Origin: Candidatus Roizmanbacteria bacterium RIFCSPHIGHO2_12_FULL_37_23
GTDB lineage: Bacteria; Patescibacteriota; Microgenomatia; UBA1406; HO2-37-13b
Reading direction: 5' to 3'
Length of the DNA stretch: 64,000 nt
NCBI GenBank assembly: GCA_001788095.1
Contig: MFZX01000029.1
Location: 4,620-68,619, forward strand
Part shown: positions 1-64,000 of the stretch, piece after piece
Layout of the letters: each line of letters opens with the position of its first letter
Numbering within the stretch: position 1 is the stretch's first letter
Made by a program: the position numbers and the translations under genes
Notes under the pieces: generated by a model
The model's input: the letters and a program-made list of their open reading frames with translations, nothing else
What the model was told of the DNA's origin: nothing
Databases searched by the model: none

Positions 1-1
1 G

Positions 2-1345
2 ATACCTTTTGCATACGATCTTAACGAAAGTGAAAAGAGAAAAGTAGAGAAGATGCAGATCAAAGGATTGGGATTTCAGGAGGATTCAAAACGATTCTAC
101 CCTGAAGCTTCAATAGCAGCTCAAGTTCTCGGTTTTGTAGGAAAAGATAAAGATGGTGATCGTTTAGGTTATTTCGGAATCGAGGGCTTCTACAACAAGG
201 ATTTAGAAGGTCTCCCTGGAATTCTTAAAACCGAAAGAGATCTCCTGGGGAGACCAATTGTCATTGGTACGCAAGATCGACTCAAGGGAGAGAATGGACG
301 AGATCTTGTTTTGACAATTGACAAAACTACACAAATGATTGCAAAAAGGAGATTAAAAGAAGGAATAGAAAGATTTAGGGCACAAAGTGGTTGCATTACG
401 ATAGCAGATCCTTATACAGGTGAGATTTTTGCGATGACATGTCTTCCGGACTTCGATCCAGTCGAATATTATAAGTTCTCAGAAGCCTATTTTAAAAATC
501 CTGTAATATCTGATGTGTTTGAACCTGGATCCATTTTTAAACCTCTCATTGTTGCAGCAGCGCTTGAAGAGGGTAAGATCGATGCAAGTGACACATATAA
601 TGAAAAAGGCCCAATAAAATCGGGGAAATATTATATTCGCACATGGAATGATGAATACCATGGTATTCTTACTATTTCTGAAATACTTCAAAAATCCTCA
701 AACGTAGGAATGGTTTTCATCGGTCATAAATTAGGTGATAAAAACATTCTTAAGTATTTAGAAAAATATGGTTTCGGGCAAGACACTCATATTGATCTTC
801 AAGGAGAAGCTCGAACACATGTTAAACCTAAGTCACAATGGTATCCTGTCGAATATTCTACTGTAACGTTTGGTCAGGGCATAGCAGTTACACAGATGCA
901 GATATTAACTGCATTTTCCGCGCTTATTAATGATGGATGGATTGTAAAACCGCACGTGGTAAAAGAAATGATATCTGAAAATGGAAATATTGAGAGGATT
1001 TCTCCTAAGAAGGTTCGTCGTATTTTAAGCACGAAAACCTCAAATATTATAAAAAAAATGTTATACGAAACTGTACTGTACGGTGAGGCAAAATGGCACA
1101 TACCTGAGGGTTATAAAATAGGCGGGAAAACAGGTACTGCTCAAATACCAGTTCAAGGAACATATGATCCATCTAAAACAAATGCATCGTTTATTGGGTT
1201 CGCACCATTGGATAAACCCAAATTTATAGTTTTAGTAACGCTGCATCAACCTGAAGCTTCACCGTGGGCATCAGAAACAGCTGCGCCACTTTTCTTCAGT
1301 CTCGCCAAGGATTTACTTGTTCAGTATAATATAGTACCGGACTAA
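2..1345 (+). CDS. ftsI: Penicillin-binding protein 2 / FtsI-type transpeptidase, 5' end cut by window edge
   Basis: Frame is open from nt 2, with no stop before the listed Met at 53. Transpeptidase motifs are present: SxxK (GSIFKP), SxN (KSSNVG) and KTG (GGKTGTA). It sits at the head of the mur/fts cluster. Confidence 0.85.
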   Translation: MPFAYDLNESEKRKVEKMQIKGLGFQEDSKRFYPEASIAAQVLGFVGKDKDGDRLGYFGIEGFYNKDLEGLPGILKTERDLLGRPIVIGTQDRLKGENGRDLVLTIDKTTQMIAKRRLKEGIERFRAQSGCITIADPYTGEIFAMTCLPDFDPVEYYKFSEAYFKNPVISDVFEPGSIFKPLIVAAALEEGKIDASDTYNEKGPIKSGKYYIRTWNDEYHGILTISEILQKSSNVGMVFIGHKLGDKNILKYLEKYGFGQDTHIDLQGEARTHVKPKSQWYPVEYSTVTFGQGIAVTQMQILTAFSALINDGWIVKPHVVKEMISENGNIERISPKKVRRILSTKTSNIIKKMLYETVLYGEAKWHIPEGYKIGGKTGTAQIPVQGTYDPSKTNASFIGFAPLDKPKFIVLVTLHQPEASPWASETAAPLFFSLAKDLLVQYNIVPD

Positions 1346-1366
1346 TCAGAAATTAGTCTAATTTTC

Positions 1367-2572
1367 ATGGTGTTTCAATTTCTCAAAAATACATTTCATA
1401 TTTTCGAATGCTTAGCAGCAGATATTTTCTATGGATTTCCAGGTAGGAAGTTGACGATAATTGGTGTCACAGGAACGGATGGAAAGACTACTACAGTACA
1501 TCTTATATATCATATTCTTAAGTCTGTAGGAAAACCAGTTTCAATGATTTCATCCATCTACGCAGACATTGGAGGTAAGATTGCCGAAACCGGTTTTCAT
1601 GTGACAACTCCAAGACCGTGGCAAGTTCGTAGATATCTTAAGAGTGCTCGTGAAGCAGGCTCAACACATTTTGTTTTAGAAACGACATCCCACGCCATAG
1701 AACAAAATAGGATATGGGGAATCAACTTTGCGACATCTGTAATCACAAATGTTTCGCATGAGCACCTTTACCATCATAAGTCATTAGAGAATTATATAAA
1801 GATAAAGACTAGCTTACTAATTCATTCTCGAGAAGCCCTCATTAATAAAGATACTCAATCTTTCGATAAAATAACGGAAATATTACAAAATCAAAAGAAA
1901 GATTATAAAACTTTTTCATTAAAAAATAGTGATGCTGATTTTACGTGGAATTCAAAAATCAAGACAAAGATTAAAGGTGACTTCAATAAAGAAAACATCC
2001 TTGCCGCTTATAGCATATGTCTAACACTGGGAATGACTCAAAGGGAAATTATGAACGCAATCACCTCGTTTGAGCTTCCAAAAGGTCGTCTTGAAAGAGT
2101 GTACGACAGAGATTTTAAAGTTATTATTGATTTTGCACATACTCCCCATGCTCTTGAGAGACTTTTAGAGACTGTAAGAAAGGAATTTATCAAAAAAAAC
2201 GGTCGTATTATTCATGTCTTTGGGGCAGCTAGTGAAAGAGATGATTCTAAGCGCCCAGAAATGGGAGAAGCAAGTGGGAAATATGCCGATATTATCATAT
2301 TGACAGAAGAAGACTATAGAAAGGAAAATATTATTACGATCTGTGATCAAATAGCACAAGGACTAAAAGGATATAAGTTTATTAAGGATAAGAATTACTT
2401 CGTAATTGCAGATAGATCGGATGCCATAGAAAAAGCAGTAATGATGGCGAAAAAAGGTGATGCTGTTGTTGTTACAGGAAAAAGTCACGAGAGGAGTCTC
2501 AATAGGGGAGGAAAAGAATATCCATGGGATGAATATAAAGCAGTTAGAAAAGCGTTGATTCTTAAGAAATGA
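1367..2572 (+). CDS. Mur ligase family protein, MurE-like (UDP-MurNAc-tripeptide synthetase-like), lacking the usual N-terminal domain
   Basis: P-loop GVTGTDGKTTT lies only about 35 aa from the start. MurE-like motifs: ETTSHAIEQNR, TNVSHEHLYHH, DFAHTPHALE, FGAASERDDSKRPEMG, TGKSHE. Length is 401 aa versus about 490 for typical MurE. Confidence 0.75.
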   Translation: MVFQFLKNTFHIFECLAADIFYGFPGRKLTIIGVTGTDGKTTTVHLIYHILKSVGKPVSMISSIYADIGGKIAETGFHVTTPRPWQVRRYLKSAREAGSTHFVLETTSHAIEQNRIWGINFATSVITNVSHEHLYHHKSLENYIKIKTSLLIHSREALINKDTQSFDKITEILQNQKKDYKTFSLKNSDADFTWNSKIKTKIKGDFNKENILAAYSICLTLGMTQREIMNAITSFELPKGRLERVYDRDFKVIIDFAHTPHALERLLETVRKEFIKKNGRIIHVFGAASERDDSKRPEMGEASGKYADIIILTEEDYRKENIITICDQIAQGLKGYKFIKDKNYFVIADRSDAIEKAVMMAKKGDAVVVTGKSHERSLNRGGKEYPWDEYKAVRKALILKK

Positions 2573-3345
2573 AGATTAAATTCATTACCCTAAACATTTT
2601 ACATGGTGGGGAATTGCTTGATTCTATCTTGGAGTTTTTGAATAAGGAAGATCCTGATATTATCGCTCTTCAAGAAGTCTGTGAAAGCAAAGATTTGAGC
2701 TTACCAAAAAATTTGAGAACTACGAGTGTTTTAACTGAATACTATAAAAATTACACTCTCAAATTTGCACCTGAACAACTCTGGATAAAAGAAGGTAACG
2801 TCGAGATTGGAAACGCAATATTATCAAAATTTCCTATTATTTCTCACAAAATCGAATTTTTTGATGTTAAATACGGTTATTATCCTGAATCACCTGAAAA
2901 GACTGATTTTTCAAAAGATCCACAAAACTTACAACACATAGAAATCGATATTCATGGGACTACGTTTAACATCATTAATGTTCATGGAATTTGGGGTTTC
3001 GATGGAGAAGATAATCCGCGAAGAGACGTTATGAGTAGTGTAATTACAAGAAGAATTAAAAATCTTTCTAATGTTATATTATCGGGCGATTTTAATACTC
3101 GACCGCATACTCATGCAATAAAAAACATTGAACATTACCTTAGAAACATATTTAAAGATGAACTAAAAACTACATTCAATGTCCCGCGACGGCTTAAAAA
3201 CATTCATAAACAGAATGAAACAGGTTACGCATCATCTGTTGTAGATATGATATTTATGAGCCCCCAATTAAAAATTGTTGACCATTACTGTCCTGCAGTA
3301 GATGTTTCTGATCATCTTCCTCTGGTTGCTATACTAGAGATATGA
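2569..3345 (+). CDS. Endonuclease/exonuclease/phosphatase (EEP) family protein, paralog 1
   Basis: N-terminal LNILHG...DIIALQEV and C-terminal SDHLPL are typical EEP catalytic motifs. The start overlaps the upstream stop (ATGA, 4 nt). Confidence 0.75.
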   Translation: MKIKFITLNILHGGELLDSILEFLNKEDPDIIALQEVCESKDLSLPKNLRTTSVLTEYYKNYTLKFAPEQLWIKEGNVEIGNAILSKFPIISHKIEFFDVKYGYYPESPEKTDFSKDPQNLQHIEIDIHGTTFNIINVHGIWGFDGEDNPRRDVMSSVITRRIKNLSNVILSGDFNTRPHTHAIKNIEHYLRNIFKDELKTTFNVPRRLKNIHKQNETGYASSVVDMIFMSPQLKIVDHYCPAVDVSDHLPLVAILEI

Positions 3346-4019
3346 TTATATTTGATCCTCGAAATAGGGTATATATATCGTCAAAATTACGAGACACGGG
3401 ATATACTTCAAGTTTTGGGACACGGTTAAGTAGAAATCCTCAAAATCATAGAATTGTCATGAAGCAGGTACATGGTGATAAAATCGTGAAAATTACAGCA
3501 CAGAATATAGATCGAGAAAAGTTTCAGAACACAGATGGAATGATAACTCGATTGAACGGTGTAACACTAATAGTCAAAACTGCAGACTGCGTTCCAATAA
3601 TTTTTGCTGATACCTTATCGAGTATCTTGGGTGTTTCGCATCAAGGATGGAGAGGAACACTACTGAATTTACCTCTGAAGATGGTTAATTTTTTGGCTAA
3701 AGAAGGGGTTCAGAAAGAGAATATTATTGTTGCAATTGGCCCGTCAATAAGCGCCTGCTGTTACAAAATATATGGAGATAGATTAGATCTATTTAGAAAG
3801 ACATTTCCTCGTTATGTAGACAGAATTTTTATAAAGAACAACAATGATATATTTCTAAACTTGGGATACCTTGCATATCTGCAACTCGTGGATGCAGGCA
3901 TACAAAAAAATAATATTGACTACTTTCCATTTTGTACAAGTTGTCACAAAGATCACTTTTATTCGTATAATAGAGATAAGTCTACAAAGCGGATGGAGAG
4001 TTGGATTGCTAAGTATTAG
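3342..4019 (+). CDS. pgeF: YfiH/PgeF family (DUF152, peptidoglycan editing factor / laccase-domain) protein
   Basis: Family motifs: QVHGDKIV, KTADCVPIIF, SHQGWRG and CCY in the C-terminal half. 4-nt overlap with the upstream gene. Confidence 0.8.
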   Translation: MIIFDPRNRVYISSKLRDTGYTSSFGTRLSRNPQNHRIVMKQVHGDKIVKITAQNIDREKFQNTDGMITRLNGVTLIVKTADCVPIIFADTLSSILGVSHQGWRGTLLNLPLKMVNFLAKEGVQKENIIVAIGPSISACCYKIYGDRLDLFRKTFPRYVDRIFIKNNNDIFLNLGYLAYLQLVDAGIQKNNIDYFPFCTSCHKDHFYSYNRDKSTKRMESWIAKY

Positions 4020-4047
4020 GTATTAAGTATTAAGTATTATGTATTAA
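4013..4047 (+). repeat. Heptamer tandem repeat array (GTATTAN)x5
   Basis: GTATTAG GTATTAA GTATTAA GTATTAT GTATTAA. The first unit contains the pgeF stop codon. The array ends 3 nt before the murC ATG. Confidence 0.9.
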
Positions 4048-4050
4048 TCT

Positions 4051-5463
4051 ATGCAAAATATTTATCTTGTCGGCATAAAAGGTGTTGGGATGACAGCTCT
4101 TGCTACATACTTAAAAGAGTGTGGAAATAATGTATGGGGCTCGGACATTCAAGATAAATTTCCTACAGATGAAGTTTTGCACGAGCAGCATATTAAAGTT
4201 CTCAAAGGGTTTTCGCCAAAAAATATTACTAATAATATTGACTTAGTTGTTACTACAGGAGCTCACGGAGGTCTTACAAATATAGAAGTCTTAACAGCAC
4301 AAGAGAAAGGTGTAAAAGTCATGACACTAGCAGAAGAAGTTGGACAACTGATGGATGGGTATGAAACAAAAATTACCATATGTGGTTCTCATGGAAAAAC
4401 AACAACAACGTCACTTATTTCTTTCATATTGAGGCAACTTAGATTGTCATCGAGCCACCTTGTCGGAACATCTAAATTTTCTGGTTATTATGGGGGATCT
4501 TTTGGAGGATCTGATTATTTGGTTGTTGAAGGAGACGAGTATGTTTCATCTCTAGGAACTGATAGTACTCCCCGCTTCATGTACCAGAGTCCTGATTATA
4601 TTATTTGTACGAATATCGATTTTGATCACCCTGATGTATATAAAGATATCAATGCAGTAAAAAAGGTTTTTGTTGATTTTTTTAAAAAGTTAAAAAAGAA
4701 TCCTAAGGGGAGATTGATTTACTGCATAGATGATGTCGCATTGCGTAGGCTTGCAGAAGTTCTTCCTGAGGAAAAACGGATGTCATACGGTTTTTCTGAA
4801 GATGCCGACCTCGTATTGCACTTCATGCATACAGAGGAATTTCAAAGAGCAGTTTTTAGTGCGCGATTACATGGTGAACATCTTGGTGTTTTTAAATTAC
4901 CATTCTTGGGTCATCACAATGTTCAAAACGCAGGTTCTGCCATTGCGCTATCTATCTTACTATCGCTTGATCTCACAAAAGTGAAGTCTGCAATCGCTTT
5001 GTTTAAAGGACTATCGCGACGACTAGAGTTAATCTATAAAAAGAACAATATATATCTCTTCGACGATTATGCACATCATCCAAGAGAGATTAGAGCATTG
5101 CTTGAAGCTGTTCGAGAAAAGTTTCCGAGATCTCGAAGGATTTTAGTTTTCCAGCCCCATACATACACTCGAACAAAGATGCTTCTCAATGATTTTGTAC
5201 ATGCGCTAGGAGATGCTGATAAATCATATGTTATTGATATTTTTGCATCTGCTCGAGAAAAGACTGATGGGAAAATTACATCAAAAGATTTAGAAGTAAA
5301 AGCAAACCAGATGCATATTAAAACCATCTCGTATGTATCGGATAAAAAAATAATGAGCGAACTCGCAAAAGAGCTTAAAAGAGGTGATGTTGTTATTACA
5401 GCAGGCGCAGGTGATGTGTATAAATTACATGAAGGAATAATAAGCGTCATGAATAAGTCATAA
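4051..5463 (+). CDS. murC: UDP-N-acetylmuramate--L-alanine ligase
   Basis: N-terminal GIKGVGMTALA Rossmann motif typical of MurC. P-loop GSHGKTTTT. DDYAHHPREI. Confidence 0.9.
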   Translation: MQNIYLVGIKGVGMTALATYLKECGNNVWGSDIQDKFPTDEVLHEQHIKVLKGFSPKNITNNIDLVVTTGAHGGLTNIEVLTAQEKGVKVMTLAEEVGQLMDGYETKITICGSHGKTTTTSLISFILRQLRLSSSHLVGTSKFSGYYGGSFGGSDYLVVEGDEYVSSLGTDSTPRFMYQSPDYIICTNIDFDHPDVYKDINAVKKVFVDFFKKLKKNPKGRLIYCIDDVALRRLAEVLPEEKRMSYGFSEDADLVLHFMHTEEFQRAVFSARLHGEHLGVFKLPFLGHHNVQNAGSAIALSILLSLDLTKVKSAIALFKGLSRRLELIYKKNNIYLFDDYAHHPREIRALLEAVREKFPRSRRILVFQPHTYTRTKMLLNDFVHALGDADKSYVIDIFASAREKTDGKITSKDLEVKANQMHIKTISYVSDKKIMSELAKELKRGDVVITAGAGDVYKLHEGIISVMNKS

Positions 5464-5469
5464 ATTAAT

Positions 5470-6399
5470 ATGGGGATTTTAGAACAGCTTGAAGCAAAAC
5501 TGGGAAAAGGAAGAGTGCGACAAAATATCAGTTTAGCTCCTTATACTACGTTCAAGGTTGGGGGACCAGTTGAATTCTATTTCGAAGCAAAAACCGATGA
5601 AGATATTATTAATGCTATACAAACTGCATCCAATCTAAACATTCCTTTTTTTGTTTTTGGTGGTGTTTCTAATGTCGTCGTTTCAGACAAAGGAATGAAA
5701 GGATTAGTTATTAAGAATCAGGTCATGTACAAAGAGATTGCTGAAGATAGAAGTGGTCATGTTATTCTTAAAGTATCTTCAGGATACTCTATGACTCGAT
5801 TAGCAAAAGAAACGGCAGATGAAGGGTGGTCAGGGCTTGAATATCACGTCGGTCTTCCTGGAACTCTCGGTGGGGCTTTATACATGAATTCTAAGTGGTA
5901 TATAAATCCAGGAAAGAATAGACAGGAGGTTTATGTTGGTGACCCGCTTGTGAGAGCAGGTTTAGTGACTCGAGATGGAGTATTTAAAAGTGTTCCAAAG
6001 TCATATTTTAATTTTGCATATGATTATAGTATTTTGCATGAAACAAAGGAGATTGTATTATGGGCTGAGTTCAAATTAGCTAAGATTTCTCCCGAAGAGA
6101 CAAAATTGCATGCGCAAACCTCAATGGATTACCGAAAACAAACTCAACCAATGGGAATAGCATCATCTGGTTGTTATTTTAAAAACGTAAAAGGTGAATC
6201 GGTTGGTAAAATGATAGATGAACTTGGTTTAAAAGGATATTCGATTGGTGGAGCACAGATATCTGAAAAACATGCAAATTTTATCGTTAATACAGGAAAT
6301 GCAACAAGCGAAGATGTTAAAAATTTGGTTACTTTTATAAAAAAGAGAGTAAAAGAGAAGTATGGAATAGACCTCGAAGAGGAAGTATTGACAATCTAG
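5470..6399 (+). CDS. murB: UDP-N-acetylenolpyruvoylglucosamine reductase
   Basis: FAD-binding N-terminus: LAPYTTFKVGGPVEFY, GGVSNVV. C-terminal SGCYFKN, GGAQISEKHANFIVN. Confidence 0.9.
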   Translation: MGILEQLEAKLGKGRVRQNISLAPYTTFKVGGPVEFYFEAKTDEDIINAIQTASNLNIPFFVFGGVSNVVVSDKGMKGLVIKNQVMYKEIAEDRSGHVILKVSSGYSMTRLAKETADEGWSGLEYHVGLPGTLGGALYMNSKWYINPGKNRQEVYVGDPLVRAGLVTRDGVFKSVPKSYFNFAYDYSILHETKEIVLWAEFKLAKISPEETKLHAQTSMDYRKQTQPMGIASSGCYFKNVKGESVGKMIDELGLKGYSIGGAQISEKHANFIVNTGNATSEDVKNLVTFIKKRVKEKYGIDLEEEVLTI

Positions 6400-6428
6400 T
6401 AGTTGCTCGAGGTTTTGATATTACGTAT

Positions 6429-7778
6429 ATGGATAATAGTGAGGATTCATTTATCGTCAGAGGAGGGAAGCCGTTGAAGGGACAAATACAGCTTTCAGGA
6501 GCTAAGAATGTTGCATTGAAAGTACTTATTGCAGCATTGCTTTTTGATAGTCCCATCACCTTCAAAAATATTCCTCGCATCAGAGACATCAATGAATTAC
6601 TCCATCTTATAAACAAACTTGGAGCACAAGCCGATTTTACTGATTCGAATACCGTGGTGGTTGATAGTCATGGACTCTCTTCAGATACTATTGATCTTTT
6701 GCATGCGGCAAAAATTAGAGCTTCTTTTATGTTTTTTGCTCCCCTACTATACCGTTTTGGTAAAGCTTTTATTCCTAATCCTGGAGGATGCAGGCTCGGA
6801 GCTCGGCCCATAGATAGGCATATTAGTATGCTTCAAGCGTTTGGAGTAAAGGTAACATATAATTCTGAAACGGGCTTTTATGAATCACAACTCAATGGTA
6901 ATTCTATCAGAGGCACAACATTTACGTTTGACAAACCAACACACACAGGAACAGAATTGGCTATAATGCTTGCATCCCGCGCAGATGGCGAATCTGTGAT
7001 TAAGAATGCTGCTCAAGAACCAGAAATCGATGATCTTATTAACTTGCTCAATCAGGCTGGAGCACACATAAAAAGAGAAAACGGCTCGGTTTTAATAAAA
7101 GGAACACCAATTCTGCATTATAAAAATGATTCCTTCACCATTATGGTGGATAGAAATGAAGCTCCTACTTTTGCATCATTTGGAATAACAACAAGAGGTG
7201 ATATCATGATTTACGGTATAAAAGAAAGTGACATTGAGTATTTTGCAACTGAGATAAAAAATATTGGCGCAGGTGTAGAAGTTTTACCTGAAGGTATACG
7301 ATTTTACTATAAAGGTGAGTTAAAAAGTAGTAGTATTACGACAGGACCGCATCCAGGATTTATGACCGATTGGCAGGGTCCATGGGCTGTGATGATGACA
7401 CAGGCACATGGTGTTTCTACAATCCATGAAACGATATTTGAAGATCGGTTTGGATATGTCTCCGAACTCCAAAAACTCGGTGCTGACATAGAATTTTATC
7501 AGCCAGAATTAGATAATCCAAGGAAAATTTACCAATTTAATATTGAGAATGATGATAATTTGAAGTCGCTACAACAAGCTATTCGTATAAAAGGACCAAC
7601 TCAATTGCATAATGGAGTTATGGATGTTAAAGATCTCCGCGCTGGAGCGACAATACTTATCGCTGCCTGTAGCGCAGAAGGTGAATCTGTCATAAATGGA
7701 GCATCAATTATAGATAGGGGCTATGAAGACATAGAGAGAAAGTTACAGAGTTTAGGGGCAGCTATTAAACGCGTGTGA
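6429..7778 (+). CDS. murA: UDP-N-acetylglucosamine 1-carboxyvinyltransferase
   Basis: GAKNVALKVLIAALL. The catalytic Cys loop is PGGCRLGARPID. Length 449 aa. Confidence 0.9.
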   Translation: MDNSEDSFIVRGGKPLKGQIQLSGAKNVALKVLIAALLFDSPITFKNIPRIRDINELLHLINKLGAQADFTDSNTVVVDSHGLSSDTIDLLHAAKIRASFMFFAPLLYRFGKAFIPNPGGCRLGARPIDRHISMLQAFGVKVTYNSETGFYESQLNGNSIRGTTFTFDKPTHTGTELAIMLASRADGESVIKNAAQEPEIDDLINLLNQAGAHIKRENGSVLIKGTPILHYKNDSFTIMVDRNEAPTFASFGITTRGDIMIYGIKESDIEYFATEIKNIGAGVEVLPEGIRFYYKGELKSSSITTGPHPGFMTDWQGPWAVMMTQAHGVSTIHETIFEDRFGYVSELQKLGADIEFYQPELDNPRKIYQFNIENDDNLKSLQQAIRIKGPTQLHNGVMDVKDLRAGATILIAACSAEGESVINGASIIDRGYEDIERKLQSLGAAIKRV

Positions 7779-8479
7779 ATATTTCCGTTGTATCTTGGAA
7801 TATTTTAAAAGGAGAGCGATATGATGAAATTCTTCAGGGACTTAAGGAACTCAACGCCGATGTCTTTGGACTTCAGGAGGTTGCTGTTTGGAAAGATAAT
7901 AGAGGAAACGTCGGAGAAAAATTAGCACAGGAACTTGGATACCATCTTTATTTTTGTCCTGCATTGCCATCTCAACAGTCGGGAAGACCATACGATCTGG
8001 GAAACGCAATTCTTTCACGTTTTGAATGTAAAAACCAAGTATGTCATCAATTGAGTCCTGCTGATTTATATGGTGATGATTGGACTACAGAGCCGAGAAA
8101 TGCAGTTGAAGTAGGGATGAATAGTAATGAAACAGATGTTCGTGTCATAAATACACATGTTTATTATCCCCGATATGGAGGGAAGTCTGAAATTAGCGAA
8201 ATGCACTTTCGCAATCTCGATGCTTTACTCTCGTACGAGAAAACTATTCTTGTTGGAGACTTTAACGCTACAATGAGTACAGAACCGATAAAAAAAATTA
8301 ACAAGATACTACCTAATGTTGACAGAGAAAACGAAGATTTTACCTTTATAGATAGGGAGCAGCAAAAAATGAAAATTGACCATATTTTTGTAAGTAAAGA
8401 TATAATAGTAAAAAGTTTTGAAGTTGTTGAGACCAAAGGATCAGATCACCTACCTATTAAAGTTGTGATTAAAGTATAA
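7775..8479 (+). CDS. Endonuclease/exonuclease/phosphatase (EEP) family protein, paralog 2
   Basis: WNILKG...DVFGLQEV and GSDHLPI motifs. Same architecture as the 2569-3345 protein. 4-nt overlap with the murA stop. Confidence 0.75.
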   Translation: MNISVVSWNILKGERYDEILQGLKELNADVFGLQEVAVWKDNRGNVGEKLAQELGYHLYFCPALPSQQSGRPYDLGNAILSRFECKNQVCHQLSPADLYGDDWTTEPRNAVEVGMNSNETDVRVINTHVYYPRYGGKSEISEMHFRNLDALLSYEKTILVGDFNATMSTEPIKKINKILPNVDRENEDFTFIDREQQKMKIDHIFVSKDIIVKSFEVVETKGSDHLPIKVVIKV

Positions 8480-8528
8480 ATTTTATAGGATTTATTGAAA
8501 ATCCCAAGGTTGCGAACCTAAACAACCT

Positions 8529-9779
8529 CTAAGGTTGAATTTTCGGTTTTAATTTTCCTGAGTGTGGAAGGCTAGTATACACTGTCATTGCAGGCCAGAT
8601 AGTTGATTTTTCACCTACGAGTATTCCAGGCATTGTTGAAACACGTACTCCAAATGACGTTTGTTTCCCGCATATAACTCCTAATGCATGTTCGGTTGTA
8701 TTTATCTCTGATTTATCCATATAGCTTAAAATGGGTTTTCTATCCATTCGTTTATTCGCTGTAATAAATCCTGCTCCGAGACGAGAAAAAGATCCAATTA
8801 CTGAATCACCAATAAAACCATCACCATGAAAATGAACGTCCTCCATAATAATAGAGCGTGCAATATCTGCATGAATTCCAATCTGAGCATTTTTTCCTAT
8901 ATCACTATCACGGATTACAGAATGGTCTCCGATATACACATTTCTACCAATATATGTATGACCTTTTATATGAGCACCGTCTAAGATAATCGCACCATCA
9001 TCTATATAGGCCGTATCTTCAATAATTGCCGTTTTTGCAATACTTGCATTAGGGCTAATGTATCCTATTTTTGTAAGTGCAAGATGTGTGAAGAGTTCTA
9101 AAAGATGCCATGGGTATTTTAAAGTAGGAATATACTGCTCCTTTTCTATTTTATGCATAAGGACTTTTTTATCATGAGCATAATCTGAAATAGCTTCTTC
9201 ATATGCATACTGATGGGATGTGCGGTTTTTGAGAGAGTGGATGAAGTCAGGTTTGAAAAGAAATGCTGACGTTGAGCGATAATGTGATGGTTCAGTGCCG
9301 GCTCGAGGTTTTTCAATAATACTCTTAATTCTTTCGCCGTCAAGATCAAGAGCTCCATATTCGTGAATACCTTCCTCATATTTCGCAGGGATGAGCCCAT
9401 CGAGGTCTTCAGTATTAAAGCGATCAATTAATGTTTTAAAAAGATTTTTTTCAAGAATATGATATGCATTAGGAATAATAAAAGACTCGTTGATAAGATC
9501 TGCAGCACATAATAGAGCATTTCCTTGTCCTTTAGGACTATCCTGATAGGCATATTGAATGGTGACACCGAGGTCCTCGCCTTTTTGTAAGTGCGTAGTA
9601 ATTACCTTATCACCCTTAGGAACAACGATTACAAACTGATGAATTCCACATTCGCGAAGGTCCTCAATAACATATTCAATTAAGGGCCTTCCATAAAGAC
9701 GAGTCATCGCTTTATGTCCCAGTGTTTCCAGAGGGAAAAACCTTTTATTTGCACCTGCCACAAGAAGTACCGCTTGCAT
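8529..9779 (-). CDS. Sugar-phosphate nucleotidyltransferase with C-terminal left-handed beta-helix (GlmU-like/bifunctional)
   Basis: N-terminal LLVAGANKRF...GRPLIEYVIEDL nucleotidyltransferase fold. The C-terminal half has hexapeptide-like repeats (IGRNVYIGDHSVIRDSDIGKNAQIG). Confidence 0.6.
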   Translation of the reverse strand: MQAVLLVAGANKRFFPLETLGHKAMTRLYGRPLIEYVIEDLRECGIHQFVIVVPKGDKVITTHLQKGEDLGVTIQYAYQDSPKGQGNALLCAADLINESFIIPNAYHILEKNLFKTLIDRFNTEDLDGLIPAKYEEGIHEYGALDLDGERIKSIIEKPRAGTEPSHYRSTSAFLFKPDFIHSLKNRTSHQYAYEEAISDYAHDKKVLMHKIEKEQYIPTLKYPWHLLELFTHLALTKIGYISPNASIAKTAIIEDTAYIDDGAIILDGAHIKGHTYIGRNVYIGDHSVIRDSDIGKNAQIGIHADIARSIIMEDVHFHGDGFIGDSVIGSFSRLGAGFITANKRMDRKPILSYMDKSEINTTEHALGVICGKQTSFGVRVSTMPGILVGEKSTIWPAMTVYTSLPHSGKLKPKIQP

Positions 9780-9803
9780 AATGTTATTATATAATAAGCA
9801 ATT

Positions 9804-10949
9804 ATGAAATGGCGATTAGTCGCTATTGTTAGTATTCGAACGATATGTCTTTTGACTGTTGCATTTCTTTCAGCACGACTTATTCCATATGCAGGTAATT
9901 TTCCATATAGAGACCTCCTCATAAGTTATAATTTATCTCAAGTACTGTACTCTTGGGCCAATTTTGATGGAGCTCACTATATAAATATTGCTCGAGATGG
10001 ATACCATCAGTTCGATCAAGCCTTCTTTCCTCTTTATCCCTTGATGATTCGTGCTCTCGGAGGACTCTTACATAAAGCTCATCTTTCTGCGGGATTGTTA
10101 GTATCTTATACCGGATTTTTTATTGGTATATATTATTTTCTAAAACTTTTTTCCTTTAAATATGACAAAAAGACAAGCGAATGGATTGTGATTTTTTTGG
10201 TGACGTTTCCTACTGCCTTTTTCTTTACTGCCGTATATACCGAAGGAATATTTCTCATGTTTATATGTTTGAGCCTTTATTTTTTTTATCAAAAAAAACA
10301 TGATAGAGCAGGAATTTTCGCTTTTTTAGCATCACTTACTCGCCTTCAGGGTTTCCTACTGATAATACCTTTCGTTATGTATTTCTATGAGAAGAAAAAG
10401 AATTTTATAAAAAATATTACTTACATGTGGTTCAAGCATCCTATTATATTGATCTCTCCATTTGCTGGACTTGGCGTCTATATGATCTTTCTCCAAGCAA
10501 AATTCGGAAATCCTCTTTATTTTTTTACTTCCCAACCTGCTTTTGGGGCGAATAGGTCAACATCACTCATATTACTTCCACAGGTTTATTACCGTTATCT
10601 ACGTATTTTTTTTACTGCAGATTTCACCTACCAATATTGTGTAGCCATGGTTGAGTTTATTTTTTTCAATTTTGTCTTAATTACAAGTCTTTTGTTTTTT
10701 ATCAATACTTGGCGAAGAAAAGACACATTTGGTATAGGAATTTCAATTTTTTCGCTTGCACACATCCTGCTTCCTCCACTTACGGGAACTTTTTCTTCAA
10801 TACCTCGATATGCTTTATTTGCATGGGCAATGTTTATACTTCTCGCTCAAATAAAGCACGTCGGAATAAAATACATCGTTATAGTTTTGTTTAGTATTCT
10901 TCAGATCATCTTCGCTTCACTTTTCATCCAAGGTTATTTTATAAGTTGA
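9804..10949 (+). CDS. Polytopic membrane protein, GT-C / PIG-V-like mannosyltransferase family (putative)
   Basis: About 10 hydrophobic segments. The N-terminal loop motif WANFDGAHYINIARDGY is typical of PIG-V/GT-C-like glycosyltransferases. Confidence 0.5.
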   Translation: MKWRLVAIVSIRTICLLTVAFLSARLIPYAGNFPYRDLLISYNLSQVLYSWANFDGAHYINIARDGYHQFDQAFFPLYPLMIRALGGLLHKAHLSAGLLVSYTGFFIGIYYFLKLFSFKYDKKTSEWIVIFLVTFPTAFFFTAVYTEGIFLMFICLSLYFFYQKKHDRAGIFAFLASLTRLQGFLLIIPFVMYFYEKKKNFIKNITYMWFKHPIILISPFAGLGVYMIFLQAKFGNPLYFFTSQPAFGANRSTSLILLPQVYYRYLRIFFTADFTYQYCVAMVEFIFFNFVLITSLLFFINTWRRKDTFGIGISIFSLAHILLPPLTGTFSSIPRYALFAWAMFILLAQIKHVGIKYIVIVLFSILQIIFASLFIQGYFIS

Positions 10950-10999
10950 TGCTCGGTTTGCAGTTTTCATATTAAGGATTATCGTGCTACAATATATAC

Positions 11000-11962
11000 A
11001 TGAAAAAAGTAGTTGTTATAGGTGGTGGTACAGGGACGTTTACTGTTTTGAGCGGAATCAAAGAAGAACCTTATGAAATTTCAGTGATTGTCTCTATGAT
11101 GGACAGTGGTGGAAGTACTGGTCGGCTCAGAGATCAGTTTGGTGTATTGCCACCAGGGGATATACGTCAATGTTTAGTAGCTCTTTCAGACGCCCCTGAT
11201 TTATGGCGTAAGCTTTTTCTTTATAGATTTGAAAATGGAGATTTTAGAGGTCATAATTTTGGTAATATTTTCCTAGCTGCGTTAGAAAAAACTACATCCG
11301 ATTATCAACAGGTTATTGATAGTGCTTCATATATATTACAAACAAAAGGAGATGTTATTCCCGTAACCTTTGACAAAGTTCATCTTTGTGCTGATTATGA
11401 GGATGGTGAAACACTTGAATCTGAAGAGCTTATTGATACAGCCTCACACAAAAAAAGTAGGATTTCAAAAGCATATCTTAAGCCTCGAGCAAAGGCTAAT
11501 CCACGAGCGCTCCAAGCTATACATAAGGCAGATTATATTATTATCGGACCTGGGGATCTTTATACGAGTCTTATTCCCAACCTACTCGTAGATGGAGTTC
11601 AGAAAGCTTTAGATAAATCAGAGGCAAAAATTATCAACTTTATGAACCTCATGACAAAATCAGGACAAACAACGCACTATACTGCCTCCGAACATGTTAA
11701 TGATTTAAAGAAATATATTGGAAGGAATATTGATTGTATTTTTGTTAATACAGGCAGAATTCGAGACGACATCCTTGATCATTATAGAAAATATAATGAA
11801 GATATTGTCGAAGACGACCTTGAAATGAATAGCAATATAATTCGTATAGATTTGGTTGCTAATGTGCGTTACAATGCTTCTAAGGCAGATAGGCACCCAA
11901 GGAGTATTCTGCGACATGATTCTGAAAAAGTTCTCAATGCACTTAAAAAGATTTTAACATAA
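11000..11962 (+). CDS. YvcK/CofD-family (UPF0052, gluconeogenesis factor-like) protein
   Basis: VVIGGGTGTFTVLSG, MMDSGGSTGRLRD, PPGDIRQC, IGPGDLYTSLIPNLLV. Confidence 0.8.
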   Translation: MKKVVVIGGGTGTFTVLSGIKEEPYEISVIVSMMDSGGSTGRLRDQFGVLPPGDIRQCLVALSDAPDLWRKLFLYRFENGDFRGHNFGNIFLAALEKTTSDYQQVIDSASYILQTKGDVIPVTFDKVHLCADYEDGETLESEELIDTASHKKSRISKAYLKPRAKANPRALQAIHKADYIIIGPGDLYTSLIPNLLVDGVQKALDKSEAKIINFMNLMTKSGQTTHYTASEHVNDLKKYIGRNIDCIFVNTGRIRDDILDHYRKYNEDIVEDDLEMNSNIIRIDLVANVRYNASKADRHPRSILRHDSEKVLNALKKILT

Positions 11963-12348
11963 TGGTACAAAGCATTAACAAGCGGGTAGAACAACACGGA
12001 AATGCCTTTAAAAACGCTATAAATGGTTTTAAATGGGCTATTCGATCTCAGGCAAACTACCAAATGCATCTTATCATCTCAATTATAGTAATGCTGGCGA
12101 GTTATATATTAAACATTAGTTATTTTGAATGGCTACTTGTTATTTTTGCAATAACAATCGGGCTCGTTGTTGAAGCGATTAATACAGCGATTGAAGCAAC
12201 AACAGATGCGATAACAAAGGAGTGGAAAAAAGAAATCAAAATTGCCAAGGATGTTTCAGCTGCTGCAATGTTAACCTACGTAGTCGGTGTAAGTATTCTT
12301 GCGTTGTTGATTTTTGTACCGAAGATTATTAACTTAATGGTTTATTGA
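11962..12348 (+). CDS. dgkA: Diacylglycerol/undecaprenol kinase (DgkA family)
   Basis: 128 aa, three TM segments, EAINTAIEATTD motif. The start overlaps the upstream stop. Confidence 0.7.
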   Translation: MVQSINKRVEQHGNAFKNAINGFKWAIRSQANYQMHLIISIIVMLASYILNISYFEWLLVIFAITIGLVVEAINTAIEATTDAITKEWKKEIKIAKDVSAAAMLTYVVGVSILALLIFVPKIINLMVY

Positions 12349-12366
12349 GAATGGGCTTCTAGGTTT

Positions 12367-13404
12367 ATGGCAATTTATTTACTCGTTTTTTTTATATCTT
12401 TCCTTGTTAATTTAGTTTTACTTATCCCTTTTATCAATTTATTGTACAAACTCAAATTTCAAAGGGCTTCTCAAGAAACACGAGACGCTTTTAACAAAAG
12501 AACGCCGATTTTCGATAAATTCCACAAACAAAAAGCAGGAACACCAGTTGGAGGTGGAATCCTCATAATTCTTACAACATTGTTCGGATTCACTTTATTT
12601 ATATTTTCCTTTGCCTTTATGGGAAAGGACATTGTATCTAATTATCAATCAATAACTTCTGAAATAAAAATTTTATTGTTTACGTTTCTATTTTTTTCCT
12701 TTTTAGGTCTCTATGATGATTTTAAAAAAATGTTCTTTTGGCGACAAGGATCCTTTTTTGGCCTTCGATTACGACATAAATTAATAATTGAATTACTATT
12801 GGCTACTATCGTTTCATATTGGATGTTTTCAGAACTCGACGTTAGTATTATCAACATACCTTACTTAGGGGTTTATGATCTTTCGTGGTGGTATATTCCT
12901 TTTGCAACATTTGTTATTGTTGCTTTTTCAAACGCTGTTAATATTTCCGATGGTCTTGATGGACTATCTAGTGGGGTGTTACTTATTGCACTTCTAGCCT
13001 TTTGGACGATATCTATATCTATACTAGACACTCCCTTATTAATATTTATTGCAGTATGGATAGGAGGACTTATTGCTTTTCTGTATTTTAATGTGTATCC
13101 AGCGCGACTTTTTTTGGGAGATACAGGAGCGCTATCATTTGGAGCAACTTTTGCTGTAATTGGACTCTTGCTTGGAAAAGTTTTTGCTCTGACTATTATC
13201 GGAGGCGTGTTCGTTGCGGAAATTCTTTCATCACTCATACAACTTGTATCAAAAAAATATCGAGGGAAAAAGCTTTTTCCTGTAGCTCCAATTCACCTAT
13301 GGCTTCAATATAAAGGATGGGAAGAACCTAAAATTGTTATGCGTGCTTGGGTCATCTCCATTCTCTTTGCCGTATTTGGACTTATGATTGCGTTTCTCAA
13401 GTAA
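12367..13404 (+). CDS. mraY: Phospho-N-acetylmuramoyl-pentapeptide transferase
   Basis: Polytopic membrane protein with NAVNISDGLDGL and LFLGDTGALSFG motifs. Confidence 0.9.
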   Translation: MAIYLLVFFISFLVNLVLLIPFINLLYKLKFQRASQETRDAFNKRTPIFDKFHKQKAGTPVGGGILIILTTLFGFTLFIFSFAFMGKDIVSNYQSITSEIKILLFTFLFFSFLGLYDDFKKMFFWRQGSFFGLRLRHKLIIELLLATIVSYWMFSELDVSIINIPYLGVYDLSWWYIPFATFVIVAFSNAVNISDGLDGLSSGVLLIALLAFWTISISILDTPLLIFIAVWIGGLIAFLYFNVYPARLFLGDTGALSFGATFAVIGLLLGKVFALTIIGGVFVAEILSSLIQLVSKKYRGKKLFPVAPIHLWLQYKGWEEPKIVMRAWVISILFAVFGLMIAFLK

Positions 13405-13433
13405 ATATACTATAAGTTTTCTATAATGAGTAT

Positions 13434-14780
13434 ATGATTTCGGCAAAAGAATTTGTATTTGTAGACTATAAACCAGATTGGCAAAAAGGTGAGATTTTCT
13501 TTACCTATTCAATTGACCTTGATGGGTCAACGCCAAAAACCTTTATTGAAAAACTTGAGCTTCCAAAACCAGTCGACATTAGCAAGATTTCGAATGTTAC
13601 TCTCAATAACATTCTCCAGAGTATTCATTTAGTTCTTGGAGTAAGTTATTATAAATTATTCGTTCCTCCAAAAATTTCAACTTCAAAATACACACTCACA
13701 AAGGAACAAGCACATTTTTGGGACATTCTTTATACAAAAGGATTAGGGGAATTTTTTTATAAGAATAAACTTGATTATCGCGGATTAATACACTTTCCTT
13801 TTGGTGATAATCCTTCGACTATTGATAGCAATACGCATCATCCTACGGATCGTTCACTCGTTACTCTTGGTGGGGGTAAGGACTCAATCGTTACATTAGA
13901 ACTTCTAAAGGAAAAGAATATAAATTTTGATCTTTTTTCTCTTAATATTTTTCCAGTACAAGAAAAAGTAGCAGCAATTGCTCAAAAAAAAGCTATGGTT
14001 GTTCGCAGGACGATCGACAAACAGATACTTGAGCTGAACCAAACGGGCCAGGTATATAACGGTCATGTTCCTATTTCTGCGATTTACGCATTTGTAGCCC
14101 TTCTATATGCTCTGCTGTACGATTATTCGTACATAGTTTTTTCAAATGAGAGAAGCAGTAATTATGGGAACATTACCTATTTAGATGAAGTTGTAAGCCA
14201 CCAATGGAGTAAGTCATTTGAATTCGAAATATTATTCTCAGAATATATAAAGATGTTTGTCTCTAAAGATGTGCAATACTTTTCTTTTATAAGACCATTT
14301 TATGAGATCAAAATTGCAGAAATTTTTACGCGCTTCCCACAATATTTTCAGACATTTTCAAGCAGTAATCATAATTTTAGAATAAACAAAAATAATAATT
14401 CACATCGGTGGGATTATTCATCAGCAAAGACCGTTTTTGTATTCTGTATTCTTTCCGCATTTCTCCCAAAAAAACACATGCTTGAGATATTCGATAAGAA
14501 TTTGTACAGCGAAAAAAGACTTATACCTATTTTCCAAGAACTCTTAGGAGAAGGAAACACGAAACCATTTGAATGCGTTGGAACTCCACAGGAAATGAAA
14601 GTTGCTTTATACAGAGCATATAGACGAGGAGAATATCTGAATGATTGTATTATGGAAGAATTAGAGGATAGATTGTTAAGTAATATTGAGAGCATCGCAC
14701 AAGCTGAGAGAGAAGTGTTTTCATATGGTAATGACAGTAATATCCCTGAGAAGTTTAAATCTATTATTCATGAAAATTGA
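13434..14780 (+). CDS. PP-loop (adenine nucleotide alpha-hydrolase-like) ATPase of unknown function
   Basis: The LGGGKDS motif (SGGxDS-type PP-loop) sits at about aa 145, followed by Rossmann-like alternation. No recognisable tRNA-modification C-terminal domain. The 3' end overlaps the murD start by 11 nt. Confidence 0.5.
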   Translation: MISAKEFVFVDYKPDWQKGEIFFTYSIDLDGSTPKTFIEKLELPKPVDISKISNVTLNNILQSIHLVLGVSYYKLFVPPKISTSKYTLTKEQAHFWDILYTKGLGEFFYKNKLDYRGLIHFPFGDNPSTIDSNTHHPTDRSLVTLGGGKDSIVTLELLKEKNINFDLFSLNIFPVQEKVAAIAQKKAMVVRRTIDKQILELNQTGQVYNGHVPISAIYAFVALLYALLYDYSYIVFSNERSSNYGNITYLDEVVSHQWSKSFEFEILFSEYIKMFVSKDVQYFSFIRPFYEIKIAEIFTRFPQYFQTFSSSNHNFRINKNNNSHRWDYSSAKTVFVFCILSAFLPKKHMLEIFDKNLYSEKRLIPIFQELLGEGNTKPFECVGTPQEMKVALYRAYRRGEYLNDCIMEELEDRLLSNIESIAQAEREVFSYGNDSNIPEKFKSIIHEN

Positions 14781-16011
14781 TGCTATTCGCGAATATAAAA
14801 AAATCCTTATTTTAGGATATGGTGTAGAAGGGAGATCTACAGAGAAATTTTTAAGAAAGTTTGCTCCAGATGTCACCATTGAAACAGCTGATCAAAAAGA
14901 TGGCCCAGATTACCTCGAAAAACAAAAATCATGCAACCTTGTAATTAAGTCACCAGGAATTCCTAAAAAGTTTGTAACAAAACCATACACAACTGCCACG
15001 AACATTTTTTTTGCAAACTCAAAATATAGAACTATTGGAATAACTGGTACAAAAGGAAAAAGTACAACAAGTCATTTGGTGCATAGTATTTTACGTAACG
15101 CGGGAAAAAGTTCAGAGTTGGCTGGAAATATCGGAGAACCAATGCTTGATCTTCTTTTAAGTGATATTGATGAGTCATCGATCATCGTTCTGGAATTGTC
15201 AAGCTATCAGTTGGAGGATATACAATATTCACCCCATGTTTCATGTATCCTTAATATTTATCAAGAACTACACAATCACGTATCCTTTGGAGCCTATTTT
15301 GAAGCAAAAGCTCAAATAGCTAAATACGCCTCGAAGAAAGATTATTATGTATATAACAGTGGTCAACTAGAACTTGAACAGCTGGTTTTTCATACAAAAG
15401 CTCAACCCGTAGCGTACAAGGACAATGATGAATCCGATATCGGACCTTTTTATCAATCTAATGTTTCAGCTTCTCTTACAGTAACCTCATTATTTGGTAT
15501 AAATCGAAATGCTGCGAGAGAAATAATTAGTCAAACAAAGCCGCTTCTTCATCGGCACCAATATGTCGGGATATTTAAAGGAATAAAATTTTATAACGAT
15601 TCTGCTGCAAATCATCCCGCTGCGACACTCCAAGCTCTCTCAAGAATTACGAATGTGAGTACAATCTTGTTAGGGGGACAAAACAGGGAGTATGATTTTC
15701 GAGACTTAGTAGAAAAACTTTTTGAATTACACATTGACAATATTGTACTTTTTCCTGATACTGAAATCGTTCTAGAAAAGTTAATCAATAAAAAGAGAGA
15801 ATATAGACCACGAATTTTTACAACAAACAATATGGAAGATGCGGTTGATTTTGCCTATAAACATAGTCCGTCGGGCACAGCATGTTTACTGTCTCCTGGA
15901 GCGCCTAGCTATACAATGTTTAGGAATTTCCCCGAGAGAGGAAATGAATTTATGAGGTGCGTAAAACAATATGAAGAAAAAGAAAAAAATCCTCAAAAAA
16001 CTTCAAATTGA
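14770..16011 (+). CDS. murD: UDP-N-acetylmuramoylalanine--glutamate ligase
   Basis: MKIDAIREYKKILILGYGVEGRS N-terminal Rossmann region. P-loop GITGTKGKSTT. SPGAPSYTMF near the C-terminus. The start is taken at the internal ATG 14770, because the 28-aa extension of the ORF track lies inside the upstream gene. Confidence 0.85.
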   Translation: MKIDAIREYKKILILGYGVEGRSTEKFLRKFAPDVTIETADQKDGPDYLEKQKSCNLVIKSPGIPKKFVTKPYTTATNIFFANSKYRTIGITGTKGKSTTSHLVHSILRNAGKSSELAGNIGEPMLDLLLSDIDESSIIVLELSSYQLEDIQYSPHVSCILNIYQELHNHVSFGAYFEAKAQIAKYASKKDYYVYNSGQLELEQLVFHTKAQPVAYKDNDESDIGPFYQSNVSASLTVTSLFGINRNAAREIISQTKPLLHRHQYVGIFKGIKFYNDSAANHPAATLQALSRITNVSTILLGGQNREYDFRDLVEKLFELHIDNIVLFPDTEIVLEKLINKKREYRPRIFTTNNMEDAVDFAYKHSPSGTACLLSPGAPSYTMFRNFPERGNEFMRCVKQYEEKEKNPQKTSN

Positions 16012-17074
16012 TCAAAAAAAACAGATAGGAACTCTTATTGGGGTGCCTTTACTACTCACTATTATTGGACTTTTTTTTATTTTTGAAGCATCATCGGTTA
16101 GTGCGTTTAGAGGTCTTGGAGATAGTTTTCATTACATGAAGCTTCAAATCATTTGGGCATCTCTGGGGTTTTTTATTATGATTTTCTTTTCTGTCTTCGA
16201 TTACCGTAAGCTTTACTATATATCCTTTCCTGCATTACTTATTTCAATAATATTTCTCATTCTTGTGCTTATACCAGGAATAGGAACCCATGTCGCGGGT
16301 GCGCGACGTTGGATAAGCCTGGGATCATTTACTTTTCAGCCTACAGAAGCTGCTAAGTTCTCTATTATTCTCTATTTATCTTCGTGGTTTTTGCATAAAG
16401 AAAGAGAGCGTTTTGTGTCGTTTTTATTACTTCTCCTTTTCATGATAGGTTTGATTATGGTGCAGCCAGATATGGGGACAGCTATCATTATTTTCTCGCT
16501 TTTTATTACAATATACTATTTTTCTGGCGAGTCACTAAAATATCTTTTTTTTCTTATTCCTATAGCTTTTGGAGGCTTTTTCTTTCTTATTGCAACATCA
16601 TCTTATCGTATGAGACGGCTAATGGCATACATAAATCCTAGTATTGACCCGGAAGGAATAGGTTACCATATCCGACAGATATTGATCTCGTTATCTGCCG
16701 GTGGAATTATAGGTAGAGGGTTTGCAAGCTCAAGGCAAAAATATCAATTTCTTCCTGAAGCTCATACTGACTCGATTTTCGCAATTATTGGTGAAGAGGT
16801 TGGTTTTATAGGCTCATTTATTCTTATAGTACTTTACTTAGTACTTATGTATACGCTTCTTAAGACTGCGAAACATGCAAAAGATCGATTTGGTAAATTA
16901 TTAGTAAGCTCAATATTTTGTCTTCTTTGTTTACAGCTTATTATTAATCTTGGTGGTATGGTAGGGTTAATTCCATTGACCGGTGTACCATTGCCGTTTA
17001 TTTCGTATGGAGGATCAAGTCTTTTAGTTTTCTATTCTCTCATTGGTATATCTATTAGCGTTGCTCGAAGATGA
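15971..17074 (+). CDS. ftsW: SEDS family peptidoglycan glycosyltransferase FtsW
   Basis: Polytopic membrane protein. SEDS motifs: QPTEAAKF, QPDMGTA, LPEAHTDSIFA, PLPFISYGGSS. Located between murD and murG. Confidence 0.85.
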   Translation: MKKKKKILKKLQIDQKKQIGTLIGVPLLLTIIGLFFIFEASSVSAFRGLGDSFHYMKLQIIWASLGFFIMIFFSVFDYRKLYYISFPALLISIIFLILVLIPGIGTHVAGARRWISLGSFTFQPTEAAKFSIILYLSSWFLHKERERFVSFLLLLLFMIGLIMVQPDMGTAIIIFSLFITIYYFSGESLKYLFFLIPIAFGGFFFLIATSSYRMRRLMAYINPSIDPEGIGYHIRQILISLSAGGIIGRGFASSRQKYQFLPEAHTDSIFAIIGEEVGFIGSFILIVLYLVLMYTLLKTAKHAKDRFGKLLVSSIFCLLCLQLIINLGGMVGLIPLTGVPLPFISYGGSSLLVFYSLIGISISVARR

Positions 17075-17089
17075 TACAATATTCTTAGC

Positions 17090-18166
17090 ATGAAGATATT
17101 AATAACTGGTGGACATGCTACTCCTGCTCTAGCTGTCATTGAGGAACTTCAAAAACGGAAAGACGTTCAGATTATATTTGTTGGCAGACAATATACGGTT
17201 GATAATGAACTAACGTTGTCATACGAATATACTCAGGTAGAAAAACTTAAAATACCTTTTATACATCTCACAACAGGAAAATTTTCTCGATCAATATCTT
17301 TGAAAAGCATTCTTAATATTGGTAAAATTTTTATCGGAATTCTCCAGAGCAGAAAGATTATACACGAGCATAAACCTGATGCAATTCTGACGTTTGGTGG
17401 GTATATAGGATTTCCAATTGCTCTAGCTGCACATGATCGGAAAATTCCTGTATACATACATGAACAGACTATTAATCCTGGCCTGACAAATAGACTTTTG
17501 GCGAGAATTGCAACCAAGATATTTATTGCATTTCCACAAGCACAAAGAGTCTTTCCAAGTAAAAAAACAATACTCACAGGTAATCCTATACGCACATCAA
17601 TTCTAAAAAATGTAGAAAAACCCTTTATAAAAATAGGAAATAATCCAATCCTTTTTATTATGGGTGGAACCCTTGGATCGCATAGTCTTAATGTTCATAT
17701 TGAAAATATCTTAGAAGAATTGACTAAAGATTTTATTGTTATACACCAAACAGGAAATATTCAGGAATACAATGACTTTGAGAGGTTATCTTCGCTTCGG
17801 ATAAAAAATTACTTCCCCGCACCTCATATGTATCAAAATGAAATAGGTTGGGTCTATAAACATGCTTCGATAGTTGTTTCTCGCGCGGGAGCAAATACAG
17901 TCTTTGAACTGATGCATTTTAATATACCTTCCGTGCTTGTTCCTCTGCCATGGTCAGCAGGAAAAGAACAAGACAAACATGCTTATTTTATGCACGAAGC
18001 AGGAGTCTCAGAAGTATTTGATCAATCAAAAGATAGCGAAGAGCTTTTGTTGTTAATAAAAAAGGTATTTTTTAATAATAAATACTATCAAGAACATTTT
18101 CCACAACTTAAAAAATATATTCAAGACGATGTTGCGGCGAAAATAGTGCATGAAATCCTACAATGA
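17090..18166 (+). CDS. murG: UDP-GlcNAc--undecaprenyl-PP-MurNAc-pentapeptide GlcNAc transferase
   Basis: ITGGHATPALAV N-terminal G-loop, HEQT, SRAGANTVFEL. Typical position after ftsW. Confidence 0.85.
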   Translation: MKILITGGHATPALAVIEELQKRKDVQIIFVGRQYTVDNELTLSYEYTQVEKLKIPFIHLTTGKFSRSISLKSILNIGKIFIGILQSRKIIHEHKPDAILTFGGYIGFPIALAAHDRKIPVYIHEQTINPGLTNRLLARIATKIFIAFPQAQRVFPSKKTILTGNPIRTSILKNVEKPFIKIGNNPILFIMGGTLGSHSLNVHIENILEELTKDFIVIHQTGNIQEYNDFERLSSLRIKNYFPAPHMYQNEIGWVYKHASIVVSRAGANTVFELMHFNIPSVLVPLPWSAGKEQDKHAYFMHEAGVSEVFDQSKDSEELLLLIKKVFFNNKYYQEHFPQLKKYIQDDVAAKIVHEILQ

Positions 18167-18894
18167 TGAGAATAAAAATCTTCATATTAAAAACTCTACA
18201 ACCTATTCGTAAAATTTCAACTAATATTTATTTACTAGTTTTTGTAGCAGCGCTTATAATCTTATTTTTTTCCAGATTTTTTTTCGTCATAAAACATATA
18301 AATATACAAGGAATAGATAATCTGAATGGGATTACACAATACTCACAAAAGTCATACTTTTTTATTTCTCCTAAAGAAATTGAGCAGAATCTTTACAGTC
18401 TCAATCCGAATATCAAATCTATAAAAGTTGAGACAAAATCCCCAGATACAATTGACATTGTTGTTGTAAAGAACAGAGTTACTGCTAAACTCGCAATCGC
18501 AGATGGGGAATTGCTTTTATCTAACGATGGAAGAATTATCGCTAAACAAAGAGAGAAGACATTGGTCCACTCAGTCCCGATCATCAATTATTATCAAAAA
18601 CTATATTTTAATCAATATCGAGCTGGTGAGGTTATACAGCACAAAGACATAGTGTATAGCCTTCAATTTGCAGACGGCATTAACGAGGTAGGGATTAAGG
18701 TTGAAGGCATTGATATTATGAATGAGAATATGATAGTATTAAGAGCAAGAGAAAGCCAGTATATATTCACCACAAACAGGGATATGAAAGCTCAGGTTGC
18801 TGAGATTAAGTTTATTATTGAACAATTGGTGATAAAAGGAACAAACTATAAAAGCATTGATGTTAGGTTTGAAAAACCAGTAATCATATATTAA
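18163..18894 (+). CDS. ftsQ: FtsQ/DivIB-like cell division protein
   Basis: Single N-terminal TM followed by a POTRA-like region (IKHINIQGIDNL...). Synteny between murG and ftsA. Sequence similarity is weak. Confidence 0.55.
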   Translation: MMRIKIFILKTLQPIRKISTNIYLLVFVAALIILFFSRFFFVIKHINIQGIDNLNGITQYSQKSYFFISPKEIEQNLYSLNPNIKSIKVETKSPDTIDIVVVKNRVTAKLAIADGELLLSNDGRIIAKQREKTLVHSVPIINYYQKLYFNQYRAGEVIQHKDIVYSLQFADGINEVGIKVEGIDIMNENMIVLRARESQYIFTTNRDMKAQVAEIKFIIEQLVIKGTNYKSIDVRFEKPVIIY

Positions 18895-18909
18895 TACCTC
18901 GTATAAAAT

Positions 18910-20181
18910 ATGGCAGACACTATATTGTGCGGGATTGACGTTGGGTCCTCAAAAATTTCAACGATAATCGCAAAGCAATCTGAAGAAGAACGCGAACCTC
19001 GTGTTATGGGTTTTTCAAGTATACCCTCAAGGGGAGTGAGAAGAGGTCAAATCGTTGACATTCATCAAGTCACTGATGCAGTTGAGGAATCCGTAGAAAA
19101 AGCTGAGCGTATGGCTGGAGCTAAAGTTCAATCCGCTTATATTGCTGTTGGTGGTCCTCATATTGAATCACTCAACTCACATGGAGTTGTTGCTGTGTCA
19201 CAACCAGATATTGAGATATCTCATGATGATATGGTTCGTGTTATTGATGCAGCCAAAGCGATTTCGATTTCCTCAACAAGAGAGGTAATCGAAGTAGTTC
19301 CTCGTGAGTATATTGTTGATGGTCAAGATGGTATTAAAAGTCCACTCGGAATGAGTGGGGTCCGTCTTGAAGTGAATACGCACATAATCACAGCAAGCTT
19401 GACCAATCTTAAAAACCTAGAGCGATGTCTTGCCGATCTTGGTATTGAAACCAGAGCATATGTGTTTTCTGGATTATCTTCTGCTTTAGCAGTATTATCT
19501 GATACAGAGAAAGAACTTGGGGTAGTTGTTGTTGATATTGGTGGTGGTAAGACTGACGTATGTGTTTATGTAGAAGGGGCTTTGAGTTATTCTTCTTCAA
19601 TTCCAATTGGCGCTCGTCACATAACTAATGATATAGCTGTTGGTCTTCGCATATCTCTAGAATCTGCTGAAAAAATAAAGTTGTATCTTACTGACGAAAA
19701 AGTCAAGCAAAAGATGAAGGAAGAGAAACAGGATGACATCGATGTCACGCATCTAGGTATTATTGAAGGACTAAAGTCATTTTCTTACAAGACGGTTATT
19801 GATGGTATAATAAGACCCCGCTCTGAAGAGATATTTGATAAGGTTTTAGAGGAGATTGATAAAAGCGGATTTATCAATCAAATACCTTCAGGACTTGTAA
19901 TATCAGGGGGTGGAGCTATGACCACAGGGCTTATTGATGCAGCAAAAAGAATTATCGGTATGCCTGCTCGTATAGGAAAACCGCAATTTATTAGCGGACT
20001 GATAGATGAGGTTATGTACCCTCAATACGCAAGTGTTGTGGGACTTCTCCTTTATGCCAGAGACGAGGGTGTTGTTGATCAGAAGCTACATTTTAAAGAT
20101 TTTGATAAAATATTCAGGAATTTATCATTAAAGGGCTCGTTTAAAAAGACTTTTGATTTATTCAAGTCATTTATACCCTAA
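18910..20181 (+). CDS. ftsA: Cell division protein FtsA
   Basis: Actin-fold motifs GIDVGSSKI, VVDIGGGKTD and ISGGGA. Confidence 0.9.
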   Translation: MADTILCGIDVGSSKISTIIAKQSEEEREPRVMGFSSIPSRGVRRGQIVDIHQVTDAVEESVEKAERMAGAKVQSAYIAVGGPHIESLNSHGVVAVSQPDIEISHDDMVRVIDAAKAISISSTREVIEVVPREYIVDGQDGIKSPLGMSGVRLEVNTHIITASLTNLKNLERCLADLGIETRAYVFSGLSSALAVLSDTEKELGVVVVDIGGGKTDVCVYVEGALSYSSSIPIGARHITNDIAVGLRISLESAEKIKLYLTDEKVKQKMKEEKQDDIDVTHLGIIEGLKSFSYKTVIDGIIRPRSEEIFDKVLEEIDKSGFINQIPSGLVISGGGAMTTGLIDAAKRIIGMPARIGKPQFISGLIDEVMYPQYASVVGLLLYARDEGVVDQKLHFKDFDKIFRNLSLKGSFKKTFDLFKSFIP

Positions 20182-20182
20182 A

Positions 20183-21310
20183 ATGCTCGTCAAACCTAAA
20201 GCAGGACAACCAGCACGGATAAAAGTCGTAGGAATTGGTGGTGGTGGTGGTAACGCATTAACCACAATGATTTCTGAAGAAGATATTGTAGGTGTAGAGT
20301 TTATTGCTCTGAACACCGATGCACAAGCCCTCCTTAATCATAAAGCTGATGTTAAAATCCAAATCGGTGAAAATCTTACTAAAGGGTTAGGTTCTGGTGG
20401 AAATCCGGAAATTGGTAGACAAGCAGCAGAAGAATCAAAAGAAAAAATAAAGGAACAACTTGAGGGTGCAGATATGATCTTTATTGCTGCTGGGGAAGGT
20501 GGGGGAACAGGAACAGGAGCTTCACCAATCATTGCAGAGATTGGAAAAGAAGTTGGAGCTTTAACTATAGCTGTTGTGACCAGACCGTTTGTCTTTGAGG
20601 GAGCCCGTAGAAAAGTTCTCGCACAAGAAGGGGTCGAAAATCTTCGAAGTAAAGTTGATACTCTTATTGTTATTCCAAATCAAAAGATATTAGAGATTAT
20701 TGACACAAAAGTTAGTATTCTTGAAGCTTTTAAAAAAGTAGACTCAATTCTTCATCAGGGTGTTAAAGGTATCGCCGAACTCATAACTACCCCAGGACTA
20801 ATAAATGTAGATTTTGCTGATGTGCGAACTATCATGCATGAAGCAGGAACCGCACTTATGGGGATAGGAACAGCTAGTGGTGAAAATAGAACTATCGCAG
20901 CTATAAAACAGGCAATTTCATCACCTCTTCTAGAAACTTCACTAGCAGGAGCTAAAGGAGTTTTGTTCAATATCGTTGGTGGGACAGACTTGAGCATGAG
21001 TGAGGTAAATGAAGCAGCTTCAGTTATTGCAAAATCAGTTGATCCTGATGCTGATATAATATTTGGAGCAGTTATTGATGAGCGCATGGTTGATCAAGTT
21101 CGTATTACAGTGATTGCTACAAAAATTGATGAGCGACGCTTACGATTATCACAATTAAGTAGATCAAGACCTGCACTTCTCAATGAGGAGGAGGTAGGTA
21201 AACAATCTATTGAATCACAAAATACGAAACAAGAAACAACTGATACACAAGATGAATTTATTGATGATGAAGAATTTGATACGCCTGCGTTTCTTAGAAA
21301 AAAAATATAA
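20183..21310 (+). CDS. ftsZ: Cell division protein FtsZ
   Basis: GIGGGGGNA and tubulin signature GEGGGTGTGASP. The start is taken at ATG 20183, just after the ftsA stop. Acidic C-terminal tail with a DTPAFLRKK peptide. Confidence 0.95.
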   Translation: MLVKPKAGQPARIKVVGIGGGGGNALTTMISEEDIVGVEFIALNTDAQALLNHKADVKIQIGENLTKGLGSGGNPEIGRQAAEESKEKIKEQLEGADMIFIAAGEGGGTGTGASPIIAEIGKEVGALTIAVVTRPFVFEGARRKVLAQEGVENLRSKVDTLIVIPNQKILEIIDTKVSILEAFKKVDSILHQGVKGIAELITTPGLINVDFADVRTIMHEAGTALMGIGTASGENRTIAAIKQAISSPLLETSLAGAKGVLFNIVGGTDLSMSEVNEAASVIAKSVDPDADIIFGAVIDERMVDQVRITVIATKIDERRLRLSQLSRSRPALLNEEEVGKQSIESQNTKQETTDTQDEFIDDEEFDTPAFLRKKI

Positions 21311-21312
21311 CT

Positions 21313-21645
21313 ATGTCGTCCGATCTCTTGCATAAAAAATGCATTCCATGCGAAGGAGGCGTAAATCCTTTGTCAGAGCATGAATATAAGAAGTATCTTG
21401 ACCAACTTAAGGGTTGGATAGTTAAAGATGGAAAAAAAATAGAGAAAGACTTTTCATTTAAGAACTTCAAAGAAGCAGTAGCTTTCATAAACTCAATTGC
21501 AACTATTGCAGAACACGAGGGACATCACCCAGACATCCTTTTATATCGGTGGAATAACATCAAGATAACTTGTTATACTCACACAATTAACGGTCTTCAT
21601 GAAAATGATTTTATTCTTGCAGCAAAGATAGATTCAATTAAGTGA
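21313..21645 (+). CDS. Pterin-4-alpha-carbinolamine dehydratase (PCD/DCoH)
   Basis: 110 aa, EGHHPDI motif. Confidence 0.8.
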   Translation: MSSDLLHKKCIPCEGGVNPLSEHEYKKYLDQLKGWIVKDGKKIEKDFSFKNFKEAVAFINSIATIAEHEGHHPDILLYRWNNIKITCYTHTINGLHENDFILAAKIDSIK

Positions 21646-21658
21646 AATATTCTTACGT

Positions 21659-24466
21659 ATGTTTAAACCTATAGACCCAAAGCCCGATTTTGCAAAAATA
21701 GAACAAGAGATTCTTCATTTCTGGAAAGATAATAATATTTTCGAAAAGTCAATTGAGTCAAAACCACCGAGTAAAACATGGACATTTCTCGATGGTCCAC
21801 CTTTTATTACGGGTTTACCTCATTATGGAAGTCTATTATCTTGTATTCCAAAGGATGTTTTTCCGCGTTTTTGGACGATGAAGGGTTATCGAGTTCGCAG
21901 AGTATGGGGTTGGGATTGTCACGGTCTTCCTGCAGAAAATAAAGTTGAGAATAAACTTGGATTAAAGCGAAAAAAAGATATTGAAGAAACAATCGGTATA
22001 AAAAAATTTATTGACGAATGCAAATTGTATGTTGGGGATGTTTCATCAGAGTGGGAATGGTACGTTGACCATATTGGTCGTTGGGTAGACTTCAAAAATG
22101 CTTATAAAACGATGGACAAAGAGTATATGGAATCTGTTATGTGGGTTTTCAAGCAAATGTATGATAAGGGACAGATTTATAAAGGACTCCGCGTTTCACT
22201 TTTTTGTCCTCATTGTTCAACACCGATTTCAAATTTTGAAGTTGCAATGGATAGTGAAAATTATAAACAAATTACAGATCTTGGGACAATATATAAATAT
22301 AAACTTACAAACTATGAAAATACTTACATTCTTGCATGGTCGACAACTCCCTGGAATAAAATTGTTACACCCGCGCTTGCAGTAAACCCTGTATTGACAT
22401 ATGTAACCGTAGAAATAGAGAATGAAAAATATATTCTTGCTCAATCAACGATAAAAATCCTTGATGGTCTCAAATATAAAATACTTGATACTTTTAAAGG
22501 GGAAAAAATTATCGGGGAATTTTTTGAACCTCACTATACTTTCTATACTATAGAAAAAGATAAAAAAGCATTCATCATAATTGGTGGGGATTTCGTAACT
22601 GCAGACGAGGGCACTGGGGTTGTTACGCTTGCTGCATATGGAGAGGAAGATCTTGAGGTGATGACAAAAGAAAATATTCAAATCGTTCTACACGTAGACG
22701 AGGAAGGTAATATACTTGATCATGTTCCTCAATTCGGTGGAATGTTTTATCTGGATGCTAATGAAGCAGTAAACGACGATCTTAGAAAGCGTGGTCTTAT
22801 CCTGAAAGAAGAGCCCTACACATATAGTATGCCGCATTGTTGGAGGTGCGGTACACAGCTTTTTTATGCTCCACAAAACGCGTGGTTTGTAAATATTCAA
22901 GATATTAAAAAAGAACTCTTTAAAACTAACGAGGCCATTAACTGGTATCCAAACCATTTTAAACAGGGAAGATTTAAAAAAAGCATGGAGGCAGCACCGG
23001 ACTGGTGTATTTCTCGCAGTCGTTATTGGGGATCACCGGTTCCAGTTTGGGAATGTTCTTGTGGGGAGCGATTTGTTCCGGGTTCGATAAAGGAGCTTGA
23101 AGAAGCTTCTGGACAAAAGGTGGTCGAATTGCATAAACCAGACATTGATGAAATTTTTGTTACATGCAAGAGATGTGGTAAAAAAGCAAAAAGAGTCCCC
23201 GAGGTGCTCGATAGTTGGATTGAAGCTGGATCAGCTCCTTATGCAGAACGACACTACCCATTTAATAAAAAGGAAAAACTTGGCGATTTTTTCCCTCCTG
23301 ATTTCATAGTTGAATATACCGGCCAAATTAGAGCGTGGTTTTATGTACTTCACGTTATTTCTAATGTTTTATTTAATTCACATGCATTTAAAAACGTAGT
23401 GGTAACTGGAGTAATACTAGGATCTGATGGGAGAAAGATGAGTAAGAATTATGGTAATTATCCTGATCCGCGCATGATGTTGGAAAAGTATGGAGGAGAT
23501 GCTTTAAGAATTTATCTCATGGGAAGCTCTGTCATGAGAGGTGAAGACATTTTAATTTCCGAGGAAGAATATCGAGAACAGCTTAGAGGATTATTATTAC
23601 CTTTATGGAATACATATAATTTTTTCACAACATACGCACTTCTTCATAAATGGACTCCTTCTCCAAATCTTTCAAAACCATCTACAAATGTTTTAGATAT
23701 GTGGATTGTTTCACGATTACACAATACAATACAAAGTATTAAAACTGCATTGGAAGCATACGATACAGTTTCTGCTGTTGGGTATACAAAGCATTTTCTT
23801 AATAACGATCTTTCTGGATGGTATATACGACGAATAAGAGACAGAGTTCGCGCTGACGCGGAAAATAAAGAAGATATTTCAATGACACTAAATACTCTTT
23901 GGTATGTGCTTGTTGAATATCTTAAGGCCCTTGCTCCTCTTGCTCCATTTATCACAGAAGCAATATTTAAGAATATTACTTCGGAATCATCTATTCATTT
24001 GCAAGATTGGCCTAAAGAAGGGAGAACAGACGACAAGTTAGAACAAGAAATGAAAAATGCTATAGAATTATCATCTGCGATTCATGCATTACGAAAGGAA
24101 GCTGGCATAAAAGTACGTATTCCTCTTCGAGAAGTTGAATACAAAGGCCCAATTAAGTTTTCTGATCTTATTGTTCGTGTAGTCTTAGATGAAATCAATG
24201 CATACGAGCTAAAATATACTGGGAAGGCAAAAGACATACAATCTAGGTTTGATACGCACGATAACAACCTAGACCGTGAAGCCGGAGACGCTCGAGAAAT
24301 TATCCGTACAATTCAGGTTGAACGAAAAAAAATTGGATTACATCCAAGTGATCAAGTTATAGTAACAATTCCTAGCTATCCTGCAAAATACAAGGATCTT
24401 ATAATGAAAAAGGTTGCAGCAAAAGAAATACGTAAGGGTGACAAGCTTGTTATAGAGAAGATATGA
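21659..24466 (+). CDS. ileS: Isoleucine--tRNA ligase (type 2-like)
   Basis: GPPFITGLPHYGS (HIGH region), GWDCHGLP, KMSKNYGNYPDP (KMSKS region). 935 aa. Confidence 0.9.
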   Translation: MFKPIDPKPDFAKIEQEILHFWKDNNIFEKSIESKPPSKTWTFLDGPPFITGLPHYGSLLSCIPKDVFPRFWTMKGYRVRRVWGWDCHGLPAENKVENKLGLKRKKDIEETIGIKKFIDECKLYVGDVSSEWEWYVDHIGRWVDFKNAYKTMDKEYMESVMWVFKQMYDKGQIYKGLRVSLFCPHCSTPISNFEVAMDSENYKQITDLGTIYKYKLTNYENTYILAWSTTPWNKIVTPALAVNPVLTYVTVEIENEKYILAQSTIKILDGLKYKILDTFKGEKIIGEFFEPHYTFYTIEKDKKAFIIIGGDFVTADEGTGVVTLAAYGEEDLEVMTKENIQIVLHVDEEGNILDHVPQFGGMFYLDANEAVNDDLRKRGLILKEEPYTYSMPHCWRCGTQLFYAPQNAWFVNIQDIKKELFKTNEAINWYPNHFKQGRFKKSMEAAPDWCISRSRYWGSPVPVWECSCGERFVPGSIKELEEASGQKVVELHKPDIDEIFVTCKRCGKKAKRVPEVLDSWIEAGSAPYAERHYPFNKKEKLGDFFPPDFIVEYTGQIRAWFYVLHVISNVLFNSHAFKNVVVTGVILGSDGRKMSKNYGNYPDPRMMLEKYGGDALRIYLMGSSVMRGEDILISEEEYREQLRGLLLPLWNTYNFFTTYALLHKWTPSPNLSKPSTNVLDMWIVSRLHNTIQSIKTALEAYDTVSAVGYTKHFLNNDLSGWYIRRIRDRVRADAENKEDISMTLNTLWYVLVEYLKALAPLAPFITEAIFKNITSESSIHLQDWPKEGRTDDKLEQEMKNAIELSSAIHALRKEAGIKVRIPLREVEYKGPIKFSDLIVRVVLDEINAYELKYTGKAKDIQSRFDTHDNNLDREAGDAREIIRTIQVERKKIGLHPSDQVIVTIPSYPAKYKDLIMKKVAAKEIRKGDKLVIEKI

Positions 24467-25500
24467 AAAAAAGATCGCTCGACTTGTGGGGATTGCTCTC
24501 AGTTGTAGGATTATTGATATTCGGATCTTTTAACATACTTGGAATCCGTCCTGATTTGTTTTTAAACTATATATTCTTCTCGCTTTTAGGACTTGCTTTT
24601 TTTGTGTTGTTTTTCCGTTTAAAGACACACTTCTTTAAGGATAATTACTTTATTCTTTTCATATGTTTTGTATTACTCTTTATTTTAACGGCTCTTCTTG
24701 GTGAAGAGGTTCGAGGTGCAAAACGGTGGATAAATTTTTTTATCTTTAATTTCCAAACCTCTGAGTTTTATAAGCCATTTTTTTTACTCATTATGGCCAC
24801 CTTATTGAGTACACATAATCGATTTATGACTCAAAGAATAATTGTGACATTTATGGCATTTTTTATTCCTTTCATTTTTGTCCTAACACAACCGGATCTT
24901 GGAAGCGCACTTATGTACTTGGTTGTTTTTTTTGCTATGCTATTCTATTCAGGTTACTCAACGATTAAGCTCCTATACATTTCGCTCGCTGGATTTGTTG
25001 GCTTACCAATTGGTTGGCAATTTCTACAAAATTATCAAAAATTGCGAATAATCGGTTTTATTAACCCTGATTTAGATCCTCGGGGGATAACATATAACCT
25101 TCATCAAGCAATTATTACTGTTGGTTCTGGAGGTCTCCTTGGGAGAGGGTTGGGGCTTAGTACCCAAGCACGACATAATTTTCTACCTGAATTCCATACA
25201 GATTTTGCTTTTGCCTCGCTTGTCGAACAATTCGGTTTTGTAGGTGGCCTCGTGGTTCTCCTTTTGTATATGGTACTTTTATATCGATTAACCGTGAAAA
25301 TTTTTACTCATAAAAATGATCTTTTTGCATATCTTTATCTCTCCGGTTCGCTTATATTTATATCGCTTGCAATTTTTGTCAATGTTGGCATGAACTTAGG
25401 TATACTCCCCGTGACTGGTATCGCACTTCCCTTTATATCATATGGAGGGTCTTCGATTGTATCGACAATGATTATGTTGGGATTAGCTTTTTCGATATAA
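24463..25500 (+). CDS. rodA: SEDS family protein RodA-like (second FtsW/RodA paralog)
   Basis: QTSEFYKP, QPDLGSA, LPEFHTDFAFA, ALPFISYGGSS. Confidence 0.8.
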   Translation: MKKRSLDLWGLLSVVGLLIFGSFNILGIRPDLFLNYIFFSLLGLAFFVLFFRLKTHFFKDNYFILFICFVLLFILTALLGEEVRGAKRWINFFIFNFQTSEFYKPFFLLIMATLLSTHNRFMTQRIIVTFMAFFIPFIFVLTQPDLGSALMYLVVFFAMLFYSGYSTIKLLYISLAGFVGLPIGWQFLQNYQKLRIIGFINPDLDPRGITYNLHQAIITVGSGGLLGRGLGLSTQARHNFLPEFHTDFAFASLVEQFGFVGGLVVLLLYMVLLYRLTVKIFTHKNDLFAYLYLSGSLIFISLAIFVNVGMNLGILPVTGIALPFISYGGSSIVSTMIMLGLAFSI

Positions 25501-25503
25501 AAC

Positions 25504-25532
25504 TTGTTTTTAGGTAGTTGATTTTATATAAT
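25504..25532 (+). promoter_or_regulatory. Candidate sigma70-type promoter (TTGTTT-N17-TATAAT) for rplU
   Basis: TATAAT at 25527-25532 lies only 6 nt before the rplU ATG (25539), which implies a leaderless or very short-leader mRNA. Confidence 0.35.
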
Positions 25533-25538
25533 GCAAGG

Positions 25539-25847
25539 ATGAAATTCGCTATCATCCGTACCGGTGGGAAGCAGTATCTCGTGGAGGAATCACAAGAGAT
25601 AATTGTTGATCATCTAAAATTGGATAAAAAAAGTATTATTGAATTTGAAACTCTTGCTCAAGGAGACGATGATAAGACAGTAATAAAACTGGGTACACCG
25701 ACCTTGAAAACAAAAGTCAAAGGAGAGATAGTGGATAACTTCAAGGGTGATAAAATAAATGTTGCACGTTTTAAAGCCAAGACAAGATATAGAAAGGTTC
25801 GAGGTTTTAGACCAATGCTCTCAAGGGTAAAAATTATCAGCGTTTAA
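25539..25847 (+). CDS. rplU: 50S ribosomal protein L21
   Basis: MKFAIIRTGGKQY start typical of L21. The listed TTG start at 25518 was rejected in favour of ATG 25539. Confidence 0.9.
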   Translation: MKFAIIRTGGKQYLVEESQEIIVDHLKLDKKSIIEFETLAQGDDDKTVIKLGTPTLKTKVKGEIVDNFKGDKINVARFKAKTRYRKVRGFRPMLSRVKIISV

Positions 25848-25882
25848 ATTATTGGTTTTCGTTTTGATCTTTATTCAATTGT

Positions 25883-26137
25883 ATGGCACATACAAAAGCA
25901 CAAAAAGCTGCAAAAGGAAACAAAGACTCTATTTCCAAAAGACTCGGAGTTAAATTATATGGTGGAGAAAAAGCACGTGCTGGTAATGTAATCGTTAGAC
26001 AGAGAGGAATGACCTTTAGAGCAGGAAAAGGAGCATACCATGGAAAAGATTATACGATTCATGCAGCTATTGACGGAGAAGTAAAGTTTATTACACAAAA
26101 AGGAAAGAAATACGTAACCATCATGCCGGGACAGTAA
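25883..26137 (+). CDS. rpmA: 50S ribosomal protein L27
   Basis: MAHTKAQKAAKGNKDSISKRLGVK...IVRQRG. Confidence 0.95.
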   Translation: MAHTKAQKAAKGNKDSISKRLGVKLYGGEKARAGNVIVRQRGMTFRAGKGAYHGKDYTIHAAIDGEVKFITQKGKKYVTIMPGQ

Positions 26138-26145
26138 TAAATGAA

Positions 26146-26682
26146 ATGTCTCAAGATATAGATTTTCTTATTCAACAGGTACAAAATGAATCCAATGTTC
26201 TGGTTAAAGCTCAACTGCTTAAAGACATTCAAAACCAGTACAATGTTCCGTTAAATTCTTTAGCTAAGTCACTACATCTTTCACCTACATATATTTCTCA
26301 CTATCTTAGATTATTGAAGTTGCCAGAAACTATTATTGATGGATATTATTCTCAATCCATATCTAAGACTCATCTCTATATAATTTCGCGGCTTAGGAAT
26401 GTTGAGGACATGGTCGATATATATGAACAGGTTCTTACAAATAATTTGACAACCCTTCAGACCGAGGAAATGGTTCGAGAAAAACTATATTCAGTAAATT
26501 CACAAGGGGAAAGAGCCTCTGAGGACATTGTAAAAAAAATAACGAACAAATTTTCAGGACTTGATAAAGACTTATCTACAAAAGTAATACAAACCAGAGT
26601 AAAGACAAAAGTTATTTTAGAAGTAAGAGGAAATCTTGAGAAAACTACCGAAATTCTTGGTAAACTAGCCTCACTGGAATAA
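26146..26682 (+). CDS. ParB-like HTH protein lacking the N-terminal ParB/Srx (CTPase) domain
   Basis: LAKSLHLSPTYISHYLRLLKLPETI matches the ParB HTH region. There is no GxRR-type N-terminal box. 178 aa. Confidence 0.5.
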   Translation: MSQDIDFLIQQVQNESNVLVKAQLLKDIQNQYNVPLNSLAKSLHLSPTYISHYLRLLKLPETIIDGYYSQSISKTHLYIISRLRNVEDMVDIYEQVLTNNLTTLQTEEMVREKLYSVNSQGERASEDIVKKITNKFSGLDKDLSTKVIQTRVKTKVILEVRGNLEKTTEILGKLASLE

Positions 26683-27244
26683 GTGATTGTTCAAAGGGAT
26701 TTTTAATCGTACCAATTTTTTCAGGAGGGAAATATCTGAAAAAAACGCGCCCTATGATATCCTGAGTTGGGACTGGTCCAAACATACGCGAATCTGATGA
26801 TCTTTGACGATTATCTCCCATGACAAATATATGCCCGTTGGGAATAATTTCCTCCTGACCTTCTTTTAAGTAAGCATCTTCCAAAGTGAGCGTTTGCCCC
26901 TCAATATACTGCTCCTTCAATGCTTTACCATTGATATATATAGTATTATTTTCAATTCGTATTTTTTCACCTGGGAGAGCGATAATTCTCTTTATGAAGT
27001 CGATGTCTTTATTATCTGGAGAACTAAATACGACGACGTCTCCTCGATGAGGAGAACCAAACTTGTAAGCGAGTTTATTTGTGAGTATATATTCGCCGTT
27101 ATGGAATGTGTTATCCATAGAAGATCCTTTCACTTGATGAGGCTGCATTATGAAAAGATATACAACGATAAAAAGTGACCCAACAAAAGTTACAGTCTCA
27201 AGGATATCCATGACAAATTCTATGATTTTCTTCACGATATCCAT
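26645..27244 (-). CDS. lepB: Signal peptidase I
   Basis: N-terminal TM. Catalytic Ser box GSSMDNTF, Lys box RGDVVVF and GDNRQRSSDSR. Confidence 0.85.
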   Translation of the reverse strand: MDIVKKIIEFVMDILETVTFVGSLFIVVYLFIMQPHQVKGSSMDNTFHNGEYILTNKLAYKFGSPHRGDVVVFSSPDNKDIDFIKRIIALPGEKIRIENNTIYINGKALKEQYIEGQTLTLEDAYLKEGQEEIIPNGHIFVMGDNRQRSSDSRMFGPVPTQDIIGRVFFRYFPPEKIGTIKNPFEQSLIPVRLVYQEFR

Positions 27245-27299
27245 GATTATTCCATTGTAAGTAAGCTAAAAGGAAAAAACAAGCGATGATGAACTTGTT

Positions 27300-27308
27300 T
27301 GATATAAT
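27300..27308 (+). promoter_or_regulatory. Candidate extended -10 promoter element (TGaTATAAT)
   Basis: TGATATAAT at 27300-27308, about 95 nt upstream of tRNA-Val. No good -35 element. Confidence 0.35.
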
Positions 27309-27352
27309 ATTCAAGTAGATCCTGCCATGTCGAACAGATTCGGCATCTCGGG

Positions 27353-27402
27353 ATCCTGAATTGAAGTTTCTCCGATGTAATCGGAGTTCAGGATGTTTTT
27401 TT
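27353..27402 (+). terminator. 42-nt nested palindromic element (copy A) followed by T7 run; terminator-like
   Basis: ATCCTGAA-N9-CTCCGAT GTA ATCGGAG-TTCAGGAT, then G and TTTTTTT (27396-27402), directly abutting the tRNA-Val 5' end. 35/42 identical to 31210-31251. Confidence 0.45.
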
Positions 27403-27476
27403 GGCCGATTAGCTCAGTTGGTCAGAGCGTTCCGTTCACATCGGAGAGGTCGAAGGTTCGAGTCCTTCATCGGCCA
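27403..27476 (+). tRNA. tRNA-Val (anticodon CAC)
   Basis: Manual cloverleaf: acceptor GGCCGAT/ATCGGCC, D arm GCTC/GAGC, anticodon loop TTCACAT, T arm GAAGG-TTCGAGT-CCTTC. CCA is not encoded. Confidence 0.9.
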
Positions 27477-27488
27477 CAAGACATTTTT

Positions 27489-28820
27489 TTACTGTTGATA
27501 TACTTCTTCAAGCGCTTTAATTCCTTTCCAAAACATATCCTCATCGACATTTTCATTAGGAGCATGAATTTGAGAATCAGGAAGTGGAAACCCAAACATG
27601 ACCATAGGTTTTTTATATAATCGATAAAGTATTTCAGCTGCTGGAACAGAACCACCAGTCATCGTATAGGAAGTAGGAGCTCTAAAAACCTTTGCTAATG
27701 CCTTTGCCGCCTTTTGGATATAATCGTTTTTTATCTCTATTCGCACCGGTGATGCCTGACTCTCAACATTCAAGTTATATATAACTCCAGAAGGCATACT
27801 ATGCTTTATAAAATTGGTGATTTTTTGTATGATGTCTGAGGGTGTTTGTTCTGCGACAAGTCTGCACGAGAACTTAAGAATTGCTGTAGAACCAATAACT
27901 GTTTTGAATCCTTCACCAGTATAACCACTGGATACCCCGTTAAAATCAAGCGAAGGCATTATTTTAGTTACAATGCTTGGAGGAATATCATCAATTGTTA
28001 TGATTTTAAATACGTGCGCCTTGTTCATTTCTTCTTTGACTGATAAAATTCCCTTCTTAAGCATTGTAAACTCCTTTTTACTCGGTTTTTTAATGTTGTC
28101 ATAGAATCTAGGGATTAATACTTTATTTGTTCTCAAATTTTTCATTTGAGATATGAGATAGCTTATTACATGAATGGGATTTAGAACTCGGTTACCAAAT
28201 GTACCTGAGTGAAGGTCAACTTCTCCAATTTTAATTTCAAGTTCAAATGTCACAATTCCTCTGAGCCCAAAAGATATAGTAGGTTCATTTGTTGCAGGCA
28301 TTCCAAGATCAACTATGTAGAATACATCAACCATAGACAATATATTTTGAAGATTTCGAGCATATTTTTCAAAGCCATAACTGCTTATTTCTTCACCACC
28401 TTCAAAAATAAATATAATATTATTATGCAGTTTTTTGTGATGGATGAGGTTTTTTATAGCCACTATGTTTTGAATTACATGGCCTTTAGTGTCAGCTACA
28501 CCTCTTGCATAAAGCTTGCCGTCTTTTTGCGTTAGTTTAAACGGTGGTGATCGCCATTCTAATAATGGATCTTCAGGTTGGACATCATAATGGCCATAAA
28601 TTCCTATCGTTTTAGCTTTTTTATTCATTGAATAGAGTCCAATAATAAGTGGAGGAGTATCTTTGATTTGAAAAACTTTCACATCACATCCAAAACTTTC
28701 TAAATTCTTTTTAAGAAATTCAGATGCCTTTAGAATTTGTGGAAAACGCTTTGGGTCAGTTGATACGGATTCGATAGCAATAAAATCTTTTAATAATTCA
28801 AGAATTTCTACTTTTTTCAT
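27489..28820 (-). CDS. M20 family metallopeptidase (dipeptidase/ArgE-DapE-CPG2-like)
   Basis: GHYDVQP, RGVADTKG, FEGGEEISS. 443 aa. Confidence 0.75.
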   Translation of the reverse strand: MKKVEILELLKDFIAIESVSTDPKRFPQILKASEFLKKNLESFGCDVKVFQIKDTPPLIIGLYSMNKKAKTIGIYGHYDVQPEDPLLEWRSPPFKLTQKDGKLYARGVADTKGHVIQNIVAIKNLIHHKKLHNNIIFIFEGGEEISSYGFEKYARNLQNILSMVDVFYIVDLGMPATNEPTISFGLRGIVTFELEIKIGEVDLHSGTFGNRVLNPIHVISYLISQMKNLRTNKVLIPRFYDNIKKPSKKEFTMLKKGILSVKEEMNKAHVFKIITIDDIPPSIVTKIMPSLDFNGVSSGYTGEGFKTVIGSTAILKFSCRLVAEQTPSDIIQKITNFIKHSMPSGVIYNLNVESQASPVRIEIKNDYIQKAAKALAKVFRAPTSYTMTGGSVPAAEILYRLYKKPMVMFGFPLPDSQIHAPNENVDEDMFWKGIKALEEVYQQ

Positions 28821-28863
28821 ATAGACTATTATAACACCCTATAAATAGTGATATAATTATTGC

Positions 28864-30321
28864 ATGGCCACGATTCGTGAATATATTGACGAAGTGAGGA
28901 AGGAAAGGCCAATTCTCGACAATCTCGTAACAAAATATGGCAACGAATCAATGTGGTCTGTAAGTGAAAGAGTATTGGACAGGGGAAAACAGCAAGCACA
29001 TTTTTATAGACCCGAGTTTATTCCGCTTTTTAAAAGAGCTTTTCCATATTTGCCCGTTGATGTATTAGAGCAATATGAGGAGACTTTAAAAAGCAATCCT
29101 TTAATTTCTACTGCTGACCATCATGGACCAATTGATCATCCCGCGTTTGTAAGCAGTAACATATTATTGAGTTTATACGGAAATATAACTATTCCTCCAA
29201 TATTATCTTTTAGTTCGATCCCCTTAAATAATGCTTCTTATCCCAGAGGCTTGTTGTTGGGAGGACCTGAGGGCATGAAGCGATTTTCGTTTTTCGGTTC
29301 ACGCGTAAGACATGAAACAGTGAACACGGTTGACGCACTAGAATTTAATAGTGGAACGATTAGCAATTGGACTCTTGAAAATAAGAAGAATTTTGATTCA
29401 TCAGAGCTTGAATTTATTGAAAGTATACTCAAGGATTTTACACGTTCGTCAAGCGTAAATGACTGTAATTCTTATAGCGAACAAGTTCGGATATGGAATT
29501 TATGGTTTTGGAAAAAGTTTTTTCCAAATAAACATATCTATTTTAATCCTATAGATGATCTTACATCAACTTTCTTTAAAGAGGTATTATGTAAAAATAG
29601 TGCATTACCAATATATAAAGTTCTATTCACACTACCGCAAGACAAACAAGAACGTATTTTCAATGGTGTTTATGGAGCTTGGAAGTCAGATAAACTAAAA
29701 TCATATTCACCAGGAGGCGGTACGTGGTATTTTTGGGGTATCAATAAAGCAAAAAGAATGATCCCTCTAAGAAGAGAAGGAGGCAAACTTACTGCTCACG
29801 ATAAAAGTTTTACATCAATTAACTGGACACCGGAATCATTAAGTGAAGCTTTATTTAATAAGAAAATCGTTCCAGCGCTTATCACTAATTATTTAGTTGT
29901 AGGTGGTCATTATGGATTATATTGTTCTGGTGGGAATAACCAAGTTTACTATTATGGTGAAATCATGAAAGGTTATGTTAAAGCATTAGAAAATATTGGA
30001 GAATTTGAAGAAGCAAAAAGGGTAAAAAAAATTGATACATCAGGCGTGCACCAATTACTTTGGTTATTATTTGGCAAAAACAAGAATAAAATCATACCGC
30101 TTTGTTCCATGAATATGTTCTATATTGAAAAGAAACTTCACAACATCATGAAAATTATCGATAGTATTGACTTTGAAATAGGATTTAACATTGCAGCAGC
30201 ACTACTCTTTCCATATATTGTAAGTCCGCAGAGAAGAAAAGAAATGAACTACACATTTGAGGATACTTTTATACAACTAAAGAATATAATGCCTAACGAT
30301 CTCATTTTTCAGGAATGGTAG
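28864..30321 (+). CDS. Hypothetical protein (485 aa), no family recognised
   Basis: Long uninterrupted ORF with host-like AT-rich codon usage. No motif I can assign. Confidence 0.5.
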   Translation: MATIREYIDEVRKERPILDNLVTKYGNESMWSVSERVLDRGKQQAHFYRPEFIPLFKRAFPYLPVDVLEQYEETLKSNPLISTADHHGPIDHPAFVSSNILLSLYGNITIPPILSFSSIPLNNASYPRGLLLGGPEGMKRFSFFGSRVRHETVNTVDALEFNSGTISNWTLENKKNFDSSELEFIESILKDFTRSSSVNDCNSYSEQVRIWNLWFWKKFFPNKHIYFNPIDDLTSTFFKEVLCKNSALPIYKVLFTLPQDKQERIFNGVYGAWKSDKLKSYSPGGGTWYFWGINKAKRMIPLRREGGKLTAHDKSFTSINWTPESLSEALFNKKIVPALITNYLVVGGHYGLYCSGGNNQVYYYGEIMKGYVKALENIGEFEEAKRVKKIDTSGVHQLLWLLFGKNKNKIIPLCSMNMFYIEKKLHNIMKIIDSIDFEIGFNIAAALLFPYIVSPQRRKEMNYTFEDTFIQLKNIMPNDLIFQEW

Positions 30322-30322
30322 T

Positions 30323-30916
30323 TTATATTCTTCGATAGATCATTACCGTAGTATTGCCCCAGCTCATAGCATGGGTATCTGAATGGATTTTTTCTAATTT
30401 ATCAGATTTAAATTTTTTTGTCAGTGTAATAATTCTTGTTCCTGGTTTAGTTAGTTCGATTTTCTTTGTTAATTTTTCCATAAATTCTGTACTAAAGCAT
30501 GTTGACGCAATGTATATGACATCACCGTTTGTAAAATCATAGTCCATCAAATCAGCTTTAATAAATTCAACATGATCTGCGTAATCGGGATATAATATTT
30601 CAAATTCTTCAAGAATTTTTTTTGAAAGTTCATGCAAGTCGTTAAGAATTTCCAACCCATATAATTTTGAAAATGGGAAAAGAAGCGCTGCTGAAATAAC
30701 AGGTTTTCCTGTTCCTGAACCAAGATCGTAAAATACTTCCCCAGCTTGTGGCTTAGTAATATCGAGTATTTTTTTGAAAGATTCAAAATCGATTTCGCCA
30801 TACGTATAGGATTTATCGTTTATACCAAGTCTCCTTCGGGCGGTTATCGAGACCTCAAAACCATGAATATTTTCGTATAGCAGATCGAAGATTTTCTTCG
30901 CTTGAACAGAATCCAT
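30323..30916 (-). CDS. Class I SAM-dependent methyltransferase (possibly DOT1-like)
   Basis: Motif I VFYDLGSGTGKPV followed by YGLEI. 197 aa. Confidence 0.7.
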   Translation of the reverse strand: MDSVQAKKIFDLLYENIHGFEVSITARRRLGINDKSYTYGEIDFESFKKILDITKPQAGEVFYDLGSGTGKPVISAALLFPFSKLYGLEILNDLHELSKKILEEFEILYPDYADHVEFIKADLMDYDFTNGDVIYIASTCFSTEFMEKLTKKIELTKPGTRIITLTKKFKSDKLEKIHSDTHAMSWGNTTVMIYRRI

Positions 30917-30939
30917 ACTCGTTATTGTATACTATCATT

Positions 30940-31731
30940 ATGCTCTCTGCTGTTATTATTGCAAAAAATGAGGAAAAGAATATTCAAAATGCGATTGAAT
31001 CCGTATCATTTTGTGACGAGGTTGTTGTTGTCGACAACGAATCAATAGATAAAACATCCGAAATTGCAATAAAAGCTGGCGCTAAGGTTTATAGAGATGG
31101 TGAAGCAGATTTTTCAAAGATCAGAAATTTTGCTATGGGAAAGACAAAAGGCGATTGGATACTGTTTATAGATGCGGACGAGAGAATACCTAAACGATTA
31201 AGTTATGAGGTCCTGAAACAAGCTTCCTCCGATGTAATCGGAGTTCAGGATGACAGTATGCAAGCCGACCGAACTGAAGTTTTTCGCATCAAGCGTCGCG
31301 ATTTTTTTTGGGGAACTGAATTAAGATTTGGTGAGACTCAACAAGTACGAAAGAAGGGAATGATCAGACTCATCAAAAAAAACAGCGGAACATGGAAGGG
31401 GAAAGTCCATGAAGAGTTCCATACGGATAAACCAGTTGGTCAGTTACAGTCATTTATAGATCATTATCCTCATCCTACAGTTGCAGAATTTCTTCAAAGC
31501 GTTAATCAATACAGTACATTGAGAGCTCAAGAGCTTTTCGAGAAAAACTACAACTCATCATTTGTTCAAATAATGTTATACCCAATTGGAAAATTTATTT
31601 ATACCTATATTATACTTCTGGGAATTTTAGATGGAGCTGCTGGTTTTGTATATTCATTTATGATGAGCTTCCATTCATTTCTTGTGAGGAGTAAATTGTA
31701 TTTACTTGCTATTAGTCCTTCTCGTAAATAA
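30940..31731 (+). CDS. Glycosyltransferase family 2
   Basis: LSAVIIAKNEEKNI, VVVDNES, FIDADE (DxD). The start is taken at ATG 30940 rather than the listed TTG 30925. It contains the in-frame palindromic element at 31210-31251. Confidence 0.8.
   Translation: MLSAVIIAKNEEKNIQNAIESVSFCDEVVVVDNESIDKTSEIAIKAGAKVYRDGEADFSKIRNFAMGKTKGDWILFIDADERIPKRLSYEVLKQASSDVIGVQDDSMQADRTEVFRIKRRDFFWGTELRFGETQQVRKKGMIRLIKKNSGTWKGKVHEEFHTDKPVGQLQSFIDHYPHPTVAEFLQSVNQYSTLRAQELFEKNYNSSFVQIMLYPIGKFIYTYIILLGILDGAAGFVYSFMMSFHSFLVRSKLYLLAISPSRK
31210..31251 (+). repeat. 42-nt nested palindromic element (copy B), inserted in frame in the GT2 gene
   Basis: GTCCTGAA-N9-CTCCGAT GTA ATCGGAG-TTCAGGAT. Exactly 14 codons (VLKQASSDVIGVQD). 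A 26-nt exact match (CTCCGATGTAATCGGAGTTCAGGATG) to 27370-27395. Confidence 0.85.
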
Positions 31732-32410
31732 CTTTAATTTCTTTTACTTCTTCATTTCCTGCAACATCAGTTGCAACTACGCGAATAATATTCTCTCCTT
31801 CTTTTATGCGAACGGAGTAGGTAAATTTACCATCACCGCTTACAACCACAGGTAGATTATTAATTTTGATCGACGTATCTTGACTCGTAGTCCCTTGAAC
31901 TAATATTTCATTGTTATTAATTTTTGTACCATCCTGAGGAGAGTCGATAGTTAATGTCGGTTTTTCCGAAAGATAGTATATGATATATGTTTCAGAATCC
32001 TCTGTCCGATTTCCTTCTTTGTTTTCAGAACGAGCAAAAATAGTATTTTTACCTTTTGTTAAAATAAGACTTGCTTCGAAATCATCCTCATCGAGTGTAA
32101 ACGTTTCTTGTTCTTCATTATTTACGAAGGTTGTTATTGAATCACCCTTGTGCGCTGTTCCTGAAACCGTAATTCGAGCAGAATTTGTAGCATCGGGAAT
32201 GTTAAATAGTTCGGGAGCAAGCAAGATGTCATTATCACTTTGAGTCTGCTCCTGCTGTGTATTGTTTCTGAAACCAGCGATATAGAGAGAAGCATTAATT
32301 ACGAACCTGAGCCCGACAGTTGCAAAAAAGATTATTAATAACACCAGCAGGACAAGATATGTGAGATTTTGCTTAGATGTATAATTTTGCCTTTTTTTAA
32401 ACTGTTTCAT
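31712..32410 (-). CDS. Membrane-anchored surface protein with Ig-like/beta-sandwich repeats (putative)
   Basis: N-terminal TM (LVLLVLLIIFFATVGL) followed by a beta-rich, T/N/E-rich ectodomain. The C-terminal ENIIRVVATDVAGNEE resembles Ig-like fold repeats. Confidence 0.5.
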   Translation of the reverse strand: MKQFKKRQNYTSKQNLTYLVLLVLLIIFFATVGLRFVINASLYIAGFRNNTQQEQTQSDNDILLAPELFNIPDATNSARITVSGTAHKGDSITTFVNNEEQETFTLDEDDFEASLILTKGKNTIFARSENKEGNRTEDSETYIIYYLSEKPTLTIDSPQDGTKINNNEILVQGTTSQDTSIKINNLPVVVSGDGKFTYSVRIKEGENIIRVVATDVAGNEEVKEIKVIYEKD

Positions 32411-32432
32411 AGTTTCGTAATAAAAATATCTG

Positions 32433-32505
32433 AGCCGCCTGACGGATTCGAACCGTCGACCTAACGCTTACGAAGCGTGCGCTCTACCAACTGAGCTAAG
32501 GCGGC
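32433..32505 (-). tRNA. tRNA-Thr (anticodon CGT)
   Basis: The reverse complement folds as a cloverleaf: acceptor GCCGCCT/AGGCGGC, anticodon loop TTCGTAA, T loop TTCGAAT. Confidence 0.9.
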
Positions 32506-32542
32506 TTAGACTCGTCTAAATTTTACCTCTCTAGAGGTTAAT

Positions 32543-33166
32543 GTGCAAGTTATGGTATACTGCAATATTTTGGTAAACGATAAAAAAAATACAATTAGAA
32601 TTGCAAAAATGATCTCATTAGTTCTTGGTGTCCCCTGGATTTTTACTGTTATTCTTACATTGCTTATTACTGCTGATATATCAACGTCTCAAACAATTTT
32701 GCTTATTTTCATATTTGTTATTTTCAATATTGGAATTCCACTCGGGTCTCTTTTTTATCTTTATAAAAAGGGTAAAATTAGCGATTTAGATGTAACAAAA
32801 AGAGATGAAAGATTTACTCCTCTTGCAATTGCAATGGTTTCGTTTCTCATATCATTAATACTTACTCAATTCGTAGGGGATAGGTTGATCTTCGAATTTT
32901 CTTCGATAATATTTATCATATTGCTCATAAATTTACTGATTACGTTTTTGTGGAAGATTAGTTTGCATATGGGTATAAATATCGCTTCTTCAATACTTGT
33001 TAATGCTCTTGTTGCATGGAAACTTCCGGTATTATTTTTGTCTATTCCCCTTGTATATTGGTCACGACGCACGCTTCATAGGCATTCACCGTTACAACTG
33101 ATTGCCGGATGTGTGGTGAGTGGTGGAATAGCGCTCTTAGGGCTTAGATACTTTGGGTATATATGA
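32543..33166 (+). CDS. Polytopic membrane protein, weakly PAP2-phosphatase-like
   Basis: Five to six TM segments. SRRTLHRHSPLQ resembles the PAP2 C3 motif SRx5Hx3D, but the other motifs are degenerate. The start is uncertain (GTG 32543, ATG 32552 or ATG 32609). Confidence 0.4.
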   Translation: MQVMVYCNILVNDKKNTIRIAKMISLVLGVPWIFTVILTLLITADISTSQTILLIFIFVIFNIGIPLGSLFYLYKKGKISDLDVTKRDERFTPLAIAMVSFLISLILTQFVGDRLIFEFSSIIFIILLINLLITFLWKISLHMGINIASSILVNALVAWKLPVLFLSIPLVYWSRRTLHRHSPLQLIAGCVVSGGIALLGLRYFGYI

Positions 33167-33175
33167 TTTAGTGTT

Positions 33176-33700
33176 CTACTCAATTATTTTATAGTGCAAT
33201 TGTAAAGTATTTTTGCTTATTTTCTTTGTCTCTACTAACATTAATTTGACGTTAAAAACTTCCGGTCGAAACAAAGGAATACCTTTTCCAATAAGATAGG
33301 GTTCGATATCAATATAAAGTTCGTCAACAAGACCCTTCTTTATAAAACTTGTATTTGCTCCCCCTCCTCCACAGATCATTATTGTTTGAAACCCTCGAGA
33401 CTTTAATATTTCTAGTGCATCTTCGGGCGTTTGGGCGAGGCGGACATGTTTCATGTCGTGGATTTTAAATTTGACATTATTTGTCAAAACTACAGTTTCG
33501 ACCTCGTCGAGATTTGATCTCTTAAATTCATTATTTTGCATCATGATGTCATATGTTCGTCTACCAATGATCATATTCCTGTTTTTCCTAATCATTCCAC
33601 TGAAGTTTTTCCATTCAATATCGCTCACCCAATCGGTATCATCGCGATCTTTTGTTATCATGCCGTTTACAGACATCGCCATGTAGAGAATTACTTTCAT
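33176..33700 (-). CDS. RibD C-terminal domain / dihydrofolate reductase-like reductase
   Basis: MKVILYMAMSVNGMI..., IGRRTYD, ICGGGGANTSFIKKGLVDELYIDIEP. Confidence 0.75.
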   Translation of the reverse strand: MKVILYMAMSVNGMITKDRDDTDWVSDIEWKNFSGMIRKNRNMIIGRRTYDIMMQNNEFKRSNLDEVETVVLTNNVKFKIHDMKHVRLAQTPEDALEILKSRGFQTIMICGGGGANTSFIKKGLVDELYIDIEPYLIGKGIPLFRPEVFNVKLMLVETKKISKNTLQLHYKIIE

Positions 33701-33764
33701 ACGTACTATTATACAGAGGTTTCGAGTTAAGATTAATTTAATAAATGTTTGGTATTATTTCATC

Positions 33765-33968
33765 ATGAAATACTCGAAAGACCAATTAAAGATAATTGCA
33801 ACCTTTTTTAGTAATATTGCAGTTGCTTGGTTTAGCGGAGGAATACTTGCTTCCTATTTTGTAGTAGCACCGATATTAAAAAAATTATTGCTGGCTGGTC
33901 CAGCAATCTTTTTTATGTATTTTTTCTTTATGATATCATTATATGTAAGTGAAAAAATAACAAAGTAA
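33765..33968 (+). CDS. Small membrane protein (67 aa, 2 TM)
   Basis: Two hydrophobic helices. First of three abutting small hydrophobic ORFs. Confidence 0.35.
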   Translation: MKYSKDQLKIIATFFSNIAVAWFSGGILASYFVVAPILKKLLLAGPAIFFMYFFFMISLYVSEKITK

Positions 33969-33969
33969 T

Positions 33970-34068
33970 ATGCCTTTTACAGAATTTGTCACAAATTACC
34001 TCCTTGCTGGAATTTTTAGCTCAATTGCTGGGCTGATCATTTATTACCAGTTCAAACGTCACAGCTAA
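33970..34068 (+). CDS. Small hydrophobic peptide (32 aa, 1 TM), putative
   Basis: ATG 1 nt after the previous stop. Sequence MPFTEFVTNYLLAGIFSSIAGLIIYYQFKRHS. Not in the ORF track because it is below the length cutoff. Confidence 0.25.
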   Translation: MPFTEFVTNYLLAGIFSSIAGLIIYYQFKRHS

Positions 34069-34069
34069 A

Positions 34070-34165
34070 ATGGAATTTTTTATTGGAGTAAATAAATATC
34101 TAACAGTAATACTTATTATCCTGATGTCAATACTTGGATACGTTATTTACAAAGAGGGGAAATAA
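34070..34165 (+). CDS. Small hydrophobic peptide (31 aa, 1 TM), putative
   Basis: ATG 1 nt after the previous stop. Sequence MEFFIGVNKYLTVILIILMSILGYVIYKEGK. Confidence 0.25.
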   Translation: MEFFIGVNKYLTVILIILMSILGYVIYKEGK

Positions 34166-34200
34166 GAGGGTCGTTTTTTTCTAACAAAAGTAAGCTGGTT

Positions 34201-35400
34201 TTATTTACTAAAATCCGTAGGATTAAAATCATTGGAGAGATCTAAACCTTCTTCTCTTGGAAATCCCATCGCTAAGGCATAAGCTGGAGCAGGCGAAATT
34301 CCAACATTATCAAATAAATGTATATCTCCAGGACGAACCACATAAAGCTGGAGATATCTACTGTCTTCTAATGGAATACTAATTACTCGCTGCCCTTCCT
34401 CAGCACGATAGGTTTTCCCATCATATACAACAGCTGGTTGACCATCAACCATTCGTGCACCAATCCTCGATAAATCAAGATCTGCATTAAAATTTGGGTC
34501 AGCAGTATATGTATGAATATCACCGACTCCATCATATTGCACTTTCAACATGACCGGACCCATAAGAGGAAGATAGACTTCAACTTTATTATTATGTGCG
34601 TGAGTATTAGCTACATCACTTGATCTTAGTGGTGGAACAGCGCCCGTGCTTCTAATTGTTCTCTTTTCTAATAGTTGAACTACTGTTCCTGGAGTAACTC
34701 CGGATTCTCCAGCAGTTATAGAAAGTAAATTTCTAGACAAATAATCTCTTTGAGGTAATTGCTTCGACGTTTGAGCTTCTTTGATCCAATTTAGAAGACT
34801 TGGATTCTCTCTCCCTTCTAAAAAGTCTACCCACCTCACTGAAAATCTCGTAGGCCCAATAGCATTTGCTAGAATTCTCATCTGGCTACTTCTATCAAGG
34901 ATCCTTTGTGTAAATATGTCAGCTAATTGATCTTCATATTGATTCGCACCTGGTTGACAATAGTGCTCAAGTGCTGTAGTGAGTGCATGGAGCTTAAAAA
35001 CAATCCTTTGTGCCAAAGGATGTACTTCTAGTCCGACTTTTCCAAATTGCCATCCTTCTCCCTTTTCTAAAAATACTCGTTGCTTTTCAACAAGATGATT
35101 AACAGTTCCTTGTGGTGATATATCTTTTGTAGGATTTATCAATGCATCAACAAATTCTTTTGCTTTTTCAGGATCAAATAGTTCTGGATCATCTAATATT
35201 TCAGCTGTTATAACCCCTATTTGAAGATTTAGCATATTGTCCTCAAGGGTTCTTTCTGAGCCTAACGGATGGGGCAGACTTTTATCAGTGAGGGCTTGAG
35301 TTGGTATTTGTGCGCCTAATTGATCAACGCTATCTAACCATTGAGCAATGGTTGAGGCTGGACCGAATGATGGAGTATCGTGTTCTAATTCAGCTGGCAT
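34201..35400 (-). CDS. Hypothetical protein (399 aa), compositionally atypical; possible C-terminal cupin-like beta domain
   Basis: Long ORF. Sampled GC is about 40-45% against a background of about 33-35%. The protein is Q/L/G/P/A-rich, unlike its K/I/N-rich neighbours. No family recognised. Confidence 0.55.
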   Translation of the reverse strand: MPAELEHDTPSFGPASTIAQWLDSVDQLGAQIPTQALTDKSLPHPLGSERTLEDNMLNLQIGVITAEILDDPELFDPEKAKEFVDALINPTKDISPQGTVNHLVEKQRVFLEKGEGWQFGKVGLEVHPLAQRIVFKLHALTTALEHYCQPGANQYEDQLADIFTQRILDRSSQMRILANAIGPTRFSVRWVDFLEGRENPSLLNWIKEAQTSKQLPQRDYLSRNLLSITAGESGVTPGTVVQLLEKRTIRSTGAVPPLRSSDVANTHAHNNKVEVYLPLMGPVMLKVQYDGVGDIHTYTADPNFNADLDLSRIGARMVDGQPAVVYDGKTYRAEEGQRVISIPLEDSRYLQLYVVRPGDIHLFDNVGISPAPAYALAMGFPREEGLDLSNDFNPTDFSK

Positions 35401-35461
35401 CTTTTAATTATATTATAGGATTTAAAGTTAGTCAAACACGCAATAAAAGTGTATCTGAATG

Positions 35462-35532
35462 AGCGGGTGAGGGGAATCGAACCCCCGGCTTCTCCTTGGG
35501 AAGGAGACATTGTACCACTCAACTACACCCGC
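35462..35532 (-). tRNA. tRNA-Gly (anticodon CCC)
   Basis: Reverse complement: acceptor GCGGGTG/CACCCGC, anticodon loop TTCCCAA, T loop TTCGATT. 71 nt. Confidence 0.9.
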
Positions 35533-35574
35533 ATATCTAAAGTGTATTATACCGTAAATACACGGGTGTAATAC

Positions 35575-36177
35575 TTATCGTGGTAGTTGCAACACCATAC
35601 CAGCTTCTATATAGTTAGGATTCCAGATATTATTTGCTTCCATTATTCTTGTATACATTCCTTCGTTTCCATAAGCTCGTCGTGCTATATCCATGAGATA
35701 GTCACCTTTTTGCACAGTATAAGTGTTCCCCGTTATAGATCCTTTTATCATTGCAGCTGGCTCTTGATTGATGACCCCATCATTTTCCTCAGTTACTTCT
35801 TCTTCATCCACTACATCTTCAGCTTGTTCATCACGAGCAATCTCGGGAAGAAGAATCTCTTGCCCAACTTCGATTCTATCGGGGTTTTCGAGATTATTTA
35901 ACTCAACGATTTCATCTGTATAATCCATTGAGCCAAGTTGATCACGTGCAATACTAGAGACAGATTCTCCAATTTTTACCGTGTATCGGGTACCTTGTGT
36001 TTGTGATTGCGCTTCATTTTGATTTTTGGCTGATTGTTTGGTAATTTCACCTGCAGATCTGAATATCAGCGTTATGGCAACAAGAAATACAAGGAGACCT
36101 AAAGCAACAGATAAATAATTTTCACGTATTCTGGTTAAAATCTCACCTTGAGAGCTATTCATTACGTTACTATCCAT
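35575..36177 (-). CDS. LysM-domain protein, membrane anchored
   Basis: N-terminal TM plus two LysM repeats (YTVKIGESVSSIARD...GQEILLP and YTVQKGDYLMDIARR...GMVLQLP), separated by an acidic linker. Confidence 0.8.
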   Translation of the reverse strand: MDSNVMNSSQGEILTRIRENYLSVALGLLVFLVAITLIFRSAGEITKQSAKNQNEAQSQTQGTRYTVKIGESVSSIARDQLGSMDYTDEIVELNNLENPDRIEVGQEILLPEIARDEQAEDVVDEEEVTEENDGVINQEPAAMIKGSITGNTYTVQKGDYLMDIARRAYGNEGMYTRIMEANNIWNPNYIEAGMVLQLPR

Positions 36178-36413
36178 ATGTTCACCTCCCTCCGTTAGAA
36201 ACTAAGAATCACTTTTTAGGTGATGTAGTTTCTTATGTTTATCAAATCGACAAATACTTTCATTGCAATTATAGCAATTATAGGTTGTATTTCAAGATGT
36301 CAAAAATAGTCAAAATAGTACTTAAGTAGTGATATTTGCTCAAAGATAGTGTTTGCTATGGAACTAATTATAAGATTATTCAAAGATATTTTGGAAATTG
36401 TATAATATCCTCT

Positions 36414-37067
36414 ATGACGAATATTTCGTATTGTACTTTTTATATAGCTCGTCATGGAGAGACAAAGTGGAATAAGGATAGACTGCTTTTAGGGCAAAGT
36501 GACATCGAATTGAATAAGAATGGGATACAGCAAGCAAGAGAACTTGCACAATCGTTACAGAAAATTCATTTTGATGCAGTTTATTCGTCTGATTTATTGA
36601 GAGCCAAACGAACTGCCGAGATTGTAGTGCTAGAAAAAAAACTCGCAGTGACAACAACAGAAGCATTAAGAGAAAGGTTTTTTGGTGAATTCGAGGGCAG
36701 AAAAATACCTGAATTAATTGAAGAGATTAAGGATTTATTGAAACAATTTAATGAACTTTCAGAAGAAGAAAAACACATATATAAATTTACATCCGGGTGG
36801 GAAAATGATAAGGAATTAATATCTCGATTTTTAACATTTCTAAGAGAACTTGCTGTTGCATATCTAGGTAAAAAAGTACTTGTTGTCTGTCACGACGGAA
36901 TTATTCGTACACTTTTATGGAAAATGGGGGAAGGAACATACAAGGAGCTTGATTATGATGTTCTTACTATCCATAATTCGGCATATATAGTTGCAGAAAG
37001 CGATGGCGTAGACTTCTTCCTTAAAGACACATTTAAGGTAGATGGTTTACCGAAATATAAAGGTTGA
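36414..37067 (+). CDS. Histidine phosphatase (phosphoglycerate mutase-like) family protein
   Basis: RHGETKWN catalytic motif near the N-terminus and a CHDGIIR region later. Start at ATG 36414. TATAAT at 36401-36406 lies 7 nt upstream, so the mRNA may be leaderless. Confidence 0.8.
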   Translation: MTNISYCTFYIARHGETKWNKDRLLLGQSDIELNKNGIQQARELAQSLQKIHFDAVYSSDLLRAKRTAEIVVLEKKLAVTTTEALRERFFGEFEGRKIPELIEEIKDLLKQFNELSEEEKHIYKFTSGWENDKELISRFLTFLRELAVAYLGKKVLVVCHDGIIRTLLWKMGEGTYKELDYDVLTIHNSAYIVAESDGVDFFLKDTFKVDGLPKYKG

Positions 37068-37268
37068 CTACTCATTACCTTCAGAAAAAACATCACTATA
37101 GAGATCGTAATCATCTTGAGAGAAAAGAATAAAGCGAATTTCATCAAGAGTATGTGGTCCTCTTAGATATTCAATAACTGTGTCTCTTACAATTTCAGCA
37201 ACACTTTCCTTGGGAAATCCATAAACACCTGTCGAGATTGCAGGAAAAGCTATCACGCTCAAGATAGC
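37068..37268 (-). pseudogene. Macro-domain (YmdB/O-acetyl-ADP-ribose deacetylase-like) gene remnant, C-terminal about 66 aa only
   Basis: The translation ILSVIAFPAISTGVYGFPKESVAEIV...FILFSQDDYDLY matches the C-terminal third of macro domains. The N-terminal two thirds are absent, and the upstream part of the listed ORF is antisense to tRNA-Asp. Confidence 0.55.
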
Positions 37269-37270
37269 TT

Positions 37271-37297
37271 CAAATCCCACCTCGGGAGTGGGATTTG
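37271..37297. repeat. Perfect 10-bp inverted repeat hairpin (CAAATCCCAC-N7-GTGGGATTTG)
   Basis: Seen directly. It lies at the point where macro-domain homology stops. No flanking U-run on either strand. Confidence 0.8.
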
Positions 37298-37363
37298 AGG
37301 CGAAATAGGGTTTAATTAATAAGATTTTAATAGTAAAAAATAGATGAAAATAGGTATAGGTTT

Positions 37364-37372
37364 GTGATAGAA
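37364..37372 (+). promoter_or_regulatory. Candidate extended -10 (TGaTAGAAT) upstream of tRNA-Asp
   Basis: TGATAGAAT ends 13 nt before the tRNA 5' end. Confidence 0.35.
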
Positions 37373-37385
37373 TAACTCGAATAAA

Positions 37386-37462
37386 GGGATCGTAGCTCAG
37401 TTGGTTAGAGCGCTGCCCTGTCAAGGCAGAGGTCGCCGGTTCAAGTCCGGTCGGTCCCGCCA
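37386..37462 (+). tRNA. tRNA-Asp (anticodon GTC), CCA encoded
   Basis: Acceptor GGGATCG/CGGTCCC, anticodon loop CTGTCAA, T loop TTCAAGT, 3' GCCA. Confidence 0.9.
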
Positions 37463-37491
37463 GATGTGTTTCAGATCCAACAAAACCTATT

Positions 37492-39261
37492 ATGCACCCT
37501 ACGAACAAGGAAATCGCACATATTCTTCGATCTGTAGCTACTGCATATGAACTTACTGGCGCTAACCGTTTTCGTATTATTGCTTACCAAAATGCTTCTG
37601 ATACTGTAGAACACCTTACGCAAGAAATTTTTGATATTTGGCAAAGTGGCAATTTGGGTAGAGTTGATGGGATAGGCCCAAACATCTCACAACACCTCGA
37701 TGAGTATTTTAAGAAAACAAAAGGATCATATCTTGAGAAACAAATGACGAAGATTCCTGCAACAGTTTACGAGCTTATGAAAGCACCTGGGATAGGTCCT
37801 AAAAAAGCATTCAAAATCGTAAAAGAGTTGGAAATAATTCATGTAAGCACAGTTTTTAAAGATGTAAAAAAAGCAGCCAAAAAAAATAAAATCGCACAGT
37901 TGGAAGGTTTTGGTGAAAAATCACAAGAAGACATAGTTAAAGCAATTGATATTTATTTGAACCGACAGCAAAAAGAAGAACGAATGCTTCTTCCCATTGC
38001 TTATTCACTTTCCCAAAAAATCATTGAGTACATGAAAAAAAATACATATGTTGGAAAGATCGAAGTTCTTGGATCCTTACGAAGAATGGTTGCAACTATT
38101 GGCGATATTGATTTAGCAGTAGTGGGAAAACCATATCATTCAAAAGATATTATTGAACACTTTATATCCTATCCTGACACTATTTCAGTTGAGGGAAAAG
38201 GAAATACGAAGGCAACTATAATACTTTCCGGGGGAAAACATGCAGACTTACGGGTGATCGATAAAGAACGATTTGGATCGATGCTGCAATATTTCACTGG
38301 TAGCAAAGCTCATAATATAAAAATGAGAGAGTATGCACTAAAGAATGATTATTCACTTTCGGAATATGGAATAAAGGAAAAAAAGAAGAGCAAAAGAGAG
38401 AGAATCCATTCGTTTCAGTCTGAAGAAGCTTTTTACACATTTTTGGGACTTCAATGGATCCCTCCTGAAATAAGAGAAGGGACAGATGAAGTTGAAAGAG
38501 CTCAAAAAGGAACTATTCCACGACTCGTTGAACCAAAAGATATAAAGGGAGATTTTCATATACATTCATCATTTAATATCGAGCCATCTCATGATCGTGG
38601 TTCAGATGATTTTAGAAAGTTAACAAAAAAAGCAGAGGATTTGAAATATTCTTATATAGCTTTTTCTGAACATAACCCTTCACAGAGTAATCATAAGGAG
38701 CAAGATATAATTAATCTTATTAAAAAGAAACAAGAAGCTATTAAACAGTTGAAAACTTCAGTAACTTGTTTTAATTCACTTGAAGTTGATATTTTACCTG
38801 ACGGTTCATTAGCGCTTCCAGATGCTGCATTGAAATATCTAGATTTTATTATCATTTCGATTCATAGTGTTTTTAGAATGAACAAAAATGATATGACAAA
38901 AAGAATTCTAAAAGCGCTTTCTTGCCCAAAAGTCAAAGTACTAGGTCATCCAACCGGCAGACTTCTTTCAAAACGGGAAGAAATAGAAGCTGACTGGACA
39001 ATGATTTTTACTGAATCAAAAAAAAGAAATATTGCGCTTGCAATAGACGCGTGGCCAGATAGATTAGACTTACCTGACAGCATGGTCCGCCTGGCGGTTG
39101 ATAAGGGTAACCTCCTCGCTATTGATTCAGACGCGCATGCTGTGGATCAAATGGAAAATATGCTGTATGGAGTTTCTGTAGCAAGGCGTGGATGGGCGAA
39201 GAAACATGATATAATAAATACGAATTCACTGAAAAATATTCAAAAGTGGTTGAATTTATAA
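37492..39261 (+). CDS. polX: DNA polymerase X family protein with C-terminal PHP domain
   Basis: N-terminal 8-kDa/HhH region (NKEIAHILRSVATAYELTGANRFRIIAYQNA; GIGPKKA). Nucleotidyltransferase motif GSLRR...GDIDL. PHP motif GDFHIHSS...SEHN...DSDAH. Confidence 0.85.
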   Translation: MHPTNKEIAHILRSVATAYELTGANRFRIIAYQNASDTVEHLTQEIFDIWQSGNLGRVDGIGPNISQHLDEYFKKTKGSYLEKQMTKIPATVYELMKAPGIGPKKAFKIVKELEIIHVSTVFKDVKKAAKKNKIAQLEGFGEKSQEDIVKAIDIYLNRQQKEERMLLPIAYSLSQKIIEYMKKNTYVGKIEVLGSLRRMVATIGDIDLAVVGKPYHSKDIIEHFISYPDTISVEGKGNTKATIILSGGKHADLRVIDKERFGSMLQYFTGSKAHNIKMREYALKNDYSLSEYGIKEKKKSKRERIHSFQSEEAFYTFLGLQWIPPEIREGTDEVERAQKGTIPRLVEPKDIKGDFHIHSSFNIEPSHDRGSDDFRKLTKKAEDLKYSYIAFSEHNPSQSNHKEQDIINLIKKKQEAIKQLKTSVTCFNSLEVDILPDGSLALPDAALKYLDFIIISIHSVFRMNKNDMTKRILKALSCPKVKVLGHPTGRLLSKREEIEADWTMIFTESKKRNIALAIDAWPDRLDLPDSMVRLAVDKGNLLAIDSDAHAVDQMENMLYGVSVARRGWAKKHDIINTNSLKNIQKWLNL

Positions 39262-39289
39262 ATATTGACTGAGAAAGGGGTGAAATAAA

Positions 39290-39841
39290 ATGGATATTAA
39301 TCTCATTATTATAGGCGCTGTTGTTATCGTAATAATTTTTATCATCGGTATATATAACTCTCTTCAAACTCTCAGAATGCGTATTAAAGAAGCTCTATCG
39401 GGAATCGATGTGCAGCTTAAACGCCGGATTGACCTTATACCGAACTTGGTGGAAACTGTAAAAGGATACGCTAAACATGAAAAATCTGTTTTTGAAAACG
39501 TGACAAAAGCTCGAGCAAGTCTTATGAAGGCAGGGTCTTTACAAGAAAAGGCAGAGGCAAATAACATGCTTACTGATGCCTTGAAATCTCTTTTTGCAGT
39601 TGCGGAAGCTTATCCTGACCTCAAGGCAAGTACTAATTTTTCAGAACTTCAGAGACAATTAGAAGACACTGAAGATAAAATAGCATTTGCTCGTCAATTT
39701 TATAACAGTAATGTTTTGGAATATAATACAAAAATAAAAGTCTTTCCAAGCAACTTTATAGCAAATATATTCGGATTTACCATGGAAGAATTCTTTGAAG
39801 CTGAACCTGAAGAGAAAAAGAAGGTCGAAGTGAAATTTTAA
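39290..39841 (+). CDS. lemA: LemA family protein
   Basis: N-terminal TM, then [24 protein letters not shown] and [14 protein letters not shown]. Confidence 0.85.
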
Positions 39842-39854
39842 GTACTAAATTCGA

Positions 39855-40748
39855 ATGAATATATATAGTCAGATACGTGCTAATAAATTGAAGTCGTACT
39901 TCATTATCTTTCTTTTTATTGGGCTTATAAGCCTGGTGTTTTATGTGATTGGTCAATATTATAGTGACCCGACAACGTATTTTATCATCGGTTTAGTTTT
40001 TGCACTCTTTACAGGAATAACAAGTTATTTTTATTCTGATAAATTAGTTTTGAAAATGTCTAGTGCAAAACCAGCTTCAAAAGAAAAGTATTTTGACTAT
40101 TATACAGTTACAGAAAATTTAGCAATCGGAGCAGGAATACCTATGCCTAAACTATTTGTCATCGACGATCCAACGCCAAACGCATTTGCAACAGGTCGAG
40201 ATCCAAAGCATGCTGTTGTTGCTGCAACAACTGGATTACTAGAAAGACTAGAACGATCTGAAATTGAAGGTGTCATTGCGCATGAATTATCTCATGTAAA
40301 GAATTACGATATTCTTGTTATGACTATTGTTACTGTTCTCGTTGGTACAGTAGCATATGCTGTGGATTTTTTTACCCGTAGTTTATGGTGGGGAGGGTCA
40401 AGAGATCGAAATAATCGATCGGGAGCACTAGGTCTAGTCTTCTTAATTTTCTTTATCATCCTCATGCCACTTATTGCATCGTTGATACAAATGGCGGTTT
40501 CAAGACGACGTGAATTTTTAGCTGACGCGTCTGGGGCTTTATTAACAAGAAATCCAGATGCATTAGCAGACGCTCTTGAAAAAATTTCACACGATCCTCA
40601 CATGATGAAGCATGCTTCCACAGCAACAGCACATCTATATATTTCCAATCCACTAAAGAAAGATTCTAAATCAAGAAACTGGATAACAAGTCTTTTCAGC
40701 ACACATCCACCAATTGAGGAAAGAGTTCGAATTCTTCGATCGATGTAA
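39855..40748 (+). CDS. htpX: M48 family zinc metalloprotease HtpX
   Basis: HELSHVKNYD (HExxH), TM segments, EFLADASGA, STHPPIEERV. Confidence 0.85.
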   Translation: MNIYSQIRANKLKSYFIIFLFIGLISLVFYVIGQYYSDPTTYFIIGLVFALFTGITSYFYSDKLVLKMSSAKPASKEKYFDYYTVTENLAIGAGIPMPKLFVIDDPTPNAFATGRDPKHAVVAATTGLLERLERSEIEGVIAHELSHVKNYDILVMTIVTVLVGTVAYAVDFFTRSLWWGGSRDRNNRSGALGLVFLIFFIILMPLIASLIQMAVSRRREFLADASGALLTRNPDALADALEKISHDPHMMKHASTATAHLYISNPLKKDSKSRNWITSLFSTHPPIEERVRILRSM

Positions 40749-40753
40749 ATTTT

Positions 40754-41413
40754 ATGAATACAAGAGAATCAGTTAAGGAATTTGAGCTGCGAAAAAAAAG
40801 AGCTCGCATTGTAAACAAACAACTTAAAGAACTCTTCCCAAAAGCAGACACTGTTCTCAATTGGTCCAATCCTTGGGAACTTACAGTAGCGGTCATTTTA
40901 TCAGCGCAGTGTACTGATAAGAAGGTGAACGAGGTTACGAGTAAACTTTTTAAAAAGTATTCAACACTTCATGATTATATAACAGCTGATGAGGAAATAT
41001 TTCAACAGGATATTCGATCAACAGGATTTTATAAAGCAAAAACTACATATATTTTGACAGCAGCGAAACGGATTGAAAAAATTTTCCAGGGAAAAGTTCC
41101 ACAAACGATGGATGAGTTGAGAACGCTTCCTGGAGTTGCACGAAAAACTGCTAACATTATTCTTGATAGAGCATTTGGAAAGGTTGTTGGTATTGCAGTT
41201 GACACTCATGTAAAGCGTTTATCTAATAAGTACAAATTAACAGATACGAGTGATCCAAATAGAATTGAGCAAGATCTTATGAAGGTTATACCAAAAAAAG
41301 ATTGGATGAATTTTACGTACCGAATGATTATGTATGGAAGAAAATACTCTCCTGCCCGAAAAAAAAATGATGTCGATGATCCAGTGAGCAAGATATTAGG
41401 TACACTGAGATAG
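40754..41413 (+). CDS. nth: Endonuclease III-like HhH-GPD DNA glycosylase (no Fe-S cysteine cluster)
   Basis: LSAQCTD, LPGVARKTANIIL (catalytic Lys), VDTHVKRL (Asp). The C-terminus has no Cx6Cx2Cx5C motif. Confidence 0.75.
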   Translation: MNTRESVKEFELRKKRARIVNKQLKELFPKADTVLNWSNPWELTVAVILSAQCTDKKVNEVTSKLFKKYSTLHDYITADEEIFQQDIRSTGFYKAKTTYILTAAKRIEKIFQGKVPQTMDELRTLPGVARKTANIILDRAFGKVVGIAVDTHVKRLSNKYKLTDTSDPNRIEQDLMKVIPKKDWMNFTYRMIMYGRKYSPARKKNDVDDPVSKILGTLR

Positions 41414-41493
41414 TGTGACCGATATAATCATAGTTGTAATACTGATATCAATATACTATAGTTTCTGCAATTGGACATTTTCACAAAAATCGA

Positions 41494-42939
41494 GTGCCAA
41501 ATAACACACTCATAAGAAACACGGAAAGACTTATTCAGAGTAAAAAGATCCAATATTTAAGCTTGCGTATATGTGATCTTCCCGGCAGGTGGCTTCATTT
41601 TTCAGTTCCTACGGAAAGATTTTTTACTAACGGGAAACTTCAGAAAAAGCTTCTTACCGATGGCCTTGCGTTTGACGGATCCTCTTTTGAAGGATTCAAA
41701 TCTATTGAGCAAAGTGATACCTTAGCAATTCCTGATCTTGCATCAGCTACTGTTGATCCTGTTTCCCCTGTTCCTACATTAAGTTTCGCATGTACCCTAC
41801 GAGAGCCTGAAACAATGGAGACATATTGGAGAGATCCCCGAGCTGTTGCCCAAAGAGCGGAAGAGCATCTTAAAAAAACAGGTATTGCTGATGCTGCATA
41901 TTTTGGTCCTGAAATAGAATTTTTCATATTCGATTCTGTTGCGTGGAAAATTAGAGAAGGTTACAGTTTGATGAATGTTGTTTCAAGAGAAGGTGGCGTT
42001 GGTGAATATGAAGATGTAGGCGACACATTTAAAGTACGTACACAGGAAGGATATTTTGTCATGCCGCCGTATGATTATTATTTCACCATGCGTGAAGAGA
42101 TGGTAAGACAACTAAAAAGTGCAGGAATCGAAATAGAAAGAGATACTCATGAGAGAGCAACGGCAGGATCTGCAGAGATCGATATTCGATATGAGACATT
42201 ATTGAGCATAGCAGACAAAATGCTTCTCTTTAAGTATATTGTGAAAAACGTGGCCCACAAATATGGAAAGCTTGTAACGTTTATGCCAAAACCTCTTTTT
42301 GGCCATAACGGAAGCGGAATGCACACACATCATTCCTTGTGGAAGAGTAATAAGCCCGTGTTTTATGATGAAAAAGGGAAGTATCATCGATTATCAAAAA
42401 TCGCTATGTATTATATCGGTGGGCTTCTCAAACACGCACGTGCATTAGCGGCAATCACCACACCAACTGTCAATTCATATAAAAGGCTTGTGCCAGGATT
42501 TGAGGCACCAACAACTATTGCTTTTGGTTATCGTAACCGAAGTACCTGCGTACGTATTCCAGCGTATCCGACAACTCCGGCATCTAGGAGAATTGAGTTT
42601 AGAATTCCCGATCCTTCAGCGAATCCATATTTATGTTTTTCTGCAATGATGATGGCAGGTCTTGATGGAGTTAAAAACAAAATCGACCCAGTTAAGGAAG
42701 GATATGGTCCATTGGAGATAAGCGGGTATTCTGCAGAAGGTGCAAGAAGGGCGTCATTTACACCAAGTTCACTTGAAGAGGCCCTGAATGCACTTGAGAA
42801 TGATCAGGCGTTCTTGCTTGAGGGGAATGTGTTTACCAAGGAATTCGTAAGATTATGGATTGATTATAAACGAGAAGAAATTGCAAAAGTTAACAAACAT
42901 CCAACAGCTCCAGAACTCGATCAGTACTTCGACTGCTAG
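41494..42939 (+). CDS. glnA: Glutamine synthetase, type I
   Basis: GPEIEFF, NGSGMHTHHSLW, SYKRLVPGFEAP, NRSTCVRIP. GTG start. Confidence 0.9.
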   Translation: MPNNTLIRNTERLIQSKKIQYLSLRICDLPGRWLHFSVPTERFFTNGKLQKKLLTDGLAFDGSSFEGFKSIEQSDTLAIPDLASATVDPVSPVPTLSFACTLREPETMETYWRDPRAVAQRAEEHLKKTGIADAAYFGPEIEFFIFDSVAWKIREGYSLMNVVSREGGVGEYEDVGDTFKVRTQEGYFVMPPYDYYFTMREEMVRQLKSAGIEIERDTHERATAGSAEIDIRYETLLSIADKMLLFKYIVKNVAHKYGKLVTFMPKPLFGHNGSGMHTHHSLWKSNKPVFYDEKGKYHRLSKIAMYYIGGLLKHARALAAITTPTVNSYKRLVPGFEAPTTIAFGYRNRSTCVRIPAYPTTPASRRIEFRIPDPSANPYLCFSAMMMAGLDGVKNKIDPVKEGYGPLEISGYSAEGARRASFTPSSLEEALNALENDQAFLLEGNVFTKEFVRLWIDYKREEIAKVNKHPTAPELDQYFDC

Positions 42940-42964
42940 TATAAGGTTGTGTTAGAATAGATAC

Positions 42965-43270
42965 ATGGCTGATTCCGTAAAAAAACTAACCAAAGAAGAT
43001 ATTAAGCATATCGCTCAACTAGCAAACCTAGATATTGACAATGACGAATTGGAGGCTTATTCCAAACAATTGACTGATAGTTTGCACTATGTAGAAAATC
43101 TCGAGGACATTGATACATCTGGCGTCCCAGATACGTTTTTTACCACTCACGCTAAAAATAGTATGCAGGAAGATGTAATTGATGAAAGTGTCACGCTCCC
43201 TCAAGAGGAAGTTCTCCAAAATGCTCCAAAAAAAAGAAACGGTTATTTTGTAGTGAAACGAATTTTATAA
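42965..43270 (+). CDS. gatC: Asp/Glu-tRNA(Asn/Gln) amidotransferase subunit C
   Basis: 101 aa, VKHIAQLANLDI motif. Immediately upstream of gatA-gatB. Confidence 0.8.
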   Translation: MADSVKKLTKEDIKHIAQLANLDIDNDELEAYSKQLTDSLHYVENLEDIDTSGVPDTFFTTHAKNSMQEDVIDESVTLPQEEVLQNAPKKRNGYFVVKRIL

Positions 43271-43271
43271 T

Positions 43272-44651
43272 ATGGATTTTCGAGGCATTTCGTTGACCGA
43301 GCTTCTTGTTCAAAAGAATAACCCTCAGGACGTAATCAACTATTTCTATAATCGAACCAAAAGACACAATGATGCGATTAATGCTTATTTGTATGTAGAT
43401 GAGTCAGAACCTATTGCTAAAAAGAATCGTGTTTCATCCCTTCTGAATGCGATTCCCTTAGCGTTAAAAGACAATATTCTCACAAAGCATCAACCAACAA
43501 CAGCTGCTTCTCAGATACTTAGTAATTTTATGTCACCTTATGCCGCCACAATAACACATAAACTTACCCAAGCAGGTGCAACAATTTTAGGTAAAACCAA
43601 CATGGACGCATGGGCGCATGGATCATCAACAGAAACATCGGATTTTGGAATAACGACGAATCCTTATAATGTTGCATTTGTTGCAGGGGGATCGTCAGGT
43701 GGATCTGCTGCCGCAGTAGCAGCAGGATTGGTTCCTGCAGCTATAGGAACGGAAACTGCAGGCTCTATCCGAGGACCAGCTTCATGGAGCGGTGTTGTGG
43801 GATTAAAGCCTACCTATGGACGGGTATCCCGTTATGGAATTATCGCAATGGGATCTTCTTGGGATTGTCCTGGACCAATAACTCAAACTGTTGAAGATGC
43901 AGCTTTACTTCTTGAAATTTTAGCAGGTGTTGATCGATACGATGCTACTTCGATTAATGCCCCTGTTGAACGATATAAAAAACAGCTTGAGGAAAATAAA
44001 AAGTTTACCATTGGTGTTGCAGATGAGTATTTCGATGGAGTTGATAAGGATGTTATGAAATCTGTTGATTCCTCACTTTCACGACTTACGAAACTTGGTC
44101 ATCGAATAAAAAAAATTCATCTTATGCATCCAAAATACGCTATTTCTGTATATATGCTTCTCCAACGGTCTGAAGTATCTTCCAACCTCGGTAGATATGA
44201 TGGGATCAGATATGGGAAAAATCGTTCTTACTTTGGTCAGGAAGCTCAACGACGTATTATGTTAGGTTCGTATGCTTTATCTACGGGATATTATGATAAA
44301 TATTACAAAAAAGCACAGAAAGTTCGTTATATTATTCGAGAGGATTTCGAGAAAGTTTTTCAAGATGTTGATATTATATTTGCTCCAACAATGCCTATTA
44401 CAGCGACCCGAATTGGAGACATATCATCGTTTTCGTTTTACGGAGAACAGATGGATGTATTAGCAGAGCCAGCTGCAGCTGCAGGTATTCCAGCAATTAC
44501 TATTCCAGCTGGTATTGATCACAAAGGTCTTCCTATAGGAGTACAATTTATGGGACCGTATTTAGGTGAAAGTCTTATTTTACAGGCTGCGTATCAACTC
44601 GAGAAGGAAATTCAATTTGACCGTTTATCAGTCATGAAAAAGTATGAATAA
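43272..44651 (+). CDS. gatA: Asp/Glu-tRNA(Asn/Gln) amidotransferase subunit A
   Basis: Amidase signature [14 protein letters not shown]...[13 protein letters not shown]. Confidence 0.9.
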
Positions 44652-46005
44652 TCAAAAGGAATTTATACCGGTAATAGGTTTGGAAATTCATGTTCAGCTG
44701 GCAACAAAAACAAAACTTTTTGATAGGGGCTCAGCTGATTGGTTCGGAAAAAAACCCAATACTGTTGTTGGTCCTCTTGCATTAGGTTTACCAGGAACGC
44801 TTCCTGTACCAAACAAAAAAGCAATCCAATGGGCGATGCTCCTTGGAAAATCGCTTAATTGCAAAATAAATAAGATTTCGAAATTTGACAGAAAGCACTA
44901 TTTTTATCCAGATTTACCAAAAGCCTACCAAATTAGCCAATATGATCAACCTTTTTCCTATGACGGCTATTTTGAATTCATTTCCCCCGTAACTGGTACT
45001 AAAAAGAACATTACTATTACGCGAGTACACCTTGAAGAAGATACTGGTAAACTTATTCACCAAGGGAATGAAACACTCATAGATTTTAACCGTTCAGGAG
45101 TTCCTCTTGCTGAGATTGTGACAGAACCTGATTTTGACAACTCAGATGATGTAAAAAGATTTCTTGAGGAACTGCAGGTACATGTTCGTTATTTGGGAAT
45201 TTCAGACGCGGATATGGAAAAAGGGTCAATGAGACTCGAACCGAATATTTCAGTCAGGCATAGGAAGTCAGAGCAGAAACTACCTAACTATAAGGTGGAA
45301 ATAAAGAACATTAATTCATTTCGATACGCTAAGCAGGCGATTGAGTTTGAAATTAAACGGCAGGAGCACTTGATTCGATCGGGTGAAACTCCCGTTCAGG
45401 AAACACGAGGGTATGATGAATTCAAAGGTGTTACATTTTCACAGCGTCGTAAAGAGGGAGCCGAAGACTATAGATATTTTCCAGAACCTGATATTCCACC
45501 TTTTATTTTCGATGACGACTTTCTCAAGGTTATTGATGATATGATGCCGGAGTTACCACATGAACGGCTTGCAAGGTTTATAGCTCAGGGAATAAAACCG
45601 GGGGATGCATATGTTTTAACACGATCAAAGTCGATTTCGGATACCTATGAACTTATTATAAAGGAAATAAAATCTAGTGTTGAGAAACTTACACATAAAA
45701 GTAAAACACTTGAAGGAGAAATTGCTAAACTCATTGTTAATAAAAAAGTATCTATAGAGAAGGATACGAGAAGTGTCATTAAGGAAATTATTCAACAACT
45801 TACGCCGCAAGAAACGAATGAAGAAGAATTAATACAGGTCATCGAATCAGTTATAGAAACAAACCAAAAACCAGTGCAAGATTTTAAGAATGGAAAGGAA
45901 AATTCTATAACATTTCTCATTGGACAAGTAATGAAAACAATGAAAGGGAAAGCCGATCCAGTTGGAGTAAGAAAATCATTAGAAAAAAAACTCACCGATA
46001 CCTAA
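44644..46005 (+). CDS. gatB: Asp/Glu-tRNA(Asn/Gln) amidotransferase subunit B
   Basis: VIGLEIHVQL, HYFYPDLPKAYQISQ, RVHLEEDTGK, NRSGVPLAEIVTEPD. Confidence 0.9.
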   Translation: MNNQKEFIPVIGLEIHVQLATKTKLFDRGSADWFGKKPNTVVGPLALGLPGTLPVPNKKAIQWAMLLGKSLNCKINKISKFDRKHYFYPDLPKAYQISQYDQPFSYDGYFEFISPVTGTKKNITITRVHLEEDTGKLIHQGNETLIDFNRSGVPLAEIVTEPDFDNSDDVKRFLEELQVHVRYLGISDADMEKGSMRLEPNISVRHRKSEQKLPNYKVEIKNINSFRYAKQAIEFEIKRQEHLIRSGETPVQETRGYDEFKGVTFSQRRKEGAEDYRYFPEPDIPPFIFDDDFLKVIDDMMPELPHERLARFIAQGIKPGDAYVLTRSKSISDTYELIIKEIKSSVEKLTHKSKTLEGEIAKLIVNKKVSIEKDTRSVIKEIIQQLTPQETNEEELIQVIESVIETNQKPVQDFKNGKENSITFLIGQVMKTMKGKADPVGVRKSLEKKLTDT

Positions 46006-46015
46006 TACCTAATAC
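45995..46015 (-). repeat. Heptamer tandem repeat (GTATTAG-type, reverse orientation), 2 exact + 1 degenerate unit
   Basis: The plus strand reads CCGATAC CTAATAC CTAATAC. The gatB stop codon TAA lies inside the first exact unit. Confidence 0.7.
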
Positions 46016-46046
46016 ACAATCCCCCGCGCTACGTTATAATATCAGC

Positions 46047-49000
46047 ATGAGCTTTGTTCATCTACATGTTCATAGTGAATATTCCCTTTTGGATGGACTT
46101 ACCAAAATAGAGGATCTTCTTGAAAAGGTTAAGAATGAAGGCATGAATTCGGTTGCTCTAACAGATCATGGAGCAATGTATGGTGCCTTCAGATTTTATA
46201 TTGAGGCAAAAAAGAGGGGTATAAAGCCGATTATCGGATTAGAAGCATATAAAGCTGAAGCTTCCAGGTTTGATAAAAATAAAAAGCTAGGTAATGACCA
46301 GTTTCACCTTACACTTTTAGCCAAAAATCTAGAAGGGTATAAAAACCTCATGAGACTTACCACACTCGCACATTTAGAAGGATATTATTATAAACCACGC
46401 ATTGATTTTGAGCTACTGGAAGAACATCATGAAGGCATTATTGCTTTGTCAGGATGTTTAAATGCTGAAATCCCAAGCGCACTCAGAGATGGTCAAAAAG
46501 ACAAGGCTGAGAAACTCTTAAAAAGATATGTAGATATATTTGGAGAAGATTTTTATATTGAAATCCAACGTATACCAGGAATCGACGAGTTGGATGATAT
46601 AAACAATCAACTGATACATCTATCCAGAAAATATTCTATTCCAATAGTGGCTACCAATGATGTTCACTATCTCGATAAAGACGATGCCTATGCTCAGGAG
46701 GTTCTTCTCTGTATTCAAACATCACATACCATTTATGAAGATAGACCCTTGACTATGATTAACACTCCAGAATTTTATTTTAAAACAGAAAAAGAAATGC
46801 AGGGGTTGTTTCTTGATTTACCCGAGGCAATTGAGAATTCACAAAAGATTGCAGATATGTGTGATGTGGATGTTCCACATGGTAAATGGATATTGCCTAT
46901 TTATCCATTACCAGAAGAGGAAAGTCCTGAAGAACATCTGAGGGAGATGGTCAAAGAAAGAACTGAAAAGCGTTTGCAGATAACAGAAGAAGCAAAGATA
47001 AGGCTAGAATACGAGTTAAATATCATCTGTACAAAAGGTTATGCAACATATTTTCTCATTGTTCAAGATTTTGTAAACTGGGCTAAAAAAAATGGGATTG
47101 CAGTTGGCCCAGGTAGAGGTTCAGTTGCAGGATCACTAGTTGCGTATGTGCTGGCAATTTCTGATATTAATCCACTTGATTACAATGTTCCTTTTGAGCG
47201 ATTTCTAAATCCAGACAGGCCAACTCCTCCTGATATTGATATAGATTTTGCAGATAAACGTCGCGATGAAGTATTAGCATATGTAACAAACAAATATGGG
47301 GGAGATAAAGTCGCACAAATAATTACATTTGGAAGAATGGAAGCTCGTTTAGCTGTTCGAGATGTTGCGCGAGCACTTGGTCTTCCATATAGTCAAGGTG
47401 ACAGAATTGCCAAGATGATGCCTCAAGGAAAACAAGGATTTGCCATCACTATCGATAAAGCACTTGAGGAAAGTTCTACTCTTAAGCTTGCATATGCTCA
47501 GGAAGAAGATGTAAAAAAAGTGCTTGATATTGCTCGGAAACTTGAAGGAGTAGCTCGTCATTCTTCTGTGCACGCGGCAGGCGTAATAATAGCAGATAAG
47601 GCTCTTCTAGAATATGTACCTTTGCAAAGAGAAGCAAAAGCCGGAAAGATAATAACGCAATACGATATGTATTGTCTTGACCTTAATGCGGTTTCTAACA
47701 ATGAAGCGGTTGGTTTAATGAAGATAGATATTTTAGGTCTCCGAAATTTAACTATCATTGAGGATGCGTTAGCATTTGTAGAAAAAAAGTTACATAAACA
47801 CATTGATATTCATAATATCTCTCTTGATGATGAAAAGACATATAAACTTATTTCAGATGGAAGAACAATAGGAGTATTCCAGCTTGAATCGCGTGGAATG
47901 CGCAGACTAGCAAAAGATCTAAAGCCGTCAAAACTCTCTGATATAACAGCAATGGTTGCTTTGTACAGACCTGGACCAATGGATCTTATACCAAGCTTTC
48001 TCAAGGGAAAGAAAAGTGAAAGAAGTATTCGGTACTTGCATAAAGATTTAGTTTCAGTTTTACAAGAAACATATGGTGTTCTTGTTTATCAAGAACAAGT
48101 TATGGAAATCGCACACAAAATTGCAGGATATTCAATGAGTGAGGCAGATGCATTACGAATGGCCATGGGAAAGAAGAAGAAAGCGCTCATGAGAAAAGAA
48201 CGAATGAAGTTTATTGAGAGAGCTGTATCTCAAGGTTATACAAAAAAATTGGCTGAACAGATTTTTAACTTTATAGAAAAATTTGCGGCTTACGGATTCA
48301 ACAAACCTCACTCAGCATCCTATGCTCTTATTGCATATTGGACTGCATTTATGAAAGCAAACTATCCGGTCGAATATATGACTGCACTATTGACTGCTGA
48401 ATTGCAAGGCGCCGCAGGAGCACAAAGAGAAGCCAAAATGTTTCAAGCCATTGAAGAGTGCAGGTCGATGGAGATCAATGTACTACCTCCAGATATCAAT
48501 AAATCCGAATATGATTTCTCAATCGAGAAGGAATCTATCCGCTTTGGTCTTTCTGCAATTAAGAACGTTGGAAAATCTGCAATAGAATCAATGCTTGAGG
48601 CCCGATCACAAAATATATTCATTGGTCTTAGAGATTTTCTATCTCGTGTTGATGTTAGACGAGTGAACAAAAAAACAGTTGAGAGTCTCATTAAGTCAGG
48701 TGCATTTGATTCTTTTGGAACAAGAGCGTCTTTGCTTACCTACTACCCGAAAGCTTTAAACGAAGCATCGTCTCAAAAAAAACAAGTCGAATCAGGTCAA
48801 TATGATCTTTTTGGCGCAAAACGTGATCAACGATTATCAGATTCTGATTTGGAAAATATCCAGGAATTTTCTGAAGACGAATTGTTACTTATGGAAAAAG
48901 AAGTTATTGGCTTTACCATTAGTACCAATCCATTGAGCCAATATCATGATATCATTGCAAGAAAAGTAACTAAAAAAATTGGAGAAATAAGCGAAGATGA

Positions 49001-49268
49001 TATTGGTTCTACACATATTATTGCAGGAAATATTAGTCAAGTAAGAAAGGTTACCACAAAAAAAGGAAATAATAGAATGGCATTTGTATCAGTTTTCGAT
49101 GAAACAGGATCTGTCGATACTGTAGTTTTTCCGAAAATTTATGCATCGACAAAAAATATTTGGATTGAAAATACAACAGTGCTTCTTAAAGGACGCATTA
49201 ATGAAAGAGGAGATGGACTGACTATAGTCGTTGATAATGTTATTGATTTAGCAACGACGAAAAGATGA
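46047..49268 (+). CDS. dnaE: DNA polymerase III subunit alpha
   Basis: PHP domain FVHLHVHSEYSLLDG, GRGSVAGSLVAY, FNKPHSASYA. 1073 aa. Confidence 0.95.
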   Translation: MSFVHLHVHSEYSLLDGLTKIEDLLEKVKNEGMNSVALTDHGAMYGAFRFYIEAKKRGIKPIIGLEAYKAEASRFDKNKKLGNDQFHLTLLAKNLEGYKNLMRLTTLAHLEGYYYKPRIDFELLEEHHEGIIALSGCLNAEIPSALRDGQKDKAEKLLKRYVDIFGEDFYIEIQRIPGIDELDDINNQLIHLSRKYSIPIVATNDVHYLDKDDAYAQEVLLCIQTSHTIYEDRPLTMINTPEFYFKTEKEMQGLFLDLPEAIENSQKIADMCDVDVPHGKWILPIYPLPEEESPEEHLREMVKERTEKRLQITEEAKIRLEYELNIICTKGYATYFLIVQDFVNWAKKNGIAVGPGRGSVAGSLVAYVLAISDINPLDYNVPFERFLNPDRPTPPDIDIDFADKRRDEVLAYVTNKYGGDKVAQIITFGRMEARLAVRDVARALGLPYSQGDRIAKMMPQGKQGFAITIDKALEESSTLKLAYAQEEDVKKVLDIARKLEGVARHSSVHAAGVIIADKALLEYVPLQREAKAGKIITQYDMYCLDLNAVSNNEAVGLMKIDILGLRNLTIIEDALAFVEKKLHKHIDIHNISLDDEKTYKLISDGRTIGVFQLESRGMRRLAKDLKPSKLSDITAMVALYRPGPMDLIPSFLKGKKSERSIRYLHKDLVSVLQETYGVLVYQEQVMEIAHKIAGYSMSEADALRMAMGKKKKALMRKERMKFIERAVSQGYTKKLAEQIFNFIEKFAAYGFNKPHSASYALIAYWTAFMKANYPVEYMTALLTAELQGAAGAQREAKMFQAIEECRSMEINVLPPDINKSEYDFSIEKESIRFGLSAIKNVGKSAIESMLEARSQNIFIGLRDFLSRVDVRRVNKKTVESLIKSGAFDSFGTRASLLTYYPKALNEASSQKKQVESGQYDLFGAKRDQRLSDSDLENIQEFSEDELLLMEKEVIGFTISTNPLSQYHDIIARKVTKKIGEISEDDIGSTHIIAGNISQVRKVTTKKGNNRMAFVSVFDETGSVDTVVFPKIYASTKNIWIENTTVLLKGRINERGDGLTIVVDNVIDLATTKR

Positions 49269-49540
49269 TGCGTGATTTTGAGATTGATAAGGATTTTAAT
49301 GTAATTCCTAAACAAAAAGAGAAGATTGCTAGGAAAAAACAGAATAATCTTTTCCTTATTGCAAAATATTCAAATATCGGTTATTATTTAGTAGCTCCTT
49401 TGATACTGGGAGCTTTTATTGGTTTTGGAATAGATCTTTATTTTAATACAAAACCATTCTTTACCGTATTGCTTTTGATTATTGGAGTAGTATCAACATT
49501 CTATAATTTGATAAAGCTAGTACGGAGCGAATCGAAATAA
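49265..49540 (+). CDS. AtpZ/AtpI-like small membrane protein of the ATP synthase operon
   Basis: 91 aa, two TM helices, immediately upstream of atpB. Confidence 0.4.
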   Translation: MMRDFEIDKDFNVIPKQKEKIARKKQNNLFLIAKYSNIGYYLVAPLILGAFIGFGIDLYFNTKPFFTVLLLIIGVVSTFYNLIKLVRSESK

Positions 49541-49549
49541 AAATTTGTC

Positions 49550-50269
49550 ATGATACACATAAGTATCAAACCGGAAATAGTATTTCATTTTCTTGGTTTT
49601 CCTGTAACTAATTCGCTCATAACGAGCACAAGCATTGTCATCGTTTTTTTTATACTGAGTGTTTATTTTTACTACGCGAGTATGTCAGGTCATTCCAAAC
49701 TCGTTTTCTTCGTTCGCTTCCTTATTTCTAAACTATATGATCTTTTTAAGCCAATATCAAAAGAAAAAACTGATGAACTCTTTCCATTTTTTGCTTCTCT
49801 ATTTCTTTTTATCATTCTGTCGAATTGGCTTGGGCTGTTTCCTGGGGTTGGGAGCATTATTATAAGAGAAGGAACGGAAACGATCCCACTTTTAAGAGGC
49901 TCTACAGCTGATCTAAACACAACGCTCGGATTAGGTTTGACTGCATTTGTTCTTATTCAGTTTTATGGATTTAAGTTTCTAGGATTTAATTATCTAAAAA
50001 AGTTTATTTCCCTGGGAAATCCAATAGCTTTTTTTACAGGAATTCTTGAAATTATTTCAGAATTTTCTAAAATCATATCGTTTGCATTCCGATTATTTGG
50101 TAATATATTCGCAGGTGAGGTATTGATTACGGTTGTAGCTTTTTTGATACCAGCATTGGCATCGTTTCCATTTTTAGTTCTTGAAATTTTTGTTGGATTT
50201 ATACAAGCATTAGTATTTTCGATGTTGGCAGCCGTATTTATTAGTGTTGCTACAGCAGAACACCATTAG
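49550..50269 (+). CDS. atpB: F0F1 ATP synthase subunit a
   Basis: Polytopic membrane protein. FRLFGNIFAGE contains the essential Arg. Confidence 0.85.
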   Translation: MIHISIKPEIVFHFLGFPVTNSLITSTSIVIVFFILSVYFYYASMSGHSKLVFFVRFLISKLYDLFKPISKEKTDELFPFFASLFLFIILSNWLGLFPGVGSIIIREGTETIPLLRGSTADLNTTLGLGLTAFVLIQFYGFKFLGFNYLKKFISLGNPIAFFTGILEIISEFSKIISFAFRLFGNIFAGEVLITVVAFLIPALASFPFLVLEIFVGFIQALVFSMLAAVFISVATAEHH

Positions 50270-50527
<258 letters not shown>

Positions 50528-50536
50528 CCAAAGTTT

Positions 50537-51043
50537 ATGGAAGCACTTGGAATAGATATAAAACTCTTGTTTGCACAAATTATTAACTTTGTCCTTTTTG
50601 CATTTATTTTTAAGAAGTTTATGTATAAACCCTTTCAAAAATACCTTAAGGACCAAGTAAAAAATGAAGAGGAAAAAGATCGTCTTCTTCATGAACTTCA
50701 GGAAAAGGAGCTTTCTCTAGAGGCTAAGGAGCGAGAGATGGTCGAAGACGCCCAGGCACGCGCTCTTAAAATTATTAAAGAAGCTGAAAGCACTGCGCTT
50801 AAGAAGAAACAAGAGATTCTAGATAAAACTCAGCATGAAATTGTTGAGATAAGACAGAAAGCTCATGAAGATATTAATAAAGAAAGAGAAAAACTATATG
50901 ACGAAGTCAAGGGTCGAGTTATTGAAACAAGTCAAGTACTCACTGAAAAAGTGCTTTCGGAATTTATTGATGAAAAACGTCAAAAAGATATGCTCAGTCA
51001 TCTACTAAAACAGCTCAAGAAGACAAAAGTATATGAAAATTGA
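50537..51043 (+). CDS. atpF: F0F1 ATP synthase subunit b
   Basis: N-terminal TM followed by a long charged coiled coil. Operon position. Confidence 0.75.
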   Translation: MEALGIDIKLLFAQIINFVLFAFIFKKFMYKPFQKYLKDQVKNEEEKDRLLHELQEKELSLEAKEREMVEDAQARALKIIKEAESTALKKKQEILDKTQHEIVEIRQKAHEDINKEREKLYDEVKGRVIETSQVLTEKVLSEFIDEKRQKDMLSHLLKQLKKTKVYEN

Positions 51044-51317
51044 TAAAAAATTGCGATTAAAACTCAAAAAAGCGCTCTTACAACAGATCAAAAAACCCGA
51101 ATTTAGGGAGATAATCGTAAAGACTCCATATAACCTGACTACCGAGGAAATAAAATCTCTCAAACAATCAATTCCTTATCTCAGTGTTGGACACATTACA
51201 AACGAAGTAGATCCAAGGATATTAGGAGGATTAATTATTATAGATGGTTCAACCATTTTAGATTTTTCAGTAAAAGGTAGAATGTCACAAGTTTTAGACA
51301 CAATCCAAGGAAGTTAA
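51033..51317 (+). CDS. atpH: F0F1 ATP synthase subunit delta (OSCP), short form of 94 aa
   Basis: The C-terminal VDPRILGGLIIIDGSTILDFSVKGRM matches the delta/OSCP C-terminal domain. The N-terminal helical domain is absent. Confidence 0.6.
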   Translation: MKIDKKLRLKLKKALLQQIKKPEFREIIVKTPYNLTTEEIKSLKQSIPYLSVGHITNEVDPRILGGLIIIDGSTILDFSVKGRMSQVLDTIQGS

Positions 51318-51325
51318 ATAATTAT

Positions 51326-52846
51326 ATGAAAGTTGTAGACGAGATAATTCGAGAGGTTGAAAAAGAAATTAAATCAGCACAACCTCGAACAACGAAAAAA
51401 AATATAGGTTATGTCGTAGAAGTAAAAGATGAAATCGTATTTATTGATGGTCTTTATGATTCACCGTATGGTGAAATGGTTGAGTTTGGGAGTGGTAACA
51501 GAGGGATGATAGTTGACTTATTTGAGGATCGCGTTGGTGTGATTGTATTTGGAGATTTTGAAAAAATTAAGGAAGGCGATATCGTAAAAGGGACGGGAGA
51601 TGTATTTAAAATTCCAATTTCCGAAGATTATATCGGTCGTATAGTTAATGGCATTGGAGAGCCAATTGATGGTAAAGGGAAGATTAAGGCAAAACAACAA
51701 GCCTTTATAGATCCAATTGCACCTGGAGTCATCGAACGACAATCTGTGAACCAACCTGTACAAACTGGCATTAAAGCAATAGATGCACTTATCCCAATAG
51801 GGAGAGGTCAAAGAGAATTAATTATTGGAGATAGAAGAACTGGTAAAACGACTGTTGCTGTAGATACTATTCTGAACCAAAAAGATCAAAATATGATTTG
51901 TATATATTGTGCTATTGGGCAAAGATTATCCAGTACTGCAATCCTTAGTGATTTACTCCAGCGTGAAGGAGCAATGAAATACAGTATCATTGTTGCTGCA
52001 TCTGCTTCTGATCCCGCATCAATGCAATATGTTGCTCCATATGTAGCAACTACCATTGGAGAGTACTTTATGAGCAAAGGAAAAGATGTACTGATTGTTT
52101 ATGATGATCTTTCGAAACATGCTTGGGCATATAGGCAAGTTTCACTTATTCTTAGGAGACCATCAGGACGAGAAGCTTACCCTGGTGATATTTTTTACCT
52201 TCATTCTCGATTATTGGAGAGATCCTGTCGACTCAATGATAAAATCGGAGGAGGATCAATAACTTCACTTCCTATAGTCGAAACACAAGAAGGTGATGTT
52301 TCGGCATATATTCCTACAAATATAATTTCGATTACGGATGGACAGATATATCTTGAATCTGATTTATTTAATGCGGGAATTCGTCCTGCTATTAATGTTG
52401 GACTTTCTGTATCTCGAGTCGGTAGTACAGCTCAGGCGAAGGCAATGAAAACCGTTGCAGGAAAGTTAAAAAACGATTTAGCACAATATCGTGCGCTTGC
52501 AGCATTTGCACAATTTGAATCCGAGCTCGATGAAGAAACCAAGAAATTTATTGATCGAGGAGCTCGGATGACTCAACTTCTTATTCAGTCAAAAAATCAA
52601 CCATACGATCTTGCCCGACAAGTAGTGGTCTTTTGGGCCGGAGGGAAAGGTTATCTTGATAGTATCCCAACAGATAAGATCAAGGAATTTGAATCAAAAT
52701 TTATTGAATTCATGGAACTTTCTCATAAAAAAATATTGGAAGCAATAAGTACTCAAAAATCTATTGATGAAAAAATTGAGAAACAATTAAAAAAAGTGAC
52801 TGAAGAATTTATGAATTTACATTACAGTAATGTAGAGAAAAAATGA
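51326..52846 (+). CDS. atpA: F0F1 ATP synthase subunit alpha
   Basis: Walker A GDRRTGKT. Also REAYPGDIFYLHSRLLER. Confidence 0.95.
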   Translation: MKVVDEIIREVEKEIKSAQPRTTKKNIGYVVEVKDEIVFIDGLYDSPYGEMVEFGSGNRGMIVDLFEDRVGVIVFGDFEKIKEGDIVKGTGDVFKIPISEDYIGRIVNGIGEPIDGKGKIKAKQQAFIDPIAPGVIERQSVNQPVQTGIKAIDALIPIGRGQRELIIGDRRTGKTTVAVDTILNQKDQNMICIYCAIGQRLSSTAILSDLLQREGAMKYSIIVAASASDPASMQYVAPYVATTIGEYFMSKGKDVLIVYDDLSKHAWAYRQVSLILRRPSGREAYPGDIFYLHSRLLERSCRLNDKIGGGSITSLPIVETQEGDVSAYIPTNIISITDGQIYLESDLFNAGIRPAINVGLSVSRVGSTAQAKAMKTVAGKLKNDLAQYRALAAFAQFESELDEETKKFIDRGARMTQLLIQSKNQPYDLARQVVVFWAGGKGYLDSIPTDKIKEFESKFIEFMELSHKKILEAISTQKSIDEKIEKQLKKVTEEFMNLHYSNVEKK

Positions 52847-52847
52847 C

Positions 52848-53705
52848 ATGAATTTTAGACAAGTCAGAAAAAAAGCGAAAACAGTTCAAAATGTAAAAAA
52901 AATAACAAATGCTATGCAAATGGTTTCTGCAGTAAAAATGAGAAAATCACAGAGGGAAGCTCTAGAGGGTAGAGAATATCGTGCGATGCTAGATGAGGTA
53001 ATTTCTGAGGTGTTAAGTAGCAAATCTATGTTAAAGGAAAGTAAAATACCATGGATCGAAACAACTGTAGGAAGTAGAAGTCTTTGTATCCTCATCTCAT
53101 CAAACAAAGGTTTATGCGGATCATTCCATTCGTACCTTTTCAAAGAAGTACTTGATAAGCAAGATTTAACAACAGCTGATTTTATCGTGATAGGTAAGAA
53201 AGCTGCAGAGTTTATAACACGAACTAGGACCAAAATTATAGCTGATTTTTCAAGCCAAATTCCTTTTATTGATAATGTTTCAGCTGTTTTCTCAGTTATA
53301 GAAGAGAGATATGTTAGTGGCCAATATAGTAAGGTGTTTGTTATTTATAACAAATTTATAACCTCCTTTAAAAATGAACCAACAATTGAAAAACTATTAC
53401 CTATCACAGAAATAAAACAGCTTGATAAAGAAAATAAGGAAATAAGAACGGCAGAAGCTGATTATTTGCTTGAACCATCAGGAAGCGATTTGCTCAAACC
53501 ACTTATTGATGATTATTTAAAAGAAAAGATACGTGGAGCCATTCGTGACAGTGAAGCCGCAGAACATTCTGCACGCATGATGGCAATGAAAAGTGCTACA
53601 GACAATGCCACAGAACTTATTTTTAACCTGACATTACTAGGAAATAAACTTAGACAAACACAAATTACAAACGAATTACTTGATATGGTTGCAGCTACCT
53701 CGTAG
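52848..53705 (+). CDS. atpG: F0F1 ATP synthase subunit gamma
   Basis: ITNAMQMVSAVKMRK N-terminus and ITNELLDMV C-terminus. Confidence 0.9.
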   Translation: MNFRQVRKKAKTVQNVKKITNAMQMVSAVKMRKSQREALEGREYRAMLDEVISEVLSSKSMLKESKIPWIETTVGSRSLCILISSNKGLCGSFHSYLFKEVLDKQDLTTADFIVIGKKAAEFITRTRTKIIADFSSQIPFIDNVSAVFSVIEERYVSGQYSKVFVIYNKFITSFKNEPTIEKLLPITEIKQLDKENKEIRTAEADYLLEPSGSDLLKPLIDDYLKEKIRGAIRDSEAAEHSARMMAMKSATDNATELIFNLTLLGNKLRQTQITNELLDMVAATS

Positions 53706-53754
53706 GTATTAGGAATTACGTATTACGTATAACGTATTAAGTATTACGTATTAT
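53706..53754 (+). repeat. Heptamer tandem repeat array (GTATTAN)x7
   Basis: GTATTAG GAATTAC GTATTAC GTATAAC GTATTAA GTATTAC GTATTAT. It starts immediately after the atpG stop and ends 14 nt before the atpD ATG. Confidence 0.9.
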
Positions 53755-53756
53755 GA

Positions 53757-55145
<1,389 letters not shown>

Positions 55146-55147
55146 AT

Positions 55148-55573
55148 ATGCTTCACTTGAAAATAATTACTCCAAAAAAGGTGGTACTTGAGCATGAAGT
55201 CCGTTCTGTCACAGCTCCAGGAGCTGATGGAGAATTTACTGTTTTGCCACGACATACAAAACTTTTTAGTTTGTTGAAGGAGGGAATCGTAAGAATTGAA
55301 GATGAGAATAAAGGAGAATCCTTTTTTTCAATTGGCGGTGGATATCTTCAAACTAATGGAAAAGAAATTAATCTCTTAGTTTCAAGAGCATACGGACAAG
55401 ATGAGATTGATGAAGCCGAGGTCAGAAAAGCGAGGGAGAAAGCTGAGAGATTGCTCACTGAGACTTCAGACGAAACACAGCGCCAGCAGGCGCTTCAAAC
55501 TCTTCGTCGCTCTATGATCGATCTTAAAGTCTTTGGAAAAATAAAGCGCAAAAAATCCATTAATACAAATTAA
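55148..55573 (+). CDS. atpC: F0F1 ATP synthase subunit epsilon
   Basis: 141 aa. N-terminal beta-sandwich (LKIITPKK...VTAPGADGEFTVLPRH) plus C-terminal helices. Confidence 0.85.
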   Translation: MLHLKIITPKKVVLEHEVRSVTAPGADGEFTVLPRHTKLFSLLKEGIVRIEDENKGESFFSIGGGYLQTNGKEINLLVSRAYGQDEIDEAEVRKAREKAERLLTETSDETQRQQALQTLRRSMIDLKVFGKIKRKKSINTN

Positions 55574-55618
55574 GATTCTCCTGTAGCTTCAGGGATGACG
55601 AATTAATTTTAAAAACTG

Positions 55619-55647
55619 TTGACAAGCTTTACTGTATTTGATACCAT
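55619..55647 (+). promoter_or_regulatory. Candidate promoter of the tRNA-Ala/23S unit (TTGACA-N17-TACCAT) with A/T-rich upstream tract
   Basis: Perfect -35 TTGACA at 55619-55624, 17-nt spacer, TACCAT at 55642-55647. AATTAATTTTAAAAA lies just upstream. Confidence 0.5.
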
Positions 55648-55798
55648 AACACTACCTATTTTATGCTTAATAGAACTAAGCAGTGTCGCTAGGCATTCGG
55701 AGCGTGCACAAACGTCTCCTATCAGCCTTCGATCAACAGCGAAAGTTGTGTTGATTTAAGTAAGTGCACGAATAAGTTGAGTCTATTTTAACCTTTTT

Positions 55799-55872
55799 GG
55801 GCCTGTAGCTCAGCTGGCCAGAGCGCTCGGTTTGCATCCGAGAGGTCAGGGGTTCAAATCCCCTCGGGTCCA
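55799..55872 (+). tRNA. tRNA-Ala (anticodon TGC)
   Basis: Acceptor GGGCCTG/CGGGTCC with the G3:U70 identity pair, anticodon loop TTTGCAT, T loop TTCAAAT. Confidence 0.9.
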
Positions 55873-55924
55873 CCGCACTTTGACAATTAAACAGGAAGAA
55901 CGCAATTAATTAATGCAAATCAAA

Positions 55925-55951
55925 TCTTAAGTTTTGATTTGCGGGATATTG
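55925..55951 (+). other. 5' strand of 27-bp 23S processing stem
   Basis: TCTTAAGTTTTGATTTGCGGGATATTG pairs with 59320-59346 (CAATATCCCGCAAATTGAAACTTAAGA): 25 Watson-Crick pairs plus 2 G.U pairs. Confidence 0.8.
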
Positions 55952-56096
55952 TAATTAAAGCTAGTGGTGAATGCCTAGGTAATTTGAGCCGAGGAAGGAC
56001 GTGTGTATGGACACGATATCGTCGATAAGTCTCCTAACAGACATTACAATCGGCGGTTTCCCAATGGGATAACCCCACTGATAGTAATATCAGTGA

Positions 56097-56115
56097 CCCC
56101 CGATTTTATCGGGGG
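56097..56115 (+). repeat. rRNA hairpin repeat copy 1 (CCCCCGAT TTT ATCGGGGG)
   Basis: Seen directly. 8-bp stem, TTT loop variant. Confidence 0.9.
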
Positions 56116-56171
56116 AGGATACCTGGTGAACTGAAACATCTCAGTAACCGGAGGAAAAGAAATCAAAATGT

Positions 56172-56197
56172 CTCAATTAGACGCAAGTTTAGTTGAG
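56172..56197 (+). repeat. 26-nt hairpin with GNRA loop (CTCAATTAGAC GCAA GTTTAGTTGAG), apparent insertion in 23S domain I
   Basis: 11-bp stem (2 G.U pairs). It lies between GAAATCAA and CGAGATTCC, which are contiguous in the E. coli 23S as I recall it (GAAAUCAACCGAGAUUCC). Confidence 0.6.
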
Positions 56198-56200
56198 CGA

Positions 56201-56231
<31 letters not shown>

Positions 56232-56241
56232 GGAGCCTAAA

Positions 56242-56258
56242 CCCCGATTTAATCGGGG
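56242..56258 (+). repeat. rRNA hairpin repeat copy 2 (CCCCGAT TTA ATCGGGG)
   Basis: Exact 17-mer. Confidence 0.9.
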
Positions 56259-56542
56259 GGTTGCGGGAGTCTGCATACCTACACTTTTTTTCTAGATGAA
56301 TGTCATGGAAAGGACAACCAAAGAAAGTGATAGTCTTGTAGTTAAAAGAAGAAAAGTGTAAGCGGAATTTCCCAAGTACCACGGGACACGGAAAACCTTG
56401 TGGGAAGCTAGGGCGGTCATGCTCTAAGGCTAAATACTCAAATTAACCGATAGTGAACCAGTACCGTGAGGGAATGGTGAAAAGTCCCCCGGCGAGGGGA
56501 GTGAAATAGAACCTGAAACCGCTAGCTAACAAGCAGTGAGAG

Positions 56543-56559
56543 CCCCGATTTAATCGGGG
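56543..56559 (+). repeat. rRNA hairpin repeat copy 3 (CCCCGAT TTA ATCGGGG)
   Basis: Exact 17-mer. Confidence 0.9.
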
Positions 56560-56651
56560 TAATCGCGTGCCTATTGAAGAATGAGCCAGCGAGTTTTCAA
56601 GAGCTGCTTAAGGTTAACCAATAAAAAGTTGGGTAGCCATAGCGAAAGCAA

Positions 56652-56669
56652 TCCCACCGAAAGGCGGGA
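56652..56669 (+). repeat. Second hairpin family copy 1 (TCCCACC GAAA GGCGGGA)
   Basis: 20/21 identical to 56738-56758, including the AA prefix. One A/C mismatch in the stem. Confidence 0.8.
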
Positions 56670-56739
56670 ACGTCTGAATAGGGCGTTGGTAGCTTTTGAA
56701 AGACCCGAAACTGGGTGATCTAACCATGGGCAGGGTGAA

Positions 56740-56757
56740 TCCCGCCGAAAGGCGGGA
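56740..56757 (+). repeat. Second hairpin family copy 2 (TCCCGCC GAAA GGCGGGA)
   Basis: Perfect 7-bp stem with a GAAA tetraloop. Confidence 0.8.
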
Positions 56758-57147
56758 GGAAGCCCGAACCCGTTATCGGTGAAATGATATGGGATGACCT
56801 GTGGTTAGGGGTAATATGCTAATCGAACCCAGAGATAGCTGGTTCTCCCCGAGATATATTTAGGTATAGCCTTCCTGCTCATAAAACACCTGGGGTAAAG
56901 CACTGAATAGTCCAGAGAGTCTAGTACAATTTGGATTAATCAAACTCTGAATACAGTCGTGTTTTGGCGGGAGGAGTCAGACTCACTAGGATAAGCTAGC
57001 GTGGTCGAAAGGGAAACAGCCCAGACTCCCATCTAAGGTCTCTAAATGGTTATTAAGTGGGAAAGGTAGTGAGATTTCAAAGACAGCCGGGAGGTTGGCT
57101 TAGAAGCAGCCATCCTTTAAAGAAAGCGTAACAGCTCACCGTAATAG

Positions 57148-57164
57148 CCCCGATTTAATCGGGG
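57148..57164 (+). repeat. rRNA hairpin repeat copy 4 (CCCCGAT TTA ATCGGGG)
   Basis: Exact 17-mer. Net insertion relative to the recalled E. coli segment CACUGGUCGAGUCGGCCUGCGCGGAAG. Confidence 0.9.
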
Positions 57165-57573
57165 ATGAGGTCTTGCGCCGAAAATGATCGAGGCTTAAAT
57201 AATCTACCGAAGATGGAGATGCTTGTGCTTTGCACAAGTGTGGTAGGGGAGCGTCCCGTGTACGATGAAGATCTACCGTAAGGTGGGTTGGAGTTAACGG
57301 GAGTGAGAATGCTGGCATAAGTAGCGATTCTCCCGCTGAAAATGCGGGATGCCGTATGTCCAAGGTTTCCTCAGCAACGTACATCGGCTGAGGGTTAGTC
57401 GGATCTAAGGGCTCTGCCGATAGGCGAGTCTCGATGTCCAAGCTGTTAATATTCAGCTACTCTTTATAAAGCGTTACTACTTTTATACTAACGAAATCTG
57501 ATAATCGAAGCCTTCTATATGAGGGTCTAAATGGTAAGCACCACCAATTGGTGGGACCGAGCCATGAATGCGA

Positions 57574-57590
57574 CCCCGATTTTATTGGGG
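57574..57590 (+). repeat. rRNA hairpin repeat copy 5 (CCCCGAT TTT ATTGGGG)
   Basis: Variant with a TTT loop and one G.U pair. Confidence 0.85.
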
Positions 57591-57753
57591 GAGCTCGATG
57601 CGTTAAGTTTCCGGGAAAAGGTATAAAAGGAGTTTTATAAGGATCCGTACCGCAAACCAACACAGGTGGACTGGTAGAGTATACTAAGGCAATCGAGTAA
57701 TGGTGGTTCAAGGAACTCGGCAAATCAGCTGGACGTAACTTTGGAGATGTCCT

Positions 57754-57770
57754 TCCCGCCTTTGGCGGGA
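57754..57770 (+). repeat. Second hairpin family copy 3 (TCCCGCC TTT GGCGGGA)
   Basis: Same 7-bp stem as 56740-56757 with a different loop. Confidence 0.7.
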
Positions 57771-57980
57771 CACAGCAAATGATTTCCATCTAACTGTTTA
57801 CCAAAAACACAGCTCCCTGCAAACCGGAAACGGGAAGTATAGGGGGTGAGGCCTGTCCAGTGCCGGTAAGTTAAGGATCGGGGTTAATCCCGATATCACG
57901 AAAGTAATATCGGGAAAGGCTCTGATTCAAGCTCCGGTGAACGACAGCTCTAACTCTGAGAGTTCTAAGGTAGCGTAGTC

Positions 57981-58018
<38 letters not shown>

Positions 58019-58225
58019 TAAGATGGAAACTGTCTTGAACCATTGCTCGGCGAAATTGAAATGGCTGTGAAGATGCGGCCTTCCTGCACCAGGACAAGAA
58101 GACCCCGGGAGCTTTACTGAAGCTTATTATTGACAAGAAATTATTAACTGTCTAGCGTAGGAGGGAGTTTTGGCAGCAATGCCGGACACCAATGAAACAC
58201 CTCTCTTTGATAATTTTGAGTCTTA

Positions 58226-58242
58226 CCCCGATTTAATCGGGG
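58226..58242 (+). repeat. rRNA hairpin repeat copy 6 (CCCCGAT TTA ATCGGGG)
   Basis: Exact 17-mer. Confidence 0.9.
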
Positions 58243-58446
58243 GACAGTAGTAGGTGGTCAGTTTAACTGGGGCGGTTTCCTCCAAAAGGGTAACGGAGGA
58301 GCGCAAAGGTTGGCTTTTTCCGGATGGAAATCGGAATGTACGTGTAAACGCATAAGCCAGCTTAACTGTGAGGAATACAATCCGAGCAGATCCGAAAGGA
58401 GGCGTTAGTGATCCCCCGATCGGTTATGATTACCGGTGGGGCTTAT

Positions 58447-58477
<31 letters not shown>

Positions 58478-58625
58478 GGTCTCCCCTAAGAGTTCACATC
58501 GACGGGGAGGTTCGGCACCTTATGAGCCAAATAATTGGGGTGCCTTCAGTAGCAATACTGATAAAAAAATGTGACTTATAACGGTGGACTCCATAAATGC
58601 CCGATGATAGAATATCATCGTTATT

Positions 58626-58797
58626 ATGGACAATACCGTGGGAAGTCTAACTCGAGCTCAAAAATCTGTTATCATAGGGTCTATTCTTGGAGATGGCTAA
58701 TTTTAGAATTCGTTTTCTAAAATCTAGCTTACCAAGATTACATGATCTTATTGGTAAAAATCTTATACCTTCAATGAAGTATAAACTTGAGTTATGA
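58626..58797 (+). pseudogene. Decayed LAGLIDADG homing endonuclease ORF
   Basis: ATG at 58626 gives MDNTVGSLTRAQKSVIIGSILGDG then a stop. A +1 shift continues NFRIRFLKSSLPRLHDLIGKNLIPSMKYKLEL then a stop. Only the first LAGLIDADG motif region survives. Confidence 0.55.
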
Positions 58798-58811
58798 CCC
58801 CGTAGAGACTT

Positions 58812-58828
58812 CTCCGATTTAATCGGGG
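58812..58828 (+). repeat. rRNA hairpin repeat copy 7 (CTCCGAT TTA ATCGGGG), inside the intron
   Basis: Variant with CTCC on the 5' strand (one G.U pair). It lies just downstream of the endonuclease remnant. Confidence 0.85.
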
Positions 58829-58985
58829 AGAGTTCAATAAAAAATTGAGCTAATACGTCACCCCCAGATTTCAGATATCTGGGTGAAGATATAGTCCGCG
58901 CCATTAGTAATAATGGATTATCATGCGATGTCGGCTCATCGCATCCTGGGGCCGTAGCAGGTCCCAAGGGTTGGTCTGTTCGCCC

Positions 58986-59033
<48 letters not shown>

Positions 59034-59216
59034 ACTCTATCCGGTGCAGGCGTTTGGATTCTTGAAAAGGCTCTTCTCTAGTACGAGAGGACCGAGAAGA
59101 GGGAATCCCTGGTGTATCAGTTGTCCTATAAGGGCATTGCTGAGTAGCTATATTCCTATGAGATAAGTACTGAAAGCATCTCAAGTACGAAGCTTACTTT
59201 AAGATGAGGAATCCAC

Positions 59217-59233
59217 CCCCGATTTAATCGGGG
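59217..59233 (+). repeat. rRNA hairpin repeat copy 8 (CCCCGAT TTA ATCGGGG)
   Basis: Exact 17-mer near the 23S 3' end. Confidence 0.9.
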
Positions 59234-59319
59234 ATAAATCCCCCGGTAGATGACCGGGTTGATAGGCGCATGGTGTAAGTCCAGTAATGGATTTAGCCTA
59301 TGCGTACTAATGGATGATT

Positions 59320-59346
59320 CAATATCCCGCAAATTGAAACTTAAGA
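59320..59346 (+). other. 3' strand of 27-bp 23S processing stem
   Basis: Complementary to 55925-55951. Confidence 0.8.
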
Positions 59347-59353
59347 ATAGCAT

Positions 59354-59374
59354 GTATTACGTATTATGTATTAA
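59354..59374 (+). repeat. Heptamer tandem repeat array (GTATTAN)x3
   Basis: GTATTAC GTATTAT GTATTAA, immediately after the 23S processing stem. Confidence 0.85.
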
Positions 59375-59466
59375 GGATCTAATTCTTTTGACCCCCTGTA
59401 TTTGATCTATTGCAATTTGTTTTATCTTTTATTACTATCAAGAGACATGGGCAAGTTTCCTATGGC

Positions 59467-59515
59467 ATTATACGTAATACCTAAAACGAAATACCTAATA
59501 CCTAATACCTAATAT
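59467..59515 (-). repeat. Heptamer tandem repeat array, reverse orientation, x7
   Basis: The plus strand reads ATTATAC GTAATAC CTAAAAC GAAATAC CTAATAC CTAATAC CTAATAT. The last unit overlaps the topA ATG (59514). Confidence 0.9.
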
Positions 59516-61559
59516 GGATCTAATCATTGTAGAATCTCCGACCAAAGCAAATACATTTAATAAGTATCTTAAGAGCAACGAATATCAGGTCGAAGCTACC
59601 ATTGGTCACGTTCGAGATTTGCCGCAAAAAAAAATAGGAATAGACCTTGAGCATGGTTTCAAGCCAGACTATGTTTTAAACGAGGAAAAAAAAGAAACCA
59701 TTGAAAAAATTAAGAAGCAAGCTCAGAAAGCATCTTCTATCATTCTTGCAACTGACGCGGACAGAGAAGGGGAAGCAATTGCCTATCATATCGCTCAAAT
59801 TCTTGGATATATTAAAGAGGATTGGCCACAGAGCACACTTAAGAAACAGAATAAACTTAAAAGAATTGTTTTTCATGAAATAACCAAAGACGCTTTAGAA
59901 GAAGCTTTAAAATTACCTCGCGAGTTAAATTTTAACTTAATTGACGCTCAACAAACTCGACGTATTCTCGATAGAATTGTAGGATACAAGCTCTCCCCTC
60001 TTTTATGGAAGAAAATAGGAAAGAGATGGCTTTCCGCAGGTAGGGTTCAGACCGTTGCGTTAAGATTTATCGTCGAGAGGGAGAAGGAAATTGAAAAATT
60101 TGCATCAGAAGTCTTCTTTAGGGGTACTGGACGTTTTAAGAGCGACGATACAGGAGATGATGTTCTTGAGGCTCAACTCCATGCAAAAGATGACCAGAAA
60201 TACGAACAAAAATTTACCGTCAATCTATTTGATGGAGATTATACATACACCAAAACGTCTATTCTCAAAAAGGATGTTGAAAGTCTGACTAAAGATATTG
60301 AATCAGATACGTTTTCTATAGAAAGCATTCAAGAAAAAGTTTCTTCTCGAAGTCCTGCTCCTCCTTATATAACATCAACACTTCAGCAAGACGCAGCAAG
60401 AAAACTGGGATATTCTTCCAAGCAGACCATGAGACTTGCTCAGAATTTATATGAAAAAGGTATGATCACTTATCATAGGACTGATTCTGTAACTATTTCC
60501 CCAAAATTTATTCAGCAAGCATCAGAATTTATTAGAGAAAAATATGGAAATCAGTATGTTCTTGAAAGCCCAAGATTATATAAAACTTCTACGAAAAGTG
60601 CTCAGGAAGCTCATGAGGCAATACGACCAACCGATGTTACTCGCCAGATTTCTGGAGAAAAAGGTATAACAAGTAGACACGAGCGACTTTACAGTATTAT
60701 TCTAAATAGAGCACTTGCAACACAAATGAAAGATGCTCAAATCAAAACATTATCGATAAGCATTAAAGGCAAGAAAGGATATATTTTTAAAACAAAGCAA
60801 GAACAAGTAATGTTTGACGGGTATCTTAAACTTTATCCAAAAATTGAATACGGAACAATCACATTTTCCAAGAAAGAAGGAGATGAAATTAGTCTCAATA
60901 ATATAGATTTTGTTGAATCTGCTACACAACCCCCGCCTCGGTATTCTGAGGCATCGCTTATTAAAACACTCGAGAAACGTGGAATAGGGAGACCGTCAAC
61001 CTATGCTCCGATAATTTCTACTATTGAAACGAGAAATTATGTAGAAAAAATGGAGGGTAGATTTTTTCCTACTATTTTGGGTAAAGCTGTGAGTGATTAT
61101 CTCTCAAAAGCCTTTGTTGATCTTTTTACCGTTGATTTTACTGCTGAAATGGAGGATAAGCTCGATAAAATTGCAGAAAACAAACACGATATGATAAAAA
61201 CTCTCACCGAGTTTTATAAACCTCTTGAGAAAAACATCGTTAAAGAACAGAACAGTAAAGGTCATATTGATGTACAAGAAGAAACAAATGAAAAATGCCC
61301 TGAATCTGAACATCCATTAGTTATTCGGTTTTCTAAGTTTGGGAAATTTTTAGCCTGTTCTGATTATCCGAATTGTAAATACACTAAGAATTTTATGCAG
61401 AAAGTGGATCAAAAATGTCCTAAATGTAAAGGCGGGGACATCATTGTGAGGTTTACCAAAAGAAAGAAAAGATTTTATGGTTGTTCTAACTATCCAAAAT
61501 GTGATTTTGCTGCGTGGAAATTGAATGAAATTGAATCTTCATCCCCGTCCTCTGAATAA
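59514..61559 (+). CDS. topA: DNA topoisomerase I
   Basis: Toprim LIIVESPTKA, DADREGEAI, active-site ITYHRTDS, C-terminal Cys4 zinc ribbons (CPKCKGG...CSNYPKC). Confidence 0.95.
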   Translation: MDLIIVESPTKANTFNKYLKSNEYQVEATIGHVRDLPQKKIGIDLEHGFKPDYVLNEEKKETIEKIKKQAQKASSIILATDADREGEAIAYHIAQILGYIKEDWPQSTLKKQNKLKRIVFHEITKDALEEALKLPRELNFNLIDAQQTRRILDRIVGYKLSPLLWKKIGKRWLSAGRVQTVALRFIVEREKEIEKFASEVFFRGTGRFKSDDTGDDVLEAQLHAKDDQKYEQKFTVNLFDGDYTYTKTSILKKDVESLTKDIESDTFSIESIQEKVSSRSPAPPYITSTLQQDAARKLGYSSKQTMRLAQNLYEKGMITYHRTDSVTISPKFIQQASEFIREKYGNQYVLESPRLYKTSTKSAQEAHEAIRPTDVTRQISGEKGITSRHERLYSIILNRALATQMKDAQIKTLSISIKGKKGYIFKTKQEQVMFDGYLKLYPKIEYGTITFSKKEGDEISLNNIDFVESATQPPPRYSEASLIKTLEKRGIGRPSTYAPIISTIETRNYVEKMEGRFFPTILGKAVSDYLSKAFVDLFTVDFTAEMEDKLDKIAENKHDMIKTLTEFYKPLEKNIVKEQNSKGHIDVQEETNEKCPESEHPLVIRFSKFGKFLACSDYPNCKYTKNFMQKVDQKCPKCKGGDIIVRFTKRKKRFYGCSNYPKCDFAAWKLNEIESSSPSSE

Positions 61560-61692
61560 ATGTTATCTTCAAAGGACGAAGATGAAAAACAAAGGCGAGC
61601 TGACTCGCGGAATATGGCACGCAGGTGGCCAAACCGCAAAATAAGCTGCCTACAGCTTGTTCTTCACCCTCGTGACTTCGCTTTCGCTTCCT

Positions 61693-62643
61693 CTAGGAGA
61701 GCACTTCCGACCTCCAGTTCGGTAGCGTCTCCTCAAGTCCCCACACAAGACCGACCTTGGACATGCACCAGATAACGATCCACGAAGGATCGAACTGATA
61801 CCATGCGAGGCCATGCCGAGGACTTCTCGGGAATCTGTGATGGTTGTGATGCCATCCTTCCCCTGCTGAGAAAAGCGCGACGATCCAGTTGTTCATACTT
61901 CGATCGCTCGTAATAAACATTCTGGATCCCCATGTGTGGCAGACTGAGTTCACGCTCCATGTTGCGTGGTTGGTAAGACCAACGCGGACGAGTCCACCCC
62001 AGACGAATGCCTGCCATGCAGAGCCCCAGCTCCACGCATGCGTGTTGCCCCAGTATCCGGAGATTCCTCCAATGAGGAACGGAACCACCAGACTGACGAC
62101 GCACCACAGCGGGAACGTTTTACTGAAAAAGGCCAGCATGGGGTCTTTCGACATGAAGGTGCGCGCGTATCGACGTTCCGCAGGCGTAGGTCCGGTGAAA
62201 AGCCACCACATGTGGGCGTACCAGAACCCCTGGAGCGGGCTATGTGGGTCGCCTTCCTTGTCTGAGTACTTATGGTGGATGGTATGGATAGCCTTCCATA
62301 TCGCAGCAGCTCCCTCAAATGCCATGGAGCCCAGCGCTAGGAAGAATGCTTTCACATACCACTTTGCCTTGAACCCGTCGTGGGTCAGCATGCGGTGGAA
62401 GCCGATAGTGACGCCCAGTCCGGTCAGTTGCCACCCCCCGATAAGGAGAGCTACGTCGAGCCAAGTTGCTCGATCTCCCCACAGGGTGTAGAGGGCGTAG
62501 ACCAGTCCAACAAGGGGCGACACGACCAGAACGAGCACAGCGATCTTGTGTTGCAGGGTCCCCTCCTCGGAGACGTAATCCTGCGTGCTTGCGGAAGACA
62601 CGATAGGTCCTTTCTGCGACTTTTGCGAAGTCACGATTGTCAA
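61693..62643 (-). CDS. Membrane fatty-acid (acyl-CoA/acyl-lipid, delta-9-type) desaturase on a GC-rich island
   Basis: Three His boxes: HRMLTH, HTIHHKYSD and GEGWHHNHHRFP. Four TM segments. TTG start preceded by GGGAG 4 nt upstream. Sampled GC is about 55-57% versus about 33-35% in the flanks. Confidence 0.85.
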   Translation of the reverse strand: MTIVTSQKSQKGPIVSSASTQDYVSEEGTLQHKIAVLVLVVSPLVGLVYALYTLWGDRATWLDVALLIGGWQLTGLGVTIGFHRMLTHDGFKAKWYVKAFFLALGSMAFEGAAAIWKAIHTIHHKYSDKEGDPHSPLQGFWYAHMWWLFTGPTPAERRYARTFMSKDPMLAFFSKTFPLWCVVSLVVPFLIGGISGYWGNTHAWSWGSAWQAFVWGGLVRVGLTNHATWSVNSVCHTWGSRMFITSDRSMNNWIVALFSAGEGWHHNHHRFPRSPRHGLAWYQFDPSWIVIWCMSKVGLVWGLEETLPNWRSEVLS

Positions 62644-62738
62644 CGTACTCCCTAGTCCCGAATGGACAGAGATCTGATTATTATATCAAAGACATAGCAT
62701 GCTATTGATTTTTACTCCTCTATTTATTATGCTTTCTT

Positions 62739-64000
62739 ATGCCTAAATACATATTTATCTCCGGTGGAGTTATTTCTGGTCTTGGGAAAGGTATTACCTC
62801 TGCATCAATAGGCCTACTTCTTAAATCTTCTGGTCATAAAGTCGTTCCTATAAAATGCGAGAATTATTTAAATATTGATGCAGGCACTATAAATCCAATT
62901 GAACATGGAGATGTATTTTTATGTGAAGATGGCACTGAAGCTGATATGGATATAGGAAGCTATGAGAAATTTCTTGACCAAAATATGTCGCGTGGTAATT
63001 TTATTACTATCGGTCAAATTTATAAGTATGTAATAGATAAAGAAAGAAGATTTGAATATGATGGAGAAGATGTTGAGGCGATTCCTCATGTAACAGACGA
63101 AATACTACGCCGTATTGACAAAGTTATTAAAGATCAGGGCGGGGAAATAGGTCTTATTGAGCTAGGAGGGACAGTGGGCGAATATCAAAACGCTTTATAT
63201 TATGAGGCGGCTCGTATGCTTTCGTTTAGAAAGCCAGGAGATGTTTTACATATTCATGTGAGTTATGTTCCTAATCCGCAGCATCTTGGTGAGCCAAAAA
63301 CCAAGCCTGCTCAACTTTCGGTGAGAACTCTAAATTCCTTAGGAATTCAGCCTGATATCCTCATAGCCCGATCACACAAGCCATTAGATAAACGTCGTAA
63401 AGAGCGTCTTTCCTTGTTTTGTAATCTTATGGAAGAAGATGTTATGACAAGTTATGACGTTAGTTCTGTGTATGAAATTCCCTTGATTTTACACAAACAA
63501 AATCTTGCTGCAAGAATTTTACTTAAACTTAACATTAAGCATATTCAACCTCAACTAAACGAATGGAATAAATTTGTTGAAAAGGTACAGGTAAAAAAGA
63601 ATAAGAAAATTCGAATAGCAATTGTTGGTAAGTATTTTGCCACAGGTGAATATCAATTACGTGATTCCTACGCAGCTTTATTCGATGCTATAGATCATGC
63701 AAGTTGGGCGCACAATATTGAATCTGAAGTTGATTGGATTGACGCTGAAAAGGTGGAAAAAGAAGGCATAGAAAAATTTATACAAAAAGTAGATGGCATT
63801 ATTGTTCCAATAGGTTGGGGCGAGCGTGGAGCTGAAGGTATGATTCAAGCAGCGAGCTATGCTCGAGAGCATAAAATTCCTTATCTAGGTCTATGTTATG
63901 GTATGCAGTTGGCGGCTATAAGCTTTGCCAGAGATGTATTGGGATTGCACAAAGCAAACACTGAGGAAAACGATCCAAATACTCCAGATCCTATTATTCA
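62739..64000 (+). CDS. pyrG: CTP synthase, 3' end beyond window
   Basis: Hand translation from ATG 62739: MPKYIFISGGVISGLGKGITSASIGLLLKSSGHKV...DAGTINPIEHGDVFLCEDGTEADMD. The frame is open to the window end, so it is not in the ORF track. Confidence 0.95.
   Translation, partial: MPKYIFISGGVISGLGKGITSASIGLLLKSSGHKVVPIKCENYLNIDAGTINPIEHGDVFLCEDGTEADMDIGSYEKFLDQNMSRGNFITIGQIYKYVIDKERRFEYDGEDVEAIPHVTDEILRRIDKVIKDQGGEIGLIELGGTVGEYQNALYYEAARMLSFRKPGDVLHIHVSYVPNPQHLGEPKTKPAQLSVRTLNSLGIQPDILIARSHKPLDKRRKERLSLFCNLMEEDVMTSYDVSSVYEIPLILHKQNLAARILLKLNIKHIQPQLNEWNKFVEKVQVKKNKKIRIAIVGKYFATGEYQLRDSYAALFDAIDHASWAHNIESEVDWIDAEKVEKEGIEKFIQKVDGIIVPIGWGERGAEGMIQAASYAREHKIPYLGLCYGMQLAAISFARDVLGLHKANTEENDPNTPDPII

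Follow-up and report, generated by a model that had tools for sequence, protein, structure and literature searches.

A GC-rich fatty-acid desaturase gene upstream of pyrG in Candidatus Roizmanbacteria, probably long retained together with conserved non-coding elements

How does a single GC-rich gene come to lie between topA and pyrG in a low-GC genome, and is its composition the mark of a recent arrival or of something that has been kept? The window analysed here, a 64,000-nt stretch of DNA from Candidatus Roizmanbacteria of the Rifle aquifer, has an overall GC content of 36.6% and contains a sharp 1.1-kb block at 54-60% GC. An earlier note on this DNA had read the block as one foreign membrane desaturase gene, acquired recently and possibly from a host.

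The GC-rich block and its gene

In 200-nt windows, the GC content rose from 0.32-0.36 (61000-61500) to 0.54-0.605 (61600-62600) and fell to 0.33-0.38 past 62650, in line with the sharp edges first described, and no non-rRNA kilobase elsewhere in the window exceeded 0.41. Measured against the 47 other window ORFs of at least 150 aa, the desaturase gene displayed a GC content of 0.568 (z = 9.9; reference 0.357 +/- 0.021) and a GC3 of 0.677 (z = 13.5; reference 0.268 +/- 0.030), which confirms the view of a single credible and compositionally foreign gene. All other ORFs of the block overlap 61693-62643 on the minus strand, as expected in GC-rich DNA, and were rightly taken as a symptom of composition. 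The genes of the locus are as follows.

59514..61559, plus strand: topA (DNA topoisomerase I; Pfam), host backbone, convergent with the desaturase gene
61536..61559, plus strand: last seven codons of topA and its stop (SSSPSSE, stop), encoded by the sequence that also forms strand A' and the loop in the 3' element described below
61693..62643, minus strand: desaturase ORF, 316 aa in its longest form (from TTG 62643) and 302 aa from GTG 62601
62739..64000, plus strand: pyrG (CTP synthase; Pfam), cut by the window end, divergent from the desaturase gene

Sharp compositional boundaries, and nothing else, speak for a chimera of assembly or binning in which a cluster of GC-rich reads was misjoined into a low-GC contig. 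However, both junctions were present in 24 contigs, from many ENA assemblies and at least two contig-naming schemes, and four GenBank MAG accessions contain the locus. Ten independent assemblies were 99.9-100% identical over up to 9 kb with both junctions included, as in a clonal population, and orthologous loci were found in three other lineages. On this evidence from both junctions, about which the earlier note had raised the question, we rejected a chimeric assembly, the probability of which we regard as negligible.

The gene product matched the Pfam family FA_desaturase (PF00487) with E = 1.9e-19 and 70.9 bits (cut-off 29.7) over aa 60-284, which places it among the membrane-bound di-iron fatty-acid desaturases, and it aligned with the mouse and human SCD1 structures (4ymk, E = 5e-29; 4zyo, 4e-27). 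In the 4ymk alignment, the motifs HX4H, HX2HH, NX3H and HX2HH that define SCD1-type ligands all lie in SCD1 register.

62380..62397, minus strand: His box 1, HRMLTH (aa 83-88), aligned with HRLWSH of 4ymk
62272..62286, minus strand: His box 2, HTIHH (aa 120-124), aligned with HRAHH of 4ymk
61936..61950, minus strand: NSVCH (N-x3-H), aligned with NSAAH of SCD1
61837..61851, minus strand: His box 3, HHNHH (aa 265-269), within GEGWHHNHHRFP, aligned with HNYHH of 4ymk

These metal-ligand motifs were conserved in all four CPR orthologues, and His box 1 also in the Chloroflexota-type outgroups. A Kyte-Doolittle scan displayed long hydrophobic stretches at aa 29-56, 64-82 and 169-199, which would be compatible with the four transmembrane helices, paired as two hairpins, of the SCD1 type. 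The NCBIfam equivalog NF049918 (DesA) gave only partial matches at 70.1 bits, under its cut-off of 400 bits. Homologues of the protein are labelled stearoyl-CoA delta-9 desaturase at JGI, and its GenBank entry reads "hypothetical protein". Collectively, the Pfam match, the SCD1 alignment and the motifs identify the product as an SCD1-type (delta-9-like) di-iron membrane fatty-acid desaturase with its metal-binding histidines complete, as the earlier note had recognized from three His boxes. No gene for an electron-donor partner (reductase, cytochrome b5 or ferredoxin) was found in the window or its 10-kb flanks, and no gene for acyl-CoA or acyl-lipid handling, fab or pls was visible in the window. 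The sole lipid-related match in the window was a DAGK_prokar ORF. Our search for literature linking CPR or Patescibacteria to fatty-acid desaturases returned only carotenoid desaturases and phage auxiliary genes.

Relatives, empty sites and synonymous composition

In an NJ tree, the window protein formed a monophyletic clade (100/100 bootstraps) with three partners (P0002, P0003 and P0004) that are 52-64% identical to it and share the derived C-terminus LVWGLExTLPxW. The partners come from low-GC CPR hosts (GC 0.39-0.42) with the gene at the same pyrG-adjacent site, and the clade has only these four members among the 7,290 homologues scored. Among 5.8 billion clusters, no sequence lay between 64% and 99.7% identity to the window protein, and the best non-CPR match was merely 55% identical. 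A single-protein search of genome contigs missed the clade and returned Thermomicrobia, Chloroflexia, Solirubrobacterales and other CPR at 35-49% identity.

The clade was nested inside GC-rich outgroups of Chloroflexota type. The nearest of these, so far as a source gives them a name, are Chloroflexota and one Thermoplasmatota MAG with genomes of 64-77% GC, the names being Ardenticatenales, Dehalococcoidia, Ktedonobacteria, Roseiflexaceae and Thermomicrobia. Other CPR desaturases lie elsewhere in the tree, near Solirubrobacterales. Because the backbone is weak (54% bootstrap for a sister relation to an Ardenticatenales-like group), a donor phylum of Chloroflexota type is probable and not proven. 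A phage vector was considered and rejected: the best phage matches, from Acinetobacter and Pelagibacter phages, were 28-31% identical, and viral contigs did not contain the 3' element.

The immediate neighbour of the desaturase gene was pyrG in 4/4 lineages. In the lineage L096 the order is a gene X, the 3' element, the desaturase gene and pyrG, and in two related lineages, L111 and L112, the site is empty (topA-X-pyrG), with a gap of 23-37 nt between X and pyrG. The window topA product is identical to the Candidatus Roizmanbacteria RIFCSP protein OGK15324.1. Its C-terminus (...NEIESSSPSSE, stop) differs from that of L111 (...NEIESADKAK, stop), and on this comparison the SSSPSSE tail is the scar of a deletion that took out gene X. 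We found no direct repeats, integrase or tRNA at the island and saw no target-site duplication at the insertion. A 12-nt perfect inverted repeat (62625-62636 / 61670-61681) brackets the coding region; the earlier statement that an integrase and clear direct repeats are missing from the flanks holds, and this inverted repeat has to be added to it.

The desaturase history departs from that of the hosts. Quartet-informative sites of the desaturase split 11:4:0 against the pyrG topology, and L011 and L012, the two other lineages with the gene, are 85% identical in PyrG and 57% identical in the desaturase. By PyrG, the empty-site lineages are 77% and 73% identical to the window, and L011 and L012 69-71%. 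The desaturase tree being incongruent with host genes, one insertion followed by simple vertical descent is therefore not the whole story.

The GC3 of the desaturase gene was 0.68, in comparison to 0.27 in the neighbouring genes, and GC3 was raised in the orthologues throughout (0.52-0.68; 0.60 in L096), with an excess of +0.41 for the window gene and of +0.09 to +0.21 for the other three. No orthologue pair displayed excess identity at four-fold degenerate sites, which are saturated; between the window and L096, for instance, the observed identity was 0.28 and the expected identity 0.24 +/- 0.05. The synonymous sites have fully turned over since the orthologues split and yet are GC-rich, and therefore some force apparently keeps GC high. 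Judged in this way from composition, the GC-richness of the gene looks maintained and does not look like the relic of a fresh transfer.

These results bear differently on the three parts of the origin proposed by the earlier note. A horizontal origin is supported by the 64-77% GC genomes of the nearest outside relatives and by the backbone without the gene in L111 and L112. Recent acquisition is not: the phylogeny, which the note had itself named as the means of judging this, groups the protein with low-GC CPR relatives at 100% bootstrap, at the same site and with saturated synonymous sites. Nor do the data point to a direct transfer from a host: nothing outside the clone exceeded 64% identity among the 5.8 billion clusters.

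Conserved elements around the coding region

Non-coding sequence at both ends of the gene was conserved along with it. The elements at the 5' end, and the 3' arm that complements one of them, are as follows.

62680..62688, minus strand: extended -10 element TGATATAAT, lying in the AT-rich spacer between the desaturase gene and the divergent pyrG
62625..62636, minus strand: 5' arm TCGTGACTTCGC, starting 7 nt after TTG 62643, complementary to the 3' arm
62608..62615, minus strand: Shine-Dalgarno-like motif AGAAAGGA, ending 6 nt before GTG 62601
61670..61681, minus strand: 3' arm GCGAAGTCACGA, 12-23 nt past the stop codon, complementary to the 5' arm

The extended -10 element was invariant in the alignment of all four lineages; a generic two-hexamer scan returned no full sigma-70 site, and the conserved -10 stands alone. 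Gene callers use GTG 62601 as the start, and the AAAGGA before it is conserved. TTG 62643 is in frame in 4/4 lineages, the intervening indels being multiples of three. The Shine-Dalgarno-like motif is likewise kept in 4/4 lineages, 6-14 nt before the called start, and its reading frame relative to the TTG differs among them.

The case for pairing between the two arms is made by the 12-nt perfect repeat together with compensatory changes: the pairing is kept in L012 as CCACGACTTC/GAAGTCGTGG, in L011 as CGUCAC/GUGAUG and in L096 over about 9 bp. The 3' arm lies within ~4 nt upstream of strand A (below) in all four lineages and almost touches it in the window. With RNAduplex on long flanks, the energy of the whole duplex was not significant.

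Past the stop codon lies a conserved element with the following parts.

61531..61680, minus strand: conserved structured 3' element of ~150 nt, from four-lineage alignment and covariation
61657-61668, minus strand: strand A, pairing with strand B over 12 bp
61643-61658, minus strand: hairpin AAGCUG-UAGG-CAGCUU
61585-61608, minus strand: terminator-like hairpin GCGAG-UCAG-CUCGC and U run, GCGAGTCAGCTCGC then CTTTGTTTTT
61574-61592, minus strand: strand B, pairing with A (12 bp) or A' (18-21 bp)
61536-61550, minus strand: strand A', pairing with strand B over 18-21 bp

The mean column identity of this element was 75% in the four lineages, against only 52-64% identity between their proteins, and it keeps ~80% nucleotide identity beside a gene with saturated four-fold sites. 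RNAalifold predicted 44 pairs, 9 of them with compensatory changes, from four sequences that form two pairs of relatives. The helices A:B and B:A' are mutually exclusive, and one alignment column covaries in strands A, B and A'. The fold z-score was -5.3; helix A:B was 100% paired in 4/4 sequences and was not significant in a shuffle control (74/500). At the 3' end of the gene, the hairpin and U run at 61585-61608 on the minus strand have the form of a Rho-independent terminator, against a high scan background (2 sites found, 1.7 expected), and an equivalent hairpin followed by CUUUUGUUCU was present in the other three lineages.

Rfam returned no family at the gathering threshold, with chance-level snoRNA and miRNA matches at E >= 0.15. 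Our covariance model, R1, matched only beside these desaturase genes; it had no further match elsewhere in the window or across 16 loci, among them desaturase loci of other CPR and of Chloroflexota. A repeated or mobile element was rejected after a scan of JGI metagenomes with TTTGTTYTYCATCTTC-N15-45-GGATGRAG, which gave 11 chance matches and no full element or desaturase. A small ORF was also rejected, as indels in the four-way alignment are not multiples of three. By eye, L096 apparently has a stop in the corresponding frame.

The conserved -10, the arm pairing and the ~150-nt 3' element that accompany the gene are new here. We infer from these conserved non-coding parts a control of expression or of transcript stability at the RNA level. 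It is a tentative and rather doubtful step further that they represent an undescribed class of structured RNA, a start/3'-UTR clamp with a helix toggle, which would sense a cue such as temperature, set transcript stability or translation, and might explain why GC is kept.

Origin, meaning and comparison with known systems

The reading that we favour, and hold to be reasonably probable, is that of a self-contained ~1.2-kb module, horizontally acquired, long kept upstream of pyrG, controlled through its RNA and maintained in its GC content. Its parts would be a promoter, a 5' region, the gene for the SCD1-type desaturase and a 3' UTR with conserved structure. The coding part would have reached a CPR lineage resembling Roizmanbacteria by transfer from a GC-rich donor, for which a Chloroflexota type is the most likely, and the module would since have stayed directly upstream of pyrG in four or more divergent lineages, possibly with alleles exchanged between them. 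The enzyme, which is intact and conserved, would most likely act on saturated acyl chains and give them a cis double bond at a delta-9-like position, using O2 and an electron donor; the chains would probably be obtained from outside the cell, and the role would be the tuning of membrane fluidity. The arm pairing and the two-helix 3' element would act on the RNA, setting expression or transcript stability. The function that we predict for the module is an O2-dependent desaturation of acyl chains that the cell has scavenged, with control at the level of RNA.

Exchange between lineages could also have been recent, the old module having received its window copy by homologous recombination from an unsampled, GC-richer CPR relative; the high GC would then be a relic of recent date. 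In favour of this, the GC3 excess is largest in the window gene, the grouping by pyrG and by the 3' element disagrees with the desaturase tree, the gene is patchily distributed, being absent from the site in lineages that are closer by PyrG than L011 and L012, and CPR genomes of 57-63% GC with desaturase genes exist (L078, L088). However, the gap from 64 to 99.7% identity in the 5.8-billion-cluster search holds no donor allele, L096, too, has a GC3 of 0.60, and in its 5' region and 3' element the window is similar to this closest host relative; recombination tracts would therefore have to end right at the coding region. We consider such a replacement unlikely. A recent direct transfer from a GC-rich host, be it an actinobacterium, a proteobacterium or a member of the Chloroflexota, would suit the strong contrast, the sharp boundaries and the GC-rich nearest non-CPR relatives; it is very improbable given that the best of those relatives is only 55% identical, that three low-GC CPR lineages share the clade, C-terminus, site, promoter and UTR elements, and that synonymous sites are saturated against every comparator. 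Deviant composition and empty sites are thus found here as in recently transferred islands, without a near-identical donor and with four-fold sites that are saturated.

The layout of the island, one ORF followed by an imperfect palindromic ~150-nt element with its promoter in AT-rich, host-like DNA, recalls a mobile cassette, integron-like or bounded by inverted repeats, gained independently by each lineage at a specific site upstream of pyrG. The 12-nt inverted repeat around the ORF, the patchy distribution with clean empty sites and a large serine recombinase ~3.3 kb past pyrG on the same contigs can all be counted for it. That recombinase, however, is the only one, lies five genes off with four housekeeping genes between it and the island, and is neither an integron integrase nor a tyrosine recombinase. 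Integron attC sites carry R'', L'', L' and R' boxes with R' = GTTRRRY, a consensus from which the element core GTTCTTC departs; the inverted repeat is internal to the island and not at its ends, a target-site duplication was not seen, the G-U pairs speak for an RNA made from the same strand as the gene, and the element occurs once per locus and was found nowhere else in the window, the 16 other loci, JGI metagenomes or viral contigs. The island does not have the features of an integron gene cassette, and we judge a cassette improbable. Vertical descent from an ancestor that CPR and Chloroflexota had in common would agree with Chloroflexota as the closest outgroups and with some published rooted trees that put CPR near them. 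It is hardly credible beside the patchy distribution and the empty sites in close relatives, the strongly deviant composition in all four hosts, the position of other CPR desaturases near Solirubrobacterales, and a clade of only four among 7,290 scored homologues, which suggests absence from most Microgenomates genomes.

CPR bacteria are considered incapable of synthesizing membrane lipids of their own (PMC7242380). If the long-kept module that we favour is real, an O2-dependent desaturase retained in one Roizmanbacteria group would mean that scavenged acyl chains are actively remodelled, and also that these cells see oxygen. The UTR structures would be a compact candidate for RNA-level regulation in the CPR, where gene regulation is almost undescribed, and the re-annotation of a GenBank entry is a small practical gain. 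Should the structured-RNA reading hold, an ultra-small symbiont would carry a compositional foreignness maintained over the long term by selection.

Among known systems, the window protein shares with the SCD1 type (4ymk, 4zyo) its fold family, ligand motifs, size of ~300 aa and long hydrophobic stretches, with merely ~30% identity over the aligned core (estimated by eye). Bacterial SCD1-type relatives such as Mycobacterium DesA3 are annotated as acyl-CoA desaturase (KEGG K00507). Chloroflexota-type relatives have a long C-terminal tail, whereas the window protein lacks it and ends in LVWGLExTLPxW like its clade.

For the RNA, the icaR mRNA of Staphylococcus aureus, in which the 5' and 3' UTRs base-pair (PMC3868564), offers a likeness in that a 3'-UTR stretch is complementary to the translation-initiation region of its own bacterial mRNA. 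In the window, where the pairing is predicted from sequence, the 5' arm lies just after the candidate start TTG and ~25 nt before the other candidate, GTG, and not on the Shine-Dalgarno motif. As in riboswitch and attenuator platforms, strand B would close either a ~70-nt multi-hairpin core with A or a long hairpin with A'; unlike them, the element is 3' of its gene with no same-strand ORF after it, the next gene being always convergent, and it matches no Rfam family and suggests no ligand. Cyanobacterial desaturase transcripts are reportedly under low-temperature control through mRNA stability (Los and Murata 1994). They would share a membrane desaturase and control exerted in part at the mRNA level, and so offer a rationale for structured UTRs, by analogy only, as the window module has no sequence or structural similarity to them.

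In the model attributed to Lawrence and Ochman, a horizontally transferred islet is said to ameliorate toward the composition of its host. The present island resembles a classical islet as one gene that deviates in GC and GC3, with conserved backbone genes around it and empty sites in relatives, and it is without integrase, tRNA or direct repeats. Here, however, GC3 is still 0.52-0.68 after saturation, so that amelioration has stalled or been reset. With one foreign gene occupying the same site in each of four hosts, and with empty sites for comparison, the locus offers a clean natural test of amelioration theory.

The desaturase island and its host genome

GC content in 200-nt windows rises from 0.32-0.36 to 0.54-0.605 (about 61600-62650) and returns to 0.33-0.38, while all other kilobases of the 64-kb window, the 23S rRNA excepted, lie at or below 0.41. 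Compared with the 47 other window ORFs of at least 150 aa (GC 0.357 +/- 0.021, GC3 0.268 +/- 0.030), the desaturase gene displayed a GC of 0.568 (z = 9.9) and a GC3 of 0.677 (z = 13.5). It is the sole database-supported ORF of the block, the remaining listed ORFs overlapping in other frames. These results bear out the sharp single-gene island of the earlier note, in which extra ORFs in all frames merely accompany one credible gene.

Features of the locus:
59514-61559 (+), topA, convergent neighbour
61531-61680 (-), structured 3' element, with strands A (61657-61668), B (61574-61592) and A' (61536-61550)
61693-62643 (-), desaturase gene (des), with candidate starts TTG 62643 and GTG 62601
62625-62636 and 61670-61681, arms of an inverted repeat
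62680-62688, extended -10 element
62739 onward (+), pyrG, divergent neighbour

The protein matches Pfam FA_desaturase (70.9 bits; cut-off 29.7), and its closest solved structures are mouse and human stearoyl-CoA desaturase 1 (SCD1; 4ymk, E = 5e-29; 4zyo, E = 4e-27). Alignment placed its HRMLTH, HTIHH, NSVCH and HHNHH motifs in register with the SCD1 metal ligands, confirming the proposed delta-9-type membrane desaturase with histidine boxes. It falls short of the NCBIfam DesA equivalog cut-off, and many homologues are named delta-9 stearoyl-CoA desaturase by JGI; its regiospecificity and substrate are predicted from family membership. This SCD-type desaturase is intact and long-conserved, a new member of a known enzyme family whose gene is already public though unnamed, deposited as "hypothetical protein" (OGK15333.1 and three more accessions). 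Our literature search found no paper connecting CPR with fatty-acid desaturases.

Both TopA and PyrG have identical counterparts in Candidatus Roizmanbacteria bacterium RIFCSPLOWO2_02_FULL_37_19 and its sister MAGs from the Rifle aquifer. Elsewhere the window carries a typical set of CPR core genes (mur/fts cluster, ileS, gatCAB, dnaE, F-type ATP synthase, 23S rRNA). Many ENA assemblies contain the 302-aa desaturase form, on 24 contigs in all, invariably in the order topA / des / pyrG. Ten of the 24 were compared and agree with the window at 99.9-100% identity across as much as 9 kb, both junctions included, ruling out the assembly chimera for which the earlier note had asked a check.

Apart from the desaturase gene, the 64 kb showed one lipid-related gene, a DAGK_prokar (diacylglycerol/undecaprenol kinase) ORF at 11962-12348 (+), within the mur/fts cluster. 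The 23S rRNA (55944-59329 (+)) is immediately preceded by tRNA-Ala(UGC), with ATP synthase genes upstream and topA downstream (55799-59514); it spans 3,386 nt against 2,925 nt in the Rfam model, hence about 460 nt of insertions, one of which may be marked by a local drop in GC (0.335-0.35) at 58600-58900. In the related lineage L111 a LAGLIDADG ORF directly precedes topA, suggesting rRNA introns in this group. Neither 16S nor 5S rRNA was detected in the 64-kb window, so the rRNA genes appear unlinked.

Origin and insertion site of the module

Only three of 7,290 scored homologues are closer to the window desaturase than the general background: P0002 (64% identity), P0003 (56%; GCA_025449735.1) and P0004 (54-57%). 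The three other CPR lineages that carry the module are L096, L011 and L012. Their genes all adjoin pyrG divergently in 39-42% GC DNA, and their loci share with the window an rplS-UPF0102-MscL-like backbone. The four proteins form one clade (bootstrap 100/100; NJ tree, 85 sequences) with a derived C-terminus, LVWGLExTLPxW, where relatives have a long tail. Named sequences around this clade are Chloroflexota (Ardenticatenales, Dehalococcoidia, Ktedonobacteria, Roseiflexaceae, Thermomicrobia), one cluster among the top matches being named Thermoplasmatota instead. The nearest neighbours lie on contigs of 68-77% GC, with desaturase genes of 64-74% GC, the sister relation having a bootstrap support of only 54%. 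Desaturases of Saccharibacteria, Taylorbacteria and other Patescibacteria branch elsewhere, near Solirubrobacterales, suggesting separate acquisitions.

Two lineages without the desaturase at this site, L111 (PyrG 77%, TopA 68% identity to the window) and L112 (PyrG 73%), are nearer to the window by PyrG than L011 and L012 and have the order topA-X-pyrG, where X encodes a hypothetical protein of 515-566 aa and the X-to-pyrG gap is only 23-37 nt. L096 retains X (77% identical to that of L111), with the module placed exactly between X and pyrG. In the window lineage X, a 515-aa hypothetical protein gene kept between topA and pyrG in relatives, is deleted (loci compared: L111 4452-5999; L096 1772-2191). 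The final seven topA codons (SSSPSSE-stop, 61536-61559 (+)) are read from the module's 3' element, while topA of L111 ends in ADKAK-stop; the deletion fused the topA end to this element, creating a new 7-residue TopA C-terminus. No target-site duplication, integrase or tRNA was found at the insertion site. The earlier statement that no integrase, IS element or clear direct repeats flank the island stands for the integrase and the direct repeats; however, a 12-nt perfect inverted repeat (TCGTGACTTCGC and GCGAAGTCACGA) brackets the coding region.

Further along, about 3.3 kb past pyrG, beyond the window and five genes from the desaturase gene, lies a large serine recombinase gene (Resolvase + Recombinase + Zn_ribbon_recom, 518-565 aa; L001 4600-6650, L002 2311-4008, L004 625-2181), preceded in some assemblies by an HTH_17 excisionase-like gene. 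Its far-side DNA varies among assemblies of an otherwise clonal population, suggesting that the aquifer population is polymorphic for an integrated or invertible element. In L011 (about 3766-3780) and L012 (about 9875-9890), only 6 nt lie between the end of a TATAAT box and the ATG of pyrG (GGTATAATTAAACatg and GTTATAATTGAACatg), so the pyrG mRNA there may be leaderless, or nearly so, after the module separated pyrG from the topA-X operon.

Age of the acquisition and persistent GC-richness

The "recent" transfer, possibly from a host, proposed earlier was not supported, given the presence of the module in diverged lineages, the four-fold sites and a GC3 that is still raised. Lineages sharing the module have PyrG proteins only 69-71% identical, and in the closest pair, window and L096, the PyrG N-terminus is 86% identical and the desaturases only 57%. 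At conserved residues, third bases of four-fold codons showed no excess identity in any desaturase gene pair (window versus L096: observed 0.28, expected 0.24 +/- 0.05), the same pattern as for pyrG between hosts.

GC3 of the desaturase gene and of neighbouring genes
Window: desaturase gene 0.68; neighbouring genes 0.25-0.27
L096: desaturase gene 0.60; neighbouring genes 0.39
L011: desaturase gene 0.53; neighbouring genes 0.44
L012: desaturase gene 0.52; neighbouring genes 0.34

Since a single old insertion followed by neutral amelioration should have removed this excess, either silent-site GC is kept up by selection or a biased process, or re-import has brought in alleles from carriers of this module that are richer in GC. 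The data are compatible with re-import: quartet-informative sites split 11:4:0 in favour of (window, L011) against the host grouping, L011 and L012 share 85% PyrG identity but only 57% desaturase identity, and the gene's presence is patchy; however, the databases hold no intermediate allele. Other CPR desaturase genes (L063, L089, L091, L078 and L088, loci of Saccharibacteria, Taylorbacteria and unclassified Patescibacteria; exception, L087) also exceed their flanks in GC3 by 0.11-0.19, so the raised GC of this family is a recurrent CPR pattern and no peculiarity of the window.

Conserved and structured 5' and 3' regions

The desaturase gene has its own conserved promoter element, an extended -10 (TGATATAAT) invariant across all four lineages. 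AGAAAGGA lies 6-14 nt ahead of the called GTG/ATG start in frames that vary relative to the TTG, and thus looks like a Shine-Dalgarno site; the TTG, 39, 42, 45 and 54 nt upstream of the called start in the four lineages, is always in frame and stop-free, so the intervening stretch looks like coding sequence. Pairing of the inverted-repeat arms is retained via compensatory changes in L012 (CCACGACUUC with GAAGUCGUGG), L011 (CGUCAC with GUGAUG) and L096 (about 9 bp including one G-U pair).

Following the stop codon, the ~150-nt 3' element has a mean column identity of 75% across the four lineages, and its core is ~80% identical between window and L096, far exceeding desaturase silent sites. Strand B (UUGUUUUUCAUCUUCGUCC) can form either of two helices: one of 12 bp with A (GGUGAAGAACAA), 100% paired in 4/4 sequences, or a hairpin of 18-21 bp with A' (GGACGGGGAUGAAGA), which includes three compensatory pairs; one alignment column covaries across all three strands. 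The window element has a fold z-score of -5.3, and a shuffle control for helix A:B gave 74/500, a limited support from four sequences forming two related pairs. The G-U pairs speak for an RNA of the same strand as the gene, and the element contains a short, terminator-like GC-rich hairpin with a U run. A leader of a downstream gene is ruled out, as the next gene is always convergent. Rfam yielded no match, a covariance model placed the element only beside the four desaturase genes, and only chance matches came from scanning JGI metagenomes and viral contigs.

Collectively, a foreign gene retained at a single site in diverged lineages of ultra-small bacteria, its persistent GC-richness and a structured RNA private to the module make this locus noteworthy, the headline of recent host transfer giving way to a concrete, testable puzzle. 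The desaturase would use O2 and a reductant to insert a cis double bond in saturated acyl chains; as CPR bacteria are reportedly unable to synthesise membrane lipids (PMC7242380), it may let the cell tune the fluidity of scavenged lipids. We propose that a clamp between start region and 3' UTR, together with the toggling helices, could set translation or transcript stability, possibly, though speculatively, in response to temperature, by analogy with cyanobacterial desaturase transcripts controlled via mRNA stability (work cited in PMC3941260). Such a clamp would be similar to the icaR 5'-3' UTR pairing (PMC3868564), and the toggling helices to expression platforms.
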